From Acutalibacteraceae bacterium (lineage in GTDB: Bacteria; Bacillota; Clostridia; Oscillospirales; Acutalibacteraceae): a stretch of DNA of 64,000 nucleotides. Numbering within the stretch: position 1 is the first letter of the stretch; every line of letters starts with the position of its first letter. Location: contig JAZOAO010000027.1 of the NCBI GenBank assembly GCA_045595505.1, positions 84,717-148,716 on the forward strand, in the 5' to 3' direction. Under the pieces are notes generated by a model that had not been told where the DNA came from, searched no databases, and saw only the letters and a program-made list of their open reading frames with translations. Of the stretch, positions 1-64,000 are shown one piece after another. Both the position numbers and the translations under genes were made by a program.

Positions 1-1846
1 CTGCTTTAAGGAATACCTTTTTAAAGCCTTTAAGCTCCTGCTTGGGTCTGAAAATAGTGCTTTCATTATCGGTTACATAAATCTGAGCAACCTCAGCACC
101 GTCAACAGAGCCTGTGTTCTTAATCTTGAATGAAACAGTTACTTTATCTGTATCCTTAATAGAATCTGCAGAAAGCTTAATATCGGAATACTGGAAGTTT
201 GTGTAAGAAAGACCGTAACCGAAGGGGAAGAGAACATCCTTCTCTGCAGTGTCATAATATCTGTAACCAACGAAAACGCTTTCCTTATATTCAACTGATG
301 CGGTGTAACCGGGGTAATAGTTGTAAGAGGGGTTATCAGAAAGTGAAAGGGGATATGTTTCTGCCAGCTTACCGCAGGGGTTAACATCACCAAAGAGAAT
401 ATCTGCTGCAGCACTGCCCGATGCCTCACCACCAAGAATGCAGTTAAGAATACCCTTAACCTTATTTGCCCAAGGCATTTCAATAGCTGAACCGCCTGAA
501 AGAGCAACAACAACGTTTTCATTTACTGCTGTAACTGCATCAACAAGTTTAGTGTGAAGAGCGGGAATGCCTAAATGACGGCGGTCAAAGCCCTCGGATT
601 CAAATTCTTCTGTAAGACCGATGAAGAGAACAACAGCGTCCTTGCCCTTTGCAGCTTCAACAGCTTCTGCAATAAATTGCTCGTCAGAAATTTTGTTTTT
701 CTTTGCTGTTGAATAACCGGGAGCATAAGTAACCTTTGCACCCTTAGAGAGAATTTCATCGTATGCACAATCAACTTTAATTGCGTTAACAAGTGAAGAG
801 CCTGCACCCTGGTAACGGGGCTTTTTAGCCATTTCACCGATAACTGCAATGTTTGCGTTCTTTTTAAGAGGAAGAATAGCATCGTCATTTTTAAGAAGCA
901 CCATACATTGACCTGCAATTTCACGGGCTTTCTGATGATGAGCATCCTTATCGTATGTATAGTCGCCGAGAACTTCCTTGGATTTCATAATAACCGTAAG
1001 AACGTTATCAACCATTTTATCAAGGAATTCCTCGGGGATTCTGCCGTCCTTAACAGCTTCAACAATCTGAGCGTTACCTAAGCCGTTGGATGTGGGCATT
1101 TCAAGCTCCTGACCTGCAAGAAGACCGGCAACGCGGTCATTTTCTGCACCCCAGTCAGTGACAATCATACCCTTGAAGCCCCATTCGTCACGAAGAACAT
1201 CTGTAAGGAGCCATTTGTTTTCTGCGCAGTATGTACCGTTAAGGCGGTTGTAAGCGTTCATTATTGTCCAGGGTTGAGCCTGTTTAACTGTTTTTTCAAA
1301 AGAGGTAAGATAAATTTCTCTTAAAGCACGCTCATCAATAACGCTGTCGCAGGTCATACGGCGGGTTTCCTGGTTGTTACCTGCAAAGTGCTTGAGAGAT
1401 GTGCCGATACCTTTGGACTGAACACCGTTAACGAATGCAGCGGAAATTTCACCTGCAAGGTAGGGGTCTTCGGAGAAATATTCAAAGTTTCTTCCGCAAA
1501 GAGGAGAACGCTTGATATTAGTACCGGGTCCTAAAAGAACGCTTACCTGCTCTTTAAGACATTCTTCACCGAGAAGAACACCCATTTCATAAATCAAATC
1601 AGGGTCCCAAGAGCAAGCGGTTGTTGCCGCTGTGGGATAGCAGATTGCAGGAACACCCTTAAGGCTTGTTGCCTGCTCTTTATCCATTTTTTCTGCACGC
1701 TTTCTGATACCGTGAGGTCCGTCAGTCCACATAACAACGGGGATACCAAGTCTTTCAATTCCGGGTGTGTGCCAATAGTCAAGACCGGAACAAAAGCTTG
1801 CCTTTTCTTCAAGAGTCATTTGTTTAATAAGGTCTGCGTGATTCAT
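1..1846 (-). CDS. Glycoside hydrolase family 3 beta-glucosidase (N-terminal 615 codons; C-terminus lies beyond the left window edge)
   Basis: Absent from the ORF track because it has no stop in the window. My reverse-strand translation from ATG (1846..1844, RBS ggaggt) reads MNHADLIKQMTLEEKASFCSGLDYWHTPGIERLGIPVVMWTDGPHGIRK..., passes GIGTSLKHFAGNNQETRR and MIVTDWGAE (GH3 hallmark blocks) and is still open at base 2 (...TIFRPKQELKGFKKVFLKA). Confidence 0.9.
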   Translation of the reverse strand, partial: MNHADLIKQMTLEEKASFCSGLDYWHTPGIERLGIPVVMWTDGPHGIRKRAEKMDKEQATSLKGVPAICYPTAATTACSWDPDLIYEMGVLLGEECLKEQVSVLLGPGTNIKRSPLCGRNFEYFSEDPYLAGEISAAFVNGVQSKGIGTSLKHFAGNNQETRRMTCDSVIDERALREIYLTSFEKTVKQAQPWTIMNAYNRLNGTYCAENKWLLTDVLRDEWGFKGMIVTDWGAENDRVAGLLAGQELEMPTSNGLGNAQIVEAVKDGRIPEEFLDKMVDNVLTVIMKSKEVLGDYTYDKDAHHQKAREIAGQCMVLLKNDDAILPLKKNANIAVIGEMAKKPRYQGAGSSLVNAIKVDCAYDEILSKGAKVTYAPGYSTAKKNKISDEQFIAEAVEAAKGKDAVVLFIGLTEEFESEGFDRRHLGIPALHTKLVDAVTAVNENVVVALSGGSAIEMPWANKVKGILNCILGGEASGSAAADILFGDVNPCGKLAETYPLSLSDNPSYNYYPGYTASVEYKESVFVGYRYYDTAEKDVLFPFGYGLSYTNFQYSDIKLSADSIKDTDKVTVSFKIKNTGSVDGAEVAQIYVTDNESTIFRPKQELKGFKKVFLKA

Positions 1847-1949
1847 TTTCTACCTCCGTAAAGGGTGAGGATTTTCGCACCCTGTATTTCAAAATTATAC
1901 ACTTTAATGATAACATACAAAATATTCCAATGCAAGAATTATTTGCTTG

Positions 1950-3029
1950 TTATTTCGTCATTGTTATTTCGTCATACATTACTTTAATGATTTTCGTGCT
2001 GTTAAGGCAACAATCGGTGTTGTTGGAGTGGTAATAGGCAATAAGTAAATAATCTTCGCCTTCTATGGTGGTAGGATAGCAGTAGCCGTTATCGAGGTCA
2101 TCTTCAAGATAGAAAAGCTTTTCTTGTGTAAATACGGTTTCCTCTTTTTTTCTTACTGCCATCACGTATGGTGTTCTGCCCCAGAATTCTGCATCATCAT
2201 CTCTTAAAATATGCTCAGGGATTGGATTTAAAATTGCAACTGTAAGGTCTTTGAAGTCCTTAACCGACATAGGCGAAGCAGGGGAGGAAAAGAATACGTT
2301 GGGTTCGGGTGTTGACCAGGTTTCACCGTTATCCTCGGAGTAACACTCATACTGATAACCTAAAAGAGTTCTTATATAGCACCATATTTTACCGTCGGGC
2401 AATTCATAAAGTCCCGGTTCCTGAAAGCCGATTTTGTCATTGGGGAAAGGCGTTTTTAATTCTTGGGCAGTTTTATTCCAGGTGTAGCCGTCGTCATCGG
2501 AATAGAAAAAGCAAAGCTCACCTCTGTGCAATTCATCATTGTTGTCATAAATTGTGTGTTTTGCAAGAGGAAGAATAATTCTGCCGTTTTTAAGCTTTAA
2601 AACTCTGTCGTTATTGAGAATGAAATAATCGGGTCTTTCGAGAGAGTTTAAGCAGTTTTGCGGTTCACTCCAGCTTTTTCCCTCATCAGCAGAACGCCTC
2701 GTAACAATGGTATCGGTTCCATCTTTGTTTTTAACAATATAAAAAGCACCGATATCTCCGTTTCCCATTCTTAAAAACGAAAAGCTCATAATGTTAAGGT
2801 CGTTTTCGCCCTTTTCAAAAAGTATCCTTCTTTCTGACCAGGTTTCACCCTCGTCAATTGAAAAAATGCAGGAGATTCGGGCAATATCCTCGTCCTCTCT
2901 TCCGCCTAAAAACTCAGTAAAGGCGAATAATATGCTACCGTCATTCAAACGGATAAATGAGCCCTCACCGATTCGCCTTATTGACCCCTCAGGAGCCATT
3001 AAATGAACTTGTCTTCCGACTTTTTTCAT
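1950..3029 (-). CDS. BNR/Asp-box repeat, sialidase-like beta-propeller glycoside hydrolase (no signal peptide)
   Basis: Four Asp-box motifs SxDxGxTW (SIDEGETW, SADEGKSW, SDDDGYTW, SEDNGETW) are spread along the protein. I moved the start to MKKVGRQ (ATG 3029), which sits behind RBS ggagtgg; the track ORF starts at 3071. Confidence 0.75.
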   Translation of the reverse strand: MKKVGRQVHLMAPEGSIRRIGEGSFIRLNDGSILFAFTEFLGGREDEDIARISCIFSIDEGETWSERRILFEKGENDLNIMSFSFLRMGNGDIGAFYIVKNKDGTDTIVTRRSADEGKSWSEPQNCLNSLERPDYFILNNDRVLKLKNGRIILPLAKHTIYDNNDELHRGELCFFYSDDDGYTWNKTAQELKTPFPNDKIGFQEPGLYELPDGKIWCYIRTLLGYQYECYSEDNGETWSTPEPNVFFSSPASPMSVKDFKDLTVAILNPIPEHILRDDDAEFWGRTPYVMAVRKKEETVFTQEKLFYLEDDLDNGYCYPTTIEGEDYLLIAYYHSNNTDCCLNSTKIIKVMYDEITMTK

Positions 3030-3185
3030 AAATTCCACTCCGAACAAAAAATTATATAACAAGTATATCATACAATTTGCACATATATCAACAGCGAAAT
3101 TGTAACATAACGACAGGTTGTTTTTATTGCTTTTAAAAAATCCCTATGATAAAATTAATTTAATTTGAAATAGGGAGGGAATCCT

Positions 3186-6100
3186 ATGCTTTATAAAAAA
3201 AATTCTGCTCCTGCTTTAACAGAGGAGCTATTTAAAAATCCTACTGCGGAATACCGCGGAACCCCCTTCTGGGCTTGGAATAACTTGCTCACCAAGGAAG
3301 AGCTTTGCCGTCAGATAGATGTTTTTAAGGAAATGGGTCTGGGCGGATTCCATATGCACGTAAGAACAGGTCTTAAGAACAAATATTTAAGCGACGAATA
3401 TATGGAGCTTGTTAAGGCTTGCGTTGAAAAAGCAAAGGGCGAGGAAATGCTCGCCTGGCTTTATGATGAGGACAGATGGCCCTCAGGTGGTGCAGGCGGT
3501 CTTGTTACCTGTGATGAAAGATATCGCGCAAGAAACCTTGTTTTCACAACTGAAAAGCAGGGTCAGGGCTTCAGTGCAGGTAACTGCTCCCGCTCCAACG
3601 GTGACAGAAGCGGTAACGATACCCTTTTGGCCTGCTATGATGTTGTTCTCGATAGCGATGGATACCTTGAAAGCTATAAAAGAATAGACGAAAACGAAGA
3701 TGCACAGGGCACAAAATGGTATGCTCTTTTAAATATTTACGGTCCTAACAGCTGGCATAATGACCAGACCTATGTTGACACTCTCAACAAGGATGCTATC
3801 AAGCGATTTATTGAGGTTACTCACGACAGATATAAAGAAAGCGTAGGCTACGAGTTTGATAAAACCGTTCCTGCAATTTTTACAGACGAGCCTCAGTTTA
3901 CAAGAAAGGACACCTTTGATAACTCCTTTGACACAGAAGATGTCACAATGCCCTGGACAGATAAGGTTCCCGAGCTTTATAAAGAGGCTTACGGTGCTGA
4001 TATTCTTGACACTCTTCCCGAAATTTTCTGGGATTTGAAGGATAGCGCCCCCTCAATCCACCGCTACCGTTACCACGATTTTATTGCAGAGCTTTTTGCA
4101 CAGTCCTTTGCAGATACCGTTGGTTCTTGGTGCGAAGAAAACGGAATTGCACTTACAGGTCATATGATGGAAGAGCCAACATTACACAGTCAAACTGCCG
4201 CTTTAGGTGAAGCAATGCGTTCCTACAGAAGTTTTCAGCTTCCGGGTATAGATTTGCTTTGCAACTCTCACGAATTCACAACCGCAAAGCAGGCACAGTC
4301 TGCCGCACATCAGTTCGGTTATGAGGGTGTTCTTTCCGAGCTTTACGGCGTAACAGGTTGGGATTGTGATTTCAGAACCTATAAGCATCAAGGCGACTGG
4401 CAGGCAGCTTTGGGTATAACTGTGCGTGTGCCCCACCTTTCCTGGTATGCAATGGCAGGTGAAGCAAAGCGTGATTATCCTGCATCAATTTCTTATCAGT
4501 CCCCTTGGTACAAGGAATATGGTGCAATCGAAGACCATTTTGCAAGAGTTAATACTGCTCTTACAAGAGGTAAGCCCATTGTTAAGGTTGGTGTTATTCA
4601 TCCTGTTGAAAGCTTCTGGCTTCACTGGGGACCCAATGATAAATCAGCAATTTTCCGTGACGGTGCTGATGAAAACTTCCTTAATCTTACAAGGTGGCTT
4701 ATTGAAGGAAGTATAGACTTTAACTTTATATGCGAATCTCTTTTGCCCACCCTTTGTCAAAAGGGTTCTGCACCCTTTAAGGTTGGTAAAATGGAATATG
4801 ATACAATTATTGTTCCTGCTTGCGAAACCTTGCGTTTAACTACATTGGAGCGACTTGAAGAATTCCGTAAAACCGGAGGAAGACTTATTTTCCTCGGTAC
4901 TGCGCCGAAACTTTGCGATGCCATCTCTTCCGAAAGAGGTAAAGCTCTTTACGATATCAGCGAACATATTGACTATACCCGTTCTGCACTTCTCACCGCA
5001 ATGGAAAAGGACAGAACCCTTACTATTCGTTACGATAACGGAAGTCTGACAGATGACCTTATTTATCAGCTCCGTCAGGATGAGGACTGCAAATGGTTAT
5101 TTGTTTGCCACGACAGAGAGCCTCATAATAAGGATATTGATAACGGTGATAATATAAGAATTACCGTAAACGGTGAATATGGCGTTGTTATTTATGATAC
5201 AGAAAACGGAAATATAATTCCTGTGACTTATGAAATTAAAAACGGTAAAACCGTAATTTCAGACCATATTTACGGCTATGAATCAAGGCTTTATAAATTG
5301 GTTGATGTAGCTTCTGCTTCACCGAAAACAGAAGAAGAGAAAACAGAAAGAACAGAAATCCGTGTTCCCTCACAGGTTAAATACGAGCTTTCCGAAGAGA
5401 ATATTCTTGTTCTTGATATGGCAGAATTCAAGGTTGAGGGTGAAGCTGAATTTTCACCGAAAGAAGAAATTTTAAGGCTTGATAATATATGCCGTGAAAG
5501 ACTTGGTCTTCGTGAAAGAGGCGAGGCTATTGTTCAGCCCTGGGTATATGGAGAAGCTCCCGATGTAAGCAAGGTTACTCTCAGATACACCTTCAACAGC
5601 GAAATTGATTATGAGGGTGCATTCCTTGGTCTTGAGGATGCTCCAAAAGCAGAAATAACCTTTAACGGCGAAAAGGTTTCCAATGAGATAGTTGGTAATT
5701 ATGTTGACTTTTCGATTTATAAAGTAAAACTCCCTGAAATCAAGAAAGGCGAAAACCAGCTCATTATAACTTATCCCTTCGGACCATCTGCAAACCTTGA
5801 AACAGTATTTGTTCTCGGCTATTTTGGAGTTAAGGTTGTTGGTACTGAAAGCACAATTATTCCTCTTCCCGAGAAAATCGGCTTTGGTGAAATTCTTTCA
5901 CAGGGCTTCCCGTTCTACAGCGGAGCAATTACATATAAAATACCCGTTAGTGTTGAAAACGGCACAATAGAAGTTGAGACTTCTGATTATCGCGGCGCTC
6001 TTATTGCCGTAGAGATTGACGGTGAGAAAAAGGGCAGAATTATTTATCCGCCCTATAATCTTGAAATCAAAGACCTCACAAACGGTGAGCACCAAGTCGG

Positions 6101-6269
6101 AGTTAAGCTCTATATTCACAGATACAACTCCTTTGGTCCTGTTCACCTTGTAAATGAGAAAGAGTCATGGCACGGTCCGAATGCTTGGCGAAGCAACGGA
6201 CGAAATTGGTCTTATGAGTACGTATTAAGAAAAACAGGTATTCTCAAAGCTCCGGTTGTAAGAGTATAA
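3186..6269 (+). CDS. Large (1027 aa) glycoside hydrolase-like protein, family uncertain
   Basis: The N-terminal block YRGTPFWAWN...GLGGFHMHVRTGL...YDEDRWPSGGAGG is typical of large clostridial/Bacteroides proteins annotated as glycosyl hydrolases (GH106-like). RBS gggaggg precedes the ATG. I cannot verify the family assignment without an HMM search. Confidence 0.6.
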   Translation: MLYKKNSAPALTEELFKNPTAEYRGTPFWAWNNLLTKEELCRQIDVFKEMGLGGFHMHVRTGLKNKYLSDEYMELVKACVEKAKGEEMLAWLYDEDRWPSGGAGGLVTCDERYRARNLVFTTEKQGQGFSAGNCSRSNGDRSGNDTLLACYDVVLDSDGYLESYKRIDENEDAQGTKWYALLNIYGPNSWHNDQTYVDTLNKDAIKRFIEVTHDRYKESVGYEFDKTVPAIFTDEPQFTRKDTFDNSFDTEDVTMPWTDKVPELYKEAYGADILDTLPEIFWDLKDSAPSIHRYRYHDFIAELFAQSFADTVGSWCEENGIALTGHMMEEPTLHSQTAALGEAMRSYRSFQLPGIDLLCNSHEFTTAKQAQSAAHQFGYEGVLSELYGVTGWDCDFRTYKHQGDWQAALGITVRVPHLSWYAMAGEAKRDYPASISYQSPWYKEYGAIEDHFARVNTALTRGKPIVKVGVIHPVESFWLHWGPNDKSAIFRDGADENFLNLTRWLIEGSIDFNFICESLLPTLCQKGSAPFKVGKMEYDTIIVPACETLRLTTLERLEEFRKTGGRLIFLGTAPKLCDAISSERGKALYDISEHIDYTRSALLTAMEKDRTLTIRYDNGSLTDDLIYQLRQDEDCKWLFVCHDREPHNKDIDNGDNIRITVNGEYGVVIYDTENGNIIPVTYEIKNGKTVISDHIYGYESRLYKLVDVASASPKTEEEKTERTEIRVPSQVKYELSEENILVLDMAEFKVEGEAEFSPKEEILRLDNICRERLGLRERGEAIVQPWVYGEAPDVSKVTLRYTFNSEIDYEGAFLGLEDAPKAEITFNGEKVSNEIVGNYVDFSIYKVKLPEIKKGENQLIITYPFGPSANLETVFVLGYFGVKVVGTESTIIPLPEKIGFGEILSQGFPFYSGAITYKIPVSVENGTIEVETSDYRGALIAVEIDGEKKGRIIYPPYNLEIKDLTNGEHQVGVKLYIHRYNSFGPVHLVNEKESWHGPNAWRSNGRNWSYEYVLRKTGILKAPVVRV

Positions 6270-6275
6270 AACAAA

Positions 6276-6317
6276 ATCACTCCATTGAAATTTACGAATA
6301 AATTTCAATGGAGTGAT
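6276..6317. terminator. Bidirectional intrinsic terminator between convergent genes
   Basis: Perfect 18-bp stem atcactccattgaaattt / aaatttcaatggagtgat (6276-6293 / 6300-6317) with a 6-nt loop. An A-rich run lies upstream and a T-rich run downstream. Confidence 0.85.
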
Positions 6318-6323
6318 AAATTT

Positions 6324-7034
6324 TTATACAAAGAGTTTTTTCGAAAGCCAAGCTCTGACTTTTTTACTTTTGTTAGCATAAAGCCAGAAGAAAACGAGAG
6401 CAAGACAACAAACATCTAAAATAAGGGTTATTTCAGAAGCTATTATATAATTACCCAGGAAGAAGCAAGTGCTTGTAATCGCCAGACAGATTACAAGGTC
6501 AATAAAAATATGAAGCACTTTTGAGGTCCAGTGGCGTTTCCTTTTGCGATACCAGAAAGTGAAATATAAAACACAAGCAGAAATAATTGCAATAATGGGT
6601 ACAGCAATACTGAAATACCACTTTGCGTCGCTTGGGTCGTTGGCATAGAAGACTAAAGTATATAGCGCAACCGCCAGAGTATCAAAGCCCCACATTAAAT
6701 AAGGGTGCAGTTTTTTCGTCAGGAAGGGAAAAATAAACAAAATCCAACATAAAAGCGAACTTGATGCAACATAAATGAACCATAATGATTTAGGATCTAA
6801 AAAAAGATTTATGAATATACAAACGATATTTGGTATTAAGATTATGAATGTAATTATAATTGCAACAAATTTTTGCTTGATTCCTGATGGAATATCGGGA
6901 GTGTGGGAAAAGGGAAGGTTGGATTCTTCACTTTTTCCGTTGGGATTATACACGGGAGTGTCACAAAGGGCGCATTTGTGGGCGCTTTTGTCTAATTCCA
7001 CTCCGCAATTTACACAATATGACATATTAAACAT
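6324..7034 (-). CDS. Zinc-ribbon membrane protein (DUF6320-like), about 6 TM helices
   Basis: N-terminal CxxC...CxxC (CVNCGVELDKSAHKCALCDTPV) is followed by multiple hydrophobic helices. It is probably co-transcribed with the upstream acyltransferase-like gene; the gap is 16 nt. Confidence 0.6.
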   Translation of the reverse strand: MFNMSYCVNCGVELDKSAHKCALCDTPVYNPNGKSEESNLPFSHTPDIPSGIKQKFVAIIITFIILIPNIVCIFINLFLDPKSLWFIYVASSSLLCWILFIFPFLTKKLHPYLMWGFDTLAVALYTLVFYANDPSDAKWYFSIAVPIIAIISACVLYFTFWYRKRKRHWTSKVLHIFIDLVICLAITSTCFFLGNYIIASEITLILDVCCLALVFFWLYANKSKKVRAWLSKKLFV

Positions 7035-7050
7035 CCTTTAAATTTATGTG

Positions 7051-8358
7051 TTAATCTCGGTTGCTTTCGATTTTTACGTGAAATCCCATTTTCACAAGAG
7101 TTGTGAAAATTTCACGTTCAATATCCGTTTCTTTGTAAATTCCGGCAATTGTTAAAACAAGGTTATCACCAACAGTTGCAAGACCACACCTGACAGCGTT
7201 GCGAATACCGGGGCCGGGCATAAGAAACACTTTTTCAACAAAGGGTAACATATCATCGGGAAGTTTTACTGCACCTAAGTTTGAAAGCAAAACAGAGGTT
7301 GTTTGTTCACCTGTAATGAGGAAAGAGACACCTACACCAATATCTTTAACCACTAAAGGCAAAAATTTTAAAACGGGGTTTCTCTCAAGTCCCATATTGG
7401 CTGTTACCATTGCGTTGAGCTTCTTTTCGTCATTTGCAAGGCGGAGCTGATAAGCTACCTGCCTTAAAAGCTCCTCAAAAGAATAGTCACCTAATTGGGG
7501 GTCAACCTTTGCGCGAAGGCAAATAGTGAAGTTTCGTAAAGTTTCTGTCTTGTAAACGCTTCTTAAATCAATGGGAATCTGAACGGAAACTTCTTTTTGT
7601 TTTTTTGATTCTTTTCTTTGCTTTTCGATATGCACCTGCATAAGAAGAGCGGCAAAGAATTCTGTTATGGTTACTCCCTGCGCTTTTGTATATTTATGAA
7701 TATCGCTGAAAGACATTGTTCCCGAAATTATATTTACCATATGTTTTGGGAGTTTTGTACCTTTTGCGTGATAAACATATTTATCACTTCGTTTAATTTT
7801 GCCTTTTGAGTTGGCAATTTTTGAAAAGGCATCTTCGAGTTCTTCCTTTTTTGGCACTTCCGAAGAATCAAGCACAAGACCGCCAACGGAAATGTTATGA
7901 CCGCAAAGCTTTAAATATTCTGCAACAAGCGTGCAAGAGAATATTGCGGCACCGTGACCATCGGAAATAGCGTGATATGTGTCAACCGCAATTCTTCTTC
8001 CGTGGTAGTAAACTCTGAAAAGAAAGCCGTTGTTCTCTTTGAATTTAACACGATGACAAGGGTTTTGAATATCGGGCTTAACATCGGGCGCGATATTTGG
8101 GTTTTTCTCAAAATAATACCAGAAAAGCCCTTTTCTGATGCGAACATCAAATCCGGGGAAACGAGGCATTATATTTTTCAATGCTTTTGTAAGAATTTCA
8201 GGGTCGATTTCTTCTTTGAGTTCAATGCAAAAACGAAAGATGTTTGACCAGGTTCCTGTATTCTGACCGGGGAAAATTGAAGCAGCATTATCAAGCCTGA
8301 ACCATTCAGGCAAGCTCGGATTTCTTCTTTCTCGCAGTTTGCCTTCCGCCAATTTCAA
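7051..8358 (-). CDS. Condensation-domain / alcohol acetyltransferase-like acyltransferase (HxxxD)
   Basis: The catalytic-type motif HAISDGHG (HxxxDG) lies about 130 aa from the N-terminus. Size and layout match WS/DGAT-PapA5-like acyltransferases. Confidence 0.6.
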   Translation of the reverse strand: MKLAEGKLRERRNPSLPEWFRLDNAASIFPGQNTGTWSNIFRFCIELKEEIDPEILTKALKNIMPRFPGFDVRIRKGLFWYYFEKNPNIAPDVKPDIQNPCHRVKFKENNGFLFRVYYHGRRIAVDTYHAISDGHGAAIFSCTLVAEYLKLCGHNISVGGLVLDSSEVPKKEELEDAFSKIANSKGKIKRSDKYVYHAKGTKLPKHMVNIISGTMSFSDIHKYTKAQGVTITEFFAALLMQVHIEKQRKESKKQKEVSVQIPIDLRSVYKTETLRNFTICLRAKVDPQLGDYSFEELLRQVAYQLRLANDEKKLNAMVTANMGLERNPVLKFLPLVVKDIGVGVSFLITGEQTTSVLLSNLGAVKLPDDMLPFVEKVFLMPGPGIRNAVRCGLATVGDNLVLTIAGIYKETDIEREIFTTLVKMGFHVKIESNRD

Positions 8359-8388
8359 AGCTCCTTTCTTTAAGGATGTAGCCTGAAC

Positions 8389-8431
8389 AGTAAAAATACC
8401 GTTTTACTCATTCTCTGGGTAAAACGGTATT
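8389..8431 (-). terminator. Intrinsic terminator downstream of the 8437..8748 gene
   Basis: 13-bp stem aataccgttttac / gtaaaacggtatt (8395-8407 / 8419-8431). On the minus strand a T-run follows (tttttac). Confidence 0.7.
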
Positions 8432-8436
8432 AAATT

Positions 8437-8748
8437 TTAGATTTTTAAAGCGTCCTTGATTTTAATTTTACCTACAAAAGGAATTTTCAAATAACCGTTA
8501 CACTTATCATCCTCGAAAGTAAGATGAACATCAATTTCTTTTCCGGGGAGAATAGCAACAGTTGCTTTTGCATCAAGGGTATCGCCGTCTTCTTCGAATT
8601 CAGTTATTGTAATATCCATATCGAAATCAGCATTATCAATTTCAATTTCAAATTCATAGTTGCCGTTTTCAAATTCAATTTCAAAAACGGCATCGCCTTT
8701 GAAAAACATATGGTCAATACTTACTTTATATTTACCAATTCCAATCAT
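8437..8748 (-). CDS. Small acidic hypothetical protein (103 aa)
   Basis: Clean ORF with RBS ggaggtacc upstream and its own terminator. I recognise no family. Confidence 0.5.
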   Translation of the reverse strand: MIGIGKYKVSIDHMFFKGDAVFEIEFENGNYEFEIEIDNADFDMDITITEFEEDGDTLDAKATVAILPGKEIDVHLTFEDDKCNGYLKIPFVGKIKIKDALKI

Positions 8749-8774
8749 AACAGGTACCTCCGTTAGTGTTATTT

Positions 8775-10259
8775 TTATTCAATAGTCATTCCGCCTGCCA
8801 AACGAAGAATTTTGCGAGCATCCTCTGTTGTAATTTTTCCGTCTGTCGAGTTATCTGCATTGGCGGCAATGTTTTGTTCGGGAGTCAGAGTCAATGTACC
8901 TATAGATGTATGCATAGCAGCTTTCACATCAAAAAGAGTAACAATACCGTCTCCGTCTATATCGCCTTTGAGAGAGAAGTCATCGTTCATAAGAATGATA
9001 AATCTGCCACCTTCAGAAACCTGAACACCAACAAAAGGTGCGTGTGCAGAACCACTGACAAGGACAAGCTCGTCCCCTATTTGTTGATATACTTTAGTTG
9101 CACTGGGAATTGCATCGGGACAAACTGCATCAAAAGAAAAAATCACGTCGCCCTCAGGAGTGTAAGGAAAGCATTCATTTGTTATTTCTATATCAAAGGC
9201 AAGTGCTTTGGAATATCTTGTGGGCAACAGATCCTGCACCTCTGTGATTTCAACGGGCTCAACCGCAATATCAATCATATCGCCTTCATAAATCACATCA
9301 TAAGCATCTACCAATTGTATGCGGGTATCGTTATCTGTTATTGTATGTGTGGTTTTTGTTATGATGTCAGTAGGAAGCCCTTGCTTGACTAAATATTTAT
9401 AGGCCTCTGAGTCCTTTGCACAAGAGATACCATTGGTGAAGAAATATACCTTGTTGTCGTCCGAGTCTATTGTTCCCAGAACGGCATCATCACCGATACT
9501 CGTAAGGCTTGCGGGTAAATCTATTCTTTTTAAAGAATCGCAGTATGCCAAAGCTTCTTTACCTAAGGAATAAAGGTTATCACTTAAACGGATGCTTTCA
9601 AGATTCCAACAATAGGAAAAAGCGCGGGTGTTTATTGATGTTACGGTGTTATACATATCAACCGATGTTAAATTGTAGCAATGGTCAAAGGCGTAGGAGC
9701 CAATGCTTTCAATTCCGTAAGGAACCGTAAAATGACCGCCTTTTCCTGCAGGGAAGCAAATAAGATTATAGGTTTTGCCGTATGTTTCAGATAACTCATA
9801 GGTGTCTTTTCGATAAAGAACACCATCGATAACAGTAAAGGTTTCATTTGATGGGTCAATATCAAACTCTGTAAGAGAAGAACACATATTAAAAGCTCTT
9901 GCAGAAATTGTTTCAAGAGTTGCCGGTAATTTTATGTAGGTCAGGCTCTCGTTTCCGGCAAAAGCTTTTATGAAAATGCCTGTAACAGGGAAACCACCTA
10001 ATTTTTCGGGTAGAATAATTTTCGTTTCCTTACCGGTGTAACCGGTTATGATGGATTTTGTAAAGTCATCGTTGGTATTTGTTTTGTATGTAAAATCACT
10101 TTCAGGAGGTGTTACGGGTTCATCACTTTCATAAACCCCGGATGTTCCGCCGATGGCAGTAGGTATTTTATCTGTAAAAAAGAAACAGGACAGTGAAATT
10201 GCAAAGCACAAAACAAAACTTAACAGTTTTTTCTTGTTCAAAACAGCACATCCTTTCAA
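8775..10259 (-). CDS. Secreted leucine-rich-repeat (BspA-like) protein with C-terminal dockerin
   Basis: Signal peptide KKKLLSFVLCFAISLSCFFF. Repeated LRR units of about 23 aa (IGSYAFDHCYNLTSVDM, INTRAFSYCWNLESIRL, LGKEALAYCDSLKRIDL). The C-terminal dockerin loops are GDIDGDGIVTLFDV and NADNSTDGKITTEDARKILR. The true start may be TTG at 10241 (MNKKKLL), 9 nt after aagga. Confidence 0.8.
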   Translation of the reverse strand: MKGCAVLNKKKLLSFVLCFAISLSCFFFTDKIPTAIGGTSGVYESDEPVTPPESDFTYKTNTNDDFTKSIITGYTGKETKIILPEKLGGFPVTGIFIKAFAGNESLTYIKLPATLETISARAFNMCSSLTEFDIDPSNETFTVIDGVLYRKDTYELSETYGKTYNLICFPAGKGGHFTVPYGIESIGSYAFDHCYNLTSVDMYNTVTSINTRAFSYCWNLESIRLSDNLYSLGKEALAYCDSLKRIDLPASLTSIGDDAVLGTIDSDDNKVYFFTNGISCAKDSEAYKYLVKQGLPTDIITKTTHTITDNDTRIQLVDAYDVIYEGDMIDIAVEPVEITEVQDLLPTRYSKALAFDIEITNECFPYTPEGDVIFSFDAVCPDAIPSATKVYQQIGDELVLVSGSAHAPFVGVQVSEGGRFIILMNDDFSLKGDIDGDGIVTLFDVKAAMHTSIGTLTLTPEQNIAANADNSTDGKITTEDARKILRLAGGMTIE

Positions 10260-10354
10260 ACGACATTATACTAATATAATTATATTATAGAAGCAATGCG
10301 ATTTCAATAGGAATGTTTATACAAAATTTTGGGAGATTTTTGTTAATTCGACAT

Positions 10355-10398
10355 ATAAAAAGCAAAGCTCCGAAGCGAACTTCGGAGCCGTATGCTTT
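10355..10398 (-). terminator. Intrinsic terminator of rpmB
   Basis: 9-bp GC-rich stem gctccgaag / cttcggagc (10367-10375 / 10380-10388) with a cgaa loop. The minus strand continues with tttgcttttt. Confidence 0.85.
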
Positions 10399-10414
10399 TT
10401 AACAATTCAGTTAC

Positions 10415-10603
10415 TTAGATAGCGCGGGTAACCTTACCGGAGCGCAAGCAGCGTGTGCAAGCATATACTCTCTTGGGAGAGCCGTTTACGATTGCTTTAA
10501 CTCTTTTTACGTTGGGTTTCCAGGTTCTGTTTGAACGTCTGTGTGAGTGAGAAACCTTGATGCCGAAAGCAACTTCTTTGTTACAAAATTCACATTTTGC
10601 CAT
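10415..10603 (-). CDS. rpmB: 50S ribosomal protein L28
   Basis: MAKCEFCNKEVAFGIKVSHSHRRSNRTWKPNVKRVKAIVNGSPKRVYACTRCLRSGKV is a canonical L28 sequence of the right length (62 aa). Confidence 0.95.
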   Translation of the reverse strand: MAKCEFCNKEVAFGIKVSHSHRRSNRTWKPNVKRVKAIVNGSPKRVYACTRCLRSGKVTRAI

Positions 10604-10771
10604 TGAGCTGCACCTCCTTCAAATTTTTTCAAGATAAGTCTAAACATAAGACAACGAACGTATAATATCACCTTTCGCCGTCAAATGCAAGCATTTTTTT
10701 TGAAATTGTCCGTTTTTATGAACTTTCACAGTTTATTAGGGATGTTATTGCAATATTTTTTTCAAAATTGC

Positions 10772-10800
10772 TTGATTTTTTAAGAATGATGATATATAAT
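10772..10800 (+). promoter_or_regulatory. Sigma-A type promoter of recA
   Basis: TTGATT (10772-10777), a 17-nt spacer, then TATAAT (10795-10800), about 55 nt upstream of the recA ATG. Confidence 0.6.
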
Positions 10801-10812
10801 GCTATTTGAAAC

Positions 10813-10825
10813 CGAACATTTGTAC
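10813..10825 (+). promoter_or_regulatory. Cheo/LexA (DinR)-like SOS box overlapping the recA transcription start region
   Basis: The site reads cgaacatttgtac, that is GAAC-N4-GTAC. This has one mismatch to the Firmicutes consensus GAAC-N4-GTTC. It lies 13 nt downstream of the -10 hexamer. Confidence 0.55.
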
Positions 10826-10852
10826 ACTACCAAAAAGGAGATATATTAAGAA

Positions 10853-11965
10853 ATGGCAGAAAGAAATGAAAAAAACAAAGCACTTGAAACAGCACTTTCA
10901 CAAATAGAAAAGAATTTCGGTAAAGGTGCAATTATGCGTCTCGGAGAAAATGCAGGACTTAATGTTGAAGCAATTCCCACAGGCTCAATTGCTCTTGATG
11001 CGGCTACGGGTATAGGAGGACTTCCTCGCGGAAGAATTGTTGAGATTTACGGACCTGAAAGCTCAGGTAAAACCACCCTTGCTCTCCACGTTGTTGCAGA
11101 GGCACAAAAAATGGGTGGCGAAGCTGCATTTATCGATGCTGAACACGCCCTTGACCCCGTTTATGCAGCTGCTTTGGGTGTTGATATTGATTCTCTTCTT
11201 GTTTCTCAGCCCGATAACGGTGAACAGGCGCTTGAAATAACAGAATATCTTGCTCGCTCAGGTGCACTTGATGTTATTGTTGTTGACTCTGTTGCAGCTC
11301 TTGTTCCAAAGGCTGAAATTGAAGGCGAAATGGGCGACTCTCACGTTGGTCTTCACGCTCGTCTGATGTCACAGGCTTTGAGAAAATTAACAGGTGCAAT
11401 TTCAAAATCCAATACAGTTGTTATCTTTATTAACCAGCTTCGTGAAAAGGTTGGCGTTATTTACGGTAACCCCGAAGTTACAACAGGCGGTCGTGCGCTT
11501 AAATTCTATTCAACTATTCGAATTGATGTAAGAAGAGTTGAACAGCTTAAAGGTGCAGGAAACGAGTTTATCGGTTCAAGAACAAGAGCAAAAATTGTTA
11601 AAAATAAAGTTGCCCCTCCCTTTAAAGAGGCTGAATTTGATATTATGTATGGCGAAGGTATTTCCAAATACGGCGAGCTTCTTGATTTAGCAGTAAAAAT
11701 GGAGGTTATCAGAAAAAGCGGCGCTTGGTTCTACTACGGTGAGGAAAGACTGGGTCAGGGCAGAGATAATGTTAAAGAATATATCAAAAACACTCCCGAA
11801 TTTTGCGCAGAAATTGAAGGTAAGGTTCGCGAAGGTATAAAAAATCTTATTTCCGCCAGAAATCCCATTTCTCGCAGAGAACAGGCAGCTCCTGCCCCTG
11901 CTGAACCTGTTTCAAAAGAGACTGCAAGAGCAAAAATTGATATTGCAGTAGATGATGACGAGTAA
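10853..11965 (+). CDS. recA: Recombinase RecA
   Basis: Highly conserved RecA sequence, including [33 protein letters not shown] (Walker A) and [28 protein letters not shown]. Confidence 0.98.
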
Positions 11966-11971
11966 TAAATA

Positions 11972-12586
11972 ATGAATATTACATCCAAACAGGGTAACGG
12001 CAATAAAGTTCATATCTATATTGACGGAGCTTATACCCTCACACTTTATGACGACTATTGGTATCTTTGCGGTATTAAGGACGGTCAGGAAATTTCAGAG
12101 ATACAGCTTGCTTCCTTAAAAGAGGAGGCAGGCTTTCGCTCTGCTTATGAGAAGGGTATAACCTATCTTTCTATGAGAGCTTATTCCGAAAAAGAACTGT
12201 ATGATAAGCTGAAATTGAAATTCGGTGCTGAGTCCTCTCGCAGAGCGGTAGATAAAATGCTTGAGAGAGGTTATATTGATGATGAGGCCTTTTGCAAAGA
12301 GTATGTAAGGTATCTTTTTGAAGTAAAAAAATATGATGTAAAGAGAATTACATACGAGTTAAAAATTAAAGGAATAGATGGCGAAACTGTTAACAATACC
12401 CTGAAAATACTTGACAATGAGCCAATTTCGCGTATTATAGAAATGTTAAGGACAAAATACGAAAACAAGCTTGAAACGGAAAAAGACAGAAAAAGAATTG
12501 TCAACCGTTTCGTAAGAATGGGGTATTCCTATTCAGATATAAAATCTGCATTTTACGAGTGCGGATTTGAAATGCCGAAAGGTTAA
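11972..12586 (+). CDS. recX: RecA regulator RecX
   Basis: It lies 6 nt downstream of recA. The 204-aa helical-repeat protein (YLSMRAYSEKELYDKL..., RAVDKMLERGYIDDEAF..., IVNRFVRMGYSYSDI) matches the RecX three-repeat layout. Confidence 0.85.
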   Translation: MNITSKQGNGNKVHIYIDGAYTLTLYDDYWYLCGIKDGQEISEIQLASLKEEAGFRSAYEKGITYLSMRAYSEKELYDKLKLKFGAESSRRAVDKMLERGYIDDEAFCKEYVRYLFEVKKYDVKRITYELKIKGIDGETVNNTLKILDNEPISRIIEMLRTKYENKLETEKDRKRIVNRFVRMGYSYSDIKSAFYECGFEMPKG

Positions 12587-12596
12587 GGTGAAATTT

Positions 12597-13925
12597 ATGT
12601 CACGAAAAATCGGGATGATTAGTTTAGGTTGTCCAAAAAACCAGGTAGATGCAGAATTGATGCTTAAAAAACTTGTTGATGCCGGATATATTCTTGTGCA
12701 AGAAGCAGATAAAGCAGATATTGTCATTGTTAATACTTGTGGTTTTATCGAAGATGCTAAAAGAGAATCTATCGAAGCAATTCTTGAAATGGCAGATTTA
12801 AAAGAAGACGGCTTTCTTAAGAAGATTCTTGTAACAGGTTGCCTTGCTCAAAGATATAATGACGAAGTTTTTGCGGAAATTCCCGAGGTTGACGGCGTAA
12901 TAGGCATAGGGGCAAATGCAGATATAGTTGCAGTTTGTGACGCTATTTTTGAAAATAACGAGCAGTATAAGGACTTTCCTGATAAGGAGCAATTGCCTCT
13001 TGACGGCGGAAGGATTCTTACCACTCCCGAATATACTGCATACCTTAAAATTGCAGACGGTTGCTCTAACTGCTGTTCTTACTGTGCAATTCCTTCAATA
13101 AGAGGCGGTTTCAGAAGCAGAAAAATTGAAGATGTTCTTGAAGAAGCGAATATGCTCTGTGAAAAAGGGGTTAAAGAGCTTATTCTCGTAGCACAGGATA
13201 CAACCCGATACGGTGAAGACCTTTACGGTGAGTTAAAACTTCCCGAGCTTTTAGATGAGCTTAATAAAATTGAAAAACTTCAGTGGATTCGTCTTCTCTA
13301 TTGTTATCCGGACAGAATCACAGACGAACTTTTAACTGCAATTGCAGAAAATGAAAAGGTTTGTCATTATATTGATATTCCCTTCCAGCACGCTGACGGC
13401 GAAATTCTTAAAGCGATGAACAGAAGAGGCGATAAAGACTCGCTTCTTGCTCTTGTGGAAAAAATCAGAGCAAAAATCCCCGATGTTGTTTTGAGAACAA
13501 CCTTTATTGTCGGCTTTCCCGGAGAAACGGAAGAGGCGTTCACAACTCTTTCCGAATTTGTTAACGAGGCAAAAATTGACAGAGTTGGTTGCTTTGCCTA
13601 TTCTCGTGAAGAGGGCACACCCGCATATGATTTCGAAAATCAGGTTGACCCCGAGGTTGCAGCAGAGCGTGTTGAAGCAATTATGACCCAGCAATATACA
13701 ATTTCCGAACAGAAATCGGAAGAATGTATGGGCAAAACCTACGATGTTCTTGTTGAAGGCTACGATTCTTATACAGACAGCTATTACGGCAGAACATATA
13801 TGGATTCCCCTGATATTGATAATAATATTATTTTTACCTCAGGATACGAAATTGAAGCAGGAGAAATTGTTCCCGTTGAAATGTTTGATAAGGATGAGTA
13901 TTCGCTCATTGGTGAAGCAGTATGA
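12597..13925 (+). CDS. rimO: Ribosomal protein S12 methylthiotransferase RimO (radical SAM, MiaB family)
   Basis: UPF0004 N-domain (SLGCPKNQVDAELM...VNTCGFI), radical-SAM CxxxCxxC (CSNCCSYCAIP) and a C-terminal TRAM domain. Start placed at MSRKIG (12597) behind RBS aaggtg; the track ORF starts at 12567. Confidence 0.9.
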   Translation: MSRKIGMISLGCPKNQVDAELMLKKLVDAGYILVQEADKADIVIVNTCGFIEDAKRESIEAILEMADLKEDGFLKKILVTGCLAQRYNDEVFAEIPEVDGVIGIGANADIVAVCDAIFENNEQYKDFPDKEQLPLDGGRILTTPEYTAYLKIADGCSNCCSYCAIPSIRGGFRSRKIEDVLEEANMLCEKGVKELILVAQDTTRYGEDLYGELKLPELLDELNKIEKLQWIRLLYCYPDRITDELLTAIAENEKVCHYIDIPFQHADGEILKAMNRRGDKDSLLALVEKIRAKIPDVVLRTTFIVGFPGETEEAFTTLSEFVNEAKIDRVGCFAYSREEGTPAYDFENQVDPEVAAERVEAIMTQQYTISEQKSEECMGKTYDVLVEGYDSYTDSYYGRTYMDSPDIDNNIIFTSGYEIEAGEIVPVEMFDKDEYSLIGEAV

Positions 13926-14494
13926 AAAATATGAATGTTCCCAACCAATTGACGATTATAAGAATAATTCTGACCCCCATATTCCTCGCTTTGTTTCTGA
14001 GTGATATCCCCCATCACTATCTAATAGGTTTGATTGTTTTTGCAATAGGTTCGTTTACTGATTTTCTTGATGGGAAAATTGCAAGGAAAAAGGGTATTGT
14101 GACCGTTTTCGGTCAGCTTGCAGACCCTGTTGCAGATAAAATTCTCACAACCTCAGCTTTACTTGCATTTATGCAGTTCGGTCTTTGCAATATATGGATT
14201 ATTATGATTGTATTACTTCGTGAGTTTACAATTACATCTTTCCGTCTTGTTGCAACGGCTCAGGGAATTGTTATTCCTGCCAATGTTTACGGCAAGCTTA
14301 AAACTATTTCACAGATGGTTTTTTCCCTTGTTATTATGATTCTTGCAGAGCTTAATGATATCGGCGTTCTCGGTGAGAATTTCCCCATTTCTGCAGTATC
14401 AAACGGACTTTTGTGGATTACTGCCGCTCTTTGTGTGATTTCAGGCGTGATTTACGTTAAACAGTCTATTAAACTTATTGACTTTTCGAAATAA
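13922..14494 (+). CDS. pgsA: CDP-diacylglycerol--glycerol-3-phosphate 3-phosphatidyltransferase
   Basis: CDP-alcohol phosphatidyltransferase motif DFLDGKIARKKGIVTVFGQLADPVADK in a 190-aa membrane protein. Its start has a 4-nt ATGA overlap with the rimO stop. Confidence 0.9.
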   Translation: MKNMNVPNQLTIIRIILTPIFLALFLSDIPHHYLIGLIVFAIGSFTDFLDGKIARKKGIVTVFGQLADPVADKILTTSALLAFMQFGLCNIWIIMIVLLREFTITSFRLVATAQGIVIPANVYGKLKTISQMVFSLVIMILAELNDIGVLGENFPISAVSNGLLWITAALCVISGVIYVKQSIKLIDFSK

Positions 14495-14503
14495 GGTGAA
14501 ATT

Positions 14504-15928
14504 ATGCAGCTTTATAACTCACTTACTCATAAAAAAGAGACTTTTAAAGAAAATGTTCAGGGCAAGGTTAATATGTATACCTGCGGTCCTACAGTTTACC
14601 ACTTTGCACATATAGGAAATCTTCGCAGCTACATTATGGAAGATGTGCTTGAAAAGCATCTTCGTTACAGCGGTTATGATGTTAAACGAGTAATGAACAT
14701 TACTGACGTCGGACATCTTTCAAGCGATGCAGATACAGGCGAAGATAAAATGCTCAAGGGCGCCAAAAGAGAAAATAAATCTGTTATGGATATTGCAAAG
14801 TTCTATACGGATGCTTTCTTTGAGGACTGTAAAAAACTTAATATTAAGGTTCCCGATGTAGTTGAACCTGCAACAAACTGTATTGATGAATTTATTACAA
14901 TGGTTCAGGGCCTTCTTGATAAAGGCTATGCCTATGTTGCAGGCGGAAATGTTTATTTTGATACATCGAAGTTGGATGAATACTATGTTTTCAACAAGCA
15001 CGACAGCGATGAATTAATGGTCGGTGTTCGTGAGGGCGTTGAAGAAGATACAAACAAACGCAACAAAAACGACTTTGTTCTTTGGTTTACAAAATCAAAG
15101 TTTGAAGAACAGGCTCTTAAATGGGATTCGCCTTGGGGCGTAGGCTATCCCGGTTGGCATATTGAATGTTCCGCTATCAGCCTCAAGCATCTGGGCGAAA
15201 AACTTGATATTCATTGTGGCGGTATTGATAATGCTTTCCCCCACCATACAAACGAAATTGCTCAGAGTGAAGCATACCTCGGTCATAAATGGTGCAATTA
15301 TTGGTTTCACGTTCTTCACCTTAACACCAATACAGGCAAAATGAGTAAATCAAAGGGTGAATTTCTTACAGTTTCTCTTTTGGAAGAAAAGGGCTATAAT
15401 CCTCTTGCATACAGATTTTTCTGTTTGCAGTCCCATTACAGAAAACAGCTTGTTTTCTCTTATGAAAATCTTGACGGTGCCGCAACTGCTTATGAAAAAC
15501 TTCTCAAGAAAATTGCAACGCTTAACCCTTGCGACGGCGACGAGCTTGATATGGCGACAGTTGAAAAACTTCAGGGCTCGTTCAAAGCGGCTCTTGATAA
15601 CGATATAAACACATCTCTTGCAGTTACTGCAGTTTATGATGTCCTCAAAGAGAAAACCAATGATAAAACAAAAATTTATCTGCTTGAGGATTTTGATAAG
15701 GTTCTTTCTCTTGATTTGGTTGAGGGTGCAAAGAAAATTAGCGGAACTAAAGAAGAAAATGCAGAGCTTGACGATTTTGCAAAATATGTTGAAGAACAAA
15801 TTGCTTTGAGAGCTGAAGCTAAAAAAGCCAAAAACTTCGCAGAGGCAGACAGAATCCGTGACGAGCTGGCATCAAAGGGCGTTACACTCCTTGATACTCG
15901 CGAAGGCACAAAATGGACTAAGGAATAA
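14504..15928 (+). CDS. cysS: Cysteine--tRNA ligase
   Basis: Class I aaRS signatures HIGN (HFAHIGNLRSY) and KMSKS (GKMSKSKG), plus the CysRS block WHIECSA. Confidence 0.97.
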   Translation: MQLYNSLTHKKETFKENVQGKVNMYTCGPTVYHFAHIGNLRSYIMEDVLEKHLRYSGYDVKRVMNITDVGHLSSDADTGEDKMLKGAKRENKSVMDIAKFYTDAFFEDCKKLNIKVPDVVEPATNCIDEFITMVQGLLDKGYAYVAGGNVYFDTSKLDEYYVFNKHDSDELMVGVREGVEEDTNKRNKNDFVLWFTKSKFEEQALKWDSPWGVGYPGWHIECSAISLKHLGEKLDIHCGGIDNAFPHHTNEIAQSEAYLGHKWCNYWFHVLHLNTNTGKMSKSKGEFLTVSLLEEKGYNPLAYRFFCLQSHYRKQLVFSYENLDGAATAYEKLLKKIATLNPCDGDELDMATVEKLQGSFKAALDNDINTSLAVTAVYDVLKEKTNDKTKIYLLEDFDKVLSLDLVEGAKKISGTKEENAELDDFAKYVEEQIALRAEAKKAKNFAEADRIRDELASKGVTLLDTREGTKWTKE

Positions 15929-15939
15929 AAGGTATATTT

Positions 15940-16311
15940 ATGACAAGTAAAGAAAGAGCAAAACTCCGTGCAGAAGCAAACGGTCTTGACCCGATTTTCC
16001 AAATCGGTAAAGAGGGTGTTACAGATGCGGTTATTGCACAAATTGAAGATACTTTTAATACAAGAGAGCTTTTTAAAATCAAGGTTCACCTTGAATCCTC
16101 TCCTGAACAACCGAAAGAAATTGCAGAGAAAATTTCAAAAGCAACAGGTTGTGACGTTGTTCAGGTAATCGGCGGAACAATTGTTGTTTTCCGCATCAAC
16201 CTTATTCTTCGTCAGAGGGCGGCGGAAAAGAAAAAACGTCAGCAGGAAAAAGCAAGAAAAGAAGCTCTTGAAAGACGTACCGAGCGTACAAAAAAGAAAT
16301 ACAGCAGGTAA
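15940..16311 (+). CDS. yhbY: YhbY-type CRM-domain RNA-binding (ribosome assembly) protein
   Basis: LTSKERAKLRAEANGLDPIFQIGKEGVTDAVIAQIEDTFNTRELFKIKV... matches the YhbY/CRS1 fold. It has an extra Lys/Arg/Glu-rich C-terminal tail. Confidence 0.8.
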   Translation: MTSKERAKLRAEANGLDPIFQIGKEGVTDAVIAQIEDTFNTRELFKIKVHLESSPEQPKEIAEKISKATGCDVVQVIGGTIVVFRINLILRQRAAEKKKRQQEKARKEALERRTERTKKKYSR

Positions 16312-16316
16312 AAATT

Positions 16317-16997
16317 ATGAGTGAAATTGTTACCGTAAACAAAAAGAAAAAGGTCGGTTCTTTTATAATCGGTCTATTGGTTCTTGCCCTTGCAATTACA
16401 GGGGTTGTGAGCATCGGGAAATTTGCAATAGAAAAATTCTATTCGGGCGAGGAAGAGGTCGTTGACTATTCAGGTTATGCAGAGTTTTTAACCTGGGTAG
16501 TTGGCGTTGATCCCGATTCTTTTTCAGATATAACCAAGGCAGATAAAAATGCTCTTCTTAATATTGCAATCTGCACTCTTTTAACGGATGACGTTAAAAC
16601 AGGGGACTATAATGTAACAGAAAAGGGACTTATAGTTCCTGCGGAAGATGTAGCAGGCTATTATCTTAAAATGTTCGGACCGGATGTTGAAATAGTACAT
16701 TCTACCGTTATGGGTTACGGTTATGAGTTTACCTATGATGCAAGTGAAAACACCTATACTGTTCCTCTTACAGGTGTAACTCCGCCATTTACAGTGAGAA
16801 TTGAATCCGTTGAAAAAACAGGCGGGCTTGCCGTTCTTCGTGTAGGCTATGTGGGAACAAATAATATTGAGGTTGATCCCGACGGAACAATCGCCGCAAC
16901 CCAGCCCGACAAATATGCTGACATTACACTCAAAGAAACAGAAACGGGTTATAACCTGATTTCTGTTATGGCAGTAACAGCAGGCGAATATCAGTAA
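16317..16997 (+). CDS. Membrane-anchored hypothetical protein (N-terminal TM helix, extracytoplasmic domain)
   Basis: KKKKVGSFIIGLLVLALAITGVVSI is a signal-anchor. The rest is a soluble domain of unknown family. This is the last gene of the recA-to-yhbY co-directional block. Confidence 0.55.
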   Translation: MSEIVTVNKKKKVGSFIIGLLVLALAITGVVSIGKFAIEKFYSGEEEVVDYSGYAEFLTWVVGVDPDSFSDITKADKNALLNIAICTLLTDDVKTGDYNVTEKGLIVPAEDVAGYYLKMFGPDVEIVHSTVMGYGYEFTYDASENTYTVPLTGVTPPFTVRIESVEKTGGLAVLRVGYVGTNNIEVDPDGTIAATQPDKYADITLKETETGYNLISVMAVTAGEYQ

Positions 16998-17004
16998 AAC
17001 AAAT

Positions 17005-17044
17005 TCGGTCAGATACAAATCACTTTTGATTTGTATCTGACCGA
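17005..17044 (+). terminator. Long-stem hairpin terminator after the 16317..16997 gene
   Basis: Perfect 17-bp stem tcggtcagatacaaatc / gatttgtatctgaccga (17005-17021 / 17028-17044). The downstream T-tract is weak (taaactttta). Confidence 0.65.
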
Positions 17045-17057
17045 TAAACTTTTATAT

Positions 17058-17087
17058 GCTGGCAACTGGCAGCTGGCGACTGGCAGC
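17058..17087. repeat. Four tandem GC-rich heptamers (gctggca actggca gctggcg actggca)
   Basis: Read directly from the sequence. It sits between the upstream terminator and the ppdK promoter region, in otherwise AT-rich intergenic DNA. Confidence 0.8.
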
Positions 17088-17252
17088 TTAATTCCGCACT
17101 CCATTGTCTATCTTCACCAAAAATTTCCCTGTTAGATAATGGGAATTTTACCTTTAAACTATGGAAATATTAAAAAATATGTGTTACAATGAGCGATGGT
17201 GTAATAACTCTAATTGCGCCAAAACGCGCAAAAAATTTATTGGAGGTAAATT

Positions 17253-19877
17253 ATGAGCAAGAAATTCGTTTATTTGTTCAAAGAGGGCGACGCTTCGATG
17301 CGTGAGCTTCTCGGTGGTAAGGGTGCAAACCTTGCAGAAATGACCAACATCGGTCTTCCTGTTCCTCAGGGTTTCACAATCACAACTGAAGCTTGTACTC
17401 AGTACTATGAGGACGGCAGAAAAATCAACGATGATATCCAGGCACAGATTATGGAATACATCGACAAAATGGAAGAAATTGTTGGCAAGAAATTCGGCGA
17501 CAAAGAAAATCCCCTTCTCGTTTCTGTTCGTTCAGGTGCTCGTGCATCAATGCCCGGTATGATGGATACAATCCTTAACCTTGGTCTTAACGAAGATGTT
17601 GTTGAAGTTATGGCTGCAAAGTCAGGCAACGCTCGTTGGGCTTGGGACTGCTACAGAAGATTTATTCAGATGTATTCTGACGTTGTTATGGAAGTTGGTA
17701 AGAAATACTTCGAGCAGCTTATCGATGAAATGAAAGAAGCTAAAGGCGTAACTCAGGATATCGAGCTTACTGCTGAAGACCTCAAAGAGCTTGCAGGTCA
17801 GTTCAAAGCTGAATACAAATCAAAAATCGGTAAGGACTTCCCCTCAGATCCCAAAGAACAGCTTATGGGCGCTGTTGAGGCTGTTTTCCGTTCATGGGAC
17901 AACCCCCGTGCAAACGTTTACCGTCGTGACAACGATATTCCTTATTCATGGGGTACTGCTGTTAACGTTCAGGCTATGGCATTCGGTAATATGGGTGATG
18001 ATTGCGGTACAGGTGTTGCTTTCACTCGTGACCCCGCTACAGGTGAAAAAGGCCTTATGGGTGAATTCCTTGTAAATGCACAGGGTGAAGACGTTGTTGC
18101 CGGTGTTCGTACTCCTATGCCCATCGCTGAGATGGCTGAAAAATTCCCCGAGGCATTCGCAGAGTTTACAAAGGTTTGCGCAATCCTCGAAGATCATTAT
18201 AGAGATATGCAGGATATGGAGTTCACTGTTGAAGCAGGCAAGCTCTATATGCTCCAGACAAGAAACGGTAAGAGAACTGCAAAAGCTGCTCTTAAAATCG
18301 CTTGCGACCTCGTTGACGAAGGTATGATCGATGAAAAGAAAGCTGTTGCAATGATCGATCCCAGAAACCTTGACACTCTTCTCCATCCCCAGTTTGATGC
18401 TAAAGCTCTTAAAGCTGCAACTCCTGCAGGTAAAGGTCTTGGCGCATCTCCCGGTGCTGCTTGCGGTAAAGTAGTATTTACTGCTGAAGATGCAGAGGCT
18501 TGGAATGCTCGTGGCGAAAAGGTTGTTCTTGTTCGTCTTGAAACATCTCCCGAAGATATCACAGGTATGAAAGCATCTCAGGGTATTCTTACAGTTCGTG
18601 GCGGTATGACATCTCACGCAGCTGTTGTTGCTCGTGGTATGGGTACTTGCTGTGTATCCGGCTGTGGCGATATCAAAATGGACGAGGAAAACAAGAAATT
18701 TGAACTCGCCGGTAAAACATATGTTGAAGGCGACTACATCTCAATCGACGGTTCTACAGGTAACATCTACGACGGCATCATCCCCACAGTTGACGCTGAA
18801 ATCGCAGGTGAATTCGGCAGAATTATGGATTGGGCTGATAAATACAGAACTCTTAAAGTTCGTACAAATGCTGATACTCCCGCTGATGCTAAAAAAGCTC
18901 GCGAGCTCGGTGCAGAAGGTATCGGTCTCTGCCGTACAGAGCATATGTTCTTCGAGGCAGAAAGAATTGCTGCATTCCGCGAAATGATCTGTGCAGACAC
19001 AGTTGAGGAAAGAGAAGCAGCTCTTGATAAGATTCTTCCTTATCAGCAGGGCGACTTCGAAGCTCTCTATGAAGCTCTTGAAGGCAACCCCGTTACAATC
19101 CGTTTCCTTGATCCTCCGCTTCATGAGTTTGTTCCCACTGAAGAAGCTGACATCAAGCTCCTTGCAGATGCACAGGGCAAATCCGTTGAAGATATCAAAG
19201 CTATCATCGCTTCTCTTCACGAGTTTAACCCTATGATGGGTCACCGTGGCTGCCGTCTTGCAGTTACTTACCCCGAAATTGCTGCAATGCAGACAAAGGC
19301 TGTAATCCGCGCAGCTATCAATGTTCAGAAAGCACACGCTGATTGGAATATCGTTCCCGAAATTATGATTCCTCTTGTTGGCGACGTTAAGGAACTCAAG
19401 TTCGTTAAGAAGGTTGTTGTTGAAACTGCTGATGCTGAAATCGCAGCTGCAGGTGCAGACCTTAAATACGAAGTTGGTACAATGATCGAAATCCCCAGAG
19501 CTTGTATCACAGCTGACGAAGTTGCTAAAGAAGCTGACTTCTTCTGCTTCGGTACAAACGACCTTACTCAGATGACATACGGCTTCAGCCGTGATGATGC
19601 CGGTAAGTTCCTTACAGCTTACTATGACAGCAAAATCTTCGAGAACGATCCCTTTGCAAAGCTCGACCAGAACGGCGTTGGCGCTCTTATGGAAATGGCT
19701 GTTGAAAAAGGTAAAGCAAGTGGTAAGAACCTCCACTACGGTATCTGTGGTGAGCACGGCGGCGACCCCGTTTCCGTTGAATTCTGCCACAAGATTGGCC
19801 TTAACTACGTTTCTTGCTCACCCTTCCGCGTTCCGATCGCTCGCCTCGCAGCAGCTCAGGCTGCCATCAAGGGATGA
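17253..19877 (+). CDS. ppdK: Pyruvate, phosphate dikinase
   Basis: 874 aa with the PPDK phospho-histidine region GILTVRGGMTSHAAVVARGMG and a C-terminal PEP-utilising TIM barrel (GIGLCRTEHMFF, FFCFGTNDLTQ). Confidence 0.97.
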   Translation: MSKKFVYLFKEGDASMRELLGGKGANLAEMTNIGLPVPQGFTITTEACTQYYEDGRKINDDIQAQIMEYIDKMEEIVGKKFGDKENPLLVSVRSGARASMPGMMDTILNLGLNEDVVEVMAAKSGNARWAWDCYRRFIQMYSDVVMEVGKKYFEQLIDEMKEAKGVTQDIELTAEDLKELAGQFKAEYKSKIGKDFPSDPKEQLMGAVEAVFRSWDNPRANVYRRDNDIPYSWGTAVNVQAMAFGNMGDDCGTGVAFTRDPATGEKGLMGEFLVNAQGEDVVAGVRTPMPIAEMAEKFPEAFAEFTKVCAILEDHYRDMQDMEFTVEAGKLYMLQTRNGKRTAKAALKIACDLVDEGMIDEKKAVAMIDPRNLDTLLHPQFDAKALKAATPAGKGLGASPGAACGKVVFTAEDAEAWNARGEKVVLVRLETSPEDITGMKASQGILTVRGGMTSHAAVVARGMGTCCVSGCGDIKMDEENKKFELAGKTYVEGDYISIDGSTGNIYDGIIPTVDAEIAGEFGRIMDWADKYRTLKVRTNADTPADAKKARELGAEGIGLCRTEHMFFEAERIAAFREMICADTVEEREAALDKILPYQQGDFEALYEALEGNPVTIRFLDPPLHEFVPTEEADIKLLADAQGKSVEDIKAIIASLHEFNPMMGHRGCRLAVTYPEIAAMQTKAVIRAAINVQKAHADWNIVPEIMIPLVGDVKELKFVKKVVVETADAEIAAAGADLKYEVGTMIEIPRACITADEVAKEADFFCFGTNDLTQMTYGFSRDDAGKFLTAYYDSKIFENDPFAKLDQNGVGALMEMAVEKGKASGKNLHYGICGEHGGDPVSVEFCHKIGLNYVSCSPFRVPIARLAAAQAAIKG

Positions 19878-19969
19878 AGGAATTAAGCTGAACCCCAGTA
19901 ATATCAAGGGTTTCGCGACTTCTCTTACAAAAGTTGTAGCTGTATAACAGCTATTAAACTAGCAATCAG

Positions 19970-20002
19970 CTCCCCGTATTCGAAAGAATATGGGGAGTTT
20001 TT
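19970..20002 (+). terminator. Intrinsic terminator of ppdK
   Basis: 12-bp stem ctccccgtattc / gaatatggggag with one G-U pair, a gaaa loop, then tttttg. Confidence 0.85.
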
Positions 20003-20170
20003 GTAACAAAATAATAGGACAATTATGTTAGTGAAATGTTTTTTGAAATTTAAAGAGTAATATATGTGATTTAAAAAAACACTTGTATTTAGACGAAAAT
20101 ATGATATAATATAGAAGGGATAATGGTTGAAGAATATAATATAATTGAATGAACAAACTATGTATGTAGG

Positions 20171-20199
20171 TTGACATTTTATATTATATATGATATTAT
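20171..20199 (+). promoter_or_regulatory. Strong sigma-A type promoter of the island xre gene
   Basis: TTGACA (20171-20176), a 17-nt spacer, then TATTAT (20194-20199), 34 nt upstream of the xre ATG. A second candidate, ttgtat-N17-tataat, lies about 90 nt further upstream. Confidence 0.6.
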
Positions 20200-20232
20200 G
20201 TTATCCCGTTAATTGAAAAGGAGGTTTTTTGT

Positions 20233-20553
20233 ATGTCAGCCGAGTTGAGACGATTAGGCTCTAATATTGAAAAAGCTTCACGAAGTAACTACAAGCAGAT
20301 TGAAGAATTTGCAAACGATACTAATTTGTCTGTGAGAGATGTTCACCGTCTTTTTGAAGGCAGATTGATATTATCCCCTTTACAGCTTAAAGTGATTTCT
20401 GAGAAAGTCAATACACCGTTAAAGGAATTGCTTGATATTTCAGGTGAATATACTCTTGTTGAGTGTATGGGTCGCTTTAAAGATGAAAAAAATGAAGACA
20501 AGATTCTTGATTTGATTGATAATTATATTGATCTAGTTGAAGCTGTTTTTTGA
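20233..20553 (+). CDS. XRE-family helix-turn-helix regulator (106 aa)
   Basis: LGSNIEKASRSNYKQIEEFANDTNLSVRDVHRLFEGRLILSPLQLKVISEKVNTPLKELL follows the HTH_XRE/Cro-C1 pattern. RBS aaaggagg is present. It lies directly upstream of an ImmA/IrrE gene. Confidence 0.75.
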   Translation: MSAELRRLGSNIEKASRSNYKQIEEFANDTNLSVRDVHRLFEGRLILSPLQLKVISEKVNTPLKELLDISGEYTLVECMGRFKDEKNEDKILDLIDNYIDLVEAVF

Positions 20554-20560
20554 TTTTAGA

Positions 20561-20590
20561 GGGCATTTACAGGTTGTAAATGCCCTTTTT
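20561..20590 (+). terminator. Intrinsic terminator/attenuator between xre and immA
   Basis: Perfect 11-bp stem gggcatttaca / tgtaaatgccc (20561-20571 / 20575-20585), a 3-nt loop, then tttttc. It ends only 22 nt before the immA ATG and no promoter lies in between. Confidence 0.8.
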
Positions 20591-20612
20591 CTATAGGGAG
20601 TGATTTCAAATA

Positions 20613-21461
20613 ATGGATACAGAAGAGAAGAGAAAATATTTTGATGAAATAATTATCGATGTAGTTGATGAATGTCGGAAAGAAAACGATATTGTTAATG
20701 TCGTAATTCGCGATGATGTTTTTAAAATTTTAGAAAGTCATTGCAAAGTGATTTATTATCCACTTGAGAATGAGGATATAAATGGATTCCATGTAACTAG
20801 AACGGTATGTGGTGAAAGTTGTCATTTCGTATTTATTAATACTTGGAATACGCTGGAACGCCAAGTGTTTACTGCTGCTCATGAACTTGGGCATATTTGG
20901 AATGCTTATTCTAAGATTAAAGTAAAATTTCCAGAAATAGACGAATATGTGAGAATTACTGTTGATGAAATAACCCAAGAACCTCCGGAGGAGTTTGTTT
21001 CAAATCAATTTGCAGCACAACTATTATTACCTAAAGAGCAGTTTATTAGTGCTGTAAACGAGGCATTGGAGAAGTTGGATTATAATGGAAAAACTATTTC
21101 TAAGATGAATATGCTTAGATTAATAGCTAGTTTAATGGATACTTTTTTAGTAGACTACAAAGCTGTTACCAAGAGACTTTGCGAGATTGGGCGACTTAAA
21201 CCAGAAGTATATACTATTGTTAAAAATTATGAGTATGAATCTGATTTTGAAGAAACTTTTGATAGTATATTAAAACAGGGTGGTCACAAACGTTTGAACA
21301 AACGTACAGAAAATAATAGAAACATTTCTCATTTAACAGATGTTATTAGACAAGCAGAAAAACAAGGGTGTGTTTTGTCTTCTACAATAGAGAATTTAAA
21401 AACTGAATTTGAGATAACAACAACCGAACCTTCAGACCAGGATAGTGTGGTTGTGTTCTAA
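20613..21461 (+). CDS. ImmA/IrrE-family (COG2856, M78) zinc metallopeptidase
   Basis: The HExxH motif occurs in FTAAHELGHIW. The downstream block EEFVSNQFAAQLLLPKEQF is characteristic of ImmA/IrrE peptidases. Confidence 0.85.
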   Translation: MDTEEKRKYFDEIIIDVVDECRKENDIVNVVIRDDVFKILESHCKVIYYPLENEDINGFHVTRTVCGESCHFVFINTWNTLERQVFTAAHELGHIWNAYSKIKVKFPEIDEYVRITVDEITQEPPEEFVSNQFAAQLLLPKEQFISAVNEALEKLDYNGKTISKMNMLRLIASLMDTFLVDYKAVTKRLCEIGRLKPEVYTIVKNYEYESDFEETFDSILKQGGHKRLNKRTENNRNISHLTDVIRQAEKQGCVLSSTIENLKTEFEITTTEPSDQDSVVVF

Positions 21462-22083
21462 GGATGTGGTACCAGTGGGGAAAGTAGTTGTCGATACTGA
21501 TTTTCTCAATCATATTTTAAAAACTACTAATGGTGAAGATGTGATGCAAAAAATCGTTGACTTTTATGGATACGAATTAGTGATGCATCCGTGGGTATAT
21601 GAAAGAGAAATTAAGAACATAAATACAACAGTTGAAGCCTATGTGCAAAAAAATGTTGTTGTATTAAATTACACAGACTTTCTGAAAACTGAGGAGGATG
21701 AAATGCTTTATGATATTGTGTTTCAAGATCTTCATCGGGAAATGAATCGCGGTAAAACTGTTGATGAAAGTTACAGGTCATTTAAGACATATAATAAATC
21801 GGGAATGAATCTTGGTGAAATCCACTCTGTAATTTTGTCTAGGTTTTCTGGAATACCCTTGTTGTTATCTGACGATCATAATGCTAAAGAAATTGCTGCT
21901 AAAAAAATTAATGCTGATGGATATGAATTGAATGTTGAAAAATCCTTTGATATAATGTGTGATATAGTCACAAAAGATAAAAGTATTTTGGAACTAGAAG
22001 ATATTATTTCAGTAATAAGAAATCATAAACAAGAATATCAGAAAAATTATATAAGACAAATAAAGGAACTATATAAAAATTAA
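21445..22083 (+). CDS. PIN-like (DUF4411-type) putative nuclease
   Basis: Acidic residues occur in PIN-like spacing (VVVDTDFLNH, HPWVYEREI, NLGEIHSV, LLLSDDHNAKE). It overlaps or abuts the end of immA. The start is ambiguous: GTG at 21445, 21466 or 21475, the last about 10 nt after aagga. The domain call is by eye only. Confidence 0.5.
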   Translation: MWLCSKDVVPVGKVVVDTDFLNHILKTTNGEDVMQKIVDFYGYELVMHPWVYEREIKNINTTVEAYVQKNVVVLNYTDFLKTEEDEMLYDIVFQDLHREMNRGKTVDESYRSFKTYNKSGMNLGEIHSVILSRFSGIPLLLSDDHNAKEIAAKKINADGYELNVEKSFDIMCDIVTKDKSILELEDIISVIRNHKQEYQKNYIRQIKELYKN

Positions 22084-22215
22084 ACAATTATTGGCGGCGG
22101 AGTTGTTATAGAGTACATAATAAGATAGTTGTTCTTTTGAATGTAAATGAAGGGGAACAAATTTAAATATAAATCTAAAAGACTTTTAAATTCAATTATT
22201 CAGGAGAGAGCGAAA

Positions 22216-22752
22216 ATGATATTATCAGATAAAACATTAACTAAAATGCTTGAAGAAAAAACACTTGTTGTTGAACCGATTGAAAAGGAACAGATTCAAC
22301 CTGCAAGTATAGATATAAGATTAGGAAATACTTTCAGTATCGTAGAAGATACATCAACGGGCATTATAAATTTAGAAAATGAAATTAAATACAAAACAAT
22401 AACAAGTGACTCATACATATTATTGCCTAACCAATTTGTGTTAGCAACTACTATGGAATATTTCGATTTACCTGATGATTTGACTGCTTTTGTTGAGGGC
22501 AGAAGTTCTCTTGGTAGAATGGGATTGTTTATTCAAAATGCAGGTTGGGTTGACCCTGGATTCAAAGGTGAAATCACACTTGAACTTTACAATGCTAATC
22601 GTTGTGCAATTGAACTTAAAGCAGGTAGGAGAGTAGGGCAGCTTGTATTTGCAAAAATGGATGATACAGCGCTTAACCCATATAATGGTAAGTATCAAGG
22701 TCAGCGTGGTGCAACAGGTTCAAGAGTGTTTATGGATAAGGAAATTAAGTAA
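22216..22752 (+). CDS. dcd: dCTP deaminase (Dcd/dUTPase-fold)
   Basis: MILSDKTL...PASIDIRLGN...FVEGRSSLGRMGLFIQNAGWVDPGFKGEITLELYN...GQLVF...YNGKYQGQRG aligns along its length with canonical Dcd. Start placed at ATG 22216 behind RBS aggagag; the track ORF starts at 22147. Confidence 0.9.
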   Translation: MILSDKTLTKMLEEKTLVVEPIEKEQIQPASIDIRLGNTFSIVEDTSTGIINLENEIKYKTITSDSYILLPNQFVLATTMEYFDLPDDLTAFVEGRSSLGRMGLFIQNAGWVDPGFKGEITLELYNANRCAIELKAGRRVGQLVFAKMDDTALNPYNGKYQGQRGATGSRVFMDKEIK

Positions 22753-22780
22753 ATAAATTCCTACATTTCCTCGTTGCTCC

Positions 22781-22807
22781 ACAGGCAGCTATCAAGGACT
22801 AATTCTT
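22781..22807 (+). repeat. 27-nt 3'-UTR repeat, copy 1 (acaggcagctatcaaggactaattctt)
   Basis: Identical to 26477..26503. Each copy begins about 25-30 nt after a stop codon that sits in the context aagtaa (the dcd stop and the nuclease-like gene stop). Confidence 0.9.
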
Positions 22808-22866
22808 AAACTATCAAGGTGCAAACCTGATTAGCACGTAAAGTGTAAAACTAAATATCAAATTGA

Positions 22867-22901
22867 GACTTCGTTGGAGAAATCCGGCGGAGTCTTTTTT
22901 T
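22867..22901 (+). terminator. Intrinsic terminator after dcd (member of a 3-copy hairpin family)
   Basis: 12-bp stem gacttcgttgga / tccggcggagtc with three G-U pairs, a gaaa loop and 7 T. The apical ttgga-gaaa-tcc is shared with the hairpins at 23295 and 26527. Confidence 0.8.
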
Positions 22902-22906
22902 GTACC

Positions 22907-23275
22907 TTTTTAGACTTACAAAATCGGCAATTGCTCAGGCGTTATTCCAAGCCCCACCCACGCCCACCACAAGCGTTCCAAGTGCCTTCGAGCATAACTC
23001 AGGTAAACATCCTGAAAGTTTCAATCCCAGTAGAATCAAGCGATTACCGAGGTGAGAACGGGTGTAAAAGGGTCGCTCCGAAATCCGAAAAAATGTCTTT
23101 GTGCAGGCGTAAAGCGAATGTGAACAACCGCAGATACCCCTGATAATCCAAGCCTTAACTCTGGCAGGCGTGAAAGTTATTTGGGACTTTTTTGAGATTG
23201 TTTTGGTCTTTGTCCGTTGATAATCAAATTCGCACTTTGGTTGATAAATTGAATTGCACTTGAATATTATTCGGA
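22907..23275 (+). ncRNA. GC-rich non-coding unit; candidate structured RNA or decayed cassette (function unknown)
   Basis: It is bracketed by two terminators. My hand count gives 116 G+C in 240 nt (48%) for 22921-23160, versus 25-33% in two 60-nt lines counted in the next cassette. Neither strand has an ORF with an RBS. Short direct repeats are present: caggcgt three times, ccaagcc twice, caagcg twice. The strand is assumed from the flanking terminators. Confidence 0.3.
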
Positions 23276-23294
23276 AAAGCAAATAACTAAATGA

Positions 23295-23326
23295 ATCCCC
23301 TTGGAGAAATCCAAGGGGATCTTTTG
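23295..23326 (+). terminator. Intrinsic terminator (hairpin family copy 2)
   Basis: Perfect 11-bp stem atccccttgga / tccaaggggat, a gaaa loop, then cttttg. Confidence 0.85.
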
Positions 23327-23328
23327 TG

Positions 23329-23440
23329 TATAGTCCTTTTCATTGTACAACCAATTGGCTTCGTTAGTTGATTTTTAGTGTTTTGATTTTGTATAATGGC
23401 GATACTTTATAAAATGAAAGGGTTGTTAATATGCAGAACG
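23329..23440 (+). repeat. Promoter/leader module copy A (TTGTACAA palindrome, -35/-10, RBS, first three codons MQN)
   Basis: I count 6 mismatches and no indel over about 110 nt against 25295..25406. Contents: ttgtacaa 23343-23350, ccaattgg 23351-23358, TTGATT 23368-23373, an 18-nt spacer, TATAAT 23392-23397, RBS aaaggg, ATG 23431. Confidence 0.9.
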
Positions 23441-24192
23441 AAAATTTACTTTTTTCGTTAAAAACAAACAATGAATATGCCTATGCTTTTTATATTTACG
23501 AAGATGGCGCTCTTGTGAGTATTAAAAATTCGACAATAAAAATATTCTCACTTAAACCGAGCACATTAAAGAAATTCCGCTCTCAAATAAAAAAGTCTCA
23601 AAAAAGACTGAACGATGTACCCCAACAGTTAATCGGATATAAAGACGGGCTTATACTTTTTGTAAGTGAGGTGTGTTTCGGAGATAAAATCTTTTTTATT
23701 GATTACACCATAAATGATGCTGAAACACCTAACGAAAACTACCGCTGTACAATAAAGGCGTGCTTGGATGCACTTTTCCTTTTAGGAAAATTAGAGCCGC
23801 TTGTAATTAACGATACTGGAATTTATATGCTTGACCATTCACAAGACATTCACATCCAAATACAAACCACACGCCAACAGATATTAAATGAAACAGATGT
23901 GTATGTAAAATATTCATTGATAACATTTTTGATGACAATACTTCATTGGAGTAACTACGAAATATATTATTTAACCAGCGGCACACTCCCCATTTCCAAA
24001 AATGATATTTATAGTTTCTGTTTACTTGATGACGTTGTTCAAGATTGTTCTTATGACTCTATGCCGTTTAATGATTTTATGAATTTATTAATGAAAATAA
24101 ACAAAACCGCAAAAGTAAAATATCAGCACGCGTTACATAGCTGGTCATTAGATGCTGTGCGAGATTGTATACTTGCAAACAAAACAATATAG
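23431..24192 (+). CDS. Hypothetical protein (253 aa), island cassette 1
   Basis: Clean ORF driven by module copy A. I recognise no family. Confidence 0.6.
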   Translation: MQNENLLFSLKTNNEYAYAFYIYEDGALVSIKNSTIKIFSLKPSTLKKFRSQIKKSQKRLNDVPQQLIGYKDGLILFVSEVCFGDKIFFIDYTINDAETPNENYRCTIKACLDALFLLGKLEPLVINDTGIYMLDHSQDIHIQIQTTRQQILNETDVYVKYSLITFLMTILHWSNYEIYYLTSGTLPISKNDIYSFCLLDDVVQDCSYDSMPFNDFMNLLMKINKTAKVKYQHALHSWSLDAVRDCILANKTI

Positions 24193-24208
24193 CATCTTGA
24201 TATAAAAA

Positions 24209-24251
24209 TCCCTTTTATTGTACAACAAAGAGGTTTCGTTAGTTGATTTTT
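24209..24251 (+). repeat. Partial copy of the module (tcccttttattgtacaac...tttcgttagttgattttt)
   Basis: It shares the palindrome ttgtacaa (24218-24225) and the -35-containing gttagttgattttt segment with copies A and C, then diverges. A possible -10, taaaat, lies at about 24266. Confidence 0.75.
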
Positions 24252-24352
24252 GAAAATCCGTTTGCTAAAATGAAGTGGGAATTATACTTTGTGACAAAAT
24301 TTTATATTTCGTAGTTGTTAATACGAATACAATTTTAAAACGGGGGAGCAAT

Positions 24353-25273
24353 ATGTGGAAGATTACAAGAAAGCTTAGTTTTGCGATAGTGGACGAGGAA
24401 GAGTTTACTGATTTTCAAGAAGCTAAAATTCAATTTCGTAATGCTATTAAAGATAGGGTAGGCAGACATTTACCCAAATTTATAAAACAAATTGAAGGAT
24501 ATTGTAAGAAATATTACCCTTTAGGACATCCAGATGAATTTGATTTGTTGAAAGATTTGCTTTGTAATATTGTTACTAATCCTGAATATCCTGAAAACCC
24601 AGAAGTTTTTAATTTTTTGCGTTTTGAAGATGATAATGTTGAATTCTATATGGATGAAACTACAAAGGAAATAGTTGTTAGAGCAAAAAAAGAAGAACTC
24701 TCAGGAGAATTCCCATATATTGAAATAAATTCGATATTACTTGATGACCCAAAAGGTGAATATTATTTCTTTTTTACAAACAAATATAGAAATGAATATA
24801 CTAATCATTACTCAACCGATATTACGTTATATTGTGATGAGTTGAAAAATGATGAGATTAATTCTGATAACGAAGACCTTGAAGATGAATCCGAGGAACT
24901 GTATTCTGATTTGGTGATAATTGAGTCTTCATATGTGTTAGGAATAAGTATAAAAAAAGAACGTTTGTTGACTAAAGAAGAAATAGAAAAATATAAAAAA
25001 GAAATACCGAGAGGGGATGTATATGACCGAAGAGAGAATCTTTATTTTCCAAATAAAGCAGATATGCCAAAAAGTGAATTTAGGGAAATAGGGGTTTTGT
25101 GTTATACAGATGGTAGGGATATCTATTCCCGTGTGGCTCTTGATATAGAAAATGCAGATAAAACAAATTTAGTGGTTGGTGACGAATTTCTTTATGAGAC
25201 TTGTTTTTTTACTTTAATAGATAAAAACTTAGCTGTTTCAACCGATTATGAATGTAATTTTGAATTTGAATGA
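24353..25273 (+). CDS. Hypothetical acidic protein (306 aa), island cassette 2
   Basis: Start placed at ATG 24353 (MWKITRKL) behind RBS gggggag; the track ORF starts at 24275. The protein is Asp/Glu-rich (DNEDLEDESEELYSD). No family recognised. Confidence 0.6.
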   Translation: MWKITRKLSFAIVDEEEFTDFQEAKIQFRNAIKDRVGRHLPKFIKQIEGYCKKYYPLGHPDEFDLLKDLLCNIVTNPEYPENPEVFNFLRFEDDNVEFYMDETTKEIVVRAKKEELSGEFPYIEINSILLDDPKGEYYFFFTNKYRNEYTNHYSTDITLYCDELKNDEINSDNEDLEDESEELYSDLVIIESSYVLGISIKKERLLTKEEIEKYKKEIPRGDVYDRRENLYFPNKADMPKSEFREIGVLCYTDGRDIYSRVALDIENADKTNLVVGDEFLYETCFFTLIDKNLAVSTDYECNFEFE

Positions 25274-25294
25274 TTTTTTGTCTGTATAGGTTTA

Positions 25295-25406
25295 TATAGT
25301 CCCTTTTATTGTACAACCAAGTGGCTTCGTTAGTTGATTTTTGGTGTTTCGATTTTGTATAATAGCGATACTTTATAAAATGAAAGGGTTGTTAATATGC
25401 AGAATA
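25295..25406 (+). repeat. Promoter/leader module copy C
   Basis: Same architecture as copy A at a constant offset of 1966 nt: ttgtacaa 25309-25316, TTGATT 25334-25339, TATAAT 25358-25363, ATG 25397 (MQN...). Confidence 0.9.
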
Positions 25407-25942
25407 AAAATTATGTTGATTTTTCCACCAATATTTCCCCCACTGATTTTACCCTTGAAATGTATAAAAACACAGCAGAGGACGGCACGTTATATCTTAA
25501 TAATTGGTACGATGTGGATTGTGAAGACTGTCAGACCTATAACAGCTTTGTGGCAAATATTAAATGGTCGGCAGAAGATGTTGAACATGCAATATGTGAA
25601 TATAACAAACTTTATAAGGAGTTAGACGTTATTGCAGACCACCTTGATGAATTAGATGGTACATCCGCAACAGCACAAGAAGTATTACCCGATGAATTAG
25701 TAGCAAGCTATTGTATTTTTGTTGCACCTTTTGAAGCAACAAAACAGCAAGAATTAAATGCTGAGGTTATTGGCAGAGTGTCAGACGGTCCTTGTGGGTA
25801 TGGATTAATCCGCCACGCTCAACGCTTGTGCCGTTTGTTATCCCTTAACGCACCAGAGTTAGTAGTTCAAAACGAAGCAAGAATGTTATTTGCAAGTCTT
25901 GCAATTCATTCTTTCGGCGAAAAAATAGAAAAGGTAGATTGA
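25397..25942 (+). CDS. Hypothetical protein (181 aa), island cassette 3
   Basis: Clean ORF behind module copy C. It shares only its first three codons with cassette 1. No family recognised. Confidence 0.6.
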   Translation: MQNKNYVDFSTNISPTDFTLEMYKNTAEDGTLYLNNWYDVDCEDCQTYNSFVANIKWSAEDVEHAICEYNKLYKELDVIADHLDELDGTSATAQEVLPDELVASYCIFVAPFEATKQQELNAEVIGRVSDGPCGYGLIRHAQRLCRLLSLNAPELVVQNEARMLFASLAIHSFGEKIEKVD

Positions 25943-26011
25943 GCAGTAAAATAATGACTTTTAAAAATTTGTTTGCTATGATGTATTATATTATTAAAAT
26001 GGGGTGTTGTT

Positions 26012-26452
26012 ATGGGTGAAAATCGATTAAAAACAAATCCTGCAGGTGCAGCAGGTGAAAGTTATGTTCTTGCAGAGCTGTTGCGTCGTGGATATACAGC
26101 ATCGACCTTGTATAATTGTGCAAAAGATTATGATTTGCTTGCATACCATCCAGATAAGGATAAATATCTAAAGATTCAAGTTAAGACGAGTCAATCAAAA
26201 AGTAAAATTTGGAAATTGGGCGACAAACCGCCTTACTATGATAATGAGACATTTTACGTTTTTGTAACAATGGTTGGCGAAGAAATGCCTGAGTATTATA
26301 TCGTAGATAGCAAAAAAGTTTACGAAGTAGCAGAAAAAAGACATAATACACCTACTCGAAGCGGAACTGCAAGAACTTCGGGTAGAAAGTTTAAATTTGA
26401 AAAAGACGAAGAAAAACAATATAAAGATTGGAATATATTGTTGAGTAAGTAA
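26012..26452 (+). CDS. Putative PD-(D/E)xK-fold nuclease (146 aa), island cassette 4
   Basis: The order GAAGESYVLAELLRRGY ... DYDLLAY ... LKIQVKT resembles the helix / D / (E/Q)xK core of restriction-endonuclease-like and Hjc-like proteins. RBS ggggtg is present. The call is by motif only. Confidence 0.45.
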   Translation: MGENRLKTNPAGAAGESYVLAELLRRGYTASTLYNCAKDYDLLAYHPDKDKYLKIQVKTSQSKSKIWKLGDKPPYYDNETFYVFVTMVGEEMPEYYIVDSKKVYEVAEKRHNTPTRSGTARTSGRKFKFEKDEEKQYKDWNILLSK

Positions 26453-26476
26453 TTTCCCCACTTTGCTAACTGCTGG

Positions 26477-26503
26477 ACAGGCAGCTATCAAGGACTAATT
26501 CTT
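26477..26503 (+). repeat. 27-nt 3'-UTR repeat, copy 2
   Basis: Identical to 22781..22807. Here it is followed directly by aaaagcaaataactaa plus a terminator. In copy 1 the same continuation appears only after 23275. Confidence 0.9.
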
Positions 26504-26526
26504 TTAAAAAAGCAAATAACTAACGA

Positions 26527-26556
26527 ATCCCCTTGGAGCAATCCGAGGGGATTTTC
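26527..26556 (+). terminator. Intrinsic terminator (hairpin family copy 3), right end of the island
   Basis: 11-bp stem atccccttgga / tccgaggggat with one G-U pair, a gcaa loop, then ttttc. Confidence 0.8.
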
Positions 26557-26666
26557 TATGTGCAGATATTGAAAACAAAACATCTTTATTGTATAATGTG
26601 TCATGAAAGAGGTTTCATAATTTTAATATTGTTTTTTGTCGCAATTAAAATATTTTAAACAACAAG

Positions 26667-28076
26667 GTGGTTCTTTTGGCTGATAAAAACATTGACAAAA
26701 CCTTGCAACGAGAGAAAAAAGAGCTTGCAAGGCTGAATAAAGCTAAAAATCGCAATTCGGGAAGCAAATATTTCTTTGTTTTGCTTGTTTTGATTGCTAT
26801 TGTTAATATTCTTGATGAGGTTACAAGCAACCTGACTGTTACTGTGCAGTCATCTTTTGTAACAGAATTTTTTGTTAATAATCCCTTTATGGGGAAATAT
26901 TATACCTACGAGGATGGGCTTGCTTTTCATTCAAGTATAGGTGTGTTTACCTATGTTCTGGGCATATTCACTCCATTTTATAAGGCTCTTGCAGATAAAT
27001 GGGGCAGAAAACCACTTTTTGTCCTTTCAACCTTGGGAATGGCAACTGGACTTCTGGTTATTCATTTGTCATCAAGCTACATAATGTTTCTTGTGGGTTT
27101 TGCAATTATCAGCTTTTTTATGGGGCACGATATTCAGATTATCTATATTCTTGAAGAAGCACCCAATAAGCACAGAGCAAAGATTTACAGTTTTCTTAAA
27201 AGCTTTGGTATTTTAGGCGTTGTTCTGATTCCTACGCTCCGCGATATTCTTATGGGGGACGATGCAACAAAATGGCGAGAAATTTTTCTTGTTCCTGCTC
27301 TTATCGGCTTTGTTGCAGTTGGTCTTGTTCTTGTTTTCGCAAAGGACACTAAAGTGTTTATCAGCGAAAGAATAGAGTATCTTTCCCGACCACTTGAGCA
27401 GAGAGAAGCGGAAAAAGCCCTCAAAAAGCAACAAAAGGAAGCCCAGAGAAATCAGTCAGGTGTATTTAATGGCGTAAAATATATTTTTTCAAACAAAGAT
27501 ACCAAAATGCTCATTATTGCTCACATCATTTTTGATGCGGCAATGCCTGCGATTGCATTGTATTTTGAATCATCAATGCATCGGGCAGGAATGAGCACCG
27601 CAAATATAACAAAAGCATTGTTTATGGTGCCTGTAATTTATGCTACAATAACATTTCTTTCGGGTTTTATTGCCGATAAGCTGGGAAGAAAAGTGACTGT
27701 AACACTTTTCTCAATAATTTGTATTATAGGCTATGTTCTTTTTGTGGCAGGAATTCTGAATAATTGGAACCCGTATCTTATCGGTTCTCTTGCAGGTCTT
27801 TATCAAGGGTCTTATTGGATTGGCAGGGACTATATGAATGTTATGATGACTGAAAAAGTTCCGACAGATATCAGAGCATCGGTTGTTGGTGCGGAAGGTC
27901 TTTTAGTTATAATAGGTCTTGCAGTTGGTTATCTGACAACGATTATCGGAATGATTGCTATGCCTATATGGTGGGCTTGTCTTATGGTTTCCATTCCAAC
28001 AGTTTCTGTTGCGGCGATTATATTTGTTCTTAAGGTTAAAGAAACAAAAGGCGCGAGCTTAGATGAAATAGAATAA
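26667..28076 (+). CDS. MFS transporter (about 12 TM)
   Basis: Two hydrophobic six-helix halves are separated by a charged loop (EQREAEKALKKQQKEAQR). The MFS loop motif LADKWGRKP lies between TM2 and TM3. The start codon is uncertain (GTG 26667 or TTG 26676). Confidence 0.75.
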   Translation: MVLLADKNIDKTLQREKKELARLNKAKNRNSGSKYFFVLLVLIAIVNILDEVTSNLTVTVQSSFVTEFFVNNPFMGKYYTYEDGLAFHSSIGVFTYVLGIFTPFYKALADKWGRKPLFVLSTLGMATGLLVIHLSSSYIMFLVGFAIISFFMGHDIQIIYILEEAPNKHRAKIYSFLKSFGILGVVLIPTLRDILMGDDATKWREIFLVPALIGFVAVGLVLVFAKDTKVFISERIEYLSRPLEQREAEKALKKQQKEAQRNQSGVFNGVKYIFSNKDTKMLIIAHIIFDAAMPAIALYFESSMHRAGMSTANITKALFMVPVIYATITFLSGFIADKLGRKVTVTLFSIICIIGYVLFVAGILNNWNPYLIGSLAGLYQGSYWIGRDYMNVMMTEKVPTDIRASVVGAEGLLVIIGLAVGYLTTIIGMIAMPIWWACLMVSIPTVSVAAIIFVLKVKETKGASLDEIE

Positions 28077-28090
28077 AAGGAAGTGTAATA

Positions 28091-28720
28091 ATGCAAACAA
28101 TTTTTGATTCGTTTTTAAATTTTGATTTAAGTGTTTTTCAATGGATTCAAGGTATTCAGAATGATTTTCTTGATGCACTTATGGTAGGCATTACAACTCT
28201 CGGTAACAGCGGAGCAATTTTTATAGTTCTTGGGTTAGTGCTTTTGTTTACTAAAAAATATCGCAAGGCAGGACTTGCAGTTATTGTAGCCCTTCTTGTA
28301 ATGCTTATTTGCAATGACCTTTTCCTTAAAGAGTTTTTTGCAAGACCTCGTCCCTTTAATCTTTTGGAAGCTGACCCTGAAAAATATGGGTTTTGGGGTG
28401 AAGGCTATGTTTATCCCGAACTTATAAGCAGACCCACAAGCTTTTCTTTCCCATCGGGACATACAGCATCAGCCTTTGCGGCAGCAATAGCTCTTTTGTG
28501 GCACAACAGGAAATTAGGTGTTCCCGTAACAGTTTTTGCAGCTTTTATGGGCTTTTCAAGAATTTATGTTGAAGTTCATTATTGTACTGATGTAATTGCA
28601 GGGGTGATTTCGGGAATAATATGCGCTCTTGCTGCGGTGTTAGTTGTAAAATATCTTTTCCCTGTTGTAGATAGTGGACTTGAGAAGCTATCTGCAAAGG
28701 TGAAGAGTAACAGAAATTAA
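28091..28720 (+). CDS. PAP2-family lipid phosphatase
   Basis: The tripartite acid phosphatase motif is present: KEFFARPRP ... PSGHTASAF ... SRIYVEVHYCTDV. Confidence 0.85.
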   Translation: MQTIFDSFLNFDLSVFQWIQGIQNDFLDALMVGITTLGNSGAIFIVLGLVLLFTKKYRKAGLAVIVALLVMLICNDLFLKEFFARPRPFNLLEADPEKYGFWGEGYVYPELISRPTSFSFPSGHTASAFAAAIALLWHNRKLGVPVTVFAAFMGFSRIYVEVHYCTDVIAGVISGIICALAAVLVVKYLFPVVDSGLEKLSAKVKSNRN

Positions 28721-28793
28721 CTGAAATCAAAAAACAACTGAATACAGATGTGTTGTGGTTTGCCTAAAAAAACAATCAAATCTGTTTATTCCG

Positions 28794-28828
28794 AAAGGAG
28801 TGGCATTGCTTATATATGCTCCTTTTTT
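28794..28828 (+). terminator. Probable intrinsic terminator after the PAP2 gene
   Basis: A bulged stem aaaggag...gcat / atgc...ctccttt is followed by tttttt. Confidence 0.5.
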
Positions 28829-28890
28829 AGATTTAACAGACTATGAAAAGTTTTCTTAGGGTGATTTTAAAGCAGAAAGGAGCCAAAAAT

Positions 28891-29670
28891 ATGAACAAAA
28901 ATATAAAAAAGAAATTACCGACTAACAGTCCGTTAATTAAACTTCCTTTTGGTGGTTTAACCTCAAATATGCTCAGAACAATAGCGGTTTTGCTTATGCT
29001 CAGCGACCATATCTGGGCAACCTATATGAGCTTCGGTAACTGGATGACCTATATCGGCAGAATGGCTTTTCCCATATTTGCTTTTCAGATTGCAGAGGGC
29101 TTTGTTCATACCTCAAACTTTAAAAAATATGTTTTTAGATTGTTGGGTTTTGCGTTAGTTACCGAAATTCCGTTCAACCTTTTTTACAGTAGTCGATGGT
29201 TTAACCCATACCATCAGAATGTATTGTTCACGCTCCTTTTAGGTTTATTGGCAATTTATGTAATTGACAATCTGAAGAAAAACAGAACCCCCAAAAATAT
29301 TGTCCTTTCGGTTTTGTGGTTAGTTCTGATTTGCGTGGCGACAACTCTTGGTTTTGTGGATTACGGCTTCTCAGGTATGCTGACGGTTGTAATGTTCTAT
29401 ATTTTAAGAGATTTCCCCTTTGCCTGGCTCTGTCAGCTTGTGGCAATGGTTCTTATTAACATTGTCTTTTTCGAAGGTCAGGTATTCCCCGTTGAAATTC
29501 TCGGCAAAACCTTTGAAATACCCTCTCAGGGCTTCGCAGTATTCTCTCTTATTCCAATCTGGCTCTACGGTGGCAGAAAAGGAAAGTCAAGCAAAATTAT
29601 GCAGTATGGCTTTTATGCCTTCTATCCCGTGCATATGTTGATTCTGTATTTGATAAAATATTTCGCTTGA
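28891..29670 (+). CDS. TraX-family membrane protein
   Basis: GLTSNMLRTIAVLLMLSDHIW...GRMAFPIFAFQIAEGF is typical of the TraX family. Start placed at ATG 28891 behind RBS aaaggag. Confidence 0.75.
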   Translation: MNKNIKKKLPTNSPLIKLPFGGLTSNMLRTIAVLLMLSDHIWATYMSFGNWMTYIGRMAFPIFAFQIAEGFVHTSNFKKYVFRLLGFALVTEIPFNLFYSSRWFNPYHQNVLFTLLLGLLAIYVIDNLKKNRTPKNIVLSVLWLVLICVATTLGFVDYGFSGMLTVVMFYILRDFPFAWLCQLVAMVLINIVFFEGQVFPVEILGKTFEIPSQGFAVFSLIPIWLYGGRKGKSSKIMQYGFYAFYPVHMLILYLIKYFA

Positions 29671-29740
29671 ACATTGATTTTTATTTCAATGAAAAGTATA
29701 ATATTAAAGATAAAAATAAGAAAAGAAAGATATAGTGAAA

Positions 29741-32700
29741 ATGAAAAAAATTATGAAAATTTTAAGTGTAATTCTTGCGCTATTTATGGCGGTTTCATGT
29801 ATGGTTGTACCCGTTTTTAGTGCAGATAATATCGAAAGTGGCATTTCTGTAGCATCTGATGGCACAATAACCGCCACCTCTGATGATGGGGTTCAGTATG
29901 TAGTTTTTATGGTCACAAATATACACTATGATAATTTGGAGCCTTATGTTTCGGAAATGGTGGAGCTTCACGGTGAAATAGATTCTTCTTCTGACAGAAT
30001 GTATGCATTCGGTGTTGTGGGACCTATGTGCCTCACACAGTCTATTGAGCAGATGAATGATGAGGTTAATACCGTTTTTGCATTGGCGGAAAAATATAAT
30101 GTGCCTGTGTTCTTCCAGATGGATGATTGCACTAACTATTCTACTGATTTTGGCGACGATGCAACCATTGATGATGAAGACAACAAATTTTATGACGACC
30201 CTGAAATGTGCGAATGGATTGCCTTCCCCGAGGAGGGTGAGGAATGGGGTGGTCAAAAGTACGGTATGCTTCCCAGATGGCATTGTAACTGGAGCGGAAC
30301 ACCCTTTGCTACTGCAGGCGGTTTCCCTTGCTTCAACTCTCCCAAATATCTCGCCTGGTACGAAAAGCAGGTAACCGAGGGCTTTATAGAGCCTTTGGTT
30401 GAAAACTATGAAAGACTTAAAAATGAAGGTAAGGCTTACCTTCTTGCAGGTATAAATACCGGTTGGGAAACTCAGATACCTGATTATACAAATGCATCTT
30501 ATGCTTCTCTTCAGGATTTTGAGAAAGCGCAATACGGTATGCACGCATTGCATAATTTAGGCTATGATGCACAGTCCATTTATGAAGAGGCAGTAAGCCG
30601 TATGCTAAGCGAAACTGAGGTTATAAGAGAGCTTCTTTACGAGGTTATAGCGGATTACATAGAATTCACCTGCAAAATGTTTTATGATGCCGGAATAGAA
30701 AAAGAAAAAATATTTTCTCATATAGTATCTATTTCATCAACCGAGGATGGTTGTACAACGGAGCATCCACCGACCGATATATGCATTAATGACTATTGTA
30801 CTCCCGGTTGGACAATGAGTCCCAAAACCTGTCCGTATAATCTTGCTCAGCTTGAAAAGGAGCTTGGAGAAAACGGAAGAAATGAATATGTCAATGCCGA
30901 AGGCTATGCCCATTATGATGATGTGGAAACCTGTACAGCATATTTTGAAGAGAGTCTTTGCGGTAATGCAAAGCTCATAACAGTTTTCGGTTATGACCAG
31001 GCAACAGGTACTTACTGCTATGAAAAAAAACCGGATTTCTATTTTGTTAAAGTTGTTAAATCCTGGCTTGCCCGTGAAATAGGCGCAGACTATACCTGGG
31101 CAAATCGTCCCGGTCTTGTTGCAAAGCTTAATGTTTGCAAAACCTGTGGCGGTACCTTGTCAAACGGCTTCTGCCTTACAGATAACAGTCATTACGCTGT
31201 TCCCTTTAAAGATGCAAGCGGATTTTATAAAATAGAAAATGCAGGTAATCTTTATTGGTTTTGCGAGCAGGTAAATGATGGTAGCACAGATATTAACTGC
31301 AGACTTGCTTGTGATATAAGCGACAATACAGATATTTATGATTCTAACGGCAATCTTATTTCGGGTAGCTTCCGTGCCTGGACTCCCATCGGTATAAAAA
31401 CAACTTTAGGTATCAATGATGTTGAATTTAACGGGGTTTTTGACGGTTGCGGTTATACTCTCAGAAATTTCTATAATGCTGATGAAGAAAATTACACGGC
31501 ATTGATAGGGTGGTTGGGTAGCAGCGGTATTGTAAGGAATGTAAATATCACTTCATCTTATTTTAAAGGTGGACAATATGTTGCCGGACTTGTTGCTCTT
31601 AACGAAGGTACAATTCAGAATTCCTGTAGCAGTAGCGCCGTTGGCGGTACAAGATATTTAGGCGGTATTGCAGGACAAAATAAAGGTACTATAAATAATT
31701 GTTATTCTGTTGGCAGTATCACAGGAGCAAGGAGTGGTATTACTACTACTTATTATGTAGGTGCTGTATGTGGAAATAATACCGAAACAGTCTCAAATTG
31801 CTATTATTTAAGCGGTTCTGCAAGTGCAGATGGCACTGCTCAAAGCGGTATAGGCGCATCAAGATGGGGGTCTTCATCAGACAGCGCAGGAGTTACAGAA
31901 ACCAAAACTCTTGCTCAGTTCAGTAGCGGTGAGGTTGCTTATTTGCTTCAAGGTGGCAATGCTTGTCGTATCTGGGGACAAAAAAGTAATATGTCAGGTG
32001 CGCTTCCTGTAATATCGGGTAAACCTATGCACGCAGTTGCAAAATATGATTCGGACACCGGCTATTCTGTTGGCAGCTTGTGTGATTTGGATGCCGATAG
32101 AAGTATCGGGGCTGCCGATTATCAGATTTTTATAAATATGGCTTTATGCGAGAATAACACAGAAGATACGGTTGAAGATAGCGTGATCTTTGCCAGAGCA
32201 GACCTTGATGGCGATAGGGTAGTGGATGTTTTAGATGCAGCACAAGCCTGGAGGCTCTATTTTGGCTATCAGACATTCGATGTGTATGGTGCAGGCGATT
32301 TCAATGGCGATGGTGTTTGCACAGATGAAGATACAACCAACATAAAGCAAGCCGTAACCAATAAAAAATATGTAGGCAAATCTGCATTGATGGCGTGTGA
32401 CTTTAATGGTGATGGCAGTGCAGATGGCTATGATTTAGAAAAAGCTTTCGGTATTTCTGCCGTTGATAATTATGTGTATTTTGATACAAAATACGGTGAT
32501 AATGAAAGGCATTACTTTGATTTATACATTCCCAAAGATAAAAAGATTGTTGGAATAGTTCTTATGCTTCACGGTGGTGCTTGGATGTACGGTGACGAAA
32601 ATGAATTTGCAAGCAGACTTGAGCAGGTTGCAAAGGCAGGCTATGCAGGTGTGGCAGTAAGGTACAGATATATTGATGAAAATGTCAACCTTGATGATAT

Positions 32701-33286
32701 AATGGATGATATTGAACAAGCGATGACTCTCGTAAAAGAAATTGGCGAATCACACGATGTTGAAATTTCAGGCTTTCTTTCCACAGGTGGCTCCGCGGGC
32801 GGTCATTTATCTTTGCATTATGCATATTCTCGTGCGGATAGTTCACCGATTCCGCCGAAAGCTGTTGCAAGCTATTGCGGTCCCGCTGATTTAGCAGACG
32901 AATATTATTATTACAATGAAGAGCTTCAATCACAAAATGGTCTGGGTGATGAAGAATATGTTGCACAAGTGCTTGGTTATGCAAGCGGTTACGCTCACTC
33001 CTACGCAACGCGTGCCCAAGCCAAGGAAGCCTTGAGCTTTGTTTCACCAATAAACTATATAGATGAAAACACGGTTCCTACCGTTATAAACCACGGTATG
33101 AAGGATAATATTGTTCCTTACAGAAATGCTGTTGCGTTGGATGCTAAGCTTACGGAATACGGAATAGAGCACGTGCTTAATTCCTATCCCACATCAGGGC
33201 ACGGTCTGGAGTTGGATGCAGAGAATATGGAACTTGCAGAACAGCTTCTTTGGGAATATATTGAAAAATATCTTGATTCCGTATAA
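29741..33286 (+). CDS. Secreted multidomain protein: unknown N-domain, GLUG-type repeats, internal dockerin-like Ca-loop region, C-terminal alpha/beta-hydrolase esterase
   Basis: Signal peptide KILSVILALFMAVSCMVVPVFSA. GLUG-like repeats: YVAGLVALNEGTIQNSCS, YLGGIAGQNKGTINNCYS, YVGAVCGNNTETVSNCYY. Four D-x-D/N-x-D-G loops: DLDADRSIG, DLDGDRVVD, DFNGDGVCT, DFNGDGSAD. The esterase has HGGAW and GGSAGGHL. Confidence 0.75.
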   Translation: MKKIMKILSVILALFMAVSCMVVPVFSADNIESGISVASDGTITATSDDGVQYVVFMVTNIHYDNLEPYVSEMVELHGEIDSSSDRMYAFGVVGPMCLTQSIEQMNDEVNTVFALAEKYNVPVFFQMDDCTNYSTDFGDDATIDDEDNKFYDDPEMCEWIAFPEEGEEWGGQKYGMLPRWHCNWSGTPFATAGGFPCFNSPKYLAWYEKQVTEGFIEPLVENYERLKNEGKAYLLAGINTGWETQIPDYTNASYASLQDFEKAQYGMHALHNLGYDAQSIYEEAVSRMLSETEVIRELLYEVIADYIEFTCKMFYDAGIEKEKIFSHIVSISSTEDGCTTEHPPTDICINDYCTPGWTMSPKTCPYNLAQLEKELGENGRNEYVNAEGYAHYDDVETCTAYFEESLCGNAKLITVFGYDQATGTYCYEKKPDFYFVKVVKSWLAREIGADYTWANRPGLVAKLNVCKTCGGTLSNGFCLTDNSHYAVPFKDASGFYKIENAGNLYWFCEQVNDGSTDINCRLACDISDNTDIYDSNGNLISGSFRAWTPIGIKTTLGINDVEFNGVFDGCGYTLRNFYNADEENYTALIGWLGSSGIVRNVNITSSYFKGGQYVAGLVALNEGTIQNSCSSSAVGGTRYLGGIAGQNKGTINNCYSVGSITGARSGITTTYYVGAVCGNNTETVSNCYYLSGSASADGTAQSGIGASRWGSSSDSAGVTETKTLAQFSSGEVAYLLQGGNACRIWGQKSNMSGALPVISGKPMHAVAKYDSDTGYSVGSLCDLDADRSIGAADYQIFINMALCENNTEDTVEDSVIFARADLDGDRVVDVLDAAQAWRLYFGYQTFDVYGAGDFNGDGVCTDEDTTNIKQAVTNKKYVGKSALMACDFNGDGSADGYDLEKAFGISAVDNYVYFDTKYGDNERHYFDLYIPKDKKIVGIVLMLHGGAWMYGDENEFASRLEQVAKAGYAGVAVRYRYIDENVNLDDIMDDIEQAMTLVKEIGESHDVEISGFLSTGGSAGGHLSLHYAYSRADSSPIPPKAVASYCGPADLADEYYYYNEELQSQNGLGDEEYVAQVLGYASGYAHSYATRAQAKEALSFVSPINYIDENTVPTVINHGMKDNIVPYRNAVALDAKLTEYGIEHVLNSYPTSGHGLELDAENMELAEQLLWEYIEKYLDSV

Positions 33287-33333
33287 TGGCAAAATGAAAA
33301 ATATATTTATAAAATCGGAGAAGCTTAGTGTAA

Positions 33334-35064
33334 ATGAAGAAGGTCAGCGAATATAAAACTCTTTTTGTAAGTCTGAAAGAAGAGTGGAAATGGCTTTTTA
33401 AAATAATGAGCCGTTATAAACTTGAGATTGTCGGCTATACCATTATGGGTGTGGTTGGTATTGCTATGGGCTTGGGCGCGAGTATTTCTTCAAAATATCT
33501 TATAGATGCGGTTGTTGGGCAAAACAGTCGGACTATTGTTCCTGCAGGGGCAATGGTTGTGGGGCTTGGAGTTCTGCAAATTATCATTAACGCTGTATCT
33601 TCGGTTGTTTCTTCTCGTGTCGGCACTCGTGTCAGCAACGAAATCCGTTCCGAAATATATAGCACAATGGCAACGGCGCGTTGGGAAGAAATAAATAAAT
33701 ACCATTCGGGTGATCTTGTTAACCGCCTTGAAGGTGATGTGAGTTCCGTTTCCAATAGTGTGATTTCTTTTTTACCGGGACTTTTTACAAAGCTGATGCA
33801 GCTTTTTGGTTGCCTTGCTATAGTTTTATACTATGATGCTACATTGGCTGTTTTAGCCCTTATGAGTGCACCTGTGTTGTTTTTCTCCTCTCGTTTTATG
33901 ACTAAAATGATGAGAAAATATAATCTTGAAACCCGTCAGATGAATGGTCAGGTTTTATCCTTCAGTGAAGAGTCCATTCAAAATTTACAGATTATAAAAG
34001 CCTTTGGATTAACAAAGGAATATTCGCAAAAATTCAAGATGCTTTTAAACAATTATCGAAATATGCGGTTAGCTCACGATAAATTCACAATTCTAACGAC
34101 TCTTTGCCTTTCAGCAATCGGGCTTGTGGTGTCCTATTCCTGCTATGGTTGGGGAGTTTATCGCTTGTGGGACGGAGCAATAACATTTGGGACAATGACC
34201 TTGTTTTTACAGCTTTCGGGCAGTCTTACAAACTCGTTTTCTTCAATAGTATCAATGGTTCCCGGTGTGATTTCTGTTGCAACTGCGGCAGGGCGTATTA
34301 AGGAAATAACCGAGCTGCCTAAAGAAAATTTAGAAGATTTTTCAAAATCAGAGGCAATGCTTGTGACCGCTAAAGAAAAAGGAGTCAGTGTTGTTGCCGA
34401 AAATGTTACGTATTCCTATGCCGACAGCGAAAGAAAGGTTTTAAATAATATAAGCTTCTTTGCCCACCCCGGAGAAACAATTGCTTTTGTGGGGCCCTCG
34501 GGAGAAGGCAAAACAACAATTTTAAGACTTCTTCTGGGACTTGTGGAAAAGTCGCAGGGCAATTTAGAGCTAAATGTATCAAATGGTGATAGTGTAGATG
34601 TTTCACCAAGTACAAGGCGTTTTTGCTCCTATGTGCCTCAAGAAAATGCGGTTTTTTCGGGAACGATTGCAGAAAATTTAAGAATAGTTAAACCAAATGC
34701 TACAAATGAAGAATTGAAATCTGCTTTGAAAATTGCAGATGCTTTGGATTTTGTTGAGGCTTTGCCATTGGGGCTTGAATCCGTTGTAGGCGAAAGGGGA
34801 GTCAATTTCTCCGAGGGTCAGGTTCAAAGGCTTTCCATTGCCAGAGCAGTTTTATGCAATGCACCGCTTCTTATTATGGACGAGGCAACCTCTGCACTTG
34901 ACAGCGATACAGAAGAGCGAGTTCTCACAGGACTTATGACTTGTGACGGAAAGCGAACCTGCATCATAACAACCCATAGACCCAGTATGCTAAGATATTG
35001 CAACAGAATATACGAGTTTCAGGAGGACGGAACACTAAAAGAAAAACCGCCACTTGAAGATTAA
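33334..35064 (+). CDS. ABC exporter, fused permease/ATPase (MsbA/type I exporter-like)
   Basis: Six N-terminal TM helices, then Walker A GPSGEGKTT, the signature FSEGQVQRLSIARA and Walker B LLIMDEATSALD. Confidence 0.9.
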   Translation: MKKVSEYKTLFVSLKEEWKWLFKIMSRYKLEIVGYTIMGVVGIAMGLGASISSKYLIDAVVGQNSRTIVPAGAMVVGLGVLQIIINAVSSVVSSRVGTRVSNEIRSEIYSTMATARWEEINKYHSGDLVNRLEGDVSSVSNSVISFLPGLFTKLMQLFGCLAIVLYYDATLAVLALMSAPVLFFSSRFMTKMMRKYNLETRQMNGQVLSFSEESIQNLQIIKAFGLTKEYSQKFKMLLNNYRNMRLAHDKFTILTTLCLSAIGLVVSYSCYGWGVYRLWDGAITFGTMTLFLQLSGSLTNSFSSIVSMVPGVISVATAAGRIKEITELPKENLEDFSKSEAMLVTAKEKGVSVVAENVTYSYADSERKVLNNISFFAHPGETIAFVGPSGEGKTTILRLLLGLVEKSQGNLELNVSNGDSVDVSPSTRRFCSYVPQENAVFSGTIAENLRIVKPNATNEELKSALKIADALDFVEALPLGLESVVGERGVNFSEGQVQRLSIARAVLCNAPLLIMDEATSALDSDTEERVLTGLMTCDGKRTCIITTHRPSMLRYCNRIYEFQEDGTLKEKPPLED

Positions 35065-35145
35065 GGTTACCGGCTTTATTTCCGATGCTCGCAGAAGAAC
35101 TGAATTGTTCAACTAATTAAAGTTGTTTGAAAAAGAATAAGAATA

Positions 35146-35185
35146 AGAACCGTGCAGTTAATCACAACTACACGGTTCTTTTAGT
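35146..35185. terminator. Bidirectional terminator between the convergent ABC exporter and PqqD-like genes
   Basis: 9-bp stem agaaccgtg / cacggttct (35146-35154 / 35171-35179) with a 16-nt loop. It is flanked by A-rich and T-rich runs. Confidence 0.6.
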
Positions 35186-35187
35186 AT

Positions 35188-35466
35188 TTATTTCAATAAA
35201 TCAGCCTGTTCAAGCCCGTCTAAAAAATCTTTGATATCTGCTGATGCTTCTTCTTTTTCTACATTAAACTCGTTAATAACTGAATCAAGAATTTCATTGA
35301 AGGTTGCGCCGATTTCAAGCTTAGCCCAGATAACCTGACTTACCGGGTTGAGTATAACTATATTTGCATCGTCGCCTGCTTCGTTATTTATTGGGATTGC
35401 TAAATATTCACCTGCAATCCGGCGGAGTGTGTAAGCTCCTTTAATACAAAAAATTTTGTCATCCAT
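35188..35466 (-). CDS. PqqD-family (RRE-type) small protein
   Basis: 92 aa. IAGEYLAIP...ILNPVSQVIWAKLEIGATFNEILDSVINEFNVEKEEASADIKDFLDGLEQADLL matches the PqqD/RiPP-recognition-element pattern. Confidence 0.7.
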   Translation of the reverse strand: MDDKIFCIKGAYTLRRIAGEYLAIPINNEAGDDANIVILNPVSQVIWAKLEIGATFNEILDSVINEFNVEKEEASADIKDFLDGLEQADLLK

Positions 35467-35558
35467 TCTATCACTTCCTAATCATCCGATAAAATTATAC
35501 CATTTTAAACCGCAAACTACAACTATATTAGCAAAAAAATTGATATAGCTCGTGTTTT

Positions 35559-36929
35559 TTAATCTATTGTTTTTATTTGCCTTATTTCAATACCTTTTTC
35601 TTCCAAAAAGCTTTCTGTTTCTTTTTTGAATTTTTCTGCAGAAAAGAAGGTTGAATTATAAACATCAATTACCGTTCCGCTTTTGGTAACAAAAACAATA
35701 TGTTCATCCTCTTGGAATTTGTCTTTATAGGTGTAGCCCTCAACAATTGCCGCATAGTCAACTGAACTGTATTGACAACTTTTTCTTGAAAGCGGGAAAT
35801 CTTCTGTTGAATAAAGAAAATCACTATCACGAAGCACTAAAGTTGAGTTTATACAAGTGAAAAGAGCGATTACAGCTACACTTTCTGCAAGAATTGTAAA
35901 ATATTTTAAAGTGGTTTTTACTTTGGGTTGTAATGTAGGAATATGAATATCTTTATTCTTTGATTTTTTTCTTAAAAAGATATTCAATGAGATTGCAATT
36001 GCAGGGAGTGTTGAGAAAAATGGCAAGAAAATTAAATTTTCCTTTATACCATATATGAAAAGACTGTCCGTTGCGGTAAAATATGTTAATCCTAAGAACA
36101 GTCCTATCATAACTGCAGAGAGGGGAATGGTCAGAAGCAATGTATATAAAAGTATTTTTAAATAACCTTTTGTATCTGAACCCTGTCTGGCAGTTCCTTT
36201 TTCTGCAGATGCATCGTTTGCCACTTGTGAAAGAACCGGTGCATTTCCACCTTTTTCCAAGTAAGCTAAAAGATTATCTTCATAAAGTGAACGATATTTT
36301 GCTTTCTTCAAGGCTTTTAATGCTTTTTCTTCTTTTCCTTTAAAGAATAAAGCAGGTGAACCTAAAACATAAATATCAATCTGATACTGGAAAAAGTTAT
36401 AGAACATCATAGAGAGAATTTTATCGGCAGAATCCTTTAAAAACTGACTTGCCTCAATAATATTATCTCCAAAATAGGCATTGATTTTTTGCTTTTGTTT
36501 TTCAATAAGTGCGTTCTTTTCGACACCATTTTCCGCTATTTTTGAAAGTTCCGGAAGAAGTTTCTGTAAAAGCGGTTCTAATTCTTCAAAGCATTTTTTA
36601 ATAAGCTCATTTGAGTCAACAAAAGAATAGGTGTAGCAATTAAAGTTTTTCGGCTCTGTTACTGATAAAATATCGTAAACAGAAAAGGTTATGGAAGGTT
36701 CCCTCTCGAAGAAAAACGAAAGCCATATTACCTGCTGAACTCCACCGCCCTTCATATTTTCTATATAATAAACATCCATAAAAAACTCCCCGAAATTATA
36801 TCGGGCAACAACGCCGTTTTTGGAATTTTTCTTTTTATTGGAAACAAGGCTTTTTATCGAGGGATTTTCGGTTTTCAGATGAACCCCTAATTGCCTGCAC
36901 ATATTTGAAAAATAAGTTAATAAATCCAT
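35559..36929 (-). CDS. Hypothetical membrane protein (456 aa; soluble N-domain, 3-4 TM helices, C-terminal domain)
   Basis: Start placed at MDLLTYF (ATG 36929) behind the strong RBS ggagg; the track ORF starts at 36989. Hydrophobic helices lie around LKILLYTLLLTIPLSAVMIGLFLGL, LIFLPFFSTLPAIAISLNIFL and FTILAESVAVIALFTCI. Confidence 0.55.
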   Translation of the reverse strand: MDLLTYFSNMCRQLGVHLKTENPSIKSLVSNKKKNSKNGVVARYNFGEFFMDVYYIENMKGGGVQQVIWLSFFFEREPSITFSVYDILSVTEPKNFNCYTYSFVDSNELIKKCFEELEPLLQKLLPELSKIAENGVEKNALIEKQKQKINAYFGDNIIEASQFLKDSADKILSMMFYNFFQYQIDIYVLGSPALFFKGKEEKALKALKKAKYRSLYEDNLLAYLEKGGNAPVLSQVANDASAEKGTARQGSDTKGYLKILLYTLLLTIPLSAVMIGLFLGLTYFTATDSLFIYGIKENLIFLPFFSTLPAIAISLNIFLRKKSKNKDIHIPTLQPKVKTTLKYFTILAESVAVIALFTCINSTLVLRDSDFLYSTEDFPLSRKSCQYSSVDYAAIVEGYTYKDKFQEDEHIVFVTKSGTVIDVYNSTFFSAEKFKKETESFLEEKGIEIRQIKTID

Positions 36930-37099
36930 TATTCCTCCACACTTGAAATATACTAAAAGTATTTTACTAAATTCTTTCTTTTTCGTCAACTATAGCCGAA
37001 AAGAATTGAACTCCGTATGCCTAAAATTCAACTTATTCGGCTATTGCACTTTTAAAAGATTTGGAGTATTATGTTTTTATCAGTGAGCGGAGGTGCATT

Positions 37100-37846
37100 A
37101 TGGAGGAAGTAAAGGTTATAGATTATGGTTTTTTCAACCACGATGATCTGGATTTTGAATATCACGTAAGCGGAAATGAACAGGGCGAAGCTCTTGTTAT
37201 GTTAAATGGCAACGGTGGTGATTATCGTTGCTTTGAGGGCGATTTATATAAGCCTCTTTCGGAGCATTTTAAGATTATTCGTTTTTCAACAAGGGGAACA
37301 GGCAAAACACCTTTAGGTGATAAAAAGCTTACATTTGAACTTTTTTGTGATGATTTGAAAGCTCTACTTGATTATTTAGGTGTTGAAAAAGCCAATTTCT
37401 GCGGATTTTCCGATGGTGGTAATCTTGCTATGTGCTTTGCAGTTACATATCCTCAGTATGTTAAACGTCTTGCAGTTTTTGGCTCAAATCTTAACACAAG
37501 AGGAACAAAAACGGGGGACCAGTTAGGAATTATAAAGGACCACAGAATATATGCAATTAAAGCAGCTCTTACAAAAGATCCCGAAATGATAAGAAGACGA
37601 GAAATTGAGGGTATGATGGTTGGTCAACCAAAGCTTAATTATAAAAAGCTCTCTGCAATAAAAATACCTTTCCTCAATGTTTTCGGTGAGTTTGATATGA
37701 TAAAACGCAGACATTCAAGAAAAATCACCAAGGCTGTTGAGGGCGCAGAAGAGGTTATGGTTTTAAACGGCGGTCACAGTACCGCATTCAGAAAAACAGA
37801 TTTCCTTATTTTACCCGTTGTTAAGAAATTTTTTGGTGTGATATAA
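37100..37846 (+). CDS. Alpha/beta-fold hydrolase
   Basis: Nucleophile elbow GFSDGG, an N-terminal LVMLNGNGGD oxyanion region and a C-terminal GGHS. Start placed at ATG 37100 (MEEVKV) behind RBS ggaggtg. Confidence 0.75.
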   Translation: MEEVKVIDYGFFNHDDLDFEYHVSGNEQGEALVMLNGNGGDYRCFEGDLYKPLSEHFKIIRFSTRGTGKTPLGDKKLTFELFCDDLKALLDYLGVEKANFCGFSDGGNLAMCFAVTYPQYVKRLAVFGSNLNTRGTKTGDQLGIIKDHRIYAIKAALTKDPEMIRRREIEGMMVGQPKLNYKKLSAIKIPFLNVFGEFDMIKRRHSRKITKAVEGAEEVMVLNGGHSTAFRKTDFLILPVVKKFFGVI

Positions 37847-38034
37847 ATCAATGGGTCTTTAAAATACAGTCTTGAAAAAGTGAAGACCGCTTTTCACAGA
37901 CTTAAATAATTACAACCCAAAAGTTGAAAATTAACAAGTAAAATGCTATAATATTTTAGAACAAAGAAAGATGGAACTACTTGAAAGAATGTGCACCATT
38001 TTGTAATAATAAATATTTGTTTTGAGGGTTTGCA

Positions 38035-39075
38035 ATGAAAAAACAGTTTTTGTGGAGTGCTGTTGGACAGGGTATCAGGGCGCTGAACAAATTAGCATTT
38101 CCACTGCAAAATGATAATAACAAACTCATACGGTTCGATACCTCGCTCGGAACAGAAAATCTGGGTGATTATATCATTATGCATTATTGCAATAAAATAC
38201 TGGATGAGTTGTTTCCTGGTTATCAATCTATTCATATCAGTACCCATTTGATGCCAGCGATAGAACAAGAAGCTTCTGTAAAGCAGACTAAGTATAAATT
38301 TGTCTGTGGAACGAATTTGCTGACTTCTACTATTGAACATCATTGGCGCTGGATTTTGCCGGACGGGGTTCGTCGGAAAATGACCTACCGCAATATAATT
38401 TTATTAGGTGTGGGTTGGGGTGAGTATCAGCAGAAATGTACTGATTATTCACGAATGATTTATCGGACAGTGCTAAATCCTAAGGTGCTTCATTCTGTCA
38501 GAGATCAATATACACTGGAAAAGCTTAAAGAGGCAGGCTTTAAAAATGTTATAAATACCGGTTGCCCTACCACATGGGCACTGACATCGGAATTTTGCCG
38601 TGATATTCCTACAAAAAAATCAAAAAATGTTGTTACTACTATTACAGATTATCGACGTGATACCGAGAAGGATAACGAAATGTTAGCGATTTTGAGTCAG
38701 AATTATGACCATATATATTTGTGGCTTCAAGGAAAGCATGACGAAGAATATTTGAAAACTCTTAATATTCCGGAAAATCTGACCACTATTCCTGCAAATT
38801 TGGAAGCGTATGAAGAAGTTCTCAGGCAGGGTGGTGTAGATTACGTCGGCACTCGGCTCCATGCGGGTGTCCACGCTTTGAATTACAAAATCCGTAGTAT
38901 AATTTTAGCAGTGGACAACCGTGCAACGGAAATGGGCAGGGATGTGAATCTTCCGGTGATTCAGCGTAGTGAGATCACCGAAACACTGGAGAAAAAAATA
39001 CAGTCAGAGTTCATAACAGATATTCAAATAAAACAGGAAAACATCGAATGTTTTAAAGCTCAATTTAATAGATAA
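38035..39075 (+). CDS. Polysaccharide pyruvyl transferase family protein
   Basis: The N-terminal GTENLGDYIIMHYC motif and a C-terminal GTRLHAGVHAL motif are typical of CsaB/WcaK-type pyruvyl transferases. Confidence 0.7.
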   Translation: MKKQFLWSAVGQGIRALNKLAFPLQNDNNKLIRFDTSLGTENLGDYIIMHYCNKILDELFPGYQSIHISTHLMPAIEQEASVKQTKYKFVCGTNLLTSTIEHHWRWILPDGVRRKMTYRNIILLGVGWGEYQQKCTDYSRMIYRTVLNPKVLHSVRDQYTLEKLKEAGFKNVINTGCPTTWALTSEFCRDIPTKKSKNVVTTITDYRRDTEKDNEMLAILSQNYDHIYLWLQGKHDEEYLKTLNIPENLTTIPANLEAYEEVLRQGGVDYVGTRLHAGVHALNYKIRSIILAVDNRATEMGRDVNLPVIQRSEITETLEKKIQSEFITDIQIKQENIECFKAQFNR

Positions 39076-39125
39076 TTGAGAAGGTCCAAATAACATATGA
39101 ATAAACAAAGTAAGGGGGAAATTAT

Positions 39126-40415
39126 ATGGAAAAAATTGAACTATTACATATTGAAAAAAATGGTAGAACTGTCCGTTATGATTTTCAGTGCAGTGAGAAC
39201 CTGAAAAAATACTTTACCGGTGTTGAATTTGTCATTGAATATCCCGAAGCAATCGACTGTGTGCCTGACAGTGTGTTGGCTGTTCCTTTTGCTACTAATA
39301 CTCTGCAGATTATGTGGCTGGCAGATTGTGAATTAGTGCTTCCTGAATTGGACAGAGATTTTTATGAGAGTATACCGGAGTTTCTGAAGGGTTTTCAAAA
39401 TATGTATCCGGAGACAACTTTTGCCGGAAAGTTGACAGTTGGCAGTATTGTGGAATGCATCCTAGAAAAAAGTGGCGAAAGTGCCACATTTTTTTCAGGT
39501 GGTCTGGACGCCACTACTACGTTGCTTCGTCATTTAGATGAAAAGCCACATCTGTTATCTATCTGGGGTGCAGATGTGGATTTTGATAATGTAGATGGAT
39601 GGAAAATAGTAGAAAATGGTCTAAAAGATGTTGCACAGCAGTATGATTTACCATTGGCTGTGATTCACAGCCGTTTTCGTGAGTTTGACGATGTTGTGAA
39701 GCTTACAGAAGATTTTCGAGAAACTTTGCAGACCTCTTGGTGGTACGGTGTCAAGCACGGCATCGGCCTGATAGGTCATGCCGCCCCATACGCATGGCTT
39801 CATGGGGTGAATATGGTATATATAGCCTCCTCCAATTGTATTGAAGACGAACAGGAGCGTTGTGCTTCAGACCCCACAATTGACAGTAATGTGGAATTTT
39901 GCGGTAGCAAGGTTTTCCACGATGCTTTTGAATTGAGCCGTCAGAAGAAAACAAACTACATTGTCCAATATCACCGTGAGCATCCTGGTATCGCAATCAA
40001 TCTGCATGTTTGCTGGAAATCAAAGACCGGGGAAAACTGCTGTAGTTGCGAAAAATGCTATCGCACCATGGTGGGTTTTTGGATTGCCGGTGTGGACCCA
40101 CGAGATTTTGGATTTGATTATGATAATCGTATATTCCATCATATTTATCAGTTTATGGCGCTACGTAATGAGGAACCTCACGCTTTTTCATGGACACATA
40201 TGAAAGAAGATTTACAAGATAAATGGGATGATTTAGCAGACAAGCCCTATCGTAAGCATTTGGCATGGATATTGGATTTTGATTTCTACGATATGGAAGG
40301 AAACGAATGCAGAAAAAAATACAGAGCGTCATGGCGTTTTAAGCAAAGAATTGTAGATGCATGTCCAGGGCTATATAAGCTTTACATTAAGCTTCGTGGT
40401 CATAGCTACGAATGA
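39126..40415 (+). CDS. PP-loop (adenine nucleotide alpha-hydrolase superfamily) protein with Cys cluster, function unknown
   Basis: The PP-loop-like motif FFSGGLDATTTLL lies near residue 120. A Cys cluster CWKSKTGENCCSCEKCYRT resembles the QueC/ExsB-type zinc site. The gene is followed by its own terminator. Confidence 0.5.
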   Translation: MEKIELLHIEKNGRTVRYDFQCSENLKKYFTGVEFVIEYPEAIDCVPDSVLAVPFATNTLQIMWLADCELVLPELDRDFYESIPEFLKGFQNMYPETTFAGKLTVGSIVECILEKSGESATFFSGGLDATTTLLRHLDEKPHLLSIWGADVDFDNVDGWKIVENGLKDVAQQYDLPLAVIHSRFREFDDVVKLTEDFRETLQTSWWYGVKHGIGLIGHAAPYAWLHGVNMVYIASSNCIEDEQERCASDPTIDSNVEFCGSKVFHDAFELSRQKKTNYIVQYHREHPGIAINLHVCWKSKTGENCCSCEKCYRTMVGFWIAGVDPRDFGFDYDNRIFHHIYQFMALRNEEPHAFSWTHMKEDLQDKWDDLADKPYRKHLAWILDFDFYDMEGNECRKKYRASWRFKQRIVDACPGLYKLYIKLRGHSYE

Positions 40416-40466
40416 TAATTTACCAATAAACAGTAAATGTTTTCGTAAAAAAACTTGAAAAACTGA

Positions 40467-40511
40467 AGACTACAAACTTACCGAGAAAGGTAGGTTTGTA
40501 GTCTTTATTTG
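40467..40511 (+). terminator. Intrinsic terminator after the PP-loop gene
   Basis: 16-bp stem agactacaaacttacc / ggtaggtttgtagtct with one G-U pair, a gagaaa loop, then ttatttg. Confidence 0.75.
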
Positions 40512-40572
40512 TGAAATTTGTCCATTAAAACAATTACATAAAGTGATTGCTATGTTTTTTCTAAATACTACA

Positions 40573-40720
40573 ATCCAATATTTGATATAAATTCATTGTA
40601 TTTACTGACTGAATCCATATCTGTATTGGAAACTTTTTTTATATATTTAAGTTTTTGCGGTATTTCTTTCAGATTTACAAAACCTCTTGCAACCTATGCC
40701 AAGGGTAAAAGAGGTTTTCT
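40573..40720 (-). pseudogene. Orphan copy of the 3' end of the nucleotidyltransferase gene (direct repeat of 42980..43127)
   Basis: Constant offset of 2407 nt. By my letter-by-letter comparison, 40584-40683 is identical to 42991-43090 (100 nt), and the flanks are diverged. No upstream coding continuation exists. Confidence 0.85.
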
Positions 40721-40775
40721 ACTTTAATCATAAGATGTATTAAAGTAGAATTGTCATAACTTAATAATAATCAAA

Positions 40776-41780
40776 TCACTTTTTGATTACTTGAGTATAA
40801 ATGCTATAAAATTTTTCATACAACAACATCAGAAAATAACCAAAATGTGTATGTGAATTCATATACACCCAATCAAAAATCTTACCCAATATATCCTTCC
40901 TTGTAGTTTGATACGATTTGGTAAGAGTACATTCAGGGGGTCTTTTGCGGGGGAACAAACCATTTTTTTTCATTGCTTTAATAATTTGTTTCCTTTCGGA
41001 TTTCGGCATTTTAGCAGAAGAGTTCAAGGTGTACCAAGTAGATGCCATCATTTGATTAGCTGAAGCAACAGAATCACCAAATTTATTGTCATAATATTCT
41101 TTCATTATTTTCGAAACAATAAAATGCGACTTGATTTTTTTATGATTTGCAGCAACTTCAAATGAAGTCATAGCTGAGTTTTCACGATTTCTATAAAGAT
41201 AAAGAGGCTTATCTACAACAAAAAGTGTAGGATTATGTGAATTTATTTCAAACATAAAAACACAATCTTCACAATAAGCTAAATTAGTGTTGAAACGGCA
41301 TTTATGTTCAAAAATAAAAGAACGCGACAATAAACTTGAACATACATAAGCATCAACTGCATAAGAGTTTGTTTTAAGCTCTTTGTCATCGATATAATGA
41401 CTGACATCGCCGTTAAAAACGAACATACCAACTCTTATTCTATCAAATTTGTTTTCTGTTATGATAGATTTAAGATTTAGCAATGATTTGCTCTTTAACA
41501 CATCATCAGAATCGAAAAACCAGATGTATTCACCTTTTGCAACGTCAATACCAACATTTCTTGCTGATGAAACACCGCCATTTTCTTTATCTATAACAAC
41601 AAGATTGTGGTATTTTGAAGCATAATTATGTAAAATTGCTGAACTGCTGTCCGTGGAACCATCATTTACACAAATAATTTCATATTCATCATAAGAAATA
41701 TCTTGATTGAGAAGAGAATCAAGGCACTCTTCAAGGTATAATTCAGTATTATACACCGGAACGATAAAACTAATAAGCAT
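40776..41780 (-). CDS. Glycosyltransferase family 2
   Basis: ISFIVPVYNTELYLEECLDSLLNQ ... VNDGSTD ... FFDSDD (DxD). Confidence 0.9.
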   Translation of the reverse strand: MLISFIVPVYNTELYLEECLDSLLNQDISYDEYEIICVNDGSTDSSSAILHNYASKYHNLVVIDKENGGVSSARNVGIDVAKGEYIWFFDSDDVLKSKSLLNLKSIITENKFDRIRVGMFVFNGDVSHYIDDKELKTNSYAVDAYVCSSLLSRSFIFEHKCRFNTNLAYCEDCVFMFEINSHNPTLFVVDKPLYLYRNRENSAMTSFEVAANHKKIKSHFIVSKIMKEYYDNKFGDSVASANQMMASTWYTLNSSAKMPKSERKQIIKAMKKNGLFPRKRPPECTLTKSYQTTRKDILGKIFDWVYMNSHTHFGYFLMLLYEKFYSIYTQVIKK

Positions 41781-41821
41781 ATATTATTTCCTTTGCTTTT
41801 ATTTAAATTACAATTATAAAA

Positions 41822-42940
41822 TCAGTTGATTTCATAAATATTTTTTATTGCAGTACACCAGTTTTCGATACTATATTTTTCAATAAACTCATTATAGTTA
41901 GATGGTGCATTTCTATCAAGCTTTAAAGCTTGTTCAATAGCATTTGCACACGCATTATAATCCTCTGTCGGGTAAACAAAAGCCTTATCATAACTATGGG
42001 ACCAGACTGTAGCAGGAATATCGCTCACAACAAGTGGCGTATTCTGAGAAATTGCTTCAAGTACACTATACGGAAAAGCCTCTGTACGACTTGCCGACAA
42101 ATAAACATCTGCTGCCTTATGGTACGCAAATATATCATCAGTACTTTCAAGAAATTTAATAAAAGGACTACGGGGGTCAATACTTGTGAAATCTTTTATA
42201 GCTTTCAAACTTTCAATACTTGGAGTACCACTATGACCAACTACGCCTAGAACTATATCGGGATTTGATTTACTTAATTTTTCAATGGCCTTAAAAGCAA
42301 TATCTATTCCTTTTGTATGTAAATGCCACCCTAAAAACAAGCATAATTTTTGATTTTCTTTAAGCCCAAGCTTGTTACGCATTTCAACCCTTGTAGCAAA
42401 GAAATCAACATTTCTGCTGAAGGAAATGCCATTTGGAATAAAAAAGCGTTTTGCAAAAGGGTAGGCTTTACATTTTCTGCCGTTTACACATACAATGCTT
42501 ATTTTGTTTATTCTATATCTTAAGGATGTAAGTGCACAATAAACCCTTTGTTTTATAAGGCTCTCTCTTGGACTAAACTCCATATGGTCATGAACAAAAA
42601 TCTTAACACCAAGTGATTTTGCGTAGTTCAAAACAATTCTGTGATACATTCCGAAGTGCAAATGTAAAATATCAATATTATTTTTATTAATAATTTCTCG
42701 CAGAAAAAGCAATGCTTCTTCTCCGTCTTTATGTTTTGTAAGAAACACTTTAAAACCCTCATTCTCAAGCCAATGAACCCAGGAACTCTTTGATAGGGTG
42801 TTTGGAGCTTCTGGAAAAATGAAGAATATTTTATGATTATCTTTTTTTAAATCTCTACCCAAATCAACTAAAGAACCGATAAAATTACCACTTGCAGGAG
42901 TAGAATAATCCGCAGCAATTAAAATATTCATCGTTATCAC
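41822..42940 (-). CDS. Glycosyltransferase family 4 (GT-B)
   Basis: The C-terminal EX7E-type block is SRTEAFPYSVLEAISQNTPLVVSDIP. Confidence 0.85.
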   Translation of the reverse strand: MITMNILIAADYSTPASGNFIGSLVDLGRDLKKDNHKIFFIFPEAPNTLSKSSWVHWLENEGFKVFLTKHKDGEEALLFLREIINKNNIDILHLHFGMYHRIVLNYAKSLGVKIFVHDHMEFSPRESLIKQRVYCALTSLRYRINKISIVCVNGRKCKAYPFAKRFFIPNGISFSRNVDFFATRVEMRNKLGLKENQKLCLFLGWHLHTKGIDIAFKAIEKLSKSNPDIVLGVVGHSGTPSIESLKAIKDFTSIDPRSPFIKFLESTDDIFAYHKAADVYLSASRTEAFPYSVLEAISQNTPLVVSDIPATVWSHSYDKAFVYPTEDYNACANAIEQALKLDRNAPSNYNEFIEKYSIENWCTAIKNIYEIN

Positions 42941-42974
42941 CTATGTATCTATTGTATTTTTATAGTATTAACTA

Positions 42975-44138
42975 TCACAAACCAATTTCTGATATAAATT
43001 CATTGTATTTACTGACTGAATCCATATCTGTATTGGAAACTTTTTTTATATATTTAAGTTTTTGCGGTATTTCTTTCAGATTTACAAAACTTCTTGCAAC
43101 CCATGCCATAGGCAAAAGATATTTTCTGCCCTTAATAAATTTATAGCGTTCCTCTATTTTTTTCCCATTTGGAAAAAGCGTGTCTTTCAAAACACTTCCT
43201 TTAGAGCCGGATTCATCATTCCTTAAGGATATTATTGATTTATCTCTTGTTTTGCCAAATAAATCTGCCCCAAAAGTATATTTTTTCAAAGCATCTAAAT
43301 TGTCTTGCTTTATATCATTTATTTCAAAGGGTAAATCTATTTCAAACCATTCACTGCAAGCGGAAAAAACTGTTTTAAAAAAACGCTCTAAATGAAGCTT
43401 TTTCGAATCCTCGTATATTTTCTCAAAATCCAACGTGCCACTATTTTCCTTTAAAAACAAGGCAATGTCCATATACATTCTTATACCGGCACCACCCGCA
43501 TATAAATGCTTTGCCAAATGGCAAAAAAGATACATAAGGTGAAGGTCCTTCTGTGGTGAAAATCGTTCACCAACATCTTTTTGGGCTGTTTTTAAAGCAT
43601 CAGAGAAGTAGGAAATTACCTGTTCGCCTTTACCTAAATCCGAATCCATAAGCTCGGTATGAACCTCACACCTGCTTATACCCTTATCATAGCTATAGGT
43701 AGGCTCCCAATTATCTTTTACACTGTAACCGTTTTCAGTAAATATTTCGTCTGCTTTTTGCCTGTCCTGCTTATTTATAAGAATATCAATATCTCCGAAA
43801 GTGCGAAGCTCGGGAACAGGGTAAAGGGTGCGCACATACCACCCCTTTACAGGCATATGGGGAATTTTACTTTCGCTGAGCTTTTGCGAGAGGTTTTCAA
43901 ACATATTGGCTTTATTCAAGTTTTCAGCAATAGTCTGATAATAGCAGTTCACAAGCTTCTTTTTTATATTTTCATCTTTTATTATGTTCCATTTTTTATC
44001 CATATAGGCTAAAACTGGCAATATTCCTTGAATATAAAAGAAATAGAAAACCTTTCCCTCGTGCGTATCACAGTCAAAACAAGGTTTTCTGTTGTGTATA
44101 AATGCAGAAAGAATTTCCAATATAATATTTTCTGTCAC
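42975..44138 (-). CDS. Uncharacterised nucleotidyltransferase family protein (NTP_transf_5-like)
   Basis: 387 aa. The block ...PMPVKGWYVRTLYPVPELRTFGDIDILI... (GDxD nucleotidyltransferase core) is typical of the family often annotated simply as nucleotidyltransferase family protein. The call is by motif and recollection. Confidence 0.55.
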   Translation of the reverse strand: MTENIILEILSAFIHNRKPCFDCDTHEGKVFYFFYIQGILPVLAYMDKKWNIIKDENIKKKLVNCYYQTIAENLNKANMFENLSQKLSESKIPHMPVKGWYVRTLYPVPELRTFGDIDILINKQDRQKADEIFTENGYSVKDNWEPTYSYDKGISRCEVHTELMDSDLGKGEQVISYFSDALKTAQKDVGERFSPQKDLHLMYLFCHLAKHLYAGGAGIRMYMDIALFLKENSGTLDFEKIYEDSKKLHLERFFKTVFSACSEWFEIDLPFEINDIKQDNLDALKKYTFGADLFGKTRDKSIISLRNDESGSKGSVLKDTLFPNGKKIEERYKFIKGRKYLLPMAWVARSFVNLKEIPQKLKYIKKVSNTDMDSVSKYNEFISEIGL

Positions 44139-44155
44139 CTATATTCACCTCTTTT

Positions 44156-45031
44156 TTACTCTAAATTCAAAACACATATTTCGGGTAAATTAAAAAACCT
44201 TGGAATAAATTTATAACCTGACAGTCCGGAGGTTATTAGCATCATCATTTTTTCTCCAAGCATATAAAAACCATAATCATATTCAGGGAATAAACCCTGC
44301 ATAGGTGCATACAAGCCCCCCGCAAAGGGTAGTCTTACAACACCGCCATGGGTATGCCCGCTCACAACAAGGTCTATATTGCTCCAATAATTATAAGCAC
44401 CATTAAAAATAAATGTATCAGGCATATGAGCTAAAACAATTGTAGGTAAGTCTGTTTTCTCCATATCCTTTAAAAAGGTATATTCGCTTGAGTTTTCAAA
44501 ATCTTCTTTTGTTCTTCCGAAGGGAAAAGCGTGACCCATTGTTCCGCCTATCCGAATTTTTTGACCGCCTATTTCGCAATCTACGAAGGAATCATCTAAA
44601 ACTATAATACCGTTTTCTGTAATTGTATTCTCAAATCTGTCAATTATATCGTCACTGTATTCCTTTTCCTGATTACCATAAGAAAAATATACAGGCGCAA
44701 TATCTAAAAGTTCAGTTAATAGTTTTGTGGTTTCAGAAAAGCAGTTTTCCGCATCACTGTCATCGAGCATATCACCTACAACAAAAATCGCATCCGGATT
44801 CTGCTCGCTTATTTTAGCTAACAGCCGTTTGTTATCTTTGCCATATTCTTTGCCGTGCAGGTCAGAAATAACAACAACTTTCGCACTTCCGGATAATCCT
44901 GAAAGGTTGATGGTGTATTCAGAATTTTTAATGCAAACATTACTGAATATTGTGGTTGCTATTATTACAACAAACACAAACGCTAATATTAAAATTGTGA
45001 TTTTTTTTAATTTGTTTTTATTTTGGTTCAT
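44156..45031 (-). CDS. Membrane-anchored metallophosphoesterase
   Basis: Calcineurin-like motifs: VVISDLHG, VVGDMLD, GNQE, SGHTHGG. An N-terminal TM anchor is present. Confidence 0.85.
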   Translation of the reverse strand: MNQNKNKLKKITILILAFVFVVIIATTIFSNVCIKNSEYTINLSGLSGSAKVVVISDLHGKEYGKDNKRLLAKISEQNPDAIFVVGDMLDDSDAENCFSETTKLLTELLDIAPVYFSYGNQEKEYSDDIIDRFENTITENGIIVLDDSFVDCEIGGQKIRIGGTMGHAFPFGRTKEDFENSSEYTFLKDMEKTDLPTIVLAHMPDTFIFNGAYNYWSNIDLVVSGHTHGGVVRLPFAGGLYAPMQGLFPEYDYGFYMLGEKMMMLITSGLSGYKFIPRFFNLPEICVLNLE

Positions 45032-45041
45032 TTTATAAACT

Positions 45042-45607
45042 TTAAATCTTGTTCCATATAAATTGCAGAGTAGCGTTTTCTTTATGTATTATGCGACAAG
45101 GGTTACCCACTACCACACTATGGCTCGGCACATCTTCATTAACAAAAGCGTTAGGTGCGATTAAAACATCGTCACCTATTGTAATACCGCCTATTACTGT
45201 GGCATTTATTCCTATCTGCACGCAATTACCGATAACAGGTGCACCTTGGGGTTTCCCACATTGTTACCTATTGTAGAACCCTTATACATAGTAACGTTTT
45301 TTCCTAAAACAGCAAAGGGCGACACAGTAATATTATAAGGGTGTATCATACAAAAGCCTTCGTCGATTTTGGTGTAGGTTTTTATTTCAATTCCGTATTT
45401 TCTGCAAAGTCTGAATAATTTATATTCATAATATAATTTGAGTGGTTTGAATTTCGTTTTCTGTGCAAGGCGGAAATAAACCATATATCTGACGCTGTGA
45501 TACAATATAAAATCTTTTATAAAATCAAAAAATGAAAAAGTTTTGCTATCTCTCAGGCGCATATAATCCTGATACCACGGTTTGTTTTTTATTTTCATTA
45601 TCATCAC
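45042..45607 (-). pseudogene. Hexapeptide-repeat O-acetyltransferase (CysE/WcaB-like) interrupted by a 1-nt frameshift
   Basis: The track ORF 45212..45607 ends NNVGNPKVHLLSVIACR*. Shifting the frame by one at the gggaaacccc run (about 45250-45262) gives GKPQGAPVIGNCVQIGINATVIGGITIGDDVLIAPNAFVNEDVPSHSVVVGNPCRIIHKE...NKI* ending at 45042. The total length is 566 nt, one short of a multiple of three. Confidence 0.8.
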
Positions 45608-45684
45608 CTTTTGGAGAGTGGTTGTTTTTGAATAAATTCATTCTCTGTCAAATGAAGTCCCTTTTAAAGTTATTTTAATAAGGG

Positions 45685-46590
45685 TCAAAGTTTCTTTAGG
45701 GTGCGTTTAATTTTATTGACAACTCTTTTGAAAAAAATTAGTAACCGATTATAAAAAATAATAAAGTCATATTTAAAATCAGAAAAAGCCAACATAACAC
45801 TGGGTTTGTTTTTTCTTAATAAATCTAAAGCACTAATTTGTTTCAAATAAATAGGGGTTTTGGTAAATCTTGTTCCCCAATGCATAATATCTGTATAAAT
45901 ATTTTCAGGAACTACATAAGCAGAGTTGTTTTTCAAACTGAGCTTCATACCATTCTCGCATTCCCAATAACAGAAAATCGCCGATAAATCGTGCTTTATA
46001 GGCTTGCATTTATTAACAGCCATACTCAAAGCTACAACAGGTTCATCACCCGGGGTTTCAAATTTTCCCTTGAATTTGTAATCTGCATAATTAAGAGAGA
46101 AGTTTTTGGCATCCCCTAAAACTTTTTTGCATTTTTCGGTTTTGCGCATATAGTAAATACCGCCGTGTAAACCTACTACATAGTCTATTTGAGGCTTCAT
46201 ATCATCCTTTAAATTGTCGTACTCAAACCAACCTGTTTTATCATCAAGCGGCAAAACGCGACCAAAGCAGGAGAAGTCATCAGCATTTGAAAATTCTTCA
46301 AAAAGTCTGTTTATATCTCTGTATACGAGGCAGTCTGCATCAATGAAAATGTTTATATCGTAGGGAAGAAGTTCAAACATATTGAGCTTGTCAAGGTATG
46401 AGCGAGTGGGGTTCTCAAAAATGCGAACGTCGTCAAATTCTTTTGTATACTCATTTTCTGTATCACATAAAAGGGCAAAGGGAAGGGGGGTTTTAGTTGT
46501 AAAACGATAGGAGCGCAAAAGATTTCTTGCAATTTCGTAATATTGCTCTTTACCTGTTGCAATTGTGATAAAGCCCTTTGTAAGTGCCAT
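45685..46590 (-). CDS. Putative nucleotide-diphospho-sugar transferase (GT-A, GT8-like)
   Basis: A Rossmann-like N-terminus FITIATGKEQYY and a DxD-type motif IFIDADCLV. The family call is tentative. Confidence 0.5.
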   Translation of the reverse strand: MALTKGFITIATGKEQYYEIARNLLRSYRFTTKTPLPFALLCDTENEYTKEFDDVRIFENPTRSYLDKLNMFELLPYDINIFIDADCLVYRDINRLFEEFSNADDFSCFGRVLPLDDKTGWFEYDNLKDDMKPQIDYVVGLHGGIYYMRKTEKCKKVLGDAKNFSLNYADYKFKGKFETPGDEPVVALSMAVNKCKPIKHDLSAIFCYWECENGMKLSLKNNSAYVVPENIYTDIMHWGTRFTKTPIYLKQISALDLLRKNKPSVMLAFSDFKYDFIIFYNRLLIFFKRVVNKIKRTLKKL

Positions 46591-46709
46591 AATTTAACCT
46601 CTTTTAAGTAATGCTTTTAATTTATATAGTTTCCTTTTTTAGTCGTACATAATATGACGGATTCGAACAATCTTCTACTAATCTTTCAAAGTTTTAGGTT
46701 CCTAAATTT

Positions 46710-46863
46710 TCAAAGAAATATATTCTGAAATTGTGCTCGTATACGGATTTTGTTGGTGCTGTAATGTGAGCCGTAGTCAATAAGTATAATTTCAAAATCA
46801 CAAAATGTCTGATTTAAAATACTATTAACTGAGAAAGCCTTATATAGTAATGATATTGCTTAT
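46710..46863 (-). pseudogene. Relic of the first ~50 codons of a GT2 paralogue
   Basis: The minus-strand translation ISNIITIYKAFSVNSILNQTFCDFEIILIDYGSHYS...* parallels the N-terminus of the intact GT2 at 46874..47857 (ISVIVPVYKVEPYLSRCIDSILNQTFTDFEIILVDDGSPD). A residual taATG overlap with the upstream stop gives only MYL*. Confidence 0.75.
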
Positions 46864-46873
46864 CAGAGATACA

Positions 46874-47857
46874 TTAGCTTCTTGAGATTTTGAGTTTTTT
46901 ATATATAGAAACAATAATTACAAATAATTTAGTTAACCGTGGATATACCTTTTCATAAATTTCAGTAGCTGTTCTTATTGATAAGCTCAAATCTTTTTTG
47001 TATTCCTTGAAGTAACCTTTCAGTTTCTTTTTTAATCCCGGGGTAAGATATGAGTATTCATCAGATTTTTCGGTTGCTTTAATTTGTGAAGTGAGTCTCC
47101 ACAAAAGCGTTAATTCGATTTTTTTTAATGCATCATTATATCCGTTCTTTTTGAAAAAAGCAACCTGTTCTTCGAGAGCGTTGATTATATCAAGCTTTCT
47201 GGGTGACCATGCACTATTCATAAATCCCGAAGGATTTGTATAATAAAAGTATAATTTTTCATCTATGTAGGCAATGTGGGGTGTCTTAAATAAAACCTTG
47301 TATGTGGTGAATTCGTCTTCGTAACGAATACCAATAGGATAACGTATAGTTTCAAAATAAGTTTTTTTATATAATTTACAGCAAGGAACAACAGCAGTTA
47401 CTGGATTTTCAATATAGAAATTTTCTGTATCTATTTTATTTGGACTGTTGTCATTAACAGCTATGAAAGAAGATACTGTGGAAGCTTTCTGGTATTGGCA
47501 CGCACTGATATCTAGCCCCAAAGCGATTGCAGAAGAAAACAATAACTCTAAATATTGGGGATGAATCCAGTCATCGCTGTCAATGAAAGTAAGCCATTGG
47601 CTATTACTGTTTTTAAGAGCCCACTCAATAGCGGTATTTCTGGCAGCAGATACACCTCTGTTTTCTTGATGAATCACCAATATTCTGGGGTCTTTGTCAG
47701 CATATTCATCGCAGATTTTACCGCAGTTATCGGGCGAGCCATCATCAACAAGTATGATTTCAAAATCAGTAAAGGTCTGATTTAAAATACTGTCAATGCA
47801 CCTTGATAAATATGGCTCAACTTTATAAACAGGTACTATTACAGAAATTGTTGGCAT
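46874..47857 (-). CDS. Glycosyltransferase family 2
   Basis: ISVIVPVYKVEPYLSRCIDSILNQTFTDFEIILVDDGSPD ... FIDSDD. Confidence 0.9.
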   Translation of the reverse strand: MPTISVIVPVYKVEPYLSRCIDSILNQTFTDFEIILVDDGSPDNCGKICDEYADKDPRILVIHQENRGVSAARNTAIEWALKNSNSQWLTFIDSDDWIHPQYLELLFSSAIALGLDISACQYQKASTVSSFIAVNDNSPNKIDTENFYIENPVTAVVPCCKLYKKTYFETIRYPIGIRYEDEFTTYKVLFKTPHIAYIDEKLYFYYTNPSGFMNSAWSPRKLDIINALEEQVAFFKKNGYNDALKKIELTLLWRLTSQIKATEKSDEYSYLTPGLKKKLKGYFKEYKKDLSLSIRTATEIYEKVYPRLTKLFVIIVSIYKKLKISRS

Positions 47858-48021
47858 TTATAAGCTCCTTTTAAGCTTTTAATTGATGTAGTTTTCTTTT
47901 TGTCGTACATAAAAAATGGATTTAAACAATCTTCTACTAACCTTTGAAAATCTTGTTTTTCTGAATTTTTATAAATATCTTAATTGGTTTTATTGATATA
48001 TCAATATGCTTTTTATATTTT

Positions 48022-49305
48022 TTAATTTACGATCTCAATATCTTCAATTAACATATCATCAAATTTAATATGTCCCCAATATTGAGTAAGCCATAGTAAA
48101 TCATCATTTTCGCTTTGTACTATTTCCAAAAACAGTGCAGGGTCTACTCTATCTACAAAACTTTGATTACCGAAGCAATCGCGTTCATAAGCTAAAGCCG
48201 CCGCTTTATAGCTTCCTGGTGCAAGATTGTTTAGTTCTAAAGCTAATTGTAAATCAATTCTCTGTCCAGCTTTTGCTGAAACTTCTTTATCAGTGAACAC
48301 TGTACCGACTATACTTCCGTCAGAATAAAAAATTTCAAACCTGAAACCAATGTCACTAACAGATGAATTACATGCACAGTGTAATGTTAAATAACATTTT
48401 TCACCTTGATAAAAAGCATTTTTTTCTTTATTCCTTATTTCAATACCCAACATTTCCATCTTTCTATTTCCATAAGAAGAATGATTAGTTTGTGAATAAT
48501 TAAAAATTACACCTGTATCATAATTTTTATTCATATACACTTCTATCGCTGCTTCTGTGTCACCATCGAAGACTACCTTGCCTTTATCAAGTACGATACA
48601 CCTATCGCAGAGCTGACGTATAGTATTCATATTGTGGCTGACATAAAGGACGGTTCGGCCTTCTTGGTTAGCAGCCTCGTTCATTTTGTTAAGACACTTT
48701 TTCTGGAAAGCCATATCACCAACAGCCAAAACCTCGTCCATAATCATAATTTCTGAATCAAGGTGGGCTGCAACGGAGAAGGCAAGCTTAACATACATAC
48801 CGCTTGAGTAACGCTTAACAGGGGTGTCTATAAATTTTTCCATTTCGGCGAATTTAACAATTTCATCGAATTTCTTGTCGATTTCAGACTTTGTCATGCC
48901 CAGGATTGTGCCATTCATATAAACGTTTTCACGACCTGTAAGCTCGGGGTGGAAGCCTGTGCCTACCTCAAGCATTGATGCGATTCTGCCGTTGTAGGAT
49001 ATTTTCCCGCCCGAGGGTGCCGTAACACGGCAAAGGAGCTTTAAAAGTGTGGATTTACCTGCGCCGTTGTGACCGATTATACCAACAGCTTCGCCCTTTT
49101 TAACCTCAAAGGAAACTCCGTCGAGAGCCATAAATCTGTCGCCCTTTTTCCCTTTTTCGGCTTCACCGATTTTGGTGTTAGGGTCTTCCTTATGGCGGAT
49201 TTTAGCCCAAAAGGTCTGTAGGTCTCCTCGGAGTGTACCGCCACCTATAGCACCAAGGCGGTATTCTTTTGAAACGTTTTCTATTTTAATTGCTATGTTT
49301 TCCAT
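48022..49305 (-). CDS. Polysaccharide/teichoic-acid ABC exporter ATP-binding protein (Wzt/TagH-like) with extra C-terminal domain
   Basis: Walker A GHNGAGKST, the signature YSSGMYVKLAF and Walker B IMIMDEVLAVGD. About 170 additional C-terminal residues could form a Wzt-type glycan-terminus-binding domain. Confidence 0.9.
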   Translation of the reverse strand: MENIAIKIENVSKEYRLGAIGGGTLRGDLQTFWAKIRHKEDPNTKIGEAEKGKKGDRFMALDGVSFEVKKGEAVGIIGHNGAGKSTLLKLLCRVTAPSGGKISYNGRIASMLEVGTGFHPELTGRENVYMNGTILGMTKSEIDKKFDEIVKFAEMEKFIDTPVKRYSSGMYVKLAFSVAAHLDSEIMIMDEVLAVGDMAFQKKCLNKMNEAANQEGRTVLYVSHNMNTIRQLCDRCIVLDKGKVVFDGDTEAAIEVYMNKNYDTGVIFNYSQTNHSSYGNRKMEMLGIEIRNKEKNAFYQGEKCYLTLHCACNSSVSDIGFRFEIFYSDGSIVGTVFTDKEVSAKAGQRIDLQLALELNNLAPGSYKAAALAYERDCFGNQSFVDRVDPALFLEIVQSENDDLLWLTQYWGHIKFDDMLIEDIEIVN

Positions 49306-49323
49306 TAGTTTTCTCCACCTGTA

Positions 49324-50181
49324 TCAGACAGTATCCATAAATGTTTTTTCAACCTTGCTGAAAAGCAAAATACCTATAAATAATACGACAAGGGTAAATA
49401 CCCAGCTTATGCCGTAGAAAATCCACTCGATTTCACCCAGTCCCAGATATGCATAACGGAACAGGTTTACTATGGGTGTTACGGGATTGAGCATATATAA
49501 TGCGTGGTATTTACCGCCCGGGGCGAACACCGCCATACTATTCATATCATAAGCTATGGGGGATGCGTACATCCAGAGCTGTGTACCAAAACTCACAAGC
49601 ATTGCAAGGTCACGGTATTTGGTTGTAAGAGCTGAAATAATAATACCGCAACCAAGGCTGAGAAGTGCTAGTTGTAAAATGATTAGGGGGGTCATTAAAA
49701 TATATAAATTTGGATGACAACCCTGGTTTGTTACAGTATAGTAGATAAGGAAGATAACCATAAACATAAACTGTATTGCCAAGGATATCAGGTTTGACAT
49801 AACAGTTGAGACGGGCATAACAAGGCGGGGAAAATAAACCTTGCCCATTGTGCCACTATTAGCAACAAAGGTGTTTGCAGTTTGCGTAAGGCATTGGTTA
49901 AAGTATGTCCAAAGTATTGTGCCCGAAAGGTAGAATATAAATGAAGGCACACCGTTTGCCGAAAGACCTGCAATATTACCAAAAACCAGGGTGAATACAA
50001 CCGTTGTTAAAAGTGGTTGCACGATTGCCCAAAGTGGTCCTAATATTGTTTGCTTGTACTGTGAAACAAAATTTCTTTTTACAAATAAAAACACAAGATC
50101 GCGATATTGCAATAATTCTTTTAAGTGCAAATCAAACCAACCGTTTTTGGGTTCAATTACTGTTTGAAATTTTTCGTTCAT
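49324..50181 (-). CDS. ABC-2 type polysaccharide exporter permease (Wzm/TagG-like)
   Basis: A six-TM ABC-2 permease with the N-terminal block LLQYRDLVFLFVKRNFVSQYKQTILGPLWAIVQP. It lies immediately upstream of the Wzt-like ATPase. Confidence 0.9.
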   Translation of the reverse strand: MNEKFQTVIEPKNGWFDLHLKELLQYRDLVFLFVKRNFVSQYKQTILGPLWAIVQPLLTTVVFTLVFGNIAGLSANGVPSFIFYLSGTILWTYFNQCLTQTANTFVANSGTMGKVYFPRLVMPVSTVMSNLISLAIQFMFMVIFLIYYTVTNQGCHPNLYILMTPLIILQLALLSLGCGIIISALTTKYRDLAMLVSFGTQLWMYASPIAYDMNSMAVFAPGGKYHALYMLNPVTPIVNLFRYAYLGLGEIEWIFYGISWVFTLVVLFIGILLFSKVEKTFMDTV

Positions 50182-50196
50182 TTTAATCCTCTCATT

Positions 50197-51381
50197 TTAA
50201 AATAATTCTTCAAGTTTTAAAATAATTCTTTGATTGATATTATTAAAATCACAATTCATCAAAGACTTTTTACAAATCTCAAGTTCTTCTCTGCTTTTAT
50301 ATAATCTTAAAATGTTTTTATAAATAGCTTCTGTATTCGTATCACACAAAAAGCCGTCAACATCGTTTTGAATCTGACTGCCTGCAGCTGCGTAGGTTGC
50401 AAGAATCGGTGTTCCGAGAATTTTTGCTTCCATAATTGAAAGGCTATATCCTTCAAATAAACTTGGCTGAATAAACAAATCGCATTTTTTTATGTATGGA
50501 TAGGGGTTGCTTTTCATTCCCAACATAAAAATATGCTTTTCCATTTTATGTGCCGCTATTTGTTTTCTTATATCCTTTTCAATAGGTCCTCCGCCAACTA
50601 TATACCAATTAATATCTTCATAGCCTTCTTCAACAAGCTGTGAAATAGCTTCTACAGCAAAATTCAAGCCTTTGACCGGCGATAACCTTCCGCAAGAAAC
50701 TATATTGAATTTGTTTTTGGGGAAAAGACCTACTTCAATAGGTGCTTTGCTTTTTTCTATAATCGCATCTATATCTATAATGTTATTAATGGTAACAATT
50801 TTGTTAGCATATTTTTTTCTGTATGCTTTCAGCTTTTTGGTAATATTATCTGATACCGCAATTATCTTTTCACTTTTTTCATAACCATAGCGGTCGTGAT
50901 ATTCCTTTCGCATTGCACCGTGGTGGTAAAACATTAAAAACTTTTTTGCTTTTATAGCCTTTACTGCTATTTCTGCAGTTCTGTCACTATAAATAACAGC
51001 AGTGTCAAAGCTTTCATCCTTCAAGTGTTCCTTTATGTAATTTGAATAAAGGTGATTTTCCAAGGCTTTAAATAAAAAGTTTAATATATGCCATATCAAT
51101 CGGCGAAAGCGAGTAGTTCCTTGTGGTTCTTCTAATATATCATATAGTTTTTTAAATTTATAGGGTTTTGTAAATGTAACAAGGCTATGTCTGTCCGCTA
51201 CGATAAGCCTGCAGTTTTTTGTTAACCGTTCCGCCATATCAAGATAGTTTTTCGTAATAAGGCAGGTTACATCATATTTACCGTAGTCAAGCTTGTTAAT
51301 AAGGTTCACAAGGGCTGTTTCTATTCCGCCAATCCACAATGCCTGACTTACAAAAATAATTTTTTTCTTCTTATTTTTCAA
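50197..51381 (-). CDS. Glycosyltransferase family 4
   Basis: The EX7E block is PSLFEGYSLSIMEAKILGTPILAT. Confidence 0.85.
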   Translation of the reverse strand: MKNKKKKIIFVSQALWIGGIETALVNLINKLDYGKYDVTCLITKNYLDMAERLTKNCRLIVADRHSLVTFTKPYKFKKLYDILEEPQGTTRFRRLIWHILNFLFKALENHLYSNYIKEHLKDESFDTAVIYSDRTAEIAVKAIKAKKFLMFYHHGAMRKEYHDRYGYEKSEKIIAVSDNITKKLKAYRKKYANKIVTINNIIDIDAIIEKSKAPIEVGLFPKNKFNIVSCGRLSPVKGLNFAVEAISQLVEEGYEDINWYIVGGGPIEKDIRKQIAAHKMEKHIFMLGMKSNPYPYIKKCDLFIQPSLFEGYSLSIMEAKILGTPILATYAAAGSQIQNDVDGFLCDTNTEAIYKNILRLYKSREELEICKKSLMNCDFNNINQRIILKLEELF

Positions 51382-52372
51382 AGCTACTCTTCTCCGGTAA
51401 AATAGTTTCGAATGCAGATTTTAATTCTTCTGAAAGGTATTGGAAATTACTCTCATCTGCATCATCATTTACGCATATCATATCATTATTTTGGTTTTTA
51501 ATAGCACTGCACACAAAATCAGTGGTATTTTCATTGACAGAGCAAACAAGGTTATCCGTATTATATGGGATGAAGCTTCCGCTTGCTATTTGCCACCAGA
51601 GCATAACCCATTGGTTAACATCATCTGCAGAGCGAAACTTGTGGGAGCTTGTTTTATTGAGTAAGTCTTTTTCTGCTTCCCATACCTCTTCGAAGGTCTT
51701 TTTTAAATATGCGCCGGGAGCGTGGAGATTTTTAAAGCCTAAAAAATTATCGGGAAAAAGTTTTTCAAGAGCAAAGGTTCTTACATTATCCTGCCATCTG
51801 TAGCTTTTGCTTATATACTTTTTGTTAAAGCTTTTCACTTGTTCTTTTTTATTAAAATGGTTATTTATAACTCCCATATTATTAACTGCCGCATGCAACC
51901 AGATATCTGTATCTCCCTGAAATGCCATGGGTACTTCACCACCATAGGTGCAGGGGAGACCTTCGTTAAAAAAAGCTTGTTCGGTCATATTACGAATAAT
52001 AAACATATCGTCATTAAAATAAACAAATTTCTCTGAAAGTCCGGGTATGCGATGAATATTCAATTCAATGGCGTGAGAGCTGAAGGTAGGGAGATATTCT
52101 GCCGGAATAAAATCTGTGTGCTTTACAATATTAAGCTTGGGATTGTTTAAATTTAAAAATTCAGGAATGTGCCCCCAGGTAACAAAATGGATTTTATTAA
52201 CCCAGGGAGTGAATTTTTCAACACCGCGAAACCAATAAGGAAGGAGATCCCAATCGCGATAACGACTAACAGAGTTACTGTCATCAATAATCTTGGGATC
52301 GTATTTGGATTTTTCACTTTGCCATTTGGGGTCGTTACCGTCAACCCAAAGAATAACGAAATCTATTCCCAT
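51371..52372 (-). CDS. Stealth-family (CR1-CR4) hexose-1-phosphate transferase
   Basis: CR1-like IDFVILWVDGNDPKW and CR2-like RYRDWDLLPYWFRGVEKFTPWVNKIHFVTWGHIPEFL. Its 3' end overlaps the start of the next gene by 11 nt. Confidence 0.75.
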   Translation of the reverse strand: MGIDFVILWVDGNDPKWQSEKSKYDPKIIDDSNSVSRYRDWDLLPYWFRGVEKFTPWVNKIHFVTWGHIPEFLNLNNPKLNIVKHTDFIPAEYLPTFSSHAIELNIHRIPGLSEKFVYFNDDMFIIRNMTEQAFFNEGLPCTYGGEVPMAFQGDTDIWLHAAVNNMGVINNHFNKKEQVKSFNKKYISKSYRWQDNVRTFALEKLFPDNFLGFKNLHAPGAYLKKTFEEVWEAEKDLLNKTSSHKFRSADDVNQWVMLWWQIASGSFIPYNTDNLVCSVNENTTDFVCSAIKNQNNDMICVNDDADESNFQYLSEELKSAFETILPEKSSFEK

Positions 52373-52382
52373 AACAAACCTC

Positions 52383-53408
52383 TTATTTGCTTATACTTTT
52401 TAATATGCTTTTTACGAAAATTGCAATTTTATGCCTTGCTTGAGTTTTTAAGTTCAATAACCGGATTTTTAAATATCGGGATTCTTCAATATCATTTAAA
52501 AAGCTTATATACCTTGAAGGAATTTCATCTTTTTTTATTTCATTAAAAAGTGTGTTGCTCTTTAAACCTTCCGCGAACTTTTTAATTTCCTTTACATTTT
52601 CATAATACATCTTTTGTGAAAGGAGCATAAAAAAGAAATTATTAAATACACTATCTCCTTTTTCATCAACAACTATTTCCTTAATAGCTGTTTTAAAGGG
52701 TAAAACATATTCACATAAATCATCTATTCTTTTTAATCTGTTAAAGGCATTTTTCTCGTTTTCAGACTGTTTGTAATGATATAAGTCCTTCGGCAAGCAA
52801 TATATATTTTCACACACCTTTAAGCATTCTAAGGAAAACAGAAAATCCTCCATTAAAAAGTAATGGGTATTAAATAAGATGTTATTATCACTAATCAAAG
52901 CTTTTTTGTAAATCTTGTTACAGGCTGATGTAAGGGAGTTTGTATTATATAAGCTTTCAAGCTCTGCTTTGATTTGGATTTTATTAAGAATTCCTGTCTG
53001 CTCGGGAACTAATTTATCGCTTCTGTAAAGCTTGCCTTTTTTATAATAATCAAAGCTCATACCGAAAACAAGAATATCCGGTTTTTTGCTTTTGAGTATA
53101 TCAACACATTCCGAAAAACCGTTTTCTTCAGCAGTGTCATCTGCATCAAAAAACACAATATATTCGCCTGTTGCAATATTTATACCTCTGTTTCTTGCTG
53201 CTGAAACACCGCTGTTTTCTTGCTCAGAATATTTAATAAAGCTATATTTTGAGCAAAGGCTATTGCAAACAGATGCTGTATTATCTGTTGAGCCGTCGTT
53301 AACTATGACTATTTCATAATCTGTTAAACCGGAAGAAATTATACTGTCAACAGTGCTCTTTATACTTTTCCCACAATTAAACCCGGGAATTATTACGCTA
53401 AGCAACAT
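52383..53408 (-). CDS. Glycosyltransferase family 2
   Basis: LSVIIPGFNCGKSIKSTVDSII ... VNDGSTD ... FFDADD. Its ATG shares one base with the EpsG-like stop (TAATG). Confidence 0.9.
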   Translation of the reverse strand: MLLSVIIPGFNCGKSIKSTVDSIISSGLTDYEIVIVNDGSTDNTASVCNSLCSKYSFIKYSEQENSGVSAARNRGINIATGEYIVFFDADDTAEENGFSECVDILKSKKPDILVFGMSFDYYKKGKLYRSDKLVPEQTGILNKIQIKAELESLYNTNSLTSACNKIYKKALISDNNILFNTHYFLMEDFLFSLECLKVCENIYCLPKDLYHYKQSENEKNAFNRLKRIDDLCEYVLPFKTAIKEIVVDEKGDSVFNNFFFMLLSQKMYYENVKEIKKFAEGLKSNTLFNEIKKDEIPSRYISFLNDIEESRYLKIRLLNLKTQARHKIAIFVKSILKSISK

Positions 53409-54523
53409 TATTTAACTCCCCACTCCTCCCAGAAGAATCTATAGTTTGTGTAATCATCAACCGGAATAATATCTATATCAATATAACATCTATTATAAAA
53501 CCAGATAAGGAACACAACCAGAAGAATAATAATTATAAGCTTTAGCTTTGGTGGAATATCTAAACTGATACCTTCACTAACCCCCACGAGCCTTTCGTCC
53601 TTATAGTCTGCGAAGGAAAGGGGGATGAAAATAATAAGAAACTGTAAATAGTAGTCTGTAAGCCTTGTGAAAACATTATCAAAACCTGAAAACATTTGTA
53701 AAATTGCTGCTACAACAATTAAATTGGCAACCTTTGAAAAATATTTACCGTTAAAGCCTTTTAAAGCAAATCCTGCTATTATAAACAGAACTATTAAAAA
53801 GAATCGTCCGCCTAAATCAGCACTATCGCCGATAATACTCTCTTCATAATAAAAATCCTGCATCAGTTTTACTATTTGGTTTTTATTAATAAAAATAACT
53901 GCTGCACTGCAAATATATATAATTAGAGTTCGCAAAGTAAATTTTTGCTTAGATAAAAAATATGAAGGAAGAAATATCAAGGCAGGAGCATGAACAAAGC
54001 CGGCTAATATTGTAAACAATGTAAATTGCTTTGGTTTTTCCTCCATAATACCAACAAAGGCTACCATTATAAGCCCCATTGCTATTGATTGCTTGATAGC
54101 ACTAAAGCCAAATGTATAAAAGCCCATACAGTTCCATACTAAAAAGCTGAGCCAAGGAAGCGGGGAGTATTTATAAATTAAATAAGCTACCGCAGCCTCA
54201 ATAAATATGGCAACTACAACAAGAAACACTTGAAATTCCCCATCGGACAGGATTGAAAAAAATTTCAATAGCCAATTAAAGCCGAAGTTTCTGCCCTCTT
54301 GAAAAATCTCTTCGCTAAACCAACCTTCGTTTAATGTTCGCCAATATTTGTAGCAGTAGGTTTGCATATCACCCGTAAGATACGGGTGCCTTAAGCCTGA
54401 TAAAAGCGAATGGAGAACAGCCATTATTACAATATATTGCTTTCTATCTTTTGCGCCTTGGGGCATTAAAACACCAAAAGCCATAATTGCAACTAAAAGT
54501 AAATAGTATTCTAAGCTTTCCAT
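53408..54523 (-). CDS. EpsG-family polytopic membrane protein (Wzy-like polymerase candidate)
   Basis: 371 aa with about 10 TM helices. Composition and size are typical of EpsG/O-antigen-polymerase-like proteins embedded among GT genes. Confidence 0.65.
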   Translation of the reverse strand: MESLEYYLLLVAIMAFGVLMPQGAKDRKQYIVIMAVLHSLLSGLRHPYLTGDMQTYCYKYWRTLNEGWFSEEIFQEGRNFGFNWLLKFFSILSDGEFQVFLVVVAIFIEAAVAYLIYKYSPLPWLSFLVWNCMGFYTFGFSAIKQSIAMGLIMVAFVGIMEEKPKQFTLFTILAGFVHAPALIFLPSYFLSKQKFTLRTLIIYICSAAVIFINKNQIVKLMQDFYYEESIIGDSADLGGRFFLIVLFIIAGFALKGFNGKYFSKVANLIVVAAILQMFSGFDNVFTRLTDYYLQFLIIFIPLSFADYKDERLVGVSEGISLDIPPKLKLIIIILLVVFLIWFYNRCYIDIDIIPVDDYTNYRFFWEEWGVK

Positions 54524-54541
54524 GCTGTCTCCTTTCAGGTT

Positions 54542-55648
54542 TTATTTTATAAATGCAAACAATTCTTCTGCTTTCTTAACTGAAGCTTCAATCGAAAAGC
54601 TTCTACCTCTTTCTATAGCTTTCCTTTCATATTTTTCTTTCAAACTGTTATCAGATAAAAGCTTTTTAATTCCTTCTGTTAACCCATTTGCATCACATTC
54701 TGTTAGTATTCCGTATTGAGAGTTTCCTAAAAGCTCCTCCATTCCGGTACAGTTAGTTGTAGCAATAGCTTTTCCTAATATGAGCCCTTCGGCAACAAAA
54801 GAAGAAAAACCTTCGTAATCTGATGAGCAAGCTAATACATCTGCGTTTTTAATATAGGGGTAGGGATTACTTTTAAATCCTGAAAGTGTAACTGTTTTTT
54901 GAACACCGGAGGCTTTAATAATTTGCTCCAAAGCTTCTCTTTCGTTGCCCTCGCCGATTATTAAAAGCTTATTAAAAAAGCCTTCGTCTAAAAGGGCTTT
55001 GTGAGCTTCAATCAATCGGTCAAATCTTTTTTGTTTAGAAAGTCTGCCTACAGAAACAATTGTGGGAATTTTTCCATCAAAAGAAAAATCCTCAATATTT
55101 TCATTAGCCTTTTCCTTAATGCTGTAATCATCTATAACATTGTAGATAACTTCAGTATCGAACTCGTTTCCGTATATACTTTTGAAGCTTTTTTCTACAT
55201 CACGGGAAACACATACAACTTTGTCATACTTTTTATACCAATTCACGCTTTTTTTCTTGAATTCGTTTATATTGGTGATTTTTTTAGATAAATCGCAATG
55301 AACCCAAGCGAATTTTTTTGCTTTTTTATTTGTTGAGGTTGAAAGAACCTTTGTAGCACCGCATTCAAGATAAGCAACCTCTATATCATAATTGTCCTTA
55401 ATATGCAGAGGGTAAATTGTTTTCAACAAAGCACTAAGCCTGTATTTATAATTATTTAGTTTTGAATAACAAGGATATATGTATTTATATTTGATATTAT
55501 TGTTTAAATATTTTTCAGGATTTTCCTTCCAAACAGTTTGAACTGTAATATCAAATTTTTCACGATCCATATTATTAACAAGGTTTTGAAGCACCTTTTC
55601 TGCTCCGCCACCGGATAAGGTTTCTACAAAAAACAAAATTTTAATCAT
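54542..55648 (-). CDS. Glycosyltransferase family 4
   Basis: N-terminal GGGAEKV and the EX7E block SSDYEGFSSFVAEGLILGKAIATT. Confidence 0.85.
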   Translation of the reverse strand: MIKILFFVETLSGGGAEKVLQNLVNNMDREKFDITVQTVWKENPEKYLNNNIKYKYIYPCYSKLNNYKYRLSALLKTIYPLHIKDNYDIEVAYLECGATKVLSTSTNKKAKKFAWVHCDLSKKITNINEFKKKSVNWYKKYDKVVCVSRDVEKSFKSIYGNEFDTEVIYNVIDDYSIKEKANENIEDFSFDGKIPTIVSVGRLSKQKRFDRLIEAHKALLDEGFFNKLLIIGEGNEREALEQIIKASGVQKTVTLSGFKSNPYPYIKNADVLACSSDYEGFSSFVAEGLILGKAIATTNCTGMEELLGNSQYGILTECDANGLTEGIKKLLSDNSLKEKYERKAIERGRSFSIEASVKKAEELFAFIK

Positions 55649-56745
55649 ACCAAATTCTCACAATAAAGGTTAGAAATCTTATTTACCATTTCTTCAGTGT
55701 CTAATCCTAAATTTCTGATTTTTTCTTCATATATATGTGGAGAACATCTTTTAGAATTACAGATAGCTTCAACCCATACATTCTTTGATTCTTTTAATGA
55801 TAATCTTCTTATCAAATCAGTTAATACTACATCTTGAGGAACACCGTCACTCATCACGCATGGCAATCCGTTAGTTTGCACTTCAATAACCGAAAGAGGC
55901 ATACCTTCGTACAACGAGGGGAACACAAAAGCATCCATTGCACTTAAATATTTATGCACATCCTTAACATTGCCGGTCATTATAATATTTTGAGATAAAT
56001 CGAGGTCAGTTATCTGTTTTTCAAGTTTTTGCCTGTCTTCACCTTCACCTAAAAGGAGAAGCTTAGTGTTTTTGTTTTTTTTTAGAATTTCAGGCATCAG
56101 GCTTATTAAAAAACTTTGGTTTTTCACATTTGCCAAATGTCCAACATGACCTATAACAAAGTTATTTGTGACGTCAAGCATCCTTCTTATTTCTTCACGG
56201 CTTGTTTCACTGTAAGCAAATTTTTTTGTATCTATACCATTAAGAACAGTGACACCTTTTTTATGGTATCGATTTTTACCGAAAAGAATTTCACCTGCTT
56301 TAACACCGCAACCGATATAATGTGTTGAAAAGCTTACAATTATCAGTTGCATAACTTTTTCATACAATTTTTGAACTTGATTTTTATCAAGTCGATCATC
56401 TACACTATGAGAATGCGAAATTCTTATGGGAACTCCGCATATTTTTGATATAAGCATCGCCCAACCTGAATTAAACATTGTATGAGCGTGAACAACTTGA
56501 TATCCATTGCTCTTAATCAAGATATAAAGTTCTTTTAAATAATTTATGTAGCTTGATGAGGGTAGGGGTAGATGATAAATATTACAGCCTTTTTCCTGCA
56601 ACTCTTTTTCATATTCGCCTATTTCATCACCAAAAACGACATAGTCTATTTTATAAAAATCAGAATTACTGTAATAGCCTATATCACGTGCTATTTTTTC
56701 AGCTCCTCCTATTTTTAAAGAAGCTGCAATTTCCAAAATTCTCAT
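55645..56745 (-). CDS. Glycosyltransferase family 4
   Basis: N-terminal IGGAEKIA and the EX7E block PSLYEGMPLSVIEVQTNGLPCVMSD. It has a 4-nt overlap with the next gene. Confidence 0.85.
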   Translation of the reverse strand: MRILEIAASLKIGGAEKIARDIGYYSNSDFYKIDYVVFGDEIGEYEKELQEKGCNIYHLPLPSSSYINYLKELYILIKSNGYQVVHAHTMFNSGWAMLISKICGVPIRISHSHSVDDRLDKNQVQKLYEKVMQLIIVSFSTHYIGCGVKAGEILFGKNRYHKKGVTVLNGIDTKKFAYSETSREEIRRMLDVTNNFVIGHVGHLANVKNQSFLISLMPEILKKNKNTKLLLLGEGEDRQKLEKQITDLDLSQNIIMTGNVKDVHKYLSAMDAFVFPSLYEGMPLSVIEVQTNGLPCVMSDGVPQDVVLTDLIRRLSLKESKNVWVEAICNSKRCSPHIYEEKIRNLGLDTEEMVNKISNLYCENLV

Positions 56746-56757
56746 AATAATTCCTAA

Positions 56758-57756
56758 TTATTTCAATTTATTAATTATTTCAAAAGCTATGTCTATTAAT
56801 CCAATAAGCTTTAATTCTATAGGAATTGCTATTATTTTACATTTAAAGCCTATAGGAGTAACTTTTTTGCTATTAAATAAGCTGCACATAGCTTTCAATT
56901 TTTTTCTTCGTTCCCGAAAACCTAAATTGCTTTTTGAAAGATCTTTTGCTACAGAATAAGCATTCCTGTAAAAAAGCCATGTCAAAGACTGATTTATAAG
57001 CCTGCTTTCTATCTTGCTTTTCTCCAAAGCATTAACCATATTATCGTAAACCCCAATTAATTGCTCTGAAAGATTTTCTCTGTATTTTCTGGAAAGTGAT
57101 TCTCCGTTGCCTATATCTGAAAAATATATTTTATCAGGAAATCTTTCAAATTTATCGGCGGAAAGCAAGAAAGAAAAAACAAAGGTTAAATCCTCACCTG
57201 TGCTTAGTTCCTCGCAAAAACTTAAATTTTTTTCATCTATGATTTTTCGTTTGAAAATCTTGGCACATGGCGAATTAATTGACCGTGTAACTATGCCCTC
57301 GCTGATAAAGTCTTCTTTCTCACTTGAAGTATTCACATAACATTCAGGGAATGTTCGCGTTTCTTTAACAAGACCATTTTCTACAATTGTAAAACCAAAC
57401 TGATAGAAATCTGCATTACTTTGTATATATCTATCAATAGTATCAAAGCATTTATTATCAACGTAGTCATCACTGTCAACAAACATAACAAATTCACCGT
57501 TTGCCACAGAAAGCCCTAAATTCCTTGCAGATGAAACACCACCATTTTTCTTACATATGTATATAAGGTTATTGTACTTCGTCTGCAAAGCCTTGCAAAT
57601 GCTCTCGGTTTCGTCCGTTGAGCCATCGTTGATAATAATAATCTCCACATCGGGTCTATTTTGTAATGTGATTGATTCTATACACCTTTTTATTGTTTTT
57701 TCTGAATTATAGACAGGAATAACTACTGAATATTTCATTTTATTCTTAACCTTCAA
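56758..57756 (-). CDS. Glycosyltransferase family 2
   Basis: YSVVIPVYNSEKTIKRCIESI ... INDGSTD ... FVDSDD. Confidence 0.9.
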   Translation of the reverse strand: MKVKNKMKYSVVIPVYNSEKTIKRCIESITLQNRPDVEIIIINDGSTDETESICKALQTKYNNLIYICKKNGGVSSARNLGLSVANGEFVMFVDSDDYVDNKCFDTIDRYIQSNADFYQFGFTIVENGLVKETRTFPECYVNTSSEKEDFISEGIVTRSINSPCAKIFKRKIIDEKNLSFCEELSTGEDLTFVFSFLLSADKFERFPDKIYFSDIGNGESLSRKYRENLSEQLIGVYDNMVNALEKSKIESRLINQSLTWLFYRNAYSVAKDLSKSNLGFRERRKKLKAMCSLFNSKKVTPIGFKCKIIAIPIELKLIGLIDIAFEIINKLK

Positions 57757-58876
57757 TGATACTTAATAATAAAGTTTTTACTGTATCTATATCAAACCTC
57801 TTACAAAGCTCAAGGTTGTTTTTTGAAAATGCTTCACATTTCTCAGGTGATTTATACAAATCTAAAAATGCTTTCGCAAATTCATCTGCAGTATTTTCTT
57901 GCAGCAAAACACCGCTATCTTTGGTTACAATATCCCTATGACCTCTGTTTTCAGAAGCAACAACTGGTAATCCCGACGCCAATTCTTCTATTATATTTAA
58001 CCCCAGACCTTCTCTGAGGCTAGCAGAAGCGCCTAAATTGCAAACAGATAAAATTCTATTTACATCGTGTCTATATCCCAAGAAATGAGTTCTGTCATCA
58101 ATATTCAATTCATTACACAAGTTTTTAAGATATTCTGCTTTTTCACCTTTGCCCATAAATAAGGCCTTTAAATTCGGGCATTCATTCTTAAGCAAGGCAA
58201 GAGCTTTGATAATAGTCTCTTGGTTTTTGTTATCGTTCAATTCACCGATAACTGCAATCACAAAATCATCATCAGACAACCCAAGCTCTTTACGGATTTC
58301 TATGCAATCCTCTTTTGATGATTTATAAAATTTTGAGGTGTTTACTCCTATACCGGGTATATATTGAATCGTTCCGTTTTTCTTTAATTTGAACTCTTTT
58401 GCAGCTTCAAAATCTTCTTTATTAATTGTTACAAGTGTATCTGTAAAATGTGAAGCAACACTTTCAATGGCTTTATATATTAAATTATTTAGCTTTGAGC
58501 CACCTTTATAAAAATGAAAGCCATGGGCAATATAGGTAACTGTTGTTCCTTTTTTATTTGCAAACGCTAATCGTGTTAAAAGTCCCATCACAGGCTCATT
58601 GGTTAAAACGATATCATAATGTTCTTTTTTTGCAATTTTTATTAACTGAAGGTAGCCCTTTAGATTCGATATTTTAAACGGGCTTCTGTTTAAAGCTACC
58701 GTTCCGATTGAGCTGTTTTCGATGCCACCGAAGAATTCAACCAATTCATTAACTCTTCCGCCAACCGGTGAGCAAACCAAATCAACATAATAACCCTTTT
58801 CGTGCCAAAACTTAATGTGTTCTGTAAAAAACTGAATCGCCATTAAATCTGTGCAGGTCAACAATATCTTCTTCAT
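57746..58876 (-). CDS. Glycosyltransferase family 4
   Basis: The EX7E block is ASLREGLGLNIIEELASGLPVVASENRG. Confidence 0.85.
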   Translation of the reverse strand: MKKILLTCTDLMAIQFFTEHIKFWHEKGYYVDLVCSPVGGRVNELVEFFGGIENSSIGTVALNRSPFKISNLKGYLQLIKIAKKEHYDIVLTNEPVMGLLTRLAFANKKGTTVTYIAHGFHFYKGGSKLNNLIYKAIESVASHFTDTLVTINKEDFEAAKEFKLKKNGTIQYIPGIGVNTSKFYKSSKEDCIEIRKELGLSDDDFVIAVIGELNDNKNQETIIKALALLKNECPNLKALFMGKGEKAEYLKNLCNELNIDDRTHFLGYRHDVNRILSVCNLGASASLREGLGLNIIEELASGLPVVASENRGHRDIVTKDSGVLLQENTADEFAKAFLDLYKSPEKCEAFSKNNLELCKRFDIDTVKTLLLSIIEG

Positions 58877-59794
58877 TTATTTCATCGCCTCAATTATTTT
58901 TTCAGCAATTTTCTTACCACTCATTCCATAAATATCACGAAGATATGCCTGATCGCCTACTACATCACAAAAAGTATCATCTATACCAATTCTTATTAGT
59001 CTGCTGTTCAGTCCGTTATCAGCCATAACCTCACTGACAGCACTACCAAAGCCACCCATAATATTGTTTTCTTCACAGGTTACAATTATTGTGTGTGACT
59101 CTGCACATTTTTTTATTGTTTCTTTATCTATAGGTTTAACTGTCGGGAAAGAATAAACCGATGGTGTTATACCGTTTTCTGCTAAAATATCCAATGCCTT
59201 ATCAATTTCTTCATATATTGCGCCGGTAGTTAATATGGCAACATATTTACCTTCCTTAACAGGTATAGCCTTGCCTATTTCGTAGTTTTCAAGGGTTTTG
59301 TGAATAGGCTTCTCTCCGCCCCTGCCCAGTCTTAAATAACAGGTTCCCGGGTATTTAGCAATAGCTTTCGTAACTGCTGCCGCTTCCATAGCATCACCGG
59401 GGCAAAAAACCGCAACATTGGGAATTGAACGCATTACAGAAATATCTTCTGTTGCATGGTGGCTCATACCGAGAGGACCATAAACAAAACCACCGCCAAC
59501 GCACACAATTTTAACATCAGCGTTGTGGTATGCGCAGTCATTTCGGATTTGCTCAAGACAGCGCAAGGTGGGGAAATTACCTATTGAATATATGAAAACT
59601 GTTTTACCTTCCAGAGCCATTCCCGCAGCAACGGATGTCATATTTTGCTCCGCTATACCTGCATTTGTAAATTGGTCGGGGAACTGCTCAAAAAATGGCT
59701 TTAATACACCGAAGCCCAAATCACCTGTAATAAGCTCAATATCCTTATTAGTTTCGCATATAGAACAAAGGGTTTTAACAAATGTATCGCGCAT
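58877..59794 (-). CDS. Transketolase, C-terminal (pyrimidine-binding) subunit
   Basis: GIAEQNMTSVAAGMALEGKTVFIYSIGNF... is typical of the split-transketolase B chain. Its start codon directly abuts the stop of the N-terminal subunit gene. Confidence 0.9.
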   Translation of the reverse strand: MRDTFVKTLCSICETNKDIELITGDLGFGVLKPFFEQFPDQFTNAGIAEQNMTSVAAGMALEGKTVFIYSIGNFPTLRCLEQIRNDCAYHNADVKIVCVGGGFVYGPLGMSHHATEDISVMRSIPNVAVFCPGDAMEAAAVTKAIAKYPGTCYLRLGRGGEKPIHKTLENYEIGKAIPVKEGKYVAILTTGAIYEEIDKALDILAENGITPSVYSFPTVKPIDKETIKKCAESHTIIVTCEENNIMGGFGSAVSEVMADNGLNSRLIRIGIDDTFCDVVGDQAYLRDIYGMSGKKIAEKIIEAMK

Positions 59795-60748
59795 TTAGTT
59801 TTCCTCCCTTTCGTTCATCCATGTTGGCTTCCAGGTAGCCGAGGTTGTATGGTCGTTATAAATATCATCATTCTCTGTTGCTATAGCAGGATTTTCTATA
59901 CCATCAGGAGTATATATATCCTCAACACCATCAGGTTTGTTTTTATGAAGCTCTGTCACAGCGGTATCATATTCCCAACCATCGTGAGGGAATCTGTAAT
60001 GCCATAAAATATCGTTCTCCATAAAAGAGATTCCGTATCCCTTGACTGTGTTTGCGATAATTACAGTTGGTTTTTTGTTTTGGAATGAATTTGAAAAAGC
60101 ATTTTTCAACTGTTGATGGTCATTACCGTTAATTTCAACAACATTCCAACCGAATGCCTTCCATTTATCTGTTAAAGATTCTATTGAAATTGTTTTTTCG
60201 CAAAAATCCATACTTTGCATTTTGTTGTGGTCAACGATTGCTACAATATTATCTAAATTATAGTGGTTAGCAAAAAGCATTGCTTCCCAAACAGAGCCTT
60301 CGTCACATTCCCCATCACCGAGAACAACATATACCTTTGAGGTATTATTATTCTTCTTTTTTAAAGCGTAAGCCATACCAACACCGGCTGATAAGCCATG
60401 ACCCAGTGAACCGGTGGAAAAATCAATTCCAGGAACATAATGGGAAACATGTCCGGAGAGTCTGCTTCTGTTTTGATAGTAAGTATCAAGCTCACTCTTA
60501 TCAAAAAAGCCTGTTTCAGCCAATGCGGCATATATAGATAACCCCGCATGACCTTTGCTTAATATAAAGCGATCACGACCATCCCACTTAGTGTTATTTA
60601 CGTCATAATTCAATACATTCGTGTACAATACAGCTATAATATCTGCAACAGATAAAACAGACCCAATATGAGAGCCACCGGATAAGTGAGTAAGCTCCAC
60701 CGCGTGTCTGCGAATTAGCCAGGCTAATTGTTCACTGTTATACTTCAC
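59795..60748 (-). CDS. Transketolase, N-terminal (ThDP/PP-binding) subunit
   Basis: SGGSHIGSVLSVADIIAVLY ... RDRFILSKGHA ... the ThDP motif VLGDGECDEGSVWEAMLFANHYNLDN. Confidence 0.9.
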   Translation of the reverse strand: MKYNSEQLAWLIRRHAVELTHLSGGSHIGSVLSVADIIAVLYTNVLNYDVNNTKWDGRDRFILSKGHAGLSIYAALAETGFFDKSELDTYYQNRSRLSGHVSHYVPGIDFSTGSLGHGLSAGVGMAYALKKKNNNTSKVYVVLGDGECDEGSVWEAMLFANHYNLDNIVAIVDHNKMQSMDFCEKTISIESLTDKWKAFGWNVVEINGNDHQQLKNAFSNSFQNKKPTVIIANTVKGYGISFMENDILWHYRFPHDGWEYDTAVTELHKNKPDGVEDIYTPDGIENPAIATENDDIYNDHTTSATWKPTWMNEREEN

Positions 60749-60791
60749 ATCATTTCACCACTCTAAACCCCAAATATTCTCGTGTGTTATA

Positions 60792-61721
60792 CTATATTCT
60801 CTCCAAGAACTCCAATTCGTCCTTTGAAAGTCTTAAATCCATAGCGGCCATAGTTCCCTCAATTTGGCTTGGGTTTTTAGCACCTGCCAACGCAATGGAA
60901 TCGGGTATGTGATCAAGAATAAATCTTACCGCTAAAGCTGGTAACGGAACCCCGAATTTTTCAGCCAAGGGTTTCATATTTTCAACAATTTCTATATTTT
61001 TTTTCAATTTTTCTCCATGAAAGTTCGTGTAAACATCTCTGCTGCGCCTGTCATTGACACCGAACCCGGAGTTGATGTTATATTTACCTGTTAAAACACC
61101 TTGTCCTAAGCTTCCCCATGTCATAGGTGTAAGCTGAAGGTCGTTGCAATTAACCAACAGGTCATTCTCGTTATCACGAGTAACAAGAGAATATTCGTTT
61201 TGACAAGAAGCAAATTTACCTGAAAACGGCTCTACTTCCTTAAACTCATCACCATGGATATTGGACAAACCGTAACAACGGATTTTCCCTTGCTCCTTGA
61301 ATCGCTCCAACACCTCCATAATTGCATCCAAAGGTGTTTTTTTATCTCGGTAATGAATTTGATATAAATCTATGTAATCTGTGGATAATCTTTTCAGACT
61401 GTCGTTTAAAGCTTTTTCAATATATTCCGGAGAGTTGTCATAGATGGTTTTACCCCTTTCGGTACGTACACCGAATTTCGTTGCGATAACTACCTTTTCT
61501 CTTCTTCCCTCAAGAGCCTTCGCAAGAGTCCTTTCAGATTGCCCTAAACCATAGGTATCAGCAGTGTCGAAGAAGTTAATGCCACCATCAATAGCACGAT
61601 GAACGGTTGCAATAACCGCATTTTCACTGACGTAACCCCAACCATAGCCACCCATGGGACACCCGCCCATACATAGCCTCGAAACAGAAATATCGGTATT
61701 TTTAAGCTTTATGTATTCCAT
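60792..61721 (-). CDS. Aldo/keto reductase
   Basis: FFDTADTYGLGQSE ... GKIRCYGLSN ... LAGAKNPSQIE are AKR family signatures. Confidence 0.9.
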   Translation of the reverse strand: MEYIKLKNTDISVSRLCMGGCPMGGYGWGYVSENAVIATVHRAIDGGINFFDTADTYGLGQSERTLAKALEGRREKVVIATKFGVRTERGKTIYDNSPEYIEKALNDSLKRLSTDYIDLYQIHYRDKKTPLDAIMEVLERFKEQGKIRCYGLSNIHGDEFKEVEPFSGKFASCQNEYSLVTRDNENDLLVNCNDLQLTPMTWGSLGQGVLTGKYNINSGFGVNDRRSRDVYTNFHGEKLKKNIEIVENMKPLAEKFGVPLPALAVRFILDHIPDSIALAGAKNPSQIEGTMAAMDLRLSKDELEFLERI

Positions 61722-62402
61722 TTAAGAATTCCTTTTGCTTTTAAAAAATCTTATAAATTTTTCTAACACACACCAAACAGTTTTAAATAAAATAATAAAA
61801 TCTGTTTTTAGTGAAACTTCCTCTGCATATTTAATCCTGAGCTGATTTTTTCTTTTTAAAACATATCTTTCATACATTTCATCGGCATTCTCGCCACCAA
61901 CTATTTCATCAAGGTTTATAAATTCTAAGGAGCTATAATCGGTAATTCCGGGTCGCACATTAAGAATTACACTCTCCTCTTCTGTATATTGCTCGGTATA
62001 TTGAAGCAATTCAGGTCGAGGACCAACGAAACTCATTGTTCCGGTTAACACGTTAAATATTTGAACGATTTCATCTGCTTTAACCTTGCGTAAAATTGAA
62101 CCAACCCTTGTAATACGAGGGTCGTTAAGAGCTGTTGTGCCTCCACCGATTTTATCAGCACCCTTAACCATAGTGCGATATTTTATAATTTTAAATGGTT
62201 TGCCTTTATACCCGCATCTTAAAGGGGTGTAGAAAATCGGGAAGCCACTATCAATAAGAACCGCCAAAGAAAAAAGCAAAATTATAGGTAATAACACAAT
62301 AATTGCAACGAGGGCAATTGTGAAATCCAGGCACCTTTTAAATATTTTGTTATAAACACCTTCGTAGCCGAGTTTAGAATTATTTTTTACTTTTGTTTCC
62401 AT
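61722..62402 (-). CDS. Bacterial sugar transferase (undecaprenyl-phosphate hexose-1-phosphate transferase, EpsL/WbaP C-domain type)
   Basis: KRCLDFTIALVAIIVLLPIILLFSLAVLIDSGFPIFYTPLRCGYKGKPFKIIKYRTM ... LPQ-like IFNVLTGTMSFVGPRPE. ATG 62402 (METKV) is preferred over TTG 62414. Confidence 0.9.
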   Translation of the reverse strand: METKVKNNSKLGYEGVYNKIFKRCLDFTIALVAIIVLLPIILLFSLAVLIDSGFPIFYTPLRCGYKGKPFKIIKYRTMVKGADKIGGGTTALNDPRITRVGSILRKVKADEIVQIFNVLTGTMSFVGPRPELLQYTEQYTEEESVILNVRPGITDYSSLEFINLDEIVGGENADEMYERYVLKRKNQLRIKYAEEVSLKTDFIILFKTVWCVLEKFIRFFKSKRNS

Positions 62403-62450
62403 AACGTACCCCAATAATTCCGTTGTTTTTAATGCAGTGTTTTCTGTCGC

Positions 62451-63974
62451 TCAATTCACTGAATCGTCATATTCATCATCAAAACGGAAACCATAACCAT
62501 CTCCGTCTCCATCGGAATAACCATATTTACTGTATTTTGCGTACTTACCGTATTTACCGTACTTGCCATAGCCCTTATAATAGCCGTATTTATTGTAAGC
62601 CTTGTAATAGCCGTAGCCCGTAACACTTGTTTGAGCACCGTTTAAAATGCAACCTAAAATTTCGGAATCGGTTGACATTAACGAGTCCAAGCCGCCCTTG
62701 ATTTTAGAAATTCTTGCAGTGTCCTGTAAAATCACATACAAAACGCCATCTGAAGCCTGGGCTACAAACATGGCATCTGAAACGACGCTACAAGGAGGGG
62801 TATCAACTAAAACCAAGTCATAATCCGCCTTAACTAATGAGAAAATATCAGTCAAATTACCGCTGTTAACAATTTCATTTGTATTGTCAGTGGCAACAAG
62901 TGTCATAACATAAACATTATGTTCCTCCAAATAGGCGATTTTGTATTTATCTGTAACAGTTGAATACTGTAGCTCATCTTCATTAACACCGAGTGTTTTC
63001 AACACACTTGGGTTTTTTAGATCACAGTCAACAAGAAGAACCTTTTTGCCGATTGCTGCAAATGATATTGCTAAGTTTGCACAAACAGTGGTTTTGCCTT
63101 CCTTTGCAACGGTGCTTGTAACCGCAATAATTTTTTTATCTTCCTTCAGGGTATTTTTAACAACACTTCTGATTGACCTTATACTGTCAGGAAATCTGCA
63201 GTCGGTTAGTTTACTGTTTATGAGCAGTGGTTCCTTTTCTTTTATTGAGTTTTTCTTAAGAATAACGTATGGGATAACGCCTAAGCATTTAATATTAAGA
63301 TTGGCTCTGATATCCTTTTTGGTGCGAATTGTAGTTCTTAAAGCAGCATAGCAGAGCAAAAAGATAAGACCTATGAGCAAGCCGTAGGTAACGCCTTTAA
63401 ACACTTCGTTAAAATAGGTAGGCTTATTATACGGTTCTGTGGGCAAAACGGGACTTGTGATAATATTAAATTTAATATTACCAACAACATATTTTGCAAT
63501 ATCGGGATAATTCTCCATTGTGCTTATAAGCGCATCATAAGTTAACTGTGGATCATAGCCTGCAGAACCTAAAGTAAACATAGTTGAACCCGGAACGGAT
63601 GATGCCGTCAGGCTGACGGGGAGATAAGACAAATTCAAATCATTTGCTACAGCCTCTTGTAACAAGTTACTGCTTAAAATGTACGGAAATGTTGAAGAAA
63701 GATGGGAGGCTGTTGAAGCGTCATAATAGAAATTATATGCGGAAATTCCGTTTATGGAGGAAACCTTGTCCTGCGTGCTTACTGTAAAAGTAACCTCAGC
63801 CTTATACATTGGTGTATAGCTTCTGTGGCACCTGAATACACTAAAAGCACAGCATAACACGCATACAATTGCAATAACCCACCAGAACTTTTTAAAACCG
63901 CGACAAAAGTCACTGAAGTAAAAGGAGACGTTATCTTCCTTGCTAAATTGTAATCCCTTATTGTTCATACTCAT
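62451..63974 (-). CDS. Fused Wzz-type chain-length-determinant / BY-kinase (polysaccharide co-polymerase tyrosine autokinase) with long Tyr-rich tail
   Basis: Two TM helices flank an extracytoplasmic Wzz-like region. The kinase domain has Walker A TSTVAKEGKTT and Walker A'/B LVLVDTPP. The C-terminal tail is GYGYYKAYNKYGYYKGYGKYGKYGKYAKYSKYGYSDGDGDGYGF. Confidence 0.85.
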   Translation of the reverse strand: MSMNNKGLQFSKEDNVSFYFSDFCRGFKKFWWVIAIVCVLCCAFSVFRCHRSYTPMYKAEVTFTVSTQDKVSSINGISAYNFYYDASTASHLSSTFPYILSSNLLQEAVANDLNLSYLPVSLTASSVPGSTMFTLGSAGYDPQLTYDALISTMENYPDIAKYVVGNIKFNIITSPVLPTEPYNKPTYFNEVFKGVTYGLLIGLIFLLCYAALRTTIRTKKDIRANLNIKCLGVIPYVILKKNSIKEKEPLLINSKLTDCRFPDSIRSIRSVVKNTLKEDKKIIAVTSTVAKEGKTTVCANLAISFAAIGKKVLLVDCDLKNPSVLKTLGVNEDELQYSTVTDKYKIAYLEEHNVYVMTLVATDNTNEIVNSGNLTDIFSLVKADYDLVLVDTPPCSVVSDAMFVAQASDGVLYVILQDTARISKIKGGLDSLMSTDSEILGCILNGAQTSVTGYGYYKAYNKYGYYKGYGKYGKYGKYAKYSKYGYSDGDGDGYGFRFDDEYDDSVN

Positions 63975-64000
63975 TCTTGAAATCTTCCTTTATTCGATTG

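Follow-up and report, generated by a model that had tools for sequence, protein, structure and literature searches.

A candidate mobile toxin–antitoxin/defence cassette beside a resident dCTP deaminase gene in an Acutalibacteraceae bacterium

Related systems and composition of the locus

A three-component toxin–antitoxin (TA) architecture of HTH, DUF955 and PIN proteins has been predicted earlier (Makarova 2009, PMC2701414; Matelska 2017, PMC5499597), and ImmA-domain antitoxins combined with varied toxins, PIN-like ones included, have been validated as anti-phage systems under the name RosmerTA (bioRxiv 10.1101/2022.05.11.491447; PMC10440598). An association of RmrA-class antitoxins with PIN-like toxins has also been described (PMC10440598). 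Here, we analyzed a locus in a 64,000-nucleotide stretch of DNA from an Acutalibacteraceae bacterium (the window), in which an xre-like gene (gene A), an immA-like protease gene (gene B) and a gene for a PIN-like protein (gene C) are followed by dcd. Domain logic and gene order of the first three genes (the trio) are identical to those of the predicted Xre HTH + COG2856/DUF955 + PIN systems, and the module is mobile. However, the PIN families of the predicted systems are DUF4411, COG2405 and PIN_14/20/26, whereas gene C lacks a Pfam PIN match, and in the described three-component cases HTH and protease are usually fused, whereas the trio has its HTH split off.

RosmerTA consists of two genes. 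Its RmrA fuses an HTH to the ImmA/M78 peptidase, so that the protease-bearing protein is itself the antitoxin, whereas the 106-aa HTH-like gene of the trio is separate in all seven lineages. The M78 domain of gene B matches 14 RmrA models (best E-value 1.5e-11) and a small toxin-like gene adjoins it, but gene C matches no RmrT model. The match of gene B to the NCBIfam 'spr1629 family repressor/antitoxin' (2.8e-5) lies below the family cut-off. In PADLOC, the A, B and C models of PDC-M69 are all matched by the trio in the same order, the A match being weak. The PDC-x systems of PADLOC are unpublished candidates (PMC11811056) and we found no mention of PDC-M69 in the literature.

ImmR/ImmA of ICEBs1, DdrO/IrrE of Deinococcus and CapH/CapP of CBASS place an XRE-type gene beside an M78 protease with a HEXXH motif. 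In the trio this place is taken by gene A, whose XRE character is marginal, and the cleavable-repressor logic is likely shared. Unlike these pairs, the trio has neither an integrase nor ICE genes attached, neither a DNA-repair regulon nor a CD-NTase operon, and a PIN-like protein is its conserved third member. Targets of the ImmR/ImmA type (integrase, excision, transfer or lytic genes) were not found between 19.9 and 26.6 kb of the window. A CBASS setting was not seen either: the genes 3' of gene B encode the PIN-like protein and Dcd, and none of the eight ORFs of the island matched a CBASS model.

Like the housekeeping Dcd enzymes (TIGR02274; PDB 4xjc, E. coli 1xs1), the window Dcd is full length and scores at equivalog level, and the EGRSSxGRxG and VDPGFxGxITLE blocks are conserved in its alignment with 4xjc. 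The sole notable difference is the unusually variable chromosomal neighbourhood of dcd in this clade. With the defensive dCTP deaminase (Tal et al. 2022) and DcdV (Hsueh et al. 2022) it has only the nominal reaction or substrate class in common. According to PMC12184417 (citing Tal 2022 and Hsueh 2022), the published defensive enzymes are Zn-dependent fused proteins of a different fold, whereas the window Dcd is a single-domain member of the Dcd/dUTPase superfamily without a PADLOC match. The original prediction had set this 'bare' Dcd against defensive Dcd proteins carrying a kinase domain, a comparison that falls away because by the same account the defensive enzymes do not have the Dcd/dUTPase fold.

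The features of the locus are the following (positions in the window):
19970 to 20003, + strand: ppdK terminator hairpin CTCCCCGTATTC-GAAA-GAATATGGGGAG followed by a T-run, read from the sequence
19997 to 22266, + strand: recently exchanged cassette block of low divergence from relative L003, spanning the AT-rich leader, the promoter, all three genes, the 132-nt spacer and ~50 nt at the start of dcd
20171 to 20199, + strand: sigma-70-type promoter of the trio, TTGACA-17-(TG)ATATTAT, 11 of 12 positions matching, with TG extension
20233 to 20553, + strand: gene A, 106-aa XRE-like protein, predicted repressor/antitoxin
20613 to 21461, + strand: gene B, 282-aa ImmA/IrrE-type (M78) zinc metalloprotease
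21475 to 22083, + strand: gene C, PIN-like protein of ~202 aa, predicted nuclease toxin/effector (longest ORF from GTG 21445, 212 aa)
22084 to 22215, + strand: spacer between gene C and dcd, 132 nt, without a convincing terminator
22216 to 22752, + strand: dcd, 178 aa, resident dCTP deaminase, right flank of the slot
22770 to 22802, + strand: ppdK 3'-end remnant (..LVAPQAAIKD*) directly 3' of dcd, aligning with the genuine ppdK 3' end of sister species L002
22865 to 22903, + strand: terminator hairpin (22865 to 22896, 14 pairs) and T-run, stopping transcription from dcd

The promoter stands ahead of the four co-directional genes as originally described, and it is the joint-best promoter match within 19.7–26.8 kb. 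A terminator-like site was not detected anywhere from 20553 to 22484, and the fold z-score of the gene C–dcd spacer was −0.26. The four genes have a single strong promoter ahead of them and a single terminator behind, as would be expected for a single operon. A hairpin plus T-run does close the unit at 22865, but it sits in a separate noncoding segment of 467 nt (22808–23274), which is orthologous to the DNA directly 3' of ppdK in L002. The predicted AT-rich island was seen as a low GC content (0.27–0.35 over 20.0–22.5 kb versus 0.43–0.48 in ppdK), but this stretch is a composite of the trio, a conserved dcd and four further unknown ORFs (23431–26452). In Pfam, PHROG and PADLOC scans, none of the eight ORFs of 20.2–26.5 kb encoded an integrase or phage structural protein, in agreement with the first description of the locus.

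The xre-like, protease and PIN-like genes

Gene B matched Pfam Peptidase_M78 with E=2.5e-16. Its PADLOC matches include PDC-M69B (2.5e-33) and CapP (6e-13) in addition to RmrA, and it carries a conserved C-terminal extension of ~90 aa. The HELGH and FAAQLLLP motifs noted before are present, and across the homologues HELGH, E126/E127 and FAAxLLxP are invariant.

For gene A, the ORF of 106 aa was confirmed but its reading as an XRE HTH protein is marginal. It matched PDC-M69A weakly (E=5e-4), and its profile found the HTH of the HigA antitoxin (PDB 2icp, E=0.016, residues 9–77), but the Pfam scan gave no HTH match. A single-sequence structure model was of low confidence (pLDDT 55) and placed five short helices in residues 3–70. 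Gene A is the first gene in every one of six other lineages, where it is 55–75% identical, and its C-terminal tail (VECMG..NEDK..IDNYIDL.E) is invariant.

Gene C had been described as a 212-aa protein overlapping or abutting immA. The longest ORF does have this length, but the homologues begin at the position of GTG 21475, which gives 202 aa; gene C therefore abuts immA (13 nt past its stop codon) and does not overlap it. The protein matched PDC-M69C (E=2.5e-13). Its AlphaFold model (pLDDT 93) shows five strands alternating with helices, and the best PDB folds found by Foldseek were the PIN-type HARP RNase P proteins (8kd9, 7og5, 8ssf) and VapC15/PAE0151. These scores were low (E~5e-3, TM 0.44–0.46) and Rossmann-like TyrRS folds were interleaved in the list; the PIN assignment from the model is thus weak on score. 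The PIN-like acidic residues of the original prediction proved to be well conserved, with D7, D9, E45, E115 and D134 invariant or at least 90% conserved in 92 distant relatives (14–58% identity). There was no match to DUF4411 or a PIN-family Pfam model at E<=0.1, the only hit being a sub-threshold one to DUF6856 (E=0.06), and no sequence-level PDB match was obtained. None of the 92 family members scanned, gene C included, matched a Pfam model at E<=0.01, DUF4411 and the PIN families among them, and judged by its sequences this family is outside Pfam coverage. Taken together, the profile searches proposed for this locus returned Peptidase_M78, dCTP deaminase and PDC-M69 A, B and C, but no Pfam HTH, DUF4411 or PIN match.

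The trio recurs in seven other lineages, and in none of them is dcd adjacent. In six of these, gene order and sizes are the same (106–108, 273–282 and 200–207 aa) and the neighbours are unrelated: IS1595 transposases in the first, an IS3-like gene in the second, a Gabija-like OLD-TOPRIM + UvrD pair with DUF5677 in the third, a conjugative element (relaxase, NikA, ArdC, Toprim) in the fourth, a resolvase with amidoligase/GATase in the fifth and a sigma factor/HTH_3 in the sixth. A distant copy is carried by a viral contig of 32.6 kb, where it is flanked by a C5-methyltransferase gene and terS/terL. The 36 close homologues were mostly found on short metagenome contigs, and copies occur beside IS elements and on an ICE. 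TTGAC and the extended −10 element are kept, with unchanged spacing to the start codon, in 7/7 aligned trio lineages; no operator was identified in this alignment. Directly 3' of gene C, four of the six other lineages carry a hairpin with T-run. The window copy is without one, which can be counted in favour of a four-gene operon, and dcd is therefore probably co-transcribed with the trio; judging from the sequence, transcription in this genome is likely to read through from the trio into dcd. These data support the view that xre-like, immA and PIN-like genes form a genuine and conserved module of three genes, mobile and of the cleavable-repressor/toxin type. In this respect the original prediction is supported, but dcd lies outside the module.

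dcd and the variable slot

The predicted full-length Dcd 132 nt past gene C was confirmed. It scored 205 bits against the TIGR02274 equivalog (cut-off 92.8), matched Pfam DCD with 1.3e-49 and PDB 4xjc with E=7e-59, and is a single domain of 178 aa whose Pfam matches are restricted to the DCD/dUTPase superfamily. No PADLOC model matched it at E<=0.1, and no second dcd is present within the 64-kb window. The 80 best-matching dcd loci (80–99% identity) came from 80 different assemblies, one locus each, and in relatives dcd is found in the housekeeping neighbourhood thrS/RNase Y/YmdB-dcd-apgM. When the ORFs of these 80 loci were searched with HMMs of the three trio proteins, the trio was present only in L003; the sole other match was a marginal one to gene A in L007 (E=0.0068). 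Apart from L003, conservation of dcd next to immA was found neither at the dcd loci nor in the seven other trio lineages. On sequence grounds, dcd is a resident housekeeping dCTP deaminase gene outside the module, and the suggestion that Dcd serves as a second effector is contradicted by its conservation and synteny in relatives, with one locus per genome.

L003 is the only other genome found with all four genes in order, and this identical order speaks for the four-gene operon. However, comparison of the two loci revealed a break in divergence between trio and dcd. Over 19997–22266 we counted 17 differences in 2270 nt (~0.7%), whereas the flanks showed 23 differences in 167 nt (19830–19996) and 56 in 526 nt (22267–22792), which places the breakpoints at ~19997 and ~22267. 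DNA identity was 100% for xre, 99.6% for immA, 99.3% for gene C and 97.7% for the spacer, but 91.1% for dcd. The body of dcd is 10.6% divergent, nearly all of it synonymous, and the Dcd proteins are 99% identical. The trio therefore appears to have been swapped in recently between conserved flanks, and the sequences indicate that trio and dcd have separate histories.

The ppdK terminator hairpin is the conserved left flank of this variable slot; segment 19955–20004 is kept in L002 (96%), L004 and L007. The ppdK...dcd synteny is kept in L002, L004, L007 and L066 with other cargo in between. The interval holds a GmrSD_N/NsnA-like gene and a 509-aa gene in L002, RhuM/PDC-S05 in L004 and unknown ORFs in L007. 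In L001, which encodes an identical Dcd protein, dcd is preceded by a HATPase_c_4/wHTH gene.

As a separate observation, the position of dcd is unusually unstable among close relatives and the gene is bracketed by ppdK 3'-end remnants. A second copy of the remnant lies at 26466–26498, and an exact 21-mer is repeated at 22782 and 26478. From its sequence surroundings, dcd itself may have been relocated in the past.

Proposed function and alternative readings

We consider it probable that the locus has two origins, a mobile A-B-C TA/defence operon (20171–22083) and an ordinary dcd beside a variable slot. From its sequence, the trio is predicted to belong to the HTH + COG2856 protease + PIN class of TA/defence systems, as a candidate PDC-M69 that is Rosmer-like but has the HTH split from the protease. 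In the mechanism we propose, gene A would repress the operon and/or neutralize gene C. The protease would be switched on by a signal of stress or infection, gene B would cleave gene A within the conserved part at its C terminus, and the PIN-like nuclease, freed or over-expressed, would arrest the cell, with abortive infection or addiction as the outcome. dcd would supply ordinary dCTP deaminase for dUMP/dTTP synthesis. The stretch from the ppdK terminator to dcd would be the clade's variable slot, where accessory and defence genes are exchanged by recombination in the conserved flanks, with the trio as its current occupant.

An alternative reading, unlikely but with some support, takes the trio for an ImmR/ImmA-type immunity switch that was left behind by, or is a portable part of, a mobile element or prophage. 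Genes A and B would then control genes of the element, and gene C would serve it as an accessory and not as a toxin. ImmR-ImmA-Int is the model operon of this protease family (PMC10440598, PMC2701414), gene B matches phage 'transcriptional regulator' and 'metallo-protease' PHROGs, and some copies reside in the conjugative element or on the viral contig mentioned above. However, the trio carries a promoter and a terminator of its own, and gene C is kept in every lineage while the neighbours all change. No integrase, excisionase or divergent lytic or transfer promoter is conserved beside it across the lineages compared, the window trio stands alone amid housekeeping genes, and the conserved acidic set of gene C is of the nuclease type, unlike that of a recombinase.

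Rather improbable is a selfish addiction module (post-segregational killing) without phage defence, which would persist because it is hard to lose. The mobile, patchy, TA-like spread of the close homologues over metagenome contigs, IS elements and an ICE would fit, and sequence data cannot separate addiction from defence. A defence-island context is nevertheless favoured by the Gabija-like neighbours and by the GmrSD-like gene and the RhuM gene that occupy the slot in sister species, and the ImmA-type TA systems tested so far defended against phage (10.1101/2022.05.11.491447; PMC10440598).

The co-transcription of trio and dcd looks incidental, without functional wiring. We regard it as very improbable that placing dcd under the strong and presumably derepressible trio promoter has been selected, the terminator being lost in the window and in L003 and a core gene being recruited by a defence cassette. 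If this were true, activation of the protease switch would raise Dcd together with the PIN-like nuclease and would shift dCTP towards dUTP during infection. We give least credence to a single defence operon of four genes whose XRE/ImmA switch drives two effectors, the PIN-like nuclease and Dcd as a dCTP-depleting enzyme. The other trio lineages lack dcd beside the trio, 79 of the 80 dcd loci lack the trio, and L003, the one further genome with all four genes, shows a discontinuity in divergence. In addition, dcd scores as an equivalog, behaves as a housekeeping gene with one locus per genome and kept synteny, and has no PADLOC match, and the known defensive dCTP deaminases are Zn-dependent, fused and of another fold (PMC12184417).

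Thus, the idea of a protease-switched nucleotide depletion does not hold, and the trio fits the known class of three-component TA/defence cassettes, here in a variable slot.

Sequence features of the AT-rich stretch

The region between 19.9 and 26.6 kb is AT-rich (GC 0.27-0.35 vs. 0.43-0.48 in ppdK) and the backbone around it consists of housekeeping genes (recA, recX, cysS, yhbY and ppdK upstream, an MFS transporter gene downstream). The original prediction had interpreted four genes of this region as one candidate defence unit, in which an xre/immA switch would control two effectors, a PIN-like protein and a nucleotide-depleting dCTP deaminase (Dcd). All of the features it listed (promoter, four ORFs, HELGH and FAAQLLLP motifs, full-length Dcd, terminator) are present in the sequence.

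Features of the four-gene region (window positions)
20171-20199, + strand: promoter TTGACA-17-TATTAT with TG extension, 11/12 positions matched
20233-20553, + strand: gene A (xre-like), ORF of 106 aa
20613-21461, + strand: gene B (immA), M78 protease of 282 aa, Pfam E=2.5e-16, HELGH and FAAQLLLP present
21445-22083, + strand: gene C (PIN-like), longest ORF of 212 aa
22216-22752, + strand: dcd, 178 aa, starting 132 nt after gene C
22865-22896, + strand: terminator, hairpin plus T-run

A tRNA was considered as integration target and this option was dropped, the window carrying no tRNA. Rfam searches of the whole window at gathering thresholds did not return any match and a permissive scan of 22740-23440 yielded only sub-threshold matches at chance level.

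Three further ORFs of the stretch (253, 332 and 181 aa) share a leader of 44-118 nt that is up to 93% identical (23329-23446, 24209-24252, 25295-25412). It includes a promoter-like site (TTGATT-18-TATAAT) and for two of the three ORFs also the first codons (MQN). None of these ORFs matched Pfam or PADLOC and no homologues were found in the fetched loci. The last ORF of the AT-rich stretch (26012-26452, 146 aa) gave a weak match, just under the cut-off, to the PD-(D/E)XK model PDDEXK_5 (E=1.5e-5) and matched phrog_29029 (1.2e-13).

The three-gene unit and its proteins

When genes A, B and C (the trio) were searched against PADLOC-DB, they matched in the same order the three models of the candidate system PDC-M69 (PDC-M69A, 5e-4; PDC-M69B, 2.5e-33; PDC-M69C, 2.5e-13). 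In PADLOC, the label PDC-x denotes candidate systems that are unpublished (PMC11811056), and our literature search found no paper mentioning PDC-M69. The gene B protease also matched CapP, a CBASS-associated protease (6e-13), and many models of the RosmerTA antitoxin RmrA. For gene A, no Pfam HTH match was obtained and its single-sequence structure model (pLDDT 55) was too poor for a fold search. A profile built from seven orthologues aligned residues 9-77 with the HTH of the HigA antitoxin (PDB 2icp, E=0.016).

Gene C has just 36 close homologues, and these begin at the position of GTG 21475, which indicates that the protein comprises about 202 aa and abuts immA. A full-library profile search returned about 275 representative clusters, all of them single-domain proteins of about 190-220 aa. 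When 92 family members were compared with Pfam, no consistent family match emerged, DUF4411 and PIN included. AlphaFold modelled gene C with high confidence (pLDDT 93), and the nearest folds to this model in the PDB are the PIN-type HARP protein-only RNase P, VapC15 and PAE0151. These matches score weakly (E~5e-3, TM~0.45), with Rossmann-like TyrRS folds ranked in between. A search of the gene C profile against PDB sequences gave only an insignificant match to the Fcf1 PIN domain (E=0.56), and a BFVD fold search was uninformative. Five acidic residues (D7, D9, E45, E115, D134) are conserved throughout the family and are compatible with a PIN-type acidic site. Taken together, gene C probably encodes a PIN-like nuclease.

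Exact-sequence look-ups of the 212-aa gene C protein and of P0002 did not retrieve a record. tblastn searches with gene C in a phage collection and in a plasmid collection were both negative, and alignment scans detected three loci in metagenomes and one in viral sequences. We looked up the exact proteins of six divergent gene C homologues and found the same three-gene order in all six cases (106-108 aa, 273-282 aa M78 protease, 200-207 aa). The trio is mobile and its neighbours differ per lineage. It is located beside IS1595 transposases, beside an IS3-type gene, within a conjugative element (relaxase, NikA, ArdC, Toprim), beside resolvase and amidoligase/GATase genes, or beside a sigma factor and an HTH_3 protein. 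In one further lineage (loci L086/L087, 7281-10773), it adjoins a DUF5677 protein and a Gabija-like pair, in which a UvrD helicase accompanies an OLD-type TOPRIM/AAA_15-21 protein; this is a context of defence-island type. A distant copy on a 32.6-kb IMG/VR viral contig (L095/L097, 3624-5561) lies between a C5 cytosine methyltransferase and terS/terL; its gene C relative comprises 196 aa (28% identity) and is accompanied by an ImmA of 289 aa and an HTH-like protein. In neither the six looked-up lineages nor the IMG/VR copy does dcd adjoin the trio.

All seven aligned lineages share a TTGACA/extended -10 promoter whose spacing to gene A is constant, and a clean hairpin with T-run directly follows gene C in 4 of the 6 other lineages. 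These data indicate that the trio is an independent operon running from its own promoter to its own terminator. Unlike most other lineages, the window copy lacks a terminator after gene C and thus, read-through into dcd is likely here. A promoter scan of the 132-nt spacer between gene C and dcd was negative, the nearest candidate being located within gene C (21928-21956).

The history of dcd and its flanks

The window Dcd is a clear member of its enzyme family (TIGR02274, 205 bits vs. a cut-off of 92.8; PDB 4xjc, E=7e-59) and did not match PADLOC-DB. Scanning one genome per species, we found more than 541 dcd relatives and studied the best 80. These originate from 80 different assemblies, share 80-99% identity and belong to Acutalibacteraceae, Oscillospiraceae, Ruminococcus and Lachnospiraceae; cultured isolates are among them. 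Where identity is about 87%, dcd is located between thrS/RNase Y/YmdB and phosphoglycerate mutase/Cys-Met PLP enzyme. HMMs of the trio proteins, run against all ORFs of the best 80 dcd loci, matched a single locus (L003), apart from one marginal gene A match (E=0.0068) in L007.

The order xre-immA-gene C-dcd recurs in just one other genome, L003, whose DNA was aligned to the window.

DNA identity between the window and L003
xre: 100%
immA: 99.6%
gene C: 99.3%
spacer: 97.7%
dcd: 91.1%

Mismatches amount to 23/167 nt at 19830-19996, 17/2270 nt at 19997-22266 and 56/526 nt at 22267-22792, and the Dcd proteins are 99% identical. The dcd divergence equals that from L002 and L004 (90.1% and 90.3%), two loci carrying other cargo. 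Since the trio block is near-identical and dcd has diverged as in L002 and L004, we conclude that the block was exchanged between lineages not long ago. The crossovers lie at the ppdK terminator and within the 5' end of dcd, and dcd has diverged with its host. This break (99.3-100% for the trio genes vs. 91.1% for dcd) and the occurrence of the trio without dcd elsewhere contradict the assignment of Dcd as second effector. The trio-dcd divergence and the conservation of dcd instead characterize a housekeeping gene, the outcome that the original prediction had itself named as incompatible with its proposal. A predicted xre/immA switch with a PIN-like effector is what remains of that proposal.

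In L003 (1-1620 and 4590-8100), an alpha/beta-hydrolase gene precedes the block in place of ppdK, of which just a 48-nt 3' remnant is left. The downstream genes also differ; this genome is either rearranged or the contig is a chimeric MAG contig.

In the closest species, the linkage of ppdK and dcd is kept and the intervening DNA differs. In L002, the interval carries a GmrSD_N/NsnA-like protein together with a protein of 509 aa; L004 has RhuM (PDC-S05) and a small ORF at this place, and L007 two ORFs of no known function. In L001, an identical Dcd protein follows a HATPase_c_4/winged-helix protein and DNA homology begins just 32 nt before the start codon. The ppdK-dcd interval is a hotspot of cargo exchange in ruminant-gut Acutalibacteraceae. 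Among loci L002-L019 (89-99% protein identity), the dcd neighbours change almost wholly between very close species (ribosomal protein L10, Fic/DOC, metallophosphoesterase and an AAA_15/21 protein among them), whereas farther relatives keep a stable thrS...apgM arrangement.

Directly after dcd (22770-22802, ..PQAAIKD*) and once more behind the final ORF of the island (26466-26498), the sequence corresponds to a ppdK 3' end in diverged form. The authentic end of ppdK in L002 (..AAQAAIKD*) precedes an orthologue of window 22808-23274, and in L004 (3033-3185) the ppdK 3' end and its terminator are duplicated over 153 nt before the cargo. In the window and in several sister genomes, such copies bracket the cassettes and no integrase was found nearby, which suggests that insertion or recombination took place serially at this site.

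Diverged copies of the terminal 30-50 nt of ppdK (..QAAIKD*/..QAAIKG*) also occur in L007 (8068-8088, 11731-11751) and L003 (1622-1670). Segment 22808-23274 is noncoding (467 nt), relatively GC-rich (~0.42) and ~82% identical to L002 481-937 just downstream of ppdK. The terminator at 22865-22896 falls within this segment, none of its ORFs is conserved and Rfam gave no match above noise. Hairpins sharing the loop TTGGAG(A/C)AATCC recur after each cassette (23290-23329, 26522-26561, also 22874-22898), and the parts 22745-22807 and 23275-23329, which the 467-nt segment separates, together match a unit of 121 nt at 26441-26561.

We also considered dcd as a mobile single-gene cassette, since DNA homology to relatives is limited to the ORF ±30 nt and ppdK-3' remnants flank the gene. 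This reading was set aside: both features are compatible with an old relocation of dcd but, given the divergence break, not with its belonging to the trio. The flanking remnants suggest that dcd itself may have been relocated long ago. Such a relocation, if any, leaves the separate histories of trio and dcd unaffected.

Predicted mode of action and implications

Three-component systems of Xre, COG2856 and PIN proteins have been predicted by Makarova et al. (PMC2701414) and by Matelska et al. (PMC5499597). RosmerTA systems pair an ImmA-domain antitoxin with toxins of various kinds and confer phage protection (10.1101/2022.05.11.491447; PMC10440598). By analogy with these systems and with ImmR/ImmA, DdrO/IrrE and CapH/CapP, gene A would repress the operon and/or neutralise gene C, a signal would activate the gene B protease to cleave gene A, and the PIN-like nuclease would then act. 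Repression, cleavage, toxicity and the biological role of the trio are postulated on the same grounds. PMC12184417 describes the defensive dCTP deaminases (Tal et al.) and DcdV (Hsueh et al.) as Zn-dependent and fused to other activities, whereas the window protein is a plain enzyme of the Dcd/dUTPase superfamily. According to the same paper, dcd mutants of E. coli are thymidine-dependent, reflecting the ordinary role of Dcd. Judged from sequence comparison, the trio appears to be a split-HTH, Rosmer-like/PDC-M69 three-component module, located in a cargo-exchange slot beside a housekeeping dcd.

This region calls for caution: genes that run in the same direction from a single promoter to a single terminator in AT-rich DNA mimic a new system of protease-switched nucleotide depletion, and comparative context identifies a mobile three-gene cassette beside a core gene. 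Beyond this comparative lesson, its value is modest. The trio offers a compact promoter-to-terminator example of the split HTH/ImmA protease/PIN-like class, includes in gene C a member of a family that lacks a Pfam model, and may be used experimentally to study how ImmA-type proteases gate a toxin.

Follow-up and report, generated by a model that had tools for sequence, protein, structure and literature searches.

What is the G+C-rich stretch that lies beside the dCTP deaminase gene dcd in a variable island downstream of ppdK? A first-pass annotation had placed it at 22907-23275 of the window (the whole 64,000-nucleotide stretch of DNA analysed here) and read it as a structured RNA, possibly a regulator or antitoxin for the neighbouring dcd or PIN-like genes. 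The island measures ~6.8 kb and contains, in order:

17253-19877: ppdK, which bounds the island on one side
XRE-like gene, ImmA/IrrE peptidase gene and gene for a 212-aa protein, together the PADLOC candidate system PDC-M69 A/B/C
22216-22752: dcd, encoding a dCTP deaminase of 178 aa (PF22769 DCD, 1.3e-49; TIGR02274 dCTP_deam, 205 bits)
the non-coding unit that is the subject here
four cassette genes 3' of the unit, encoding 253, 332, 181 and 146 aa
26667-28076: MFS transporter gene, which bounds the island on the other side

The island has the form of an accretion-type array, in which copies of the ppdK 3' end stand between cassettes that lack an integrase, and no recombinase, transposase or integrase was found among the island open reading frames (ORFs) and 20 other ORFs at 1-38 kb of the window. 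The segment 22745-22807 is repeated at 26441-26503, and the segment 23275-23329, consisting of AAAAGCAAATAACTAA and a hairpin, is repeated at 26508-26561, a duplicate closing the island that had already been recognized in the first-pass annotation. The repeated flank is a displaced ppdK 3' end (its product ending in ..AAQAAIKG and the stop) followed by a ppdK-type 3' untranslated region (UTR) with its terminator. Exact-protein look-ups with ppdK and with the 212-aa, 253-aa and 181-aa proteins returned no record, and the look-up with ImmA led to a single short contig that breaks off within dcd. G+C content at 22921-23160 is 48.3%, in agreement with the 48% counted previously by hand; the island (19878-26666) has 32.8% and the window as a whole 37.1%.

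The unit has no coding potential. Two mutually overlapping ORFs, of 89 aa on the plus strand and 115 aa on the minus strand, cross the region and could be taken to favour a decayed protein-coding fragment, but neither has a Pfam match and neither is kept in two homologous copies of the unit described below (L012 and L013). Stop-free six-frame segments, concatenated and searched against 5.8 billion proteins, yielded no homologue, and tblastx against related loci and the window aligned the flanks only. Mismatches relative to homologues fall 26/23/15 and 52/44/41 by codon position, that is, with no 3-base periodicity, and indels, including 1-nt ones in the conserved part, disrupt the frames. Small conserved peptides were also considered and dropped, as start codons and frames vary among copies. 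Models of rRNA, tRNA, tmRNA and introns gave no match, and ARAGORN reported no tRNA or tmRNA. The absence of a credible gene, asserted from the start, was thus borne out, and we consider it scarcely credible that the unit is a decayed protein-coding fragment or a known structural RNA.

Alignment with homologues gives the unit an extent of ~22812-23266 (~455 bp), further to the left than first drawn, with the first hairpin and the two left 22-bp repeats included; the nhmmer envelope is 22803-23272. Identity to homologues is 67-95% within conserved segments and drops to background level beyond the unit ends, where conservation ceases ~5 bp or less beyond the compound inverted ends. Related-strain contigs, obtained via the 146-aa protein, contain the site uninterrupted: the ppdK-end copy and the terminator part adjoin each other in L002 (2015-2136), L006 (162-283) and L007 (26-120). 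Because both flank pieces are contiguous in these three contigs, ~450 bp of the window is an insert, in line with the earlier proposal of an insertion into the shared 3' UTR. The unit is a discrete entity that is present in some related strains and absent in others. Its parts and their surroundings, in window coordinates, are:

22782-22811, plus strand: left host flank, the displaced ppdK 3' end (CAGGCAGCTATCAAGGACTAA) and the first 3' UTR bases, with the unit inserted directly after
22816-22837, plus strand: site L1 (outer left), degenerate in the window (AAGGTGC-N9-TAGCAC)
22841-22861, plus strand: site L2, AAGTGTAAAACTAAATATCAA, an exact AAGTGY-N9-TATCAA that begins 24-25 nt after L1
22865-22901, plus strand: predicted terminator T1, a 12-14 bp G+C-rich stem then T7, part of the unit
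22925-23050, plus strand: left core, C-rich and G-poor, in which the blocks CCCACGCCCACCACAAG and CCCAGTAGAATCAAGCG are invariant and CAAGY motifs are repeated
23051-23215, plus strand: middle and right core, variable; kept in the window, L012 and L017, ~50% identical in L013
23217-23237, minus strand: site R1, the 22-bp repeat in inverted form, reading AAGTGCGAATTTGATTATCAA on the minus strand
23241-23266, minus strand: site R2 (outer right), AAGTGCAATTCAATTTATCAA on the minus strand, plus the terminal TGAATA
23267-23329, plus strand: right host flank, the remaining ppdK-type 3' UTR and the T2 hairpin (23295-23320), outside the unit

The left host flank matches true ppdK ends (L002 640-700; window 19850-19877), and the right host flank, with its ppdK-type 3' UTR and T2, is absent beside the unit in L012, L013 and L017.

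The ends are built from a 22-bp repeat, AAGTGY-N9-TATCAA (site sequence AAGTGCAAACGCGCTTATCAA), of which two copies stand in direct orientation on the left and two inverted on the right, with a spacing of 24 nt inside each pair; the inverted repeats enclose ~350 bp. Exact matches to AAGTGY-N9-TATCAA number three in the 64-kb window (22841, 23217 and 23241), all within the unit, against a chance expectation of ~0.015 by our own arithmetic. Site L1 is perfect (AAGTGC-N9-TATCAA) in L012, L013, L016 and L017, and the 2+2 sites with their 24-nt phasing are retained in all four full copies (window, L012, L013 and L017), so that the end-repeat architecture is conserved at the level of sequence. Other readings of these motifs were set aside: only AAGTGCG (7 nt) resembles the nick motif of a MOBQ-type oriT, whose hairpin would be on the wrong side, and neither DnaA boxes nor an IHF site in TATCAA fit their consensus.

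Directly inside the left sites, a terminator scan detected the T1 hairpin, a strong intrinsic terminator of the plus strand, in the window, L012 and L013. In five copies, a U6-7 tract comes after the hairpin in plus-strand RNA, in which its energy is -20 to -21 kcal/mol; as minus-strand RNA it has -9 to -16 kcal/mol with internal loops, the latter form being weaker because of U.G pairs; T1 is accordingly predicted to be functional only as plus-strand RNA. The stem is retained although the window copy is only 67-69% identical to the others here, and the terminator is conserved. The T1 loop in the window, GGAGAAATCC, is the same as the loop of the host terminator T2, and some of the divergence of T1 in the window may therefore stem from gene conversion. 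Of the claim that two terminators bracket the stretch, the hairpins themselves stand (22865-22896 and 23295-23320), but the first is not the dcd terminator, because it is part of the unit and travels along with it in homologues. Likewise, the supposed cassette-start motif ttgtacct dissolves on comparison: TTGTACC is the tail of T1 and reads TTGTGCC or TTGTTTC in homologues.

The left core contains 33% C and 18% G on the plus strand, is 78-88% identical across all copy pairs and includes invariant 17-nt blocks. CAAG[CT] occurs five times on the core plus strand versus 0.9 expected (p ~0.001), at positions most of which are shared by homologues. The heptamer CAGGCGT, annotated as a triple repeat, does occur three times in the window copy, yet homologues have 1, 0 and 1 copies and a 7-mer is found three times in 3.6% of shuffles; we treat it as chance rather than as a functional motif. 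Tandem Repeats Finder reported no arrays at 22700-23400. At the right end, an outward-facing promoter-like site (window 23241-23270) takes its -35 from TTGATA of R2 and has its -10 at the unit boundary, with an equivalent position in L012 and L013; the same scan gave nothing promoter-like in the interval from T1 to the core. The unit has 42% G+C in four copies as against 33-38% in the hosts, which argues that the enrichment has been maintained and not merely imported.

Copies elsewhere were sought with a gapped pattern, based on the end architecture, scanned over 185,579 species representatives (one genome per species). The scan gave two real matches, one in each metagenome-assembled genome (MAG): L012, an Acutalibacteraceae MAG with 85% identity over 459 nt, and L013, an uncultured Clostridia MAG with 77% identity over the left half. 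Two further matches, L014 and L015, were rejected as chance, one being a tandem repeat in coding sequence and the other an isolated pair of sites. A look-up with the protein adjoining the L013 copy added L017, a full copy with 80% identity to the window, and the partial copies L016 and L018, and homologous copies thus exist outside the window (L012, L013 and L017), as the first-pass annotation had proposed to check. The homologues come from gut or rumen Clostridia, the L016-L018 group consisting of metagenome contigs. The L017 contig terminates precisely at the right end of the unit (...GTGAATA), and the L016 and L018 contigs break off within it. Such contig ends inside or at a unit are behaviour typical of repeated or polymorphic DNA.

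These copies place the unit in at least two unrelated gene contexts. The L012 copy also lies in a ppdK-downstream island, where it has a 254-aa gene on one side, a PHP gene on the other and a different right flank, and the L013, L016, L017 and L018 copies lie 3' of a DUF5697-DUF6100-430-aa gene cluster; ppdK and PHP are the sole proteins common to the compared loci. In every context the upstream gene is co-oriented with the unit and ends just before it, and orientation is identical in all four full copies. L017 shares the context of L013, but its right half is like that of the window copy, and this mismatch makes the family a mosaic. One copy of the unit is present in the window. Pattern scans of viral contigs, and scans of JGI metagenome contigs with core patterns, gave no further relatives or autonomous partner, and the genome contigs scanned likewise contained no autonomous partner that shares the 22-bp sites; all these contig scans required exact pattern matching, and diverged relatives would therefore be missed. 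In 'distant' mode, blastn with the unit and with the L013 copy plus its downstream flank found no match in phage and plasmid collections, and the first 23 aa of the ORF that follows the L013 copy matched neither plasmids by tblastn nor the protein collection by word matching.

The same contexts bear on the proposal of a dedicated RNA antitoxin or regulator, DifV-like or type III, for the adjacent dcd or PIN-like defence genes. The unit is non-coding and conserved, and it adjoins a candidate defence cluster (PDC-M69 A/B/C and the dCTP deaminase), but it is never paired with dcd in the other loci: L001 has an identical dcd and no unit, its sequence diverging right after the ppdK-end copy, and L012, L013 and L017 have the unit and lack dcd and the PDC-M69 genes. 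Since the two do not co-occur in any of these four loci, no linkage exists between the unit and either dcd or the PDC-M69 genes. It also lies 3' of dcd with its own terminator at its start, and hence is not co-transcribed with dcd; it has no tandem repeats, and the enzyme encoded by dcd here is of another type than DcdV. We consider an RNA antitoxin specific for dcd unlikely, and regulation dedicated to any of these neighbours, as first suggested, very improbable.

A relic of a site-specific integrating element is another reading that the island invites. The 2+2 sites would then have served an integrase as arm-type sites, in what was once an attP or in attL+attR, and would be left over in the array at the ppdK 3' end, much as in a minimal cis-mobilizable element. 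The surrounding accretion-type array with its repeated ppdK 3' ends, and a unit start 14-33 nt beyond the ppdK-end copy in the window and L012, are consistent with such an origin. Against it, the ppdK-end direct repeat is found on the left only, in the window as in L012, with none to the right, no ppdK sequence surrounds the L013 and L017 copies, and no integrase was identified among the ORFs tested in L012 and L013 any more than in the island and the 20 other window ORFs. We consider this origin doubtful.

A further reading is a cwpV-like switch of transcription: the segment enclosed by the left and right repeats would be invertible, turned round by a recombinase whose gene lies at another locus. 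The present orientation would block upstream read-through by means of T1 and the C-rich stretch, and the flipped one would not. Inverted repeats around ~350 bp, an orientation-specific intrinsic terminator at the left-repeat junction and a co-oriented gene ending just upstream in every context all match that arrangement. However, the four full copies have only one orientation among them, and each end consists of two direct sites without palindromic symmetry, not of a single inverted repeat of 20-30 bp. A second terminator directly follows the unit in the window and L012, so that flipping would not release the downstream genes there. Invertons, moreover, are not normally strain-variable in presence, nor do they occur in unrelated loci. 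A switch of this type therefore seems improbable to us.

The structured-RNA interpretation of the G+C-rich stretch was not supported. Rfam 15 at gathering thresholds gave no match over the whole window, and in the more permissive E-value mode (22600-23500, 19800-27000, L012, L013 and L017) only terminator-like sub-threshold matches appeared, so that the Rfam scan envisaged earlier assigned the unit to no family. Folding of an extended window stretch gave z-scores of -0.98 (plus strand) and +0.39 (minus strand), and folding of the core against dinucleotide shuffles gave +0.05 to +1.29 in eight of eight tests (four homologues, both strands). The T1 hairpin is the clear exception to this poor folding, and the left core is predicted to be unstructured. 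RNAalifold covariation over four sequences amounted to +0.19 (plus strand) and -1.69 (minus strand) kcal/mol. Pair counts were above controls, but only for structures predicted from these same four sequences; double changes lie mainly in the poorly aligned L013 half, and the kept pairs are mostly invariant or G.U-tolerant. A long-range helix on the minus strand has one invariant G/U-rich arm and tolerates any transition, and a few local hairpins still pair in the divergent L013 copy. Outside T1, the evidence for structured RNA from covariation in the alignment leans negative, and we caution that G+C enrichment alone is here no indicator of such an RNA.

A non-coding RNA gene of a different sort may still be considered, namely one for a largely unstructured RNA, C-rich from the plus strand or G-rich from the minus strand, that acts for example as a CAAGY sponge or guide, with the 22-bp sites as operators. 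Retention of the G+C enrichment in all four copies, the invariant 17-nt blocks of the left core, the single-strand CAAG[CT] enrichment at mostly recurring positions, the few hairpins that persist in L013 and a terminator on each side are all compatible with it. The lack of an Rfam match, the uniformly positive core z-scores and the weak covariation count against it, as do the lack of a promoter-like site from T1 to the core, the sole consistent one facing outward, and the loss of conservation in the right half of L013. We judge such a gene unlikely, if less so than an integration relic or a switch, and the unit may yet yield an RNA product of some kind.

The reading that we prefer, tentatively and at rather less than even confidence, is that the unit is a rare non-autonomous mobile DNA module with protein-binding ends. 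A horizontally moving, miniature-transposon-like module of ~455 bp would have inserted itself into a displaced ppdK 3' UTR copy, and the 22-bp sites would be putative binding sites for a transposase or recombinase acting in trans. T1 and the C-rich unstructured stretch would stop transcription arriving from the upstream gene, and R2 would supply an outward-facing -35; transposition of the unit and the role of its core are both what we infer from these patterns. Sharp boundaries, presence and absence in related strains and occurrence in unrelated contexts all point this way, as do the multiple phased sites at each end, inverted between the ends in every full copy, and the outward -35 within the terminal repeat at an equivalent place in three copies. 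The window and L012 copies both lie in a ppdK island but differ in right flank and neighbours. The ends, T1 and the left core are kept in all copies and the right and middle core falls to ~50% in L013; L017 makes the family a mosaic; contigs stop at the unit end (L017) or inside it (L016 and L018), and the unit is non-coding.

Several observations weigh against a mobile module. ATAGT flanks the L013 copy on both sides, a possible target-site duplication, but none is visible at the window or L012 copy, and the L006 empty site is too diverged to fix the junction. The copies found are single per locus and genome, the scans described above gave no autonomous partner, and no transposase or recombinase is among the tested window ORFs. 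Were the unit a passive deletion derivative, there would be no explanation for a left core that equals the ends in conservation. The window and L012 copies may share one insertion, which leaves only two independent contexts.

If the unit is mobile, a compact element with its own terminator and outward promoter-like site can rewire adjacent expression, here in the defence and cassette hotspot downstream of ppdK, and the four phased 22-bp sites predict a DNA-binding partner, a transposase or recombinase, in Oscillospirales. A bolder version, to which we give little credence, about as little as to an integration relic, is that it is a new sort of mobile non-coding insulator and re-starter cassette or, alternatively, an unstructured protein-sponging RNA moving among Clostridia. 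As an insulator, its terminator and C-rich Rho-loading-like stretch would halt incoming transcription, its one-strand CAAGY array and four 22-bp sites would be displayed to a protein dedicated to them that binds DNA or RNA, and a regulated outward promoter would re-initiate transcription. The unit is neither a detectably structured RNA nor a dcd partner, and is a so far unclassified conserved non-coding module.

Type III antitoxin RNAs consist of tandem direct repeats upstream of an endoribonuclease toxin gene, whereas the unit has no tandem repeats and the 253-aa ORF downstream of it has no match in Pfam or PADLOC. DcdV of Vibrio cholerae combines P-loop-kinase-like and CDA-family deoxycytidylate deaminase domains, and its RNA inhibitor DifV, of 152-174 nt, is encoded immediately 5' of dcdV, the two being co-transcribed (10.1101/2021.03.31.437871). 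The unit resembles DifV in being non-coding DNA that, within a defence-type island, adjoins a gene for a deoxycytidine-nucleotide deaminase. It differs in lying 3' of dcd with its own terminator, in adjoining a canonical dCTP deaminase gene whose product has a single dUTPase-fold domain, and in having no co-occurrence with dcd elsewhere; the comparison fails every defining feature tested.

Tandem arrays at the 3' ends of target genes are known for ICE, IME and CIME elements (PMC5704250). The surrounding island is like these cis-mobilizable and accretion arrays, with ppdK 3'-end copies between integrase-less cassettes; the unit itself is unlike them, as it lacks flanking ppdK-end direct repeats and also occurs away from ppdK. 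For the C. difficile cwpV switch, an orientation-specific terminator layout has been proposed and the recombinase is encoded elsewhere (PMC2784873). Both systems are from Clostridia and have inverted repeats round a few hundred non-coding bp, a terminator at the left-repeat junction and no adjacent recombinase. Each end of the unit has two repeats, in direct orientation and without palindromic symmetry, the four full copies share one orientation, the unit is strain-variable and found in unrelated loci, and a second terminator follows it in two contexts, all of which are unlike cwpV.

Non-autonomous miniature transposons (bacterial MITE-like elements), derived from transposons with more than one transposase-binding site at each end, also bear comparison; no sequence similarity of the unit to any known element was found in the phage and plasmid blastn and other searches here. 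The unit differs from MITE-like elements in having no demonstrable target duplication, partner or transposase, in being apparently single-copy, and in its built-in terminator and a G+C-rich core that is as conserved as the ends. It is like them in being small and non-coding, with sharp compound inverted ends, a variable interior, presence or absence in strains and an outward -35 in the terminal repeat. The kind is a known one, a small mobile or mobile-like cassette; the architecture, with its built-in terminator and conserved C-rich core, is not one that we could assign to a described family. Transposons of the Mu, Tn7, Tn552/Tn5053 and IS21 types have several transposase-binding sites per end, and the unit is like the Mu, Tn7, Tn552 and IS21 types in its two direct ~22-bp sites per end, inverted between the ends and held in fixed phasing.

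The variable region downstream of ppdK, reaching to the MFS transporter gene (window 19878-26666), is an accretion-type array, as are its counterparts in three related-strain contigs (L002, L006 and L007) and in L012, an Acutalibacteraceae metagenome-assembled genome (MAG) locus. Related strains vary in cassette content, no integrase was found in the window island, and copies of the ppdK 3' end stand between its cassettes, each with a ppdK-type terminator:

Window 22782-22802: copy of the ppdK 3' end, with ppdK-type terminator
Window 26478-26498: copy of the ppdK 3' end, with ppdK-type terminator

In related strains (L002 3943-5138), the interval separating the 146-aa PD-(D/E)XK gene from the MFS gene holds a 315-aa PHP-domain gene, which is absent from the window (26453-26666).

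Each cassette gene in the window island is also preceded by a common promoter and 5' untranslated region:

Window 23329-23446: cassette 5' module
Window 24209-24252: cassette 5' module
Window 25295-25412: cassette 5' module

Copies of 118 nt share 93% identity and take in the ribosome-binding site and first codons (MQN), and the module contains the palindrome TTGTACAA; it seems to be a handle for cassette swapping, serving recombination or regulation.

Within the non-coding unit inserted in this island, the terminator (window 22865-22896) has a loop and upper stem, TTGGAGAAATCC, that agree with those of the host ppdK-type terminators (23295-23320 and 26527-26553), whereas homologous units carry TTGGATTCAGTTCC at this position. 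This pattern suggests that the two terminators, 430 bp from each other, have undergone local gene conversion. The core of the unit carries five plus-strand CAAG[CT] motifs (window 22948-23154; p ~0.001), the majority of whose positions are found again in homologues. This motif also has sequence in common with the 22-bp sites at the unit's ends, overlapping their first half (CAAGTGC).

The unit copy of L013, an uncultured Clostridia MAG locus, is directly followed by about seven GTTTTTGGGA repeats (L013 1-235, minus strand), one pair of which forms a perfect palindrome. An ORF start, MQKKNYKGRCTKKNLSKCKEVCR, comes after the repeats and is truncated by the contig end; no homologue of it was found by tblastn against plasmids or by word match in the protein collection. 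The repeats and ORF start may belong to a regulated gene or mark where another mobile element ends.

Two adjoining, opposite-strand matches to Gut-1 RNA (RF01706) lie in the ppdK island of L012 (4676-4849), both sub-threshold (46 and 41 bits versus a gathering score of 50), and have no counterpart in the window island. An XRE-like gene, an ImmA peptidase gene and the gene for a 212-aa protein match the PADLOC candidate system PDC-M69 A/B/C. These are followed in the window by a gene for a canonical dUTPase-fold dCTP deaminase (all four within 20233-22752), and an identical dcd is preceded by another gene, with a 467-aa product, in L001, a contig lacking the unit; the deaminase behind the PDC-M69 genes may be an added effector.

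Follow-up and report, generated by a model that had tools for sequence, protein, structure and literature searches.

Accretion arrays of integrase-less, att-flanked elements include the CIMEs associated with ICESt1/ICESt3 at the 3' end of fda and the tycheposon remnants at tRNA genes. The last codons of ppdK are also a known target, being the attB of integrase-bearing conjugative transposons of the Bacteroidota, in which the stop codon is regenerated (PMC11005914). A documented precedent for repeated expression units between unrelated genes is provided by the promoter-early stem-loops (PeSLs) of T4-like phages (Arbiol et al. 2010, PMC2839356; Comeau et al. 2014, PMC4122927).

The window, i.e., the whole 64-kb stretch of DNA that was analysed, comes from a rumen or gut Clostridia bacterium. 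It carries an array of self-expressed small cassettes that are stacked at the 3' end of ppdK (pyruvate phosphate dikinase, 17253..19877; Pfam PPDK_N, PEP-utilizers and PEP-utilizers_C) and are prone to being swapped. Unless stated otherwise, all features are on the plus strand. The region 23295-26556 is probably the distal part of this array, which lies between ppdK and the gene for an MFS transporter.

The array and its attachment site

The cassette region has a G+C content of 32.5% versus 46.6% for ppdK. Arrays in four related contigs (L001, L007, L031 and L033) are likewise found directly behind ppdK, and in L007 the array of modules begins about 400 nt past the ppdK stop codon. All of the comparison sequences are metagenome assemblies or MAGs, in which repeats of about 120 nt can yield chimeric joins; as a counterweight, independent samples (L001/L002/L003 and L017/L018/L019) show identical arrangements.

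The array is attached at the last codons of ppdK. The resident core and tail, CAGGCTGCCATCAAGGGATGA (19857..19877), form the present end of the gene, and these codons (CAGGCnGCnATC through the stop) are copied at 22782 and 26478. The copies are held in a 63-nt direct repeat (22745-22807 and 26441-26503, 79% identity) that the sequence-only reading had missed. The first displaced core and tail (CAGGCAGCTATCAAGGACTAA, 22782..22802) matches the true end of ppdK in L007 exactly; the second is at 26478..26498. Both displaced ends lie immediately 3' of the last gene of a block and 5' of a terminator.

Each displaced end is preceded by a right arm. The type 1 arm (TTTCCCCACTTTGCTAACTGC, then a variable TGG and an A; 26453..26477) recurs behind unrelated cargo, and the type 2 arm (TTCCTACATTTCCTCGTTGCTCCA, 22757..22781) recurs in L022 and also in L040 and L041, where it closes the same island. 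The related contigs contain 33 distinct cassette ends in which a stop codon is followed directly by the 21-nt arm TTTCCCCACTTTGCTAACTGC, three variable nucleotides and the core; the genes that end there are unrelated and include Fic, GH39, an LRR protein, DUF5677, RhuM and ORFans. When these ends are aligned, conservation steps up exactly at the stop codon, from about 0.3 bits of information to 1.0-2.0 bits. A pattern search with the arm, NNN and ACAGGCAGC found eight further metagenome contigs, and L017 has eight arms in 13.7 kb. Identity to ppdK starts at CAGGCAGC, while the arm itself is unlike the ppdK coding sequence (p ~0.5); such a pattern would be expected at attP/attB junctions. Whatever their arm, all element types match ppdK from that same base, CAGGCAGC, on. 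In addition, the published attB motif of the Bacteroidota PvCTn elements, GYSGCNCARGCKGCHRTHGA, matches 19851-19870 with two mismatches.

The left-end unit

As originally described, a 110-nt module occurs twice (23329-23438 and 25295-25404) with exactly six mismatches and no indels; the homology runs to 118 nt at 93% identity. Copy 1 contains a TAGTCC/TTGTACAA box, the -35 element TTGATT (23368), a TG-extended -10 element TATAAT (23392), an RBS and ATGCAGAA. The promoter scan placed TTGATT-18-TATAAT at 23368-23397 and, in copy 2, at 25334-25363. A partial copy (24209-24252, 44 nt) that is 84-93% identical to both full copies belongs to a partial module (24209..24271) with the box, the -35 element and its own -10 element, TTGATT-17-TAAAAT at 24243-24271. 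A degenerate copy at 26583-26617 also aligns with the module. A 37-nt degenerate pattern of the module has three matches in the window versus none in 100 shuffles. Ahead of the nuclease gene described below, the scan predicts a diverged promoter of the same family (ATGACT-17-TATGAT, 25954..25982), which by eye resembles GTAAAATAGTTGATTTTTGAG..TTTGCTAAAAT in L033 and L029.

The module was also sought elsewhere and found, in related contigs, ahead of unrelated cargo. Across strains it fronts at least five unrelated genes: the full module precedes genes for a 253-aa protein, a 181-aa family and proteins of 463/466 aa, and the partial module precedes genes for proteins of 306 and 155 aa. The -35 and -10 elements are invariant across 14 homologues from several species, as are nine positions of the upstream box (A34, G35, C38, T41, T42, G47, A49, C50 and A51).

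In a cassette, the module is the left-end unit: a GNRA-loop terminator, then the conserved box, the promoter (TTGATT-18-TGTATAAT) and the RBS. Promoter and terminator activity of the units is predicted from consensus scans, and the promoter scan gives no excess of promoter-like sites in the AT-rich region (39 versus 31.6 in shuffles).

The proposed terminators are homologous to each other: hairpins with a GAAA loop were found by the scan at 22865..22896 and 23295-23320, and the GCAA-loop hairpin at 26527..26553 is an 85% copy. The second of these, together with a spacer, forms the left end of cassette block 2 (23263..23328), a segment whose homologue in L001, L031 and L033 lies after the ppdK stop and ahead of the promoter. 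Directly behind ppdK is another GAAA-loop hairpin (19970..19997, unit type 'G'), and a 91% identical unit follows an arm in L022 and L026. Altogether, the loci contain 22 distinct GNRA-loop hairpins with T tracts, some of them between tail and box, as expected. Separate expression cassettes, as the sequence-only reading proposed, are supported, with a homologous promoter for each and a terminator ahead of some.

An insert (22897..23262, no strand assigned, 42.6% G+C) separates the displaced ppdK tail from its terminator; it has no Rfam family at threshold and its 115-aa minus-strand ORF has no Pfam match. At the other end of the array, the region upstream of the MFS gene (26569..26680) aligns with the module, has an RBS and carries predicted promoters (TTGAAA-17-TATAAT and TTAATA-17-TAAAAT).

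Cassette genes

The 253-aa protein (23431..24192) has no match in Pfam, PADLOC, PHROG or PDB. It and the 181-aa protein both start with MQN and are otherwise unrelated (BLASTP E 0.46), as had been stated. The 306-aa protein (24353..25273) is acidic and likewise has no family. The 181-aa protein (25397..25942) copies the sigma-docking tip of RNA polymerase, with a beta' clamp-helix mimic at residues 134-173; the next gene downstream of it is always a variable partner. The last gene encodes a 146-aa protein (26012..26452) with a PD-(D/E)xK (Hjc-like) nuclease fold. The match to Pfam PDDEXK_5 scores 25.5 bits, with a cut-off of 26.1; D41, Q56 and K58 are invariant and E16 is nearly so; and the model (pLDDT 86.9) matches Hjc, I-Ssp6803I and EcoRV in Foldseek with E values of 9e-5 to 1e-3. 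Most of the cargo belongs to no family, and it could include defence genes.

Exchange of cassettes between strains

Strains differ through gene swaps that break inside the module. For example, the block of terminator, module and 253-aa gene is 99.2% identical to L007 up to 24271, where the homology stops; the next gene differs, a 155-aa gene taking the place of the 306-aa gene. The block of module and 181-aa gene is 89% identical, and L007 has a 271-aa gene instead of the PD-(D/E)xK gene, followed by an arm and core that are 100% identical. At 99.2% identity, the cassette is considerably more similar than the core genes that flank it (81-95%: ppdK 94.9%, MFS 86.2% and TraX 81%). The breakpoints fall at several positions, past the box, past the -35 element and spacer, and past codon 3. 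They fit site-specific and homologous recombination alike, because the units are homologous to each other only within these same short stretches.

The repeats, the arm and core at the 33 ends, the breakpoints within modules and the elevated cassette identity are observed; we favor a mechanism in which a site-specific integrase supplied in trans would act at the core and homologous recombination would act in the modules. The left end of a cassette would consist of a replacement ppdK tail with its stop codon, an intrinsic terminator with a GNRA tetraloop, the TAGTCC..G.ACA box, a putative sigma-A-type promoter (TAGTTGATTTT, 17-18 nt, TG-extended TATAAT) and, last, an RBS. The middle would hold the cargo, one ORF or a few, and at the right end the 21-nt arm would be followed by three variable bases and ACAGGCAGC, the core that is at the same time the attachment core of ppdK. 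Insertion at the core would give ppdK a new tail and move the old one downstream, so that each cassette closes with a copy of the ppdK end. The 110-nt module, as the box, promoter and RBS portion of the left-end unit, would then have two roles: it would insulate each gene and drive its transcription, and it would serve as portable homology for the fusion, swapping and reassortment of cassettes. The 253-aa and 181-aa genes would share a promoter, a leader and their first three codons because exchange had joined both to the same unit.

No integrase or other recombinase was found inside or adjoining any array examined. L016 has a single decayed integrase, of an Xer-like family that sits inside ICEs, and no arm or core was found within 8 kb of this family. 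Cassettes were seen in neither circular nor free form. The arm and the module are both absent from viral contigs; the module-containing unit has no match in phage records and the arm-containing unit has none in plasmid records.

Homologous recombination by itself is an unlikely alternative, although several features would agree with it. The units would be duplications of the ancestral stretch between ppdK and the MFS gene (end of ppdK, terminator, promoter and RBS of the MFS gene), and RecA-dependent crossovers between these copies after DNA uptake would add, remove and swap cassettes with no dedicated recombinase, as in the minimal mobile elements of Neisseria. The entire unit, from ppdK tail to RBS, does align with the native MFS upstream region, the breakpoints at several module positions and the failure to find a recombinase are as this explanation would have it, and Campbell-type insertion of a one-unit circle would give the gene-unit-gene pattern. 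However, the arm is not derived from ppdK and yet is nearly invariant behind 33 cargos, the step in conservation comes exactly at the stop codon, identity to ppdK sets in at one and the same base whatever the type of arm, and in another phylum an integrase has the same codons as its attB. RecA also acts poorly on homology blocks as short and diverged as these (20-120 nt, 80-90% identity).

Even less probable is an integron-like system, in which the arm, NNN and core would be comparable to attC and the ppdK end to attI, and a dedicated recombinase encoded elsewhere would move single cassettes. The cassettes are mostly co-oriented, contain one to four genes and have the same bipartite site straight after the stop, with as many as eight sites in L017; different types of ppdK tail are mixed within single arrays (L013, L015 and L017); and the L007 mosaic and the flanking-gene identities show transfer at the level of the cassette. 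Against this, no linked integrase or circles were found in the loci, there is no conserved attC-like extended palindrome (the 19-nt inverted repeat around the terminator is absent from more distant units), and a promoter and terminator for each cassette are unlike integron cassettes.

The XRE/M78 island

Cassette 1 (20233..22752) encodes an XRE-like protein of 106 aa, an M78/ImmA-like protein of 282 aa, a 212-aa protein and a DCD-like dCTP deaminase of 201 aa (Pfam Peptidase_M78 and DCD). It matches the three-gene PADLOC candidate PDC-M69 (A, 5e-4; B, 2.5e-33; C, 2.5e-13). The same four genes are bounded by copies of the core in L040 and L041, and since it has its own ppdK-core copies as bounds, the island is a separate cassette.

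It had been proposed that the XRE protein binds a common operator, TTGTACAA, and that cleavage by M78/ImmA de-represses all of the cassettes, as in ImmR/ImmA or CapH/CapP. The M78 protease gene and the small gene upstream of it are 3 kb from the modules, all three module copies in the present genome have the 8-bp palindrome inside the box, and the conservation of the box across species suggests that some factor may bind there. Nevertheless, copies of the module vary at the palindrome (TCGTACAA, CTGTACAA and TTGTACAG), and distant homologues have GCGTACAT or ACGGACAG at this site while the -35 element, the -10 element and the TAGTCC box are invariant. The 8-mer alone is not significant (four matches versus 1.9 expected; 11 of 100 shuffles reach four), and it lies some 24 bp ahead of the -35 hexamer, without overlapping the promoter. 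The promoter region of the XRE gene (20000-20232) has AT-rich repeats of its own and no TTGTACAA, and the 106-aa protein has no Pfam HTH match even at E<=10. Modules and island are independent in every other locus examined: module cassettes are present in L007, L017, L020-L025 and L027, where the island is absent among the called genes, and in L040 and L041 the island (with a 210-aa third protein) has no adjoining module or palindrome. With a variable palindrome, a site outside the promoter, no co-occurrence and an island that matches a candidate system and has boundaries of its own, XRE/ImmA control of the cassettes is highly improbable. It is the part of the original interpretation that is not supported; the separate cassettes and the nuclease fold are supported.

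Comparison with known systems

Like ImmR/ImmA and CapH/CapP, the island has an M78 metalloprotease after a small gene, here at the head of a putative PDC-M69-like defence operon; unlike in those systems, neither a shared operator nor co-occurrence ties the pair to the module cassettes.

The CIME and tycheposon arrays resemble the ppdK array in that units follow one another in tandem behind a housekeeping gene, each has a copy of the gene's 3' end as its boundary, and some units lack a recombinase and are presumably mobilized in trans. The ppdK units, which all have one arm and one promoter family in common, are more uniform, much smaller and present in far greater numbers.

Integron arrays share the co-oriented, mostly single-gene, unrelated cassettes and a conserved recombination-type site straight after the stop. 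The ppdK array differs in having no IntI gene or attC structure (R''/R' boxes, imperfect palindrome), in the promoters and terminators of its cassettes and in a primary site that is inside a coding gene.

The PvCTn-like transposons of the Bacteroidota (PMC11005914) have the same target, the motif that encodes AAQAAI at the ppdK end, with imperfect direct repeats and a stop codon regenerated within a few codons. Those elements are large and conjugative, have their own integrase and belong to another phylum, whereas the array units are 0.6-3.5 kb, without an integrase and stacked in tandem.

PeSLs likewise combine a terminator stem-loop with a strong sigma-70-type promoter; they recur in a hyperplastic region, where they separate genes that are unrelated and mostly ORFans. 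Where close relatives differ by an insertion, deletion or replacement, the difference terminates within the repeats, which act as portable homology for modular shuffling. The array units, in contrast to the phage ones, are in a bacterial chromosome and tied to one site, the ppdK 3' end, and their cassettes add a copied gene tail at the left and a separate 21-nt arm at the right.

The ppdK end and its displaced copies

The host is an uncultured member of the Clostridia and the DNA is chromosomal; recA, cysS and ppdK are present in the window, its RecA falls in a cluster named Clostridia, Ruminococcaceae or Oscillospiraceae, and an Acutalibacteraceae MAG is the nearest genome. The ppdK gene (17253-19877) lies upstream of an island encoding an XRE-like protein, an M78 (ImmA-like) protease, a 212-aa protein and a DCD-like dCTP deaminase. 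The last codons of ppdK are duplicated twice downstream as CAGGCAGCTATCAAGGACTAA, a feature missed by the earlier sequence-only reading. One copy (22782) is directly behind the dCTP-deaminase-like gene and the other (26478) is directly behind a 146-aa gene, and each is followed by a terminator. The core, together with the tail (the C-terminal end of ppdK that follows it), is found at 19857, 22782 and 26478, and ppdK retains an in-frame stop codon. Related contigs show this layout beginning immediately at ppdK. The gene is followed in L001 by a 182-aa gene, a 146-aa gene, a copy, a 164-aa gene and another copy; in L007 by 253-, 155-, 180- and 271-aa genes and a copy; and in L031 by 181- and 271-aa genes, with an MFS gene further downstream.

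Each displaced core is preceded by a 21-nt arm, TTTCCCCACTTTGCTAACTGC, and a metagenome search for the arm, three arbitrary bases and ACAGGCAGC returned eight further contigs. Over all of the loci there are 33 distinct arm contexts, with the arm starting no more than a few bases from an unrelated gene's stop codon. The genes before the arms include Fic, GH39, BspA-type LRR, DUF5677, RhuM and PD-(D/E)xK genes and many ORFans. Information content is about 0.3 bits in the cargo, 1.0-2.0 in the arm, 0.4-0.5 in the three variable bases and 1.2-2.0 in ACAGGCAGC. The hypervariable triplet between the near-invariant arm and core is at 26474-26476 in the window and at the same position in the 33 ends; its variants are TGG, CAC, TAC, CCC, ACC, AGG, AAC, CCT and TGT. 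It could be a spacer between binding sites or the trace of a crossover. A second arm type ends the XRE island in the window and in L040 and L041, and it is also present in L022. The possibility that the arm is a decayed ppdK coding end was rejected, as its score was no better than that of shuffled sequences (p ~0.5-0.8 for type 1 and 0.09-0.6 for type 2). The arm is thus not detectably derived from ppdK, and so ppdK identity begins at CAGGCAGC; both arm types and an unrelated junction in contig L016 are all identical to ppdK from that point on. The sequence after the core varies by cassette and resembles alternative ppdK C-terminal tails, several types of which are mixed within single arrays.

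Conjugative transposons of the Bacteroidota integrate at a 20-bp motif in the same ppdK codons and regenerate the stop codon (PMC11005914). This motif differs from window positions 19851-19870 by two mismatches. We therefore read the core as an attachment site. On this reading, the window contains two stacked, integrase-less elements. The first, cassette 1 (19857-22781), carries the XRE-like, M78, 212-aa and DCD genes, and the second, block 2 (23263-26477), carries genes for proteins of 253, 306, 181 and 146 aa.

Between them is a 366-nt insert (22897-23262), bounded by a displaced ppdK tail with its own hairpin and by the next terminator, that has a G+C content of 42.6% compared with 32.5% in the cassettes. 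Rfam has no family that matches it, nor does Pfam have one for its 115-aa minus-strand ORF. At the position of the insert, L007 (613-965) and L041 (2960-3330) have iteron-like ATATCAC/ATATCGC repeat arrays, some of them in small hairpins, followed by a common segment of about 90 nt (cctctctggcgaagagaggggg...gcaccgaaaggtgcgtataat). Such repeats also occur behind ppdK tails in L009 and L017.

The repeated module

The sequence-only reading had described a repeat of 110 nt, and this description holds: positions 23329-23438 and 25295-25404 differ by six mismatches and no indels, and the similarity extends to 118 nt at 93% identity. The partial copy that it reported is likewise present (44 nt, 24209-24252), and the 253-aa and 181-aa ORFs, otherwise unrelated, do both start with MQN. 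A degenerate 37-nt pattern of the module matches three times in the window and not once in 100 shuffles. The bare 8-mer TTGTACAA is not significant by itself in the window (four matches versus 1.9 expected).

A consensus scan predicts a promoter, TTGATT-18-TATAAT, in each of the full modules and, in the partial copy, TTGATT-17-TAAAAT; it also finds terminator-like hairpins at 22865-22896 and 23295-23320, the second of which has an 85% copy at 26527-26553. The predicted terminator at 23295-23320 is followed by TTGATT-18-TATAAT at 23368-23397, and the same terminator-then-promoter order is present in L001, L024, L029, L031 and L033. Starting from the displaced tail, each unit consists, in this order, of a spacer, a hairpin with a GNRA loop, a TAGTCC..G.ACA box, TAGTTGATTTT (the -35), TTTTGTATAAT (a TG-extended -10), AAAATGAAAGG (the RBS) and ATG. 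The whole unit can be aligned in 14 homologues, drawn from this genome and from more distant ones; the -35 and -10 blocks and some of the box are invariant. Altogether, three module copies in the window and 15 distinct ones in related loci precede five unrelated genes. Of the GTDB species representatives, just one has the exact module pattern; no JGI metagenome contig has it.

We conclude that the module is the putative regulatory left end of a cassette. Each gene has a predicted promoter, and two of the three module copies have no terminator before them. The copies at 24209 and 25295 lack arm, tail and terminator, and L017 has an intermediate form in which a degenerate arm and a terminator precede a module; these observations suggest that block 2 consists of formerly separate cassettes that have fused. 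The module can also be aligned with the stretch before the MFS gene (26569-26680) at the distal end of the array, a stretch that contains two predicted promoters, an RBS and a start codon. The 'ttgtataa' there, previously taken to be a degenerate palindrome, instead belongs to the predicted -10 of TTGAAA-17-TATAAT upstream of this gene.

Two other ideas about these units were dropped. A noncoding RNA in 22808-23262 or in the units received no match at or above the Rfam gathering threshold, and the matches that passed the E-value threshold there were all terminator-like and far under gathering scores. An apparent covariation signal in the terminators (96% of cells paired, changes on both sides at 11 of 11 pairs) was discarded as circular, since the hairpins had been selected by script for pairing.

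Shuffling between strains

Comparison of the window with L007 gives evidence of shuffling. The two sequences are 99.2% identical over the block of terminator, module and 253-aa gene as far as 24271, which lies in the partial module; beyond it the window has a 306-aa gene and L007 a 155-aa gene. Homology resumes at 25296, the start of the second full module, and extends at 89% identity to the end of the 181-aa gene. The two then have different last genes (146 aa in the window, 271 aa in L007), and the arm and core that follow are 100% identical. The flanking genes ppdK, MFS and TraX are 94.9%, 86.2% and 81% identical, respectively. These values are all below the 99.2% of the 253-aa block, so at least this block was transferred recently between lineages.

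In the various strains, the genes behind the full module are the 253-aa gene, members of the 181-aa family and a 463/466-aa gene (the 466-aa form is behind the same module in L010); those behind the partial form are the 306-aa and 155-aa genes. A crossover at G|TTAGTT, where homology between the window and L017 starts (24239), was considered and rejected; this is merely the edge of the invariant -35 block, and other units read AAATTAGTTGA. All of the comparison sequences are assemblies, in which chimeric joins at repeats are possible, and several of the arrangements recur in independent samples.

The XRE island and the regulation of the cassettes

It had been proposed that the XRE and ImmA-like proteins of the island control the module cassettes through the palindrome TTGTACAA. 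We find no support for this proposal: the box is conserved, but nothing indicates this XRE protein. The palindrome, about 24 bp upstream of the -35, is not conserved: its copies read TCGTACAA, CTGTACAA or TTGTACAG, and those of distant homologues GCGTACAT or ACGGACAG. There is no TTGTACAA in the XRE promoter region (20000-20232). Regulator and supposed targets also fail to occur together. Modules are present without the island among the called genes of L007, L017, L020-L025 and L027; conversely, L040 and L041 have the four-gene island with its own core copies and no module nearby. Judging from its conservation, the TAGTCC box may be bound by some factor.

The M78 domain of the island protease is clear (2.5e-16), and the 106-aa 'XRE' protein has no Pfam HTH match at E<=10. 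Three adjacent genes of cassette 1, encoding the 106-aa, M78 and 212-aa proteins, match in order components A (5e-4), B (2.5e-33) and C (2.5e-13) of PDC-M69 in PADLOC, which is a candidate defence system only. The island (20233-22752) has a DCD gene in addition to A, B and C, and forms a separate cassette that has an arm type and core copies of its own.

The 181-aa protein and other cargo

Residues 136-168 of the 181-aa protein (25397-25942) match the clamp helices of the RNA polymerase beta' subunit in about 50 PDB chains, and a family profile improves this match (E 0.0017-0.014 over 75 chains). Nineteen of 32 residues are identical to residues 271-302 of Xanthomonas beta', and the family-invariant R143, L144, L147, P153 and E160 align with beta' R278, L279, L282, P288 and E295. 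The top Foldseek matches of the predicted structure (pLDDT 93.4) are all beta' chains, and over 34 residues the local rmsd is 0.4-0.5 A; the shortness of the match accounts for the poor overall E-values. A Foldseek comparison of the model with viral structures found nothing. From sequence and model together, residues 134-173 are predicted to be a near-exact copy of the beta' clamp-helix hairpin. These helices are the main docking site for sigma and NusG/RfaH (PMC2995049, PMC12364105). We infer that the protein may bind sigma and serve as decoy or sensor.

At E<=1e-3, 363 representative clusters belong to the family, for which Pfam has no model. At every array locus examined, a gene of this family comes after a full module and before a variable partner; the partners are 146/144-aa PD-(D/E)xK proteins, a 313-aa Clp_N protein and proteins of 271, 187, 441, 374 and 397 aa. 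Since one component is fixed and its partners are interchangeable, this suggests a two-gene system.

Two other occurrences of the family display different settings. P0254, a 546-aa protein from the representative search, has a related domain fused to a cREC receiver domain and a DnaG-type primase/Toprim core, which points to a possible mobile-element replication context for some family members. L029 (8400-12500), from a more distant genome, has two paralogues of 174 and 184 aa in an array that does not adjoin ppdK; the promoter family is the same, and an arm-like TTTTCTCACTTCGCTAATTGC leads directly into the terminator without a ppdK core.

The earlier suggestion that the 146-aa ORF is a PD-(D/E)xK nuclease is borne out by the predicted fold. 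D41, Q56 and K58 are invariant and E16 is nearly so among 13 homologues, and the model (pLDDT 86.9) matches the resolvase Hjc (1gef), I-Ssp6803I (2ost) and EcoRV with a Foldseek probability of 1.0; the match to Pfam PDDEXK_5 is slightly below the cut-off. The 253-aa and 306-aa proteins have no match in Pfam, PADLOC, PHROGs or PDB sequences.

How the array might be assembled

We favor a mechanism in which an integrase supplied in trans would insert cassettes at the ppdK core, and homologous recombination within the modules would reassort them. No recombinase was found: the ORFs at 10853-33286 and the called genes of the array loci have no integrase domain, and the only remnant of an integrase is in L016. 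This pseudo-integrase belongs to a Xer-like family with many intact 302-307-aa relatives that reside in ICEs beside TraG and MobL genes, and there is no arm or core within 8 kb of the intact relatives. In L016 itself (JGI contig JAEIGA010001430.1, 4420-7240), a DUF5677 cassette with tail, terminator, arm and core, in no ppdK context, adjoins a T5orf172 gene and the Xer-like integrase, which has an in-frame stop. Neither module nor arm matches any viral contig exactly, blastn against phage and plasmid records gave no match, and the collections searched contain no free form of the units.

Two other explanations are possible. Homologous recombination alone might account for the whole array, or a dedicated integron-like recombinase might be at work.

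A more ambitious proposal, which we consider doubtful, would have the arrays be an as yet undescribed, integron-like cassette system of the Oscillospirales/Acutalibacteraceae, with a bipartite arm-NNN-core site after the stop codon, a primary site in the coding end of ppdK and a terminator and promoter of its own in each cassette. Its commonest cassette would then be a pair of genes, one for a small clamp-helix decoy or sensor for phage sigma-like or clamp-helix-binding proteins and the other for one of several interchangeable effectors (for example the PD-(D/E)xK nuclease, the 271-aa protein or a Clp_N protein).

Significance and comparison with known systems

Arrays of gene cassettes that share a uniform recombination-type site are known in detail mainly from integrons, and these are, to our knowledge, rare in Firmicutes. 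The locus described here unites cassette arrays and PeSL-like shuffling units in the chromosome of uncultured rumen and gut Clostridia, shows the ppdK 3' end to be an integration hot spot in Clostridia as well as in Bacteroidota, and makes it more pressing to ask how ORFs and cassette sites come to be linked. The arm, three variable bases and ppdK core provide a compact signature for retrieving accessory and candidate defence genes of this bacterial group from metagenomes. If the clamp-helix mimic binds sigma or NusG-type factors, it would be a new kind of transcription-targeting or phage-sensing protein, in a family with hundreds of members.

The array differs from integrons in several ways. 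No IntI-type tyrosine recombinase adjoins it. Integron cassettes are promoterless and are read from Pc, whereas each gene here has its own predicted promoter. Integron attC sites are imperfect palindromes with R'' (RYYYAAC) and R' (GTTRRRY) boxes, whereas the cassette site here is a non-palindromic 21-nt arm plus core. An attC-like folded site was considered, since a 19-nt inverted repeat (AACTAAC..GTTAGTT) brackets the terminator, and was rejected; the repeat occurs in this species only and is absent in L031 and L033.

The PeSLs of T4-like phages are promoter/stem-loop units that mediate modular shuffling (PMC2839356, PMC4122927). The array resembles them in three ways: a predicted stem-loop terminator is directly before a predicted sigma-70-type promoter, many copies lie between unrelated, mostly ORFan genes in a variable region, and differences between close relatives end inside the repeats (24271; 25296). 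PeSLs reside in T4-like phage genomes and form encapsidated mini-circles; the array is instead chromosomal, with no match in viral/phage collections.

The array also resembles att-flanked accretion at the 3' end of a gene. Direct repeats of the target end flank the units, the ppdK ORF is restored, and the identity of element to target sets in abruptly at the core, with none before it. Such accretion needs a cognate integrase, on the element or in trans, and the cassettes here carry none. Taken together, the sequence comparisons argue for a cassette array at a ppdK attachment site with a PeSL-like repeated module, which would combine two known processes, att-flanked accretion and the shuffling of promoter/terminator units.
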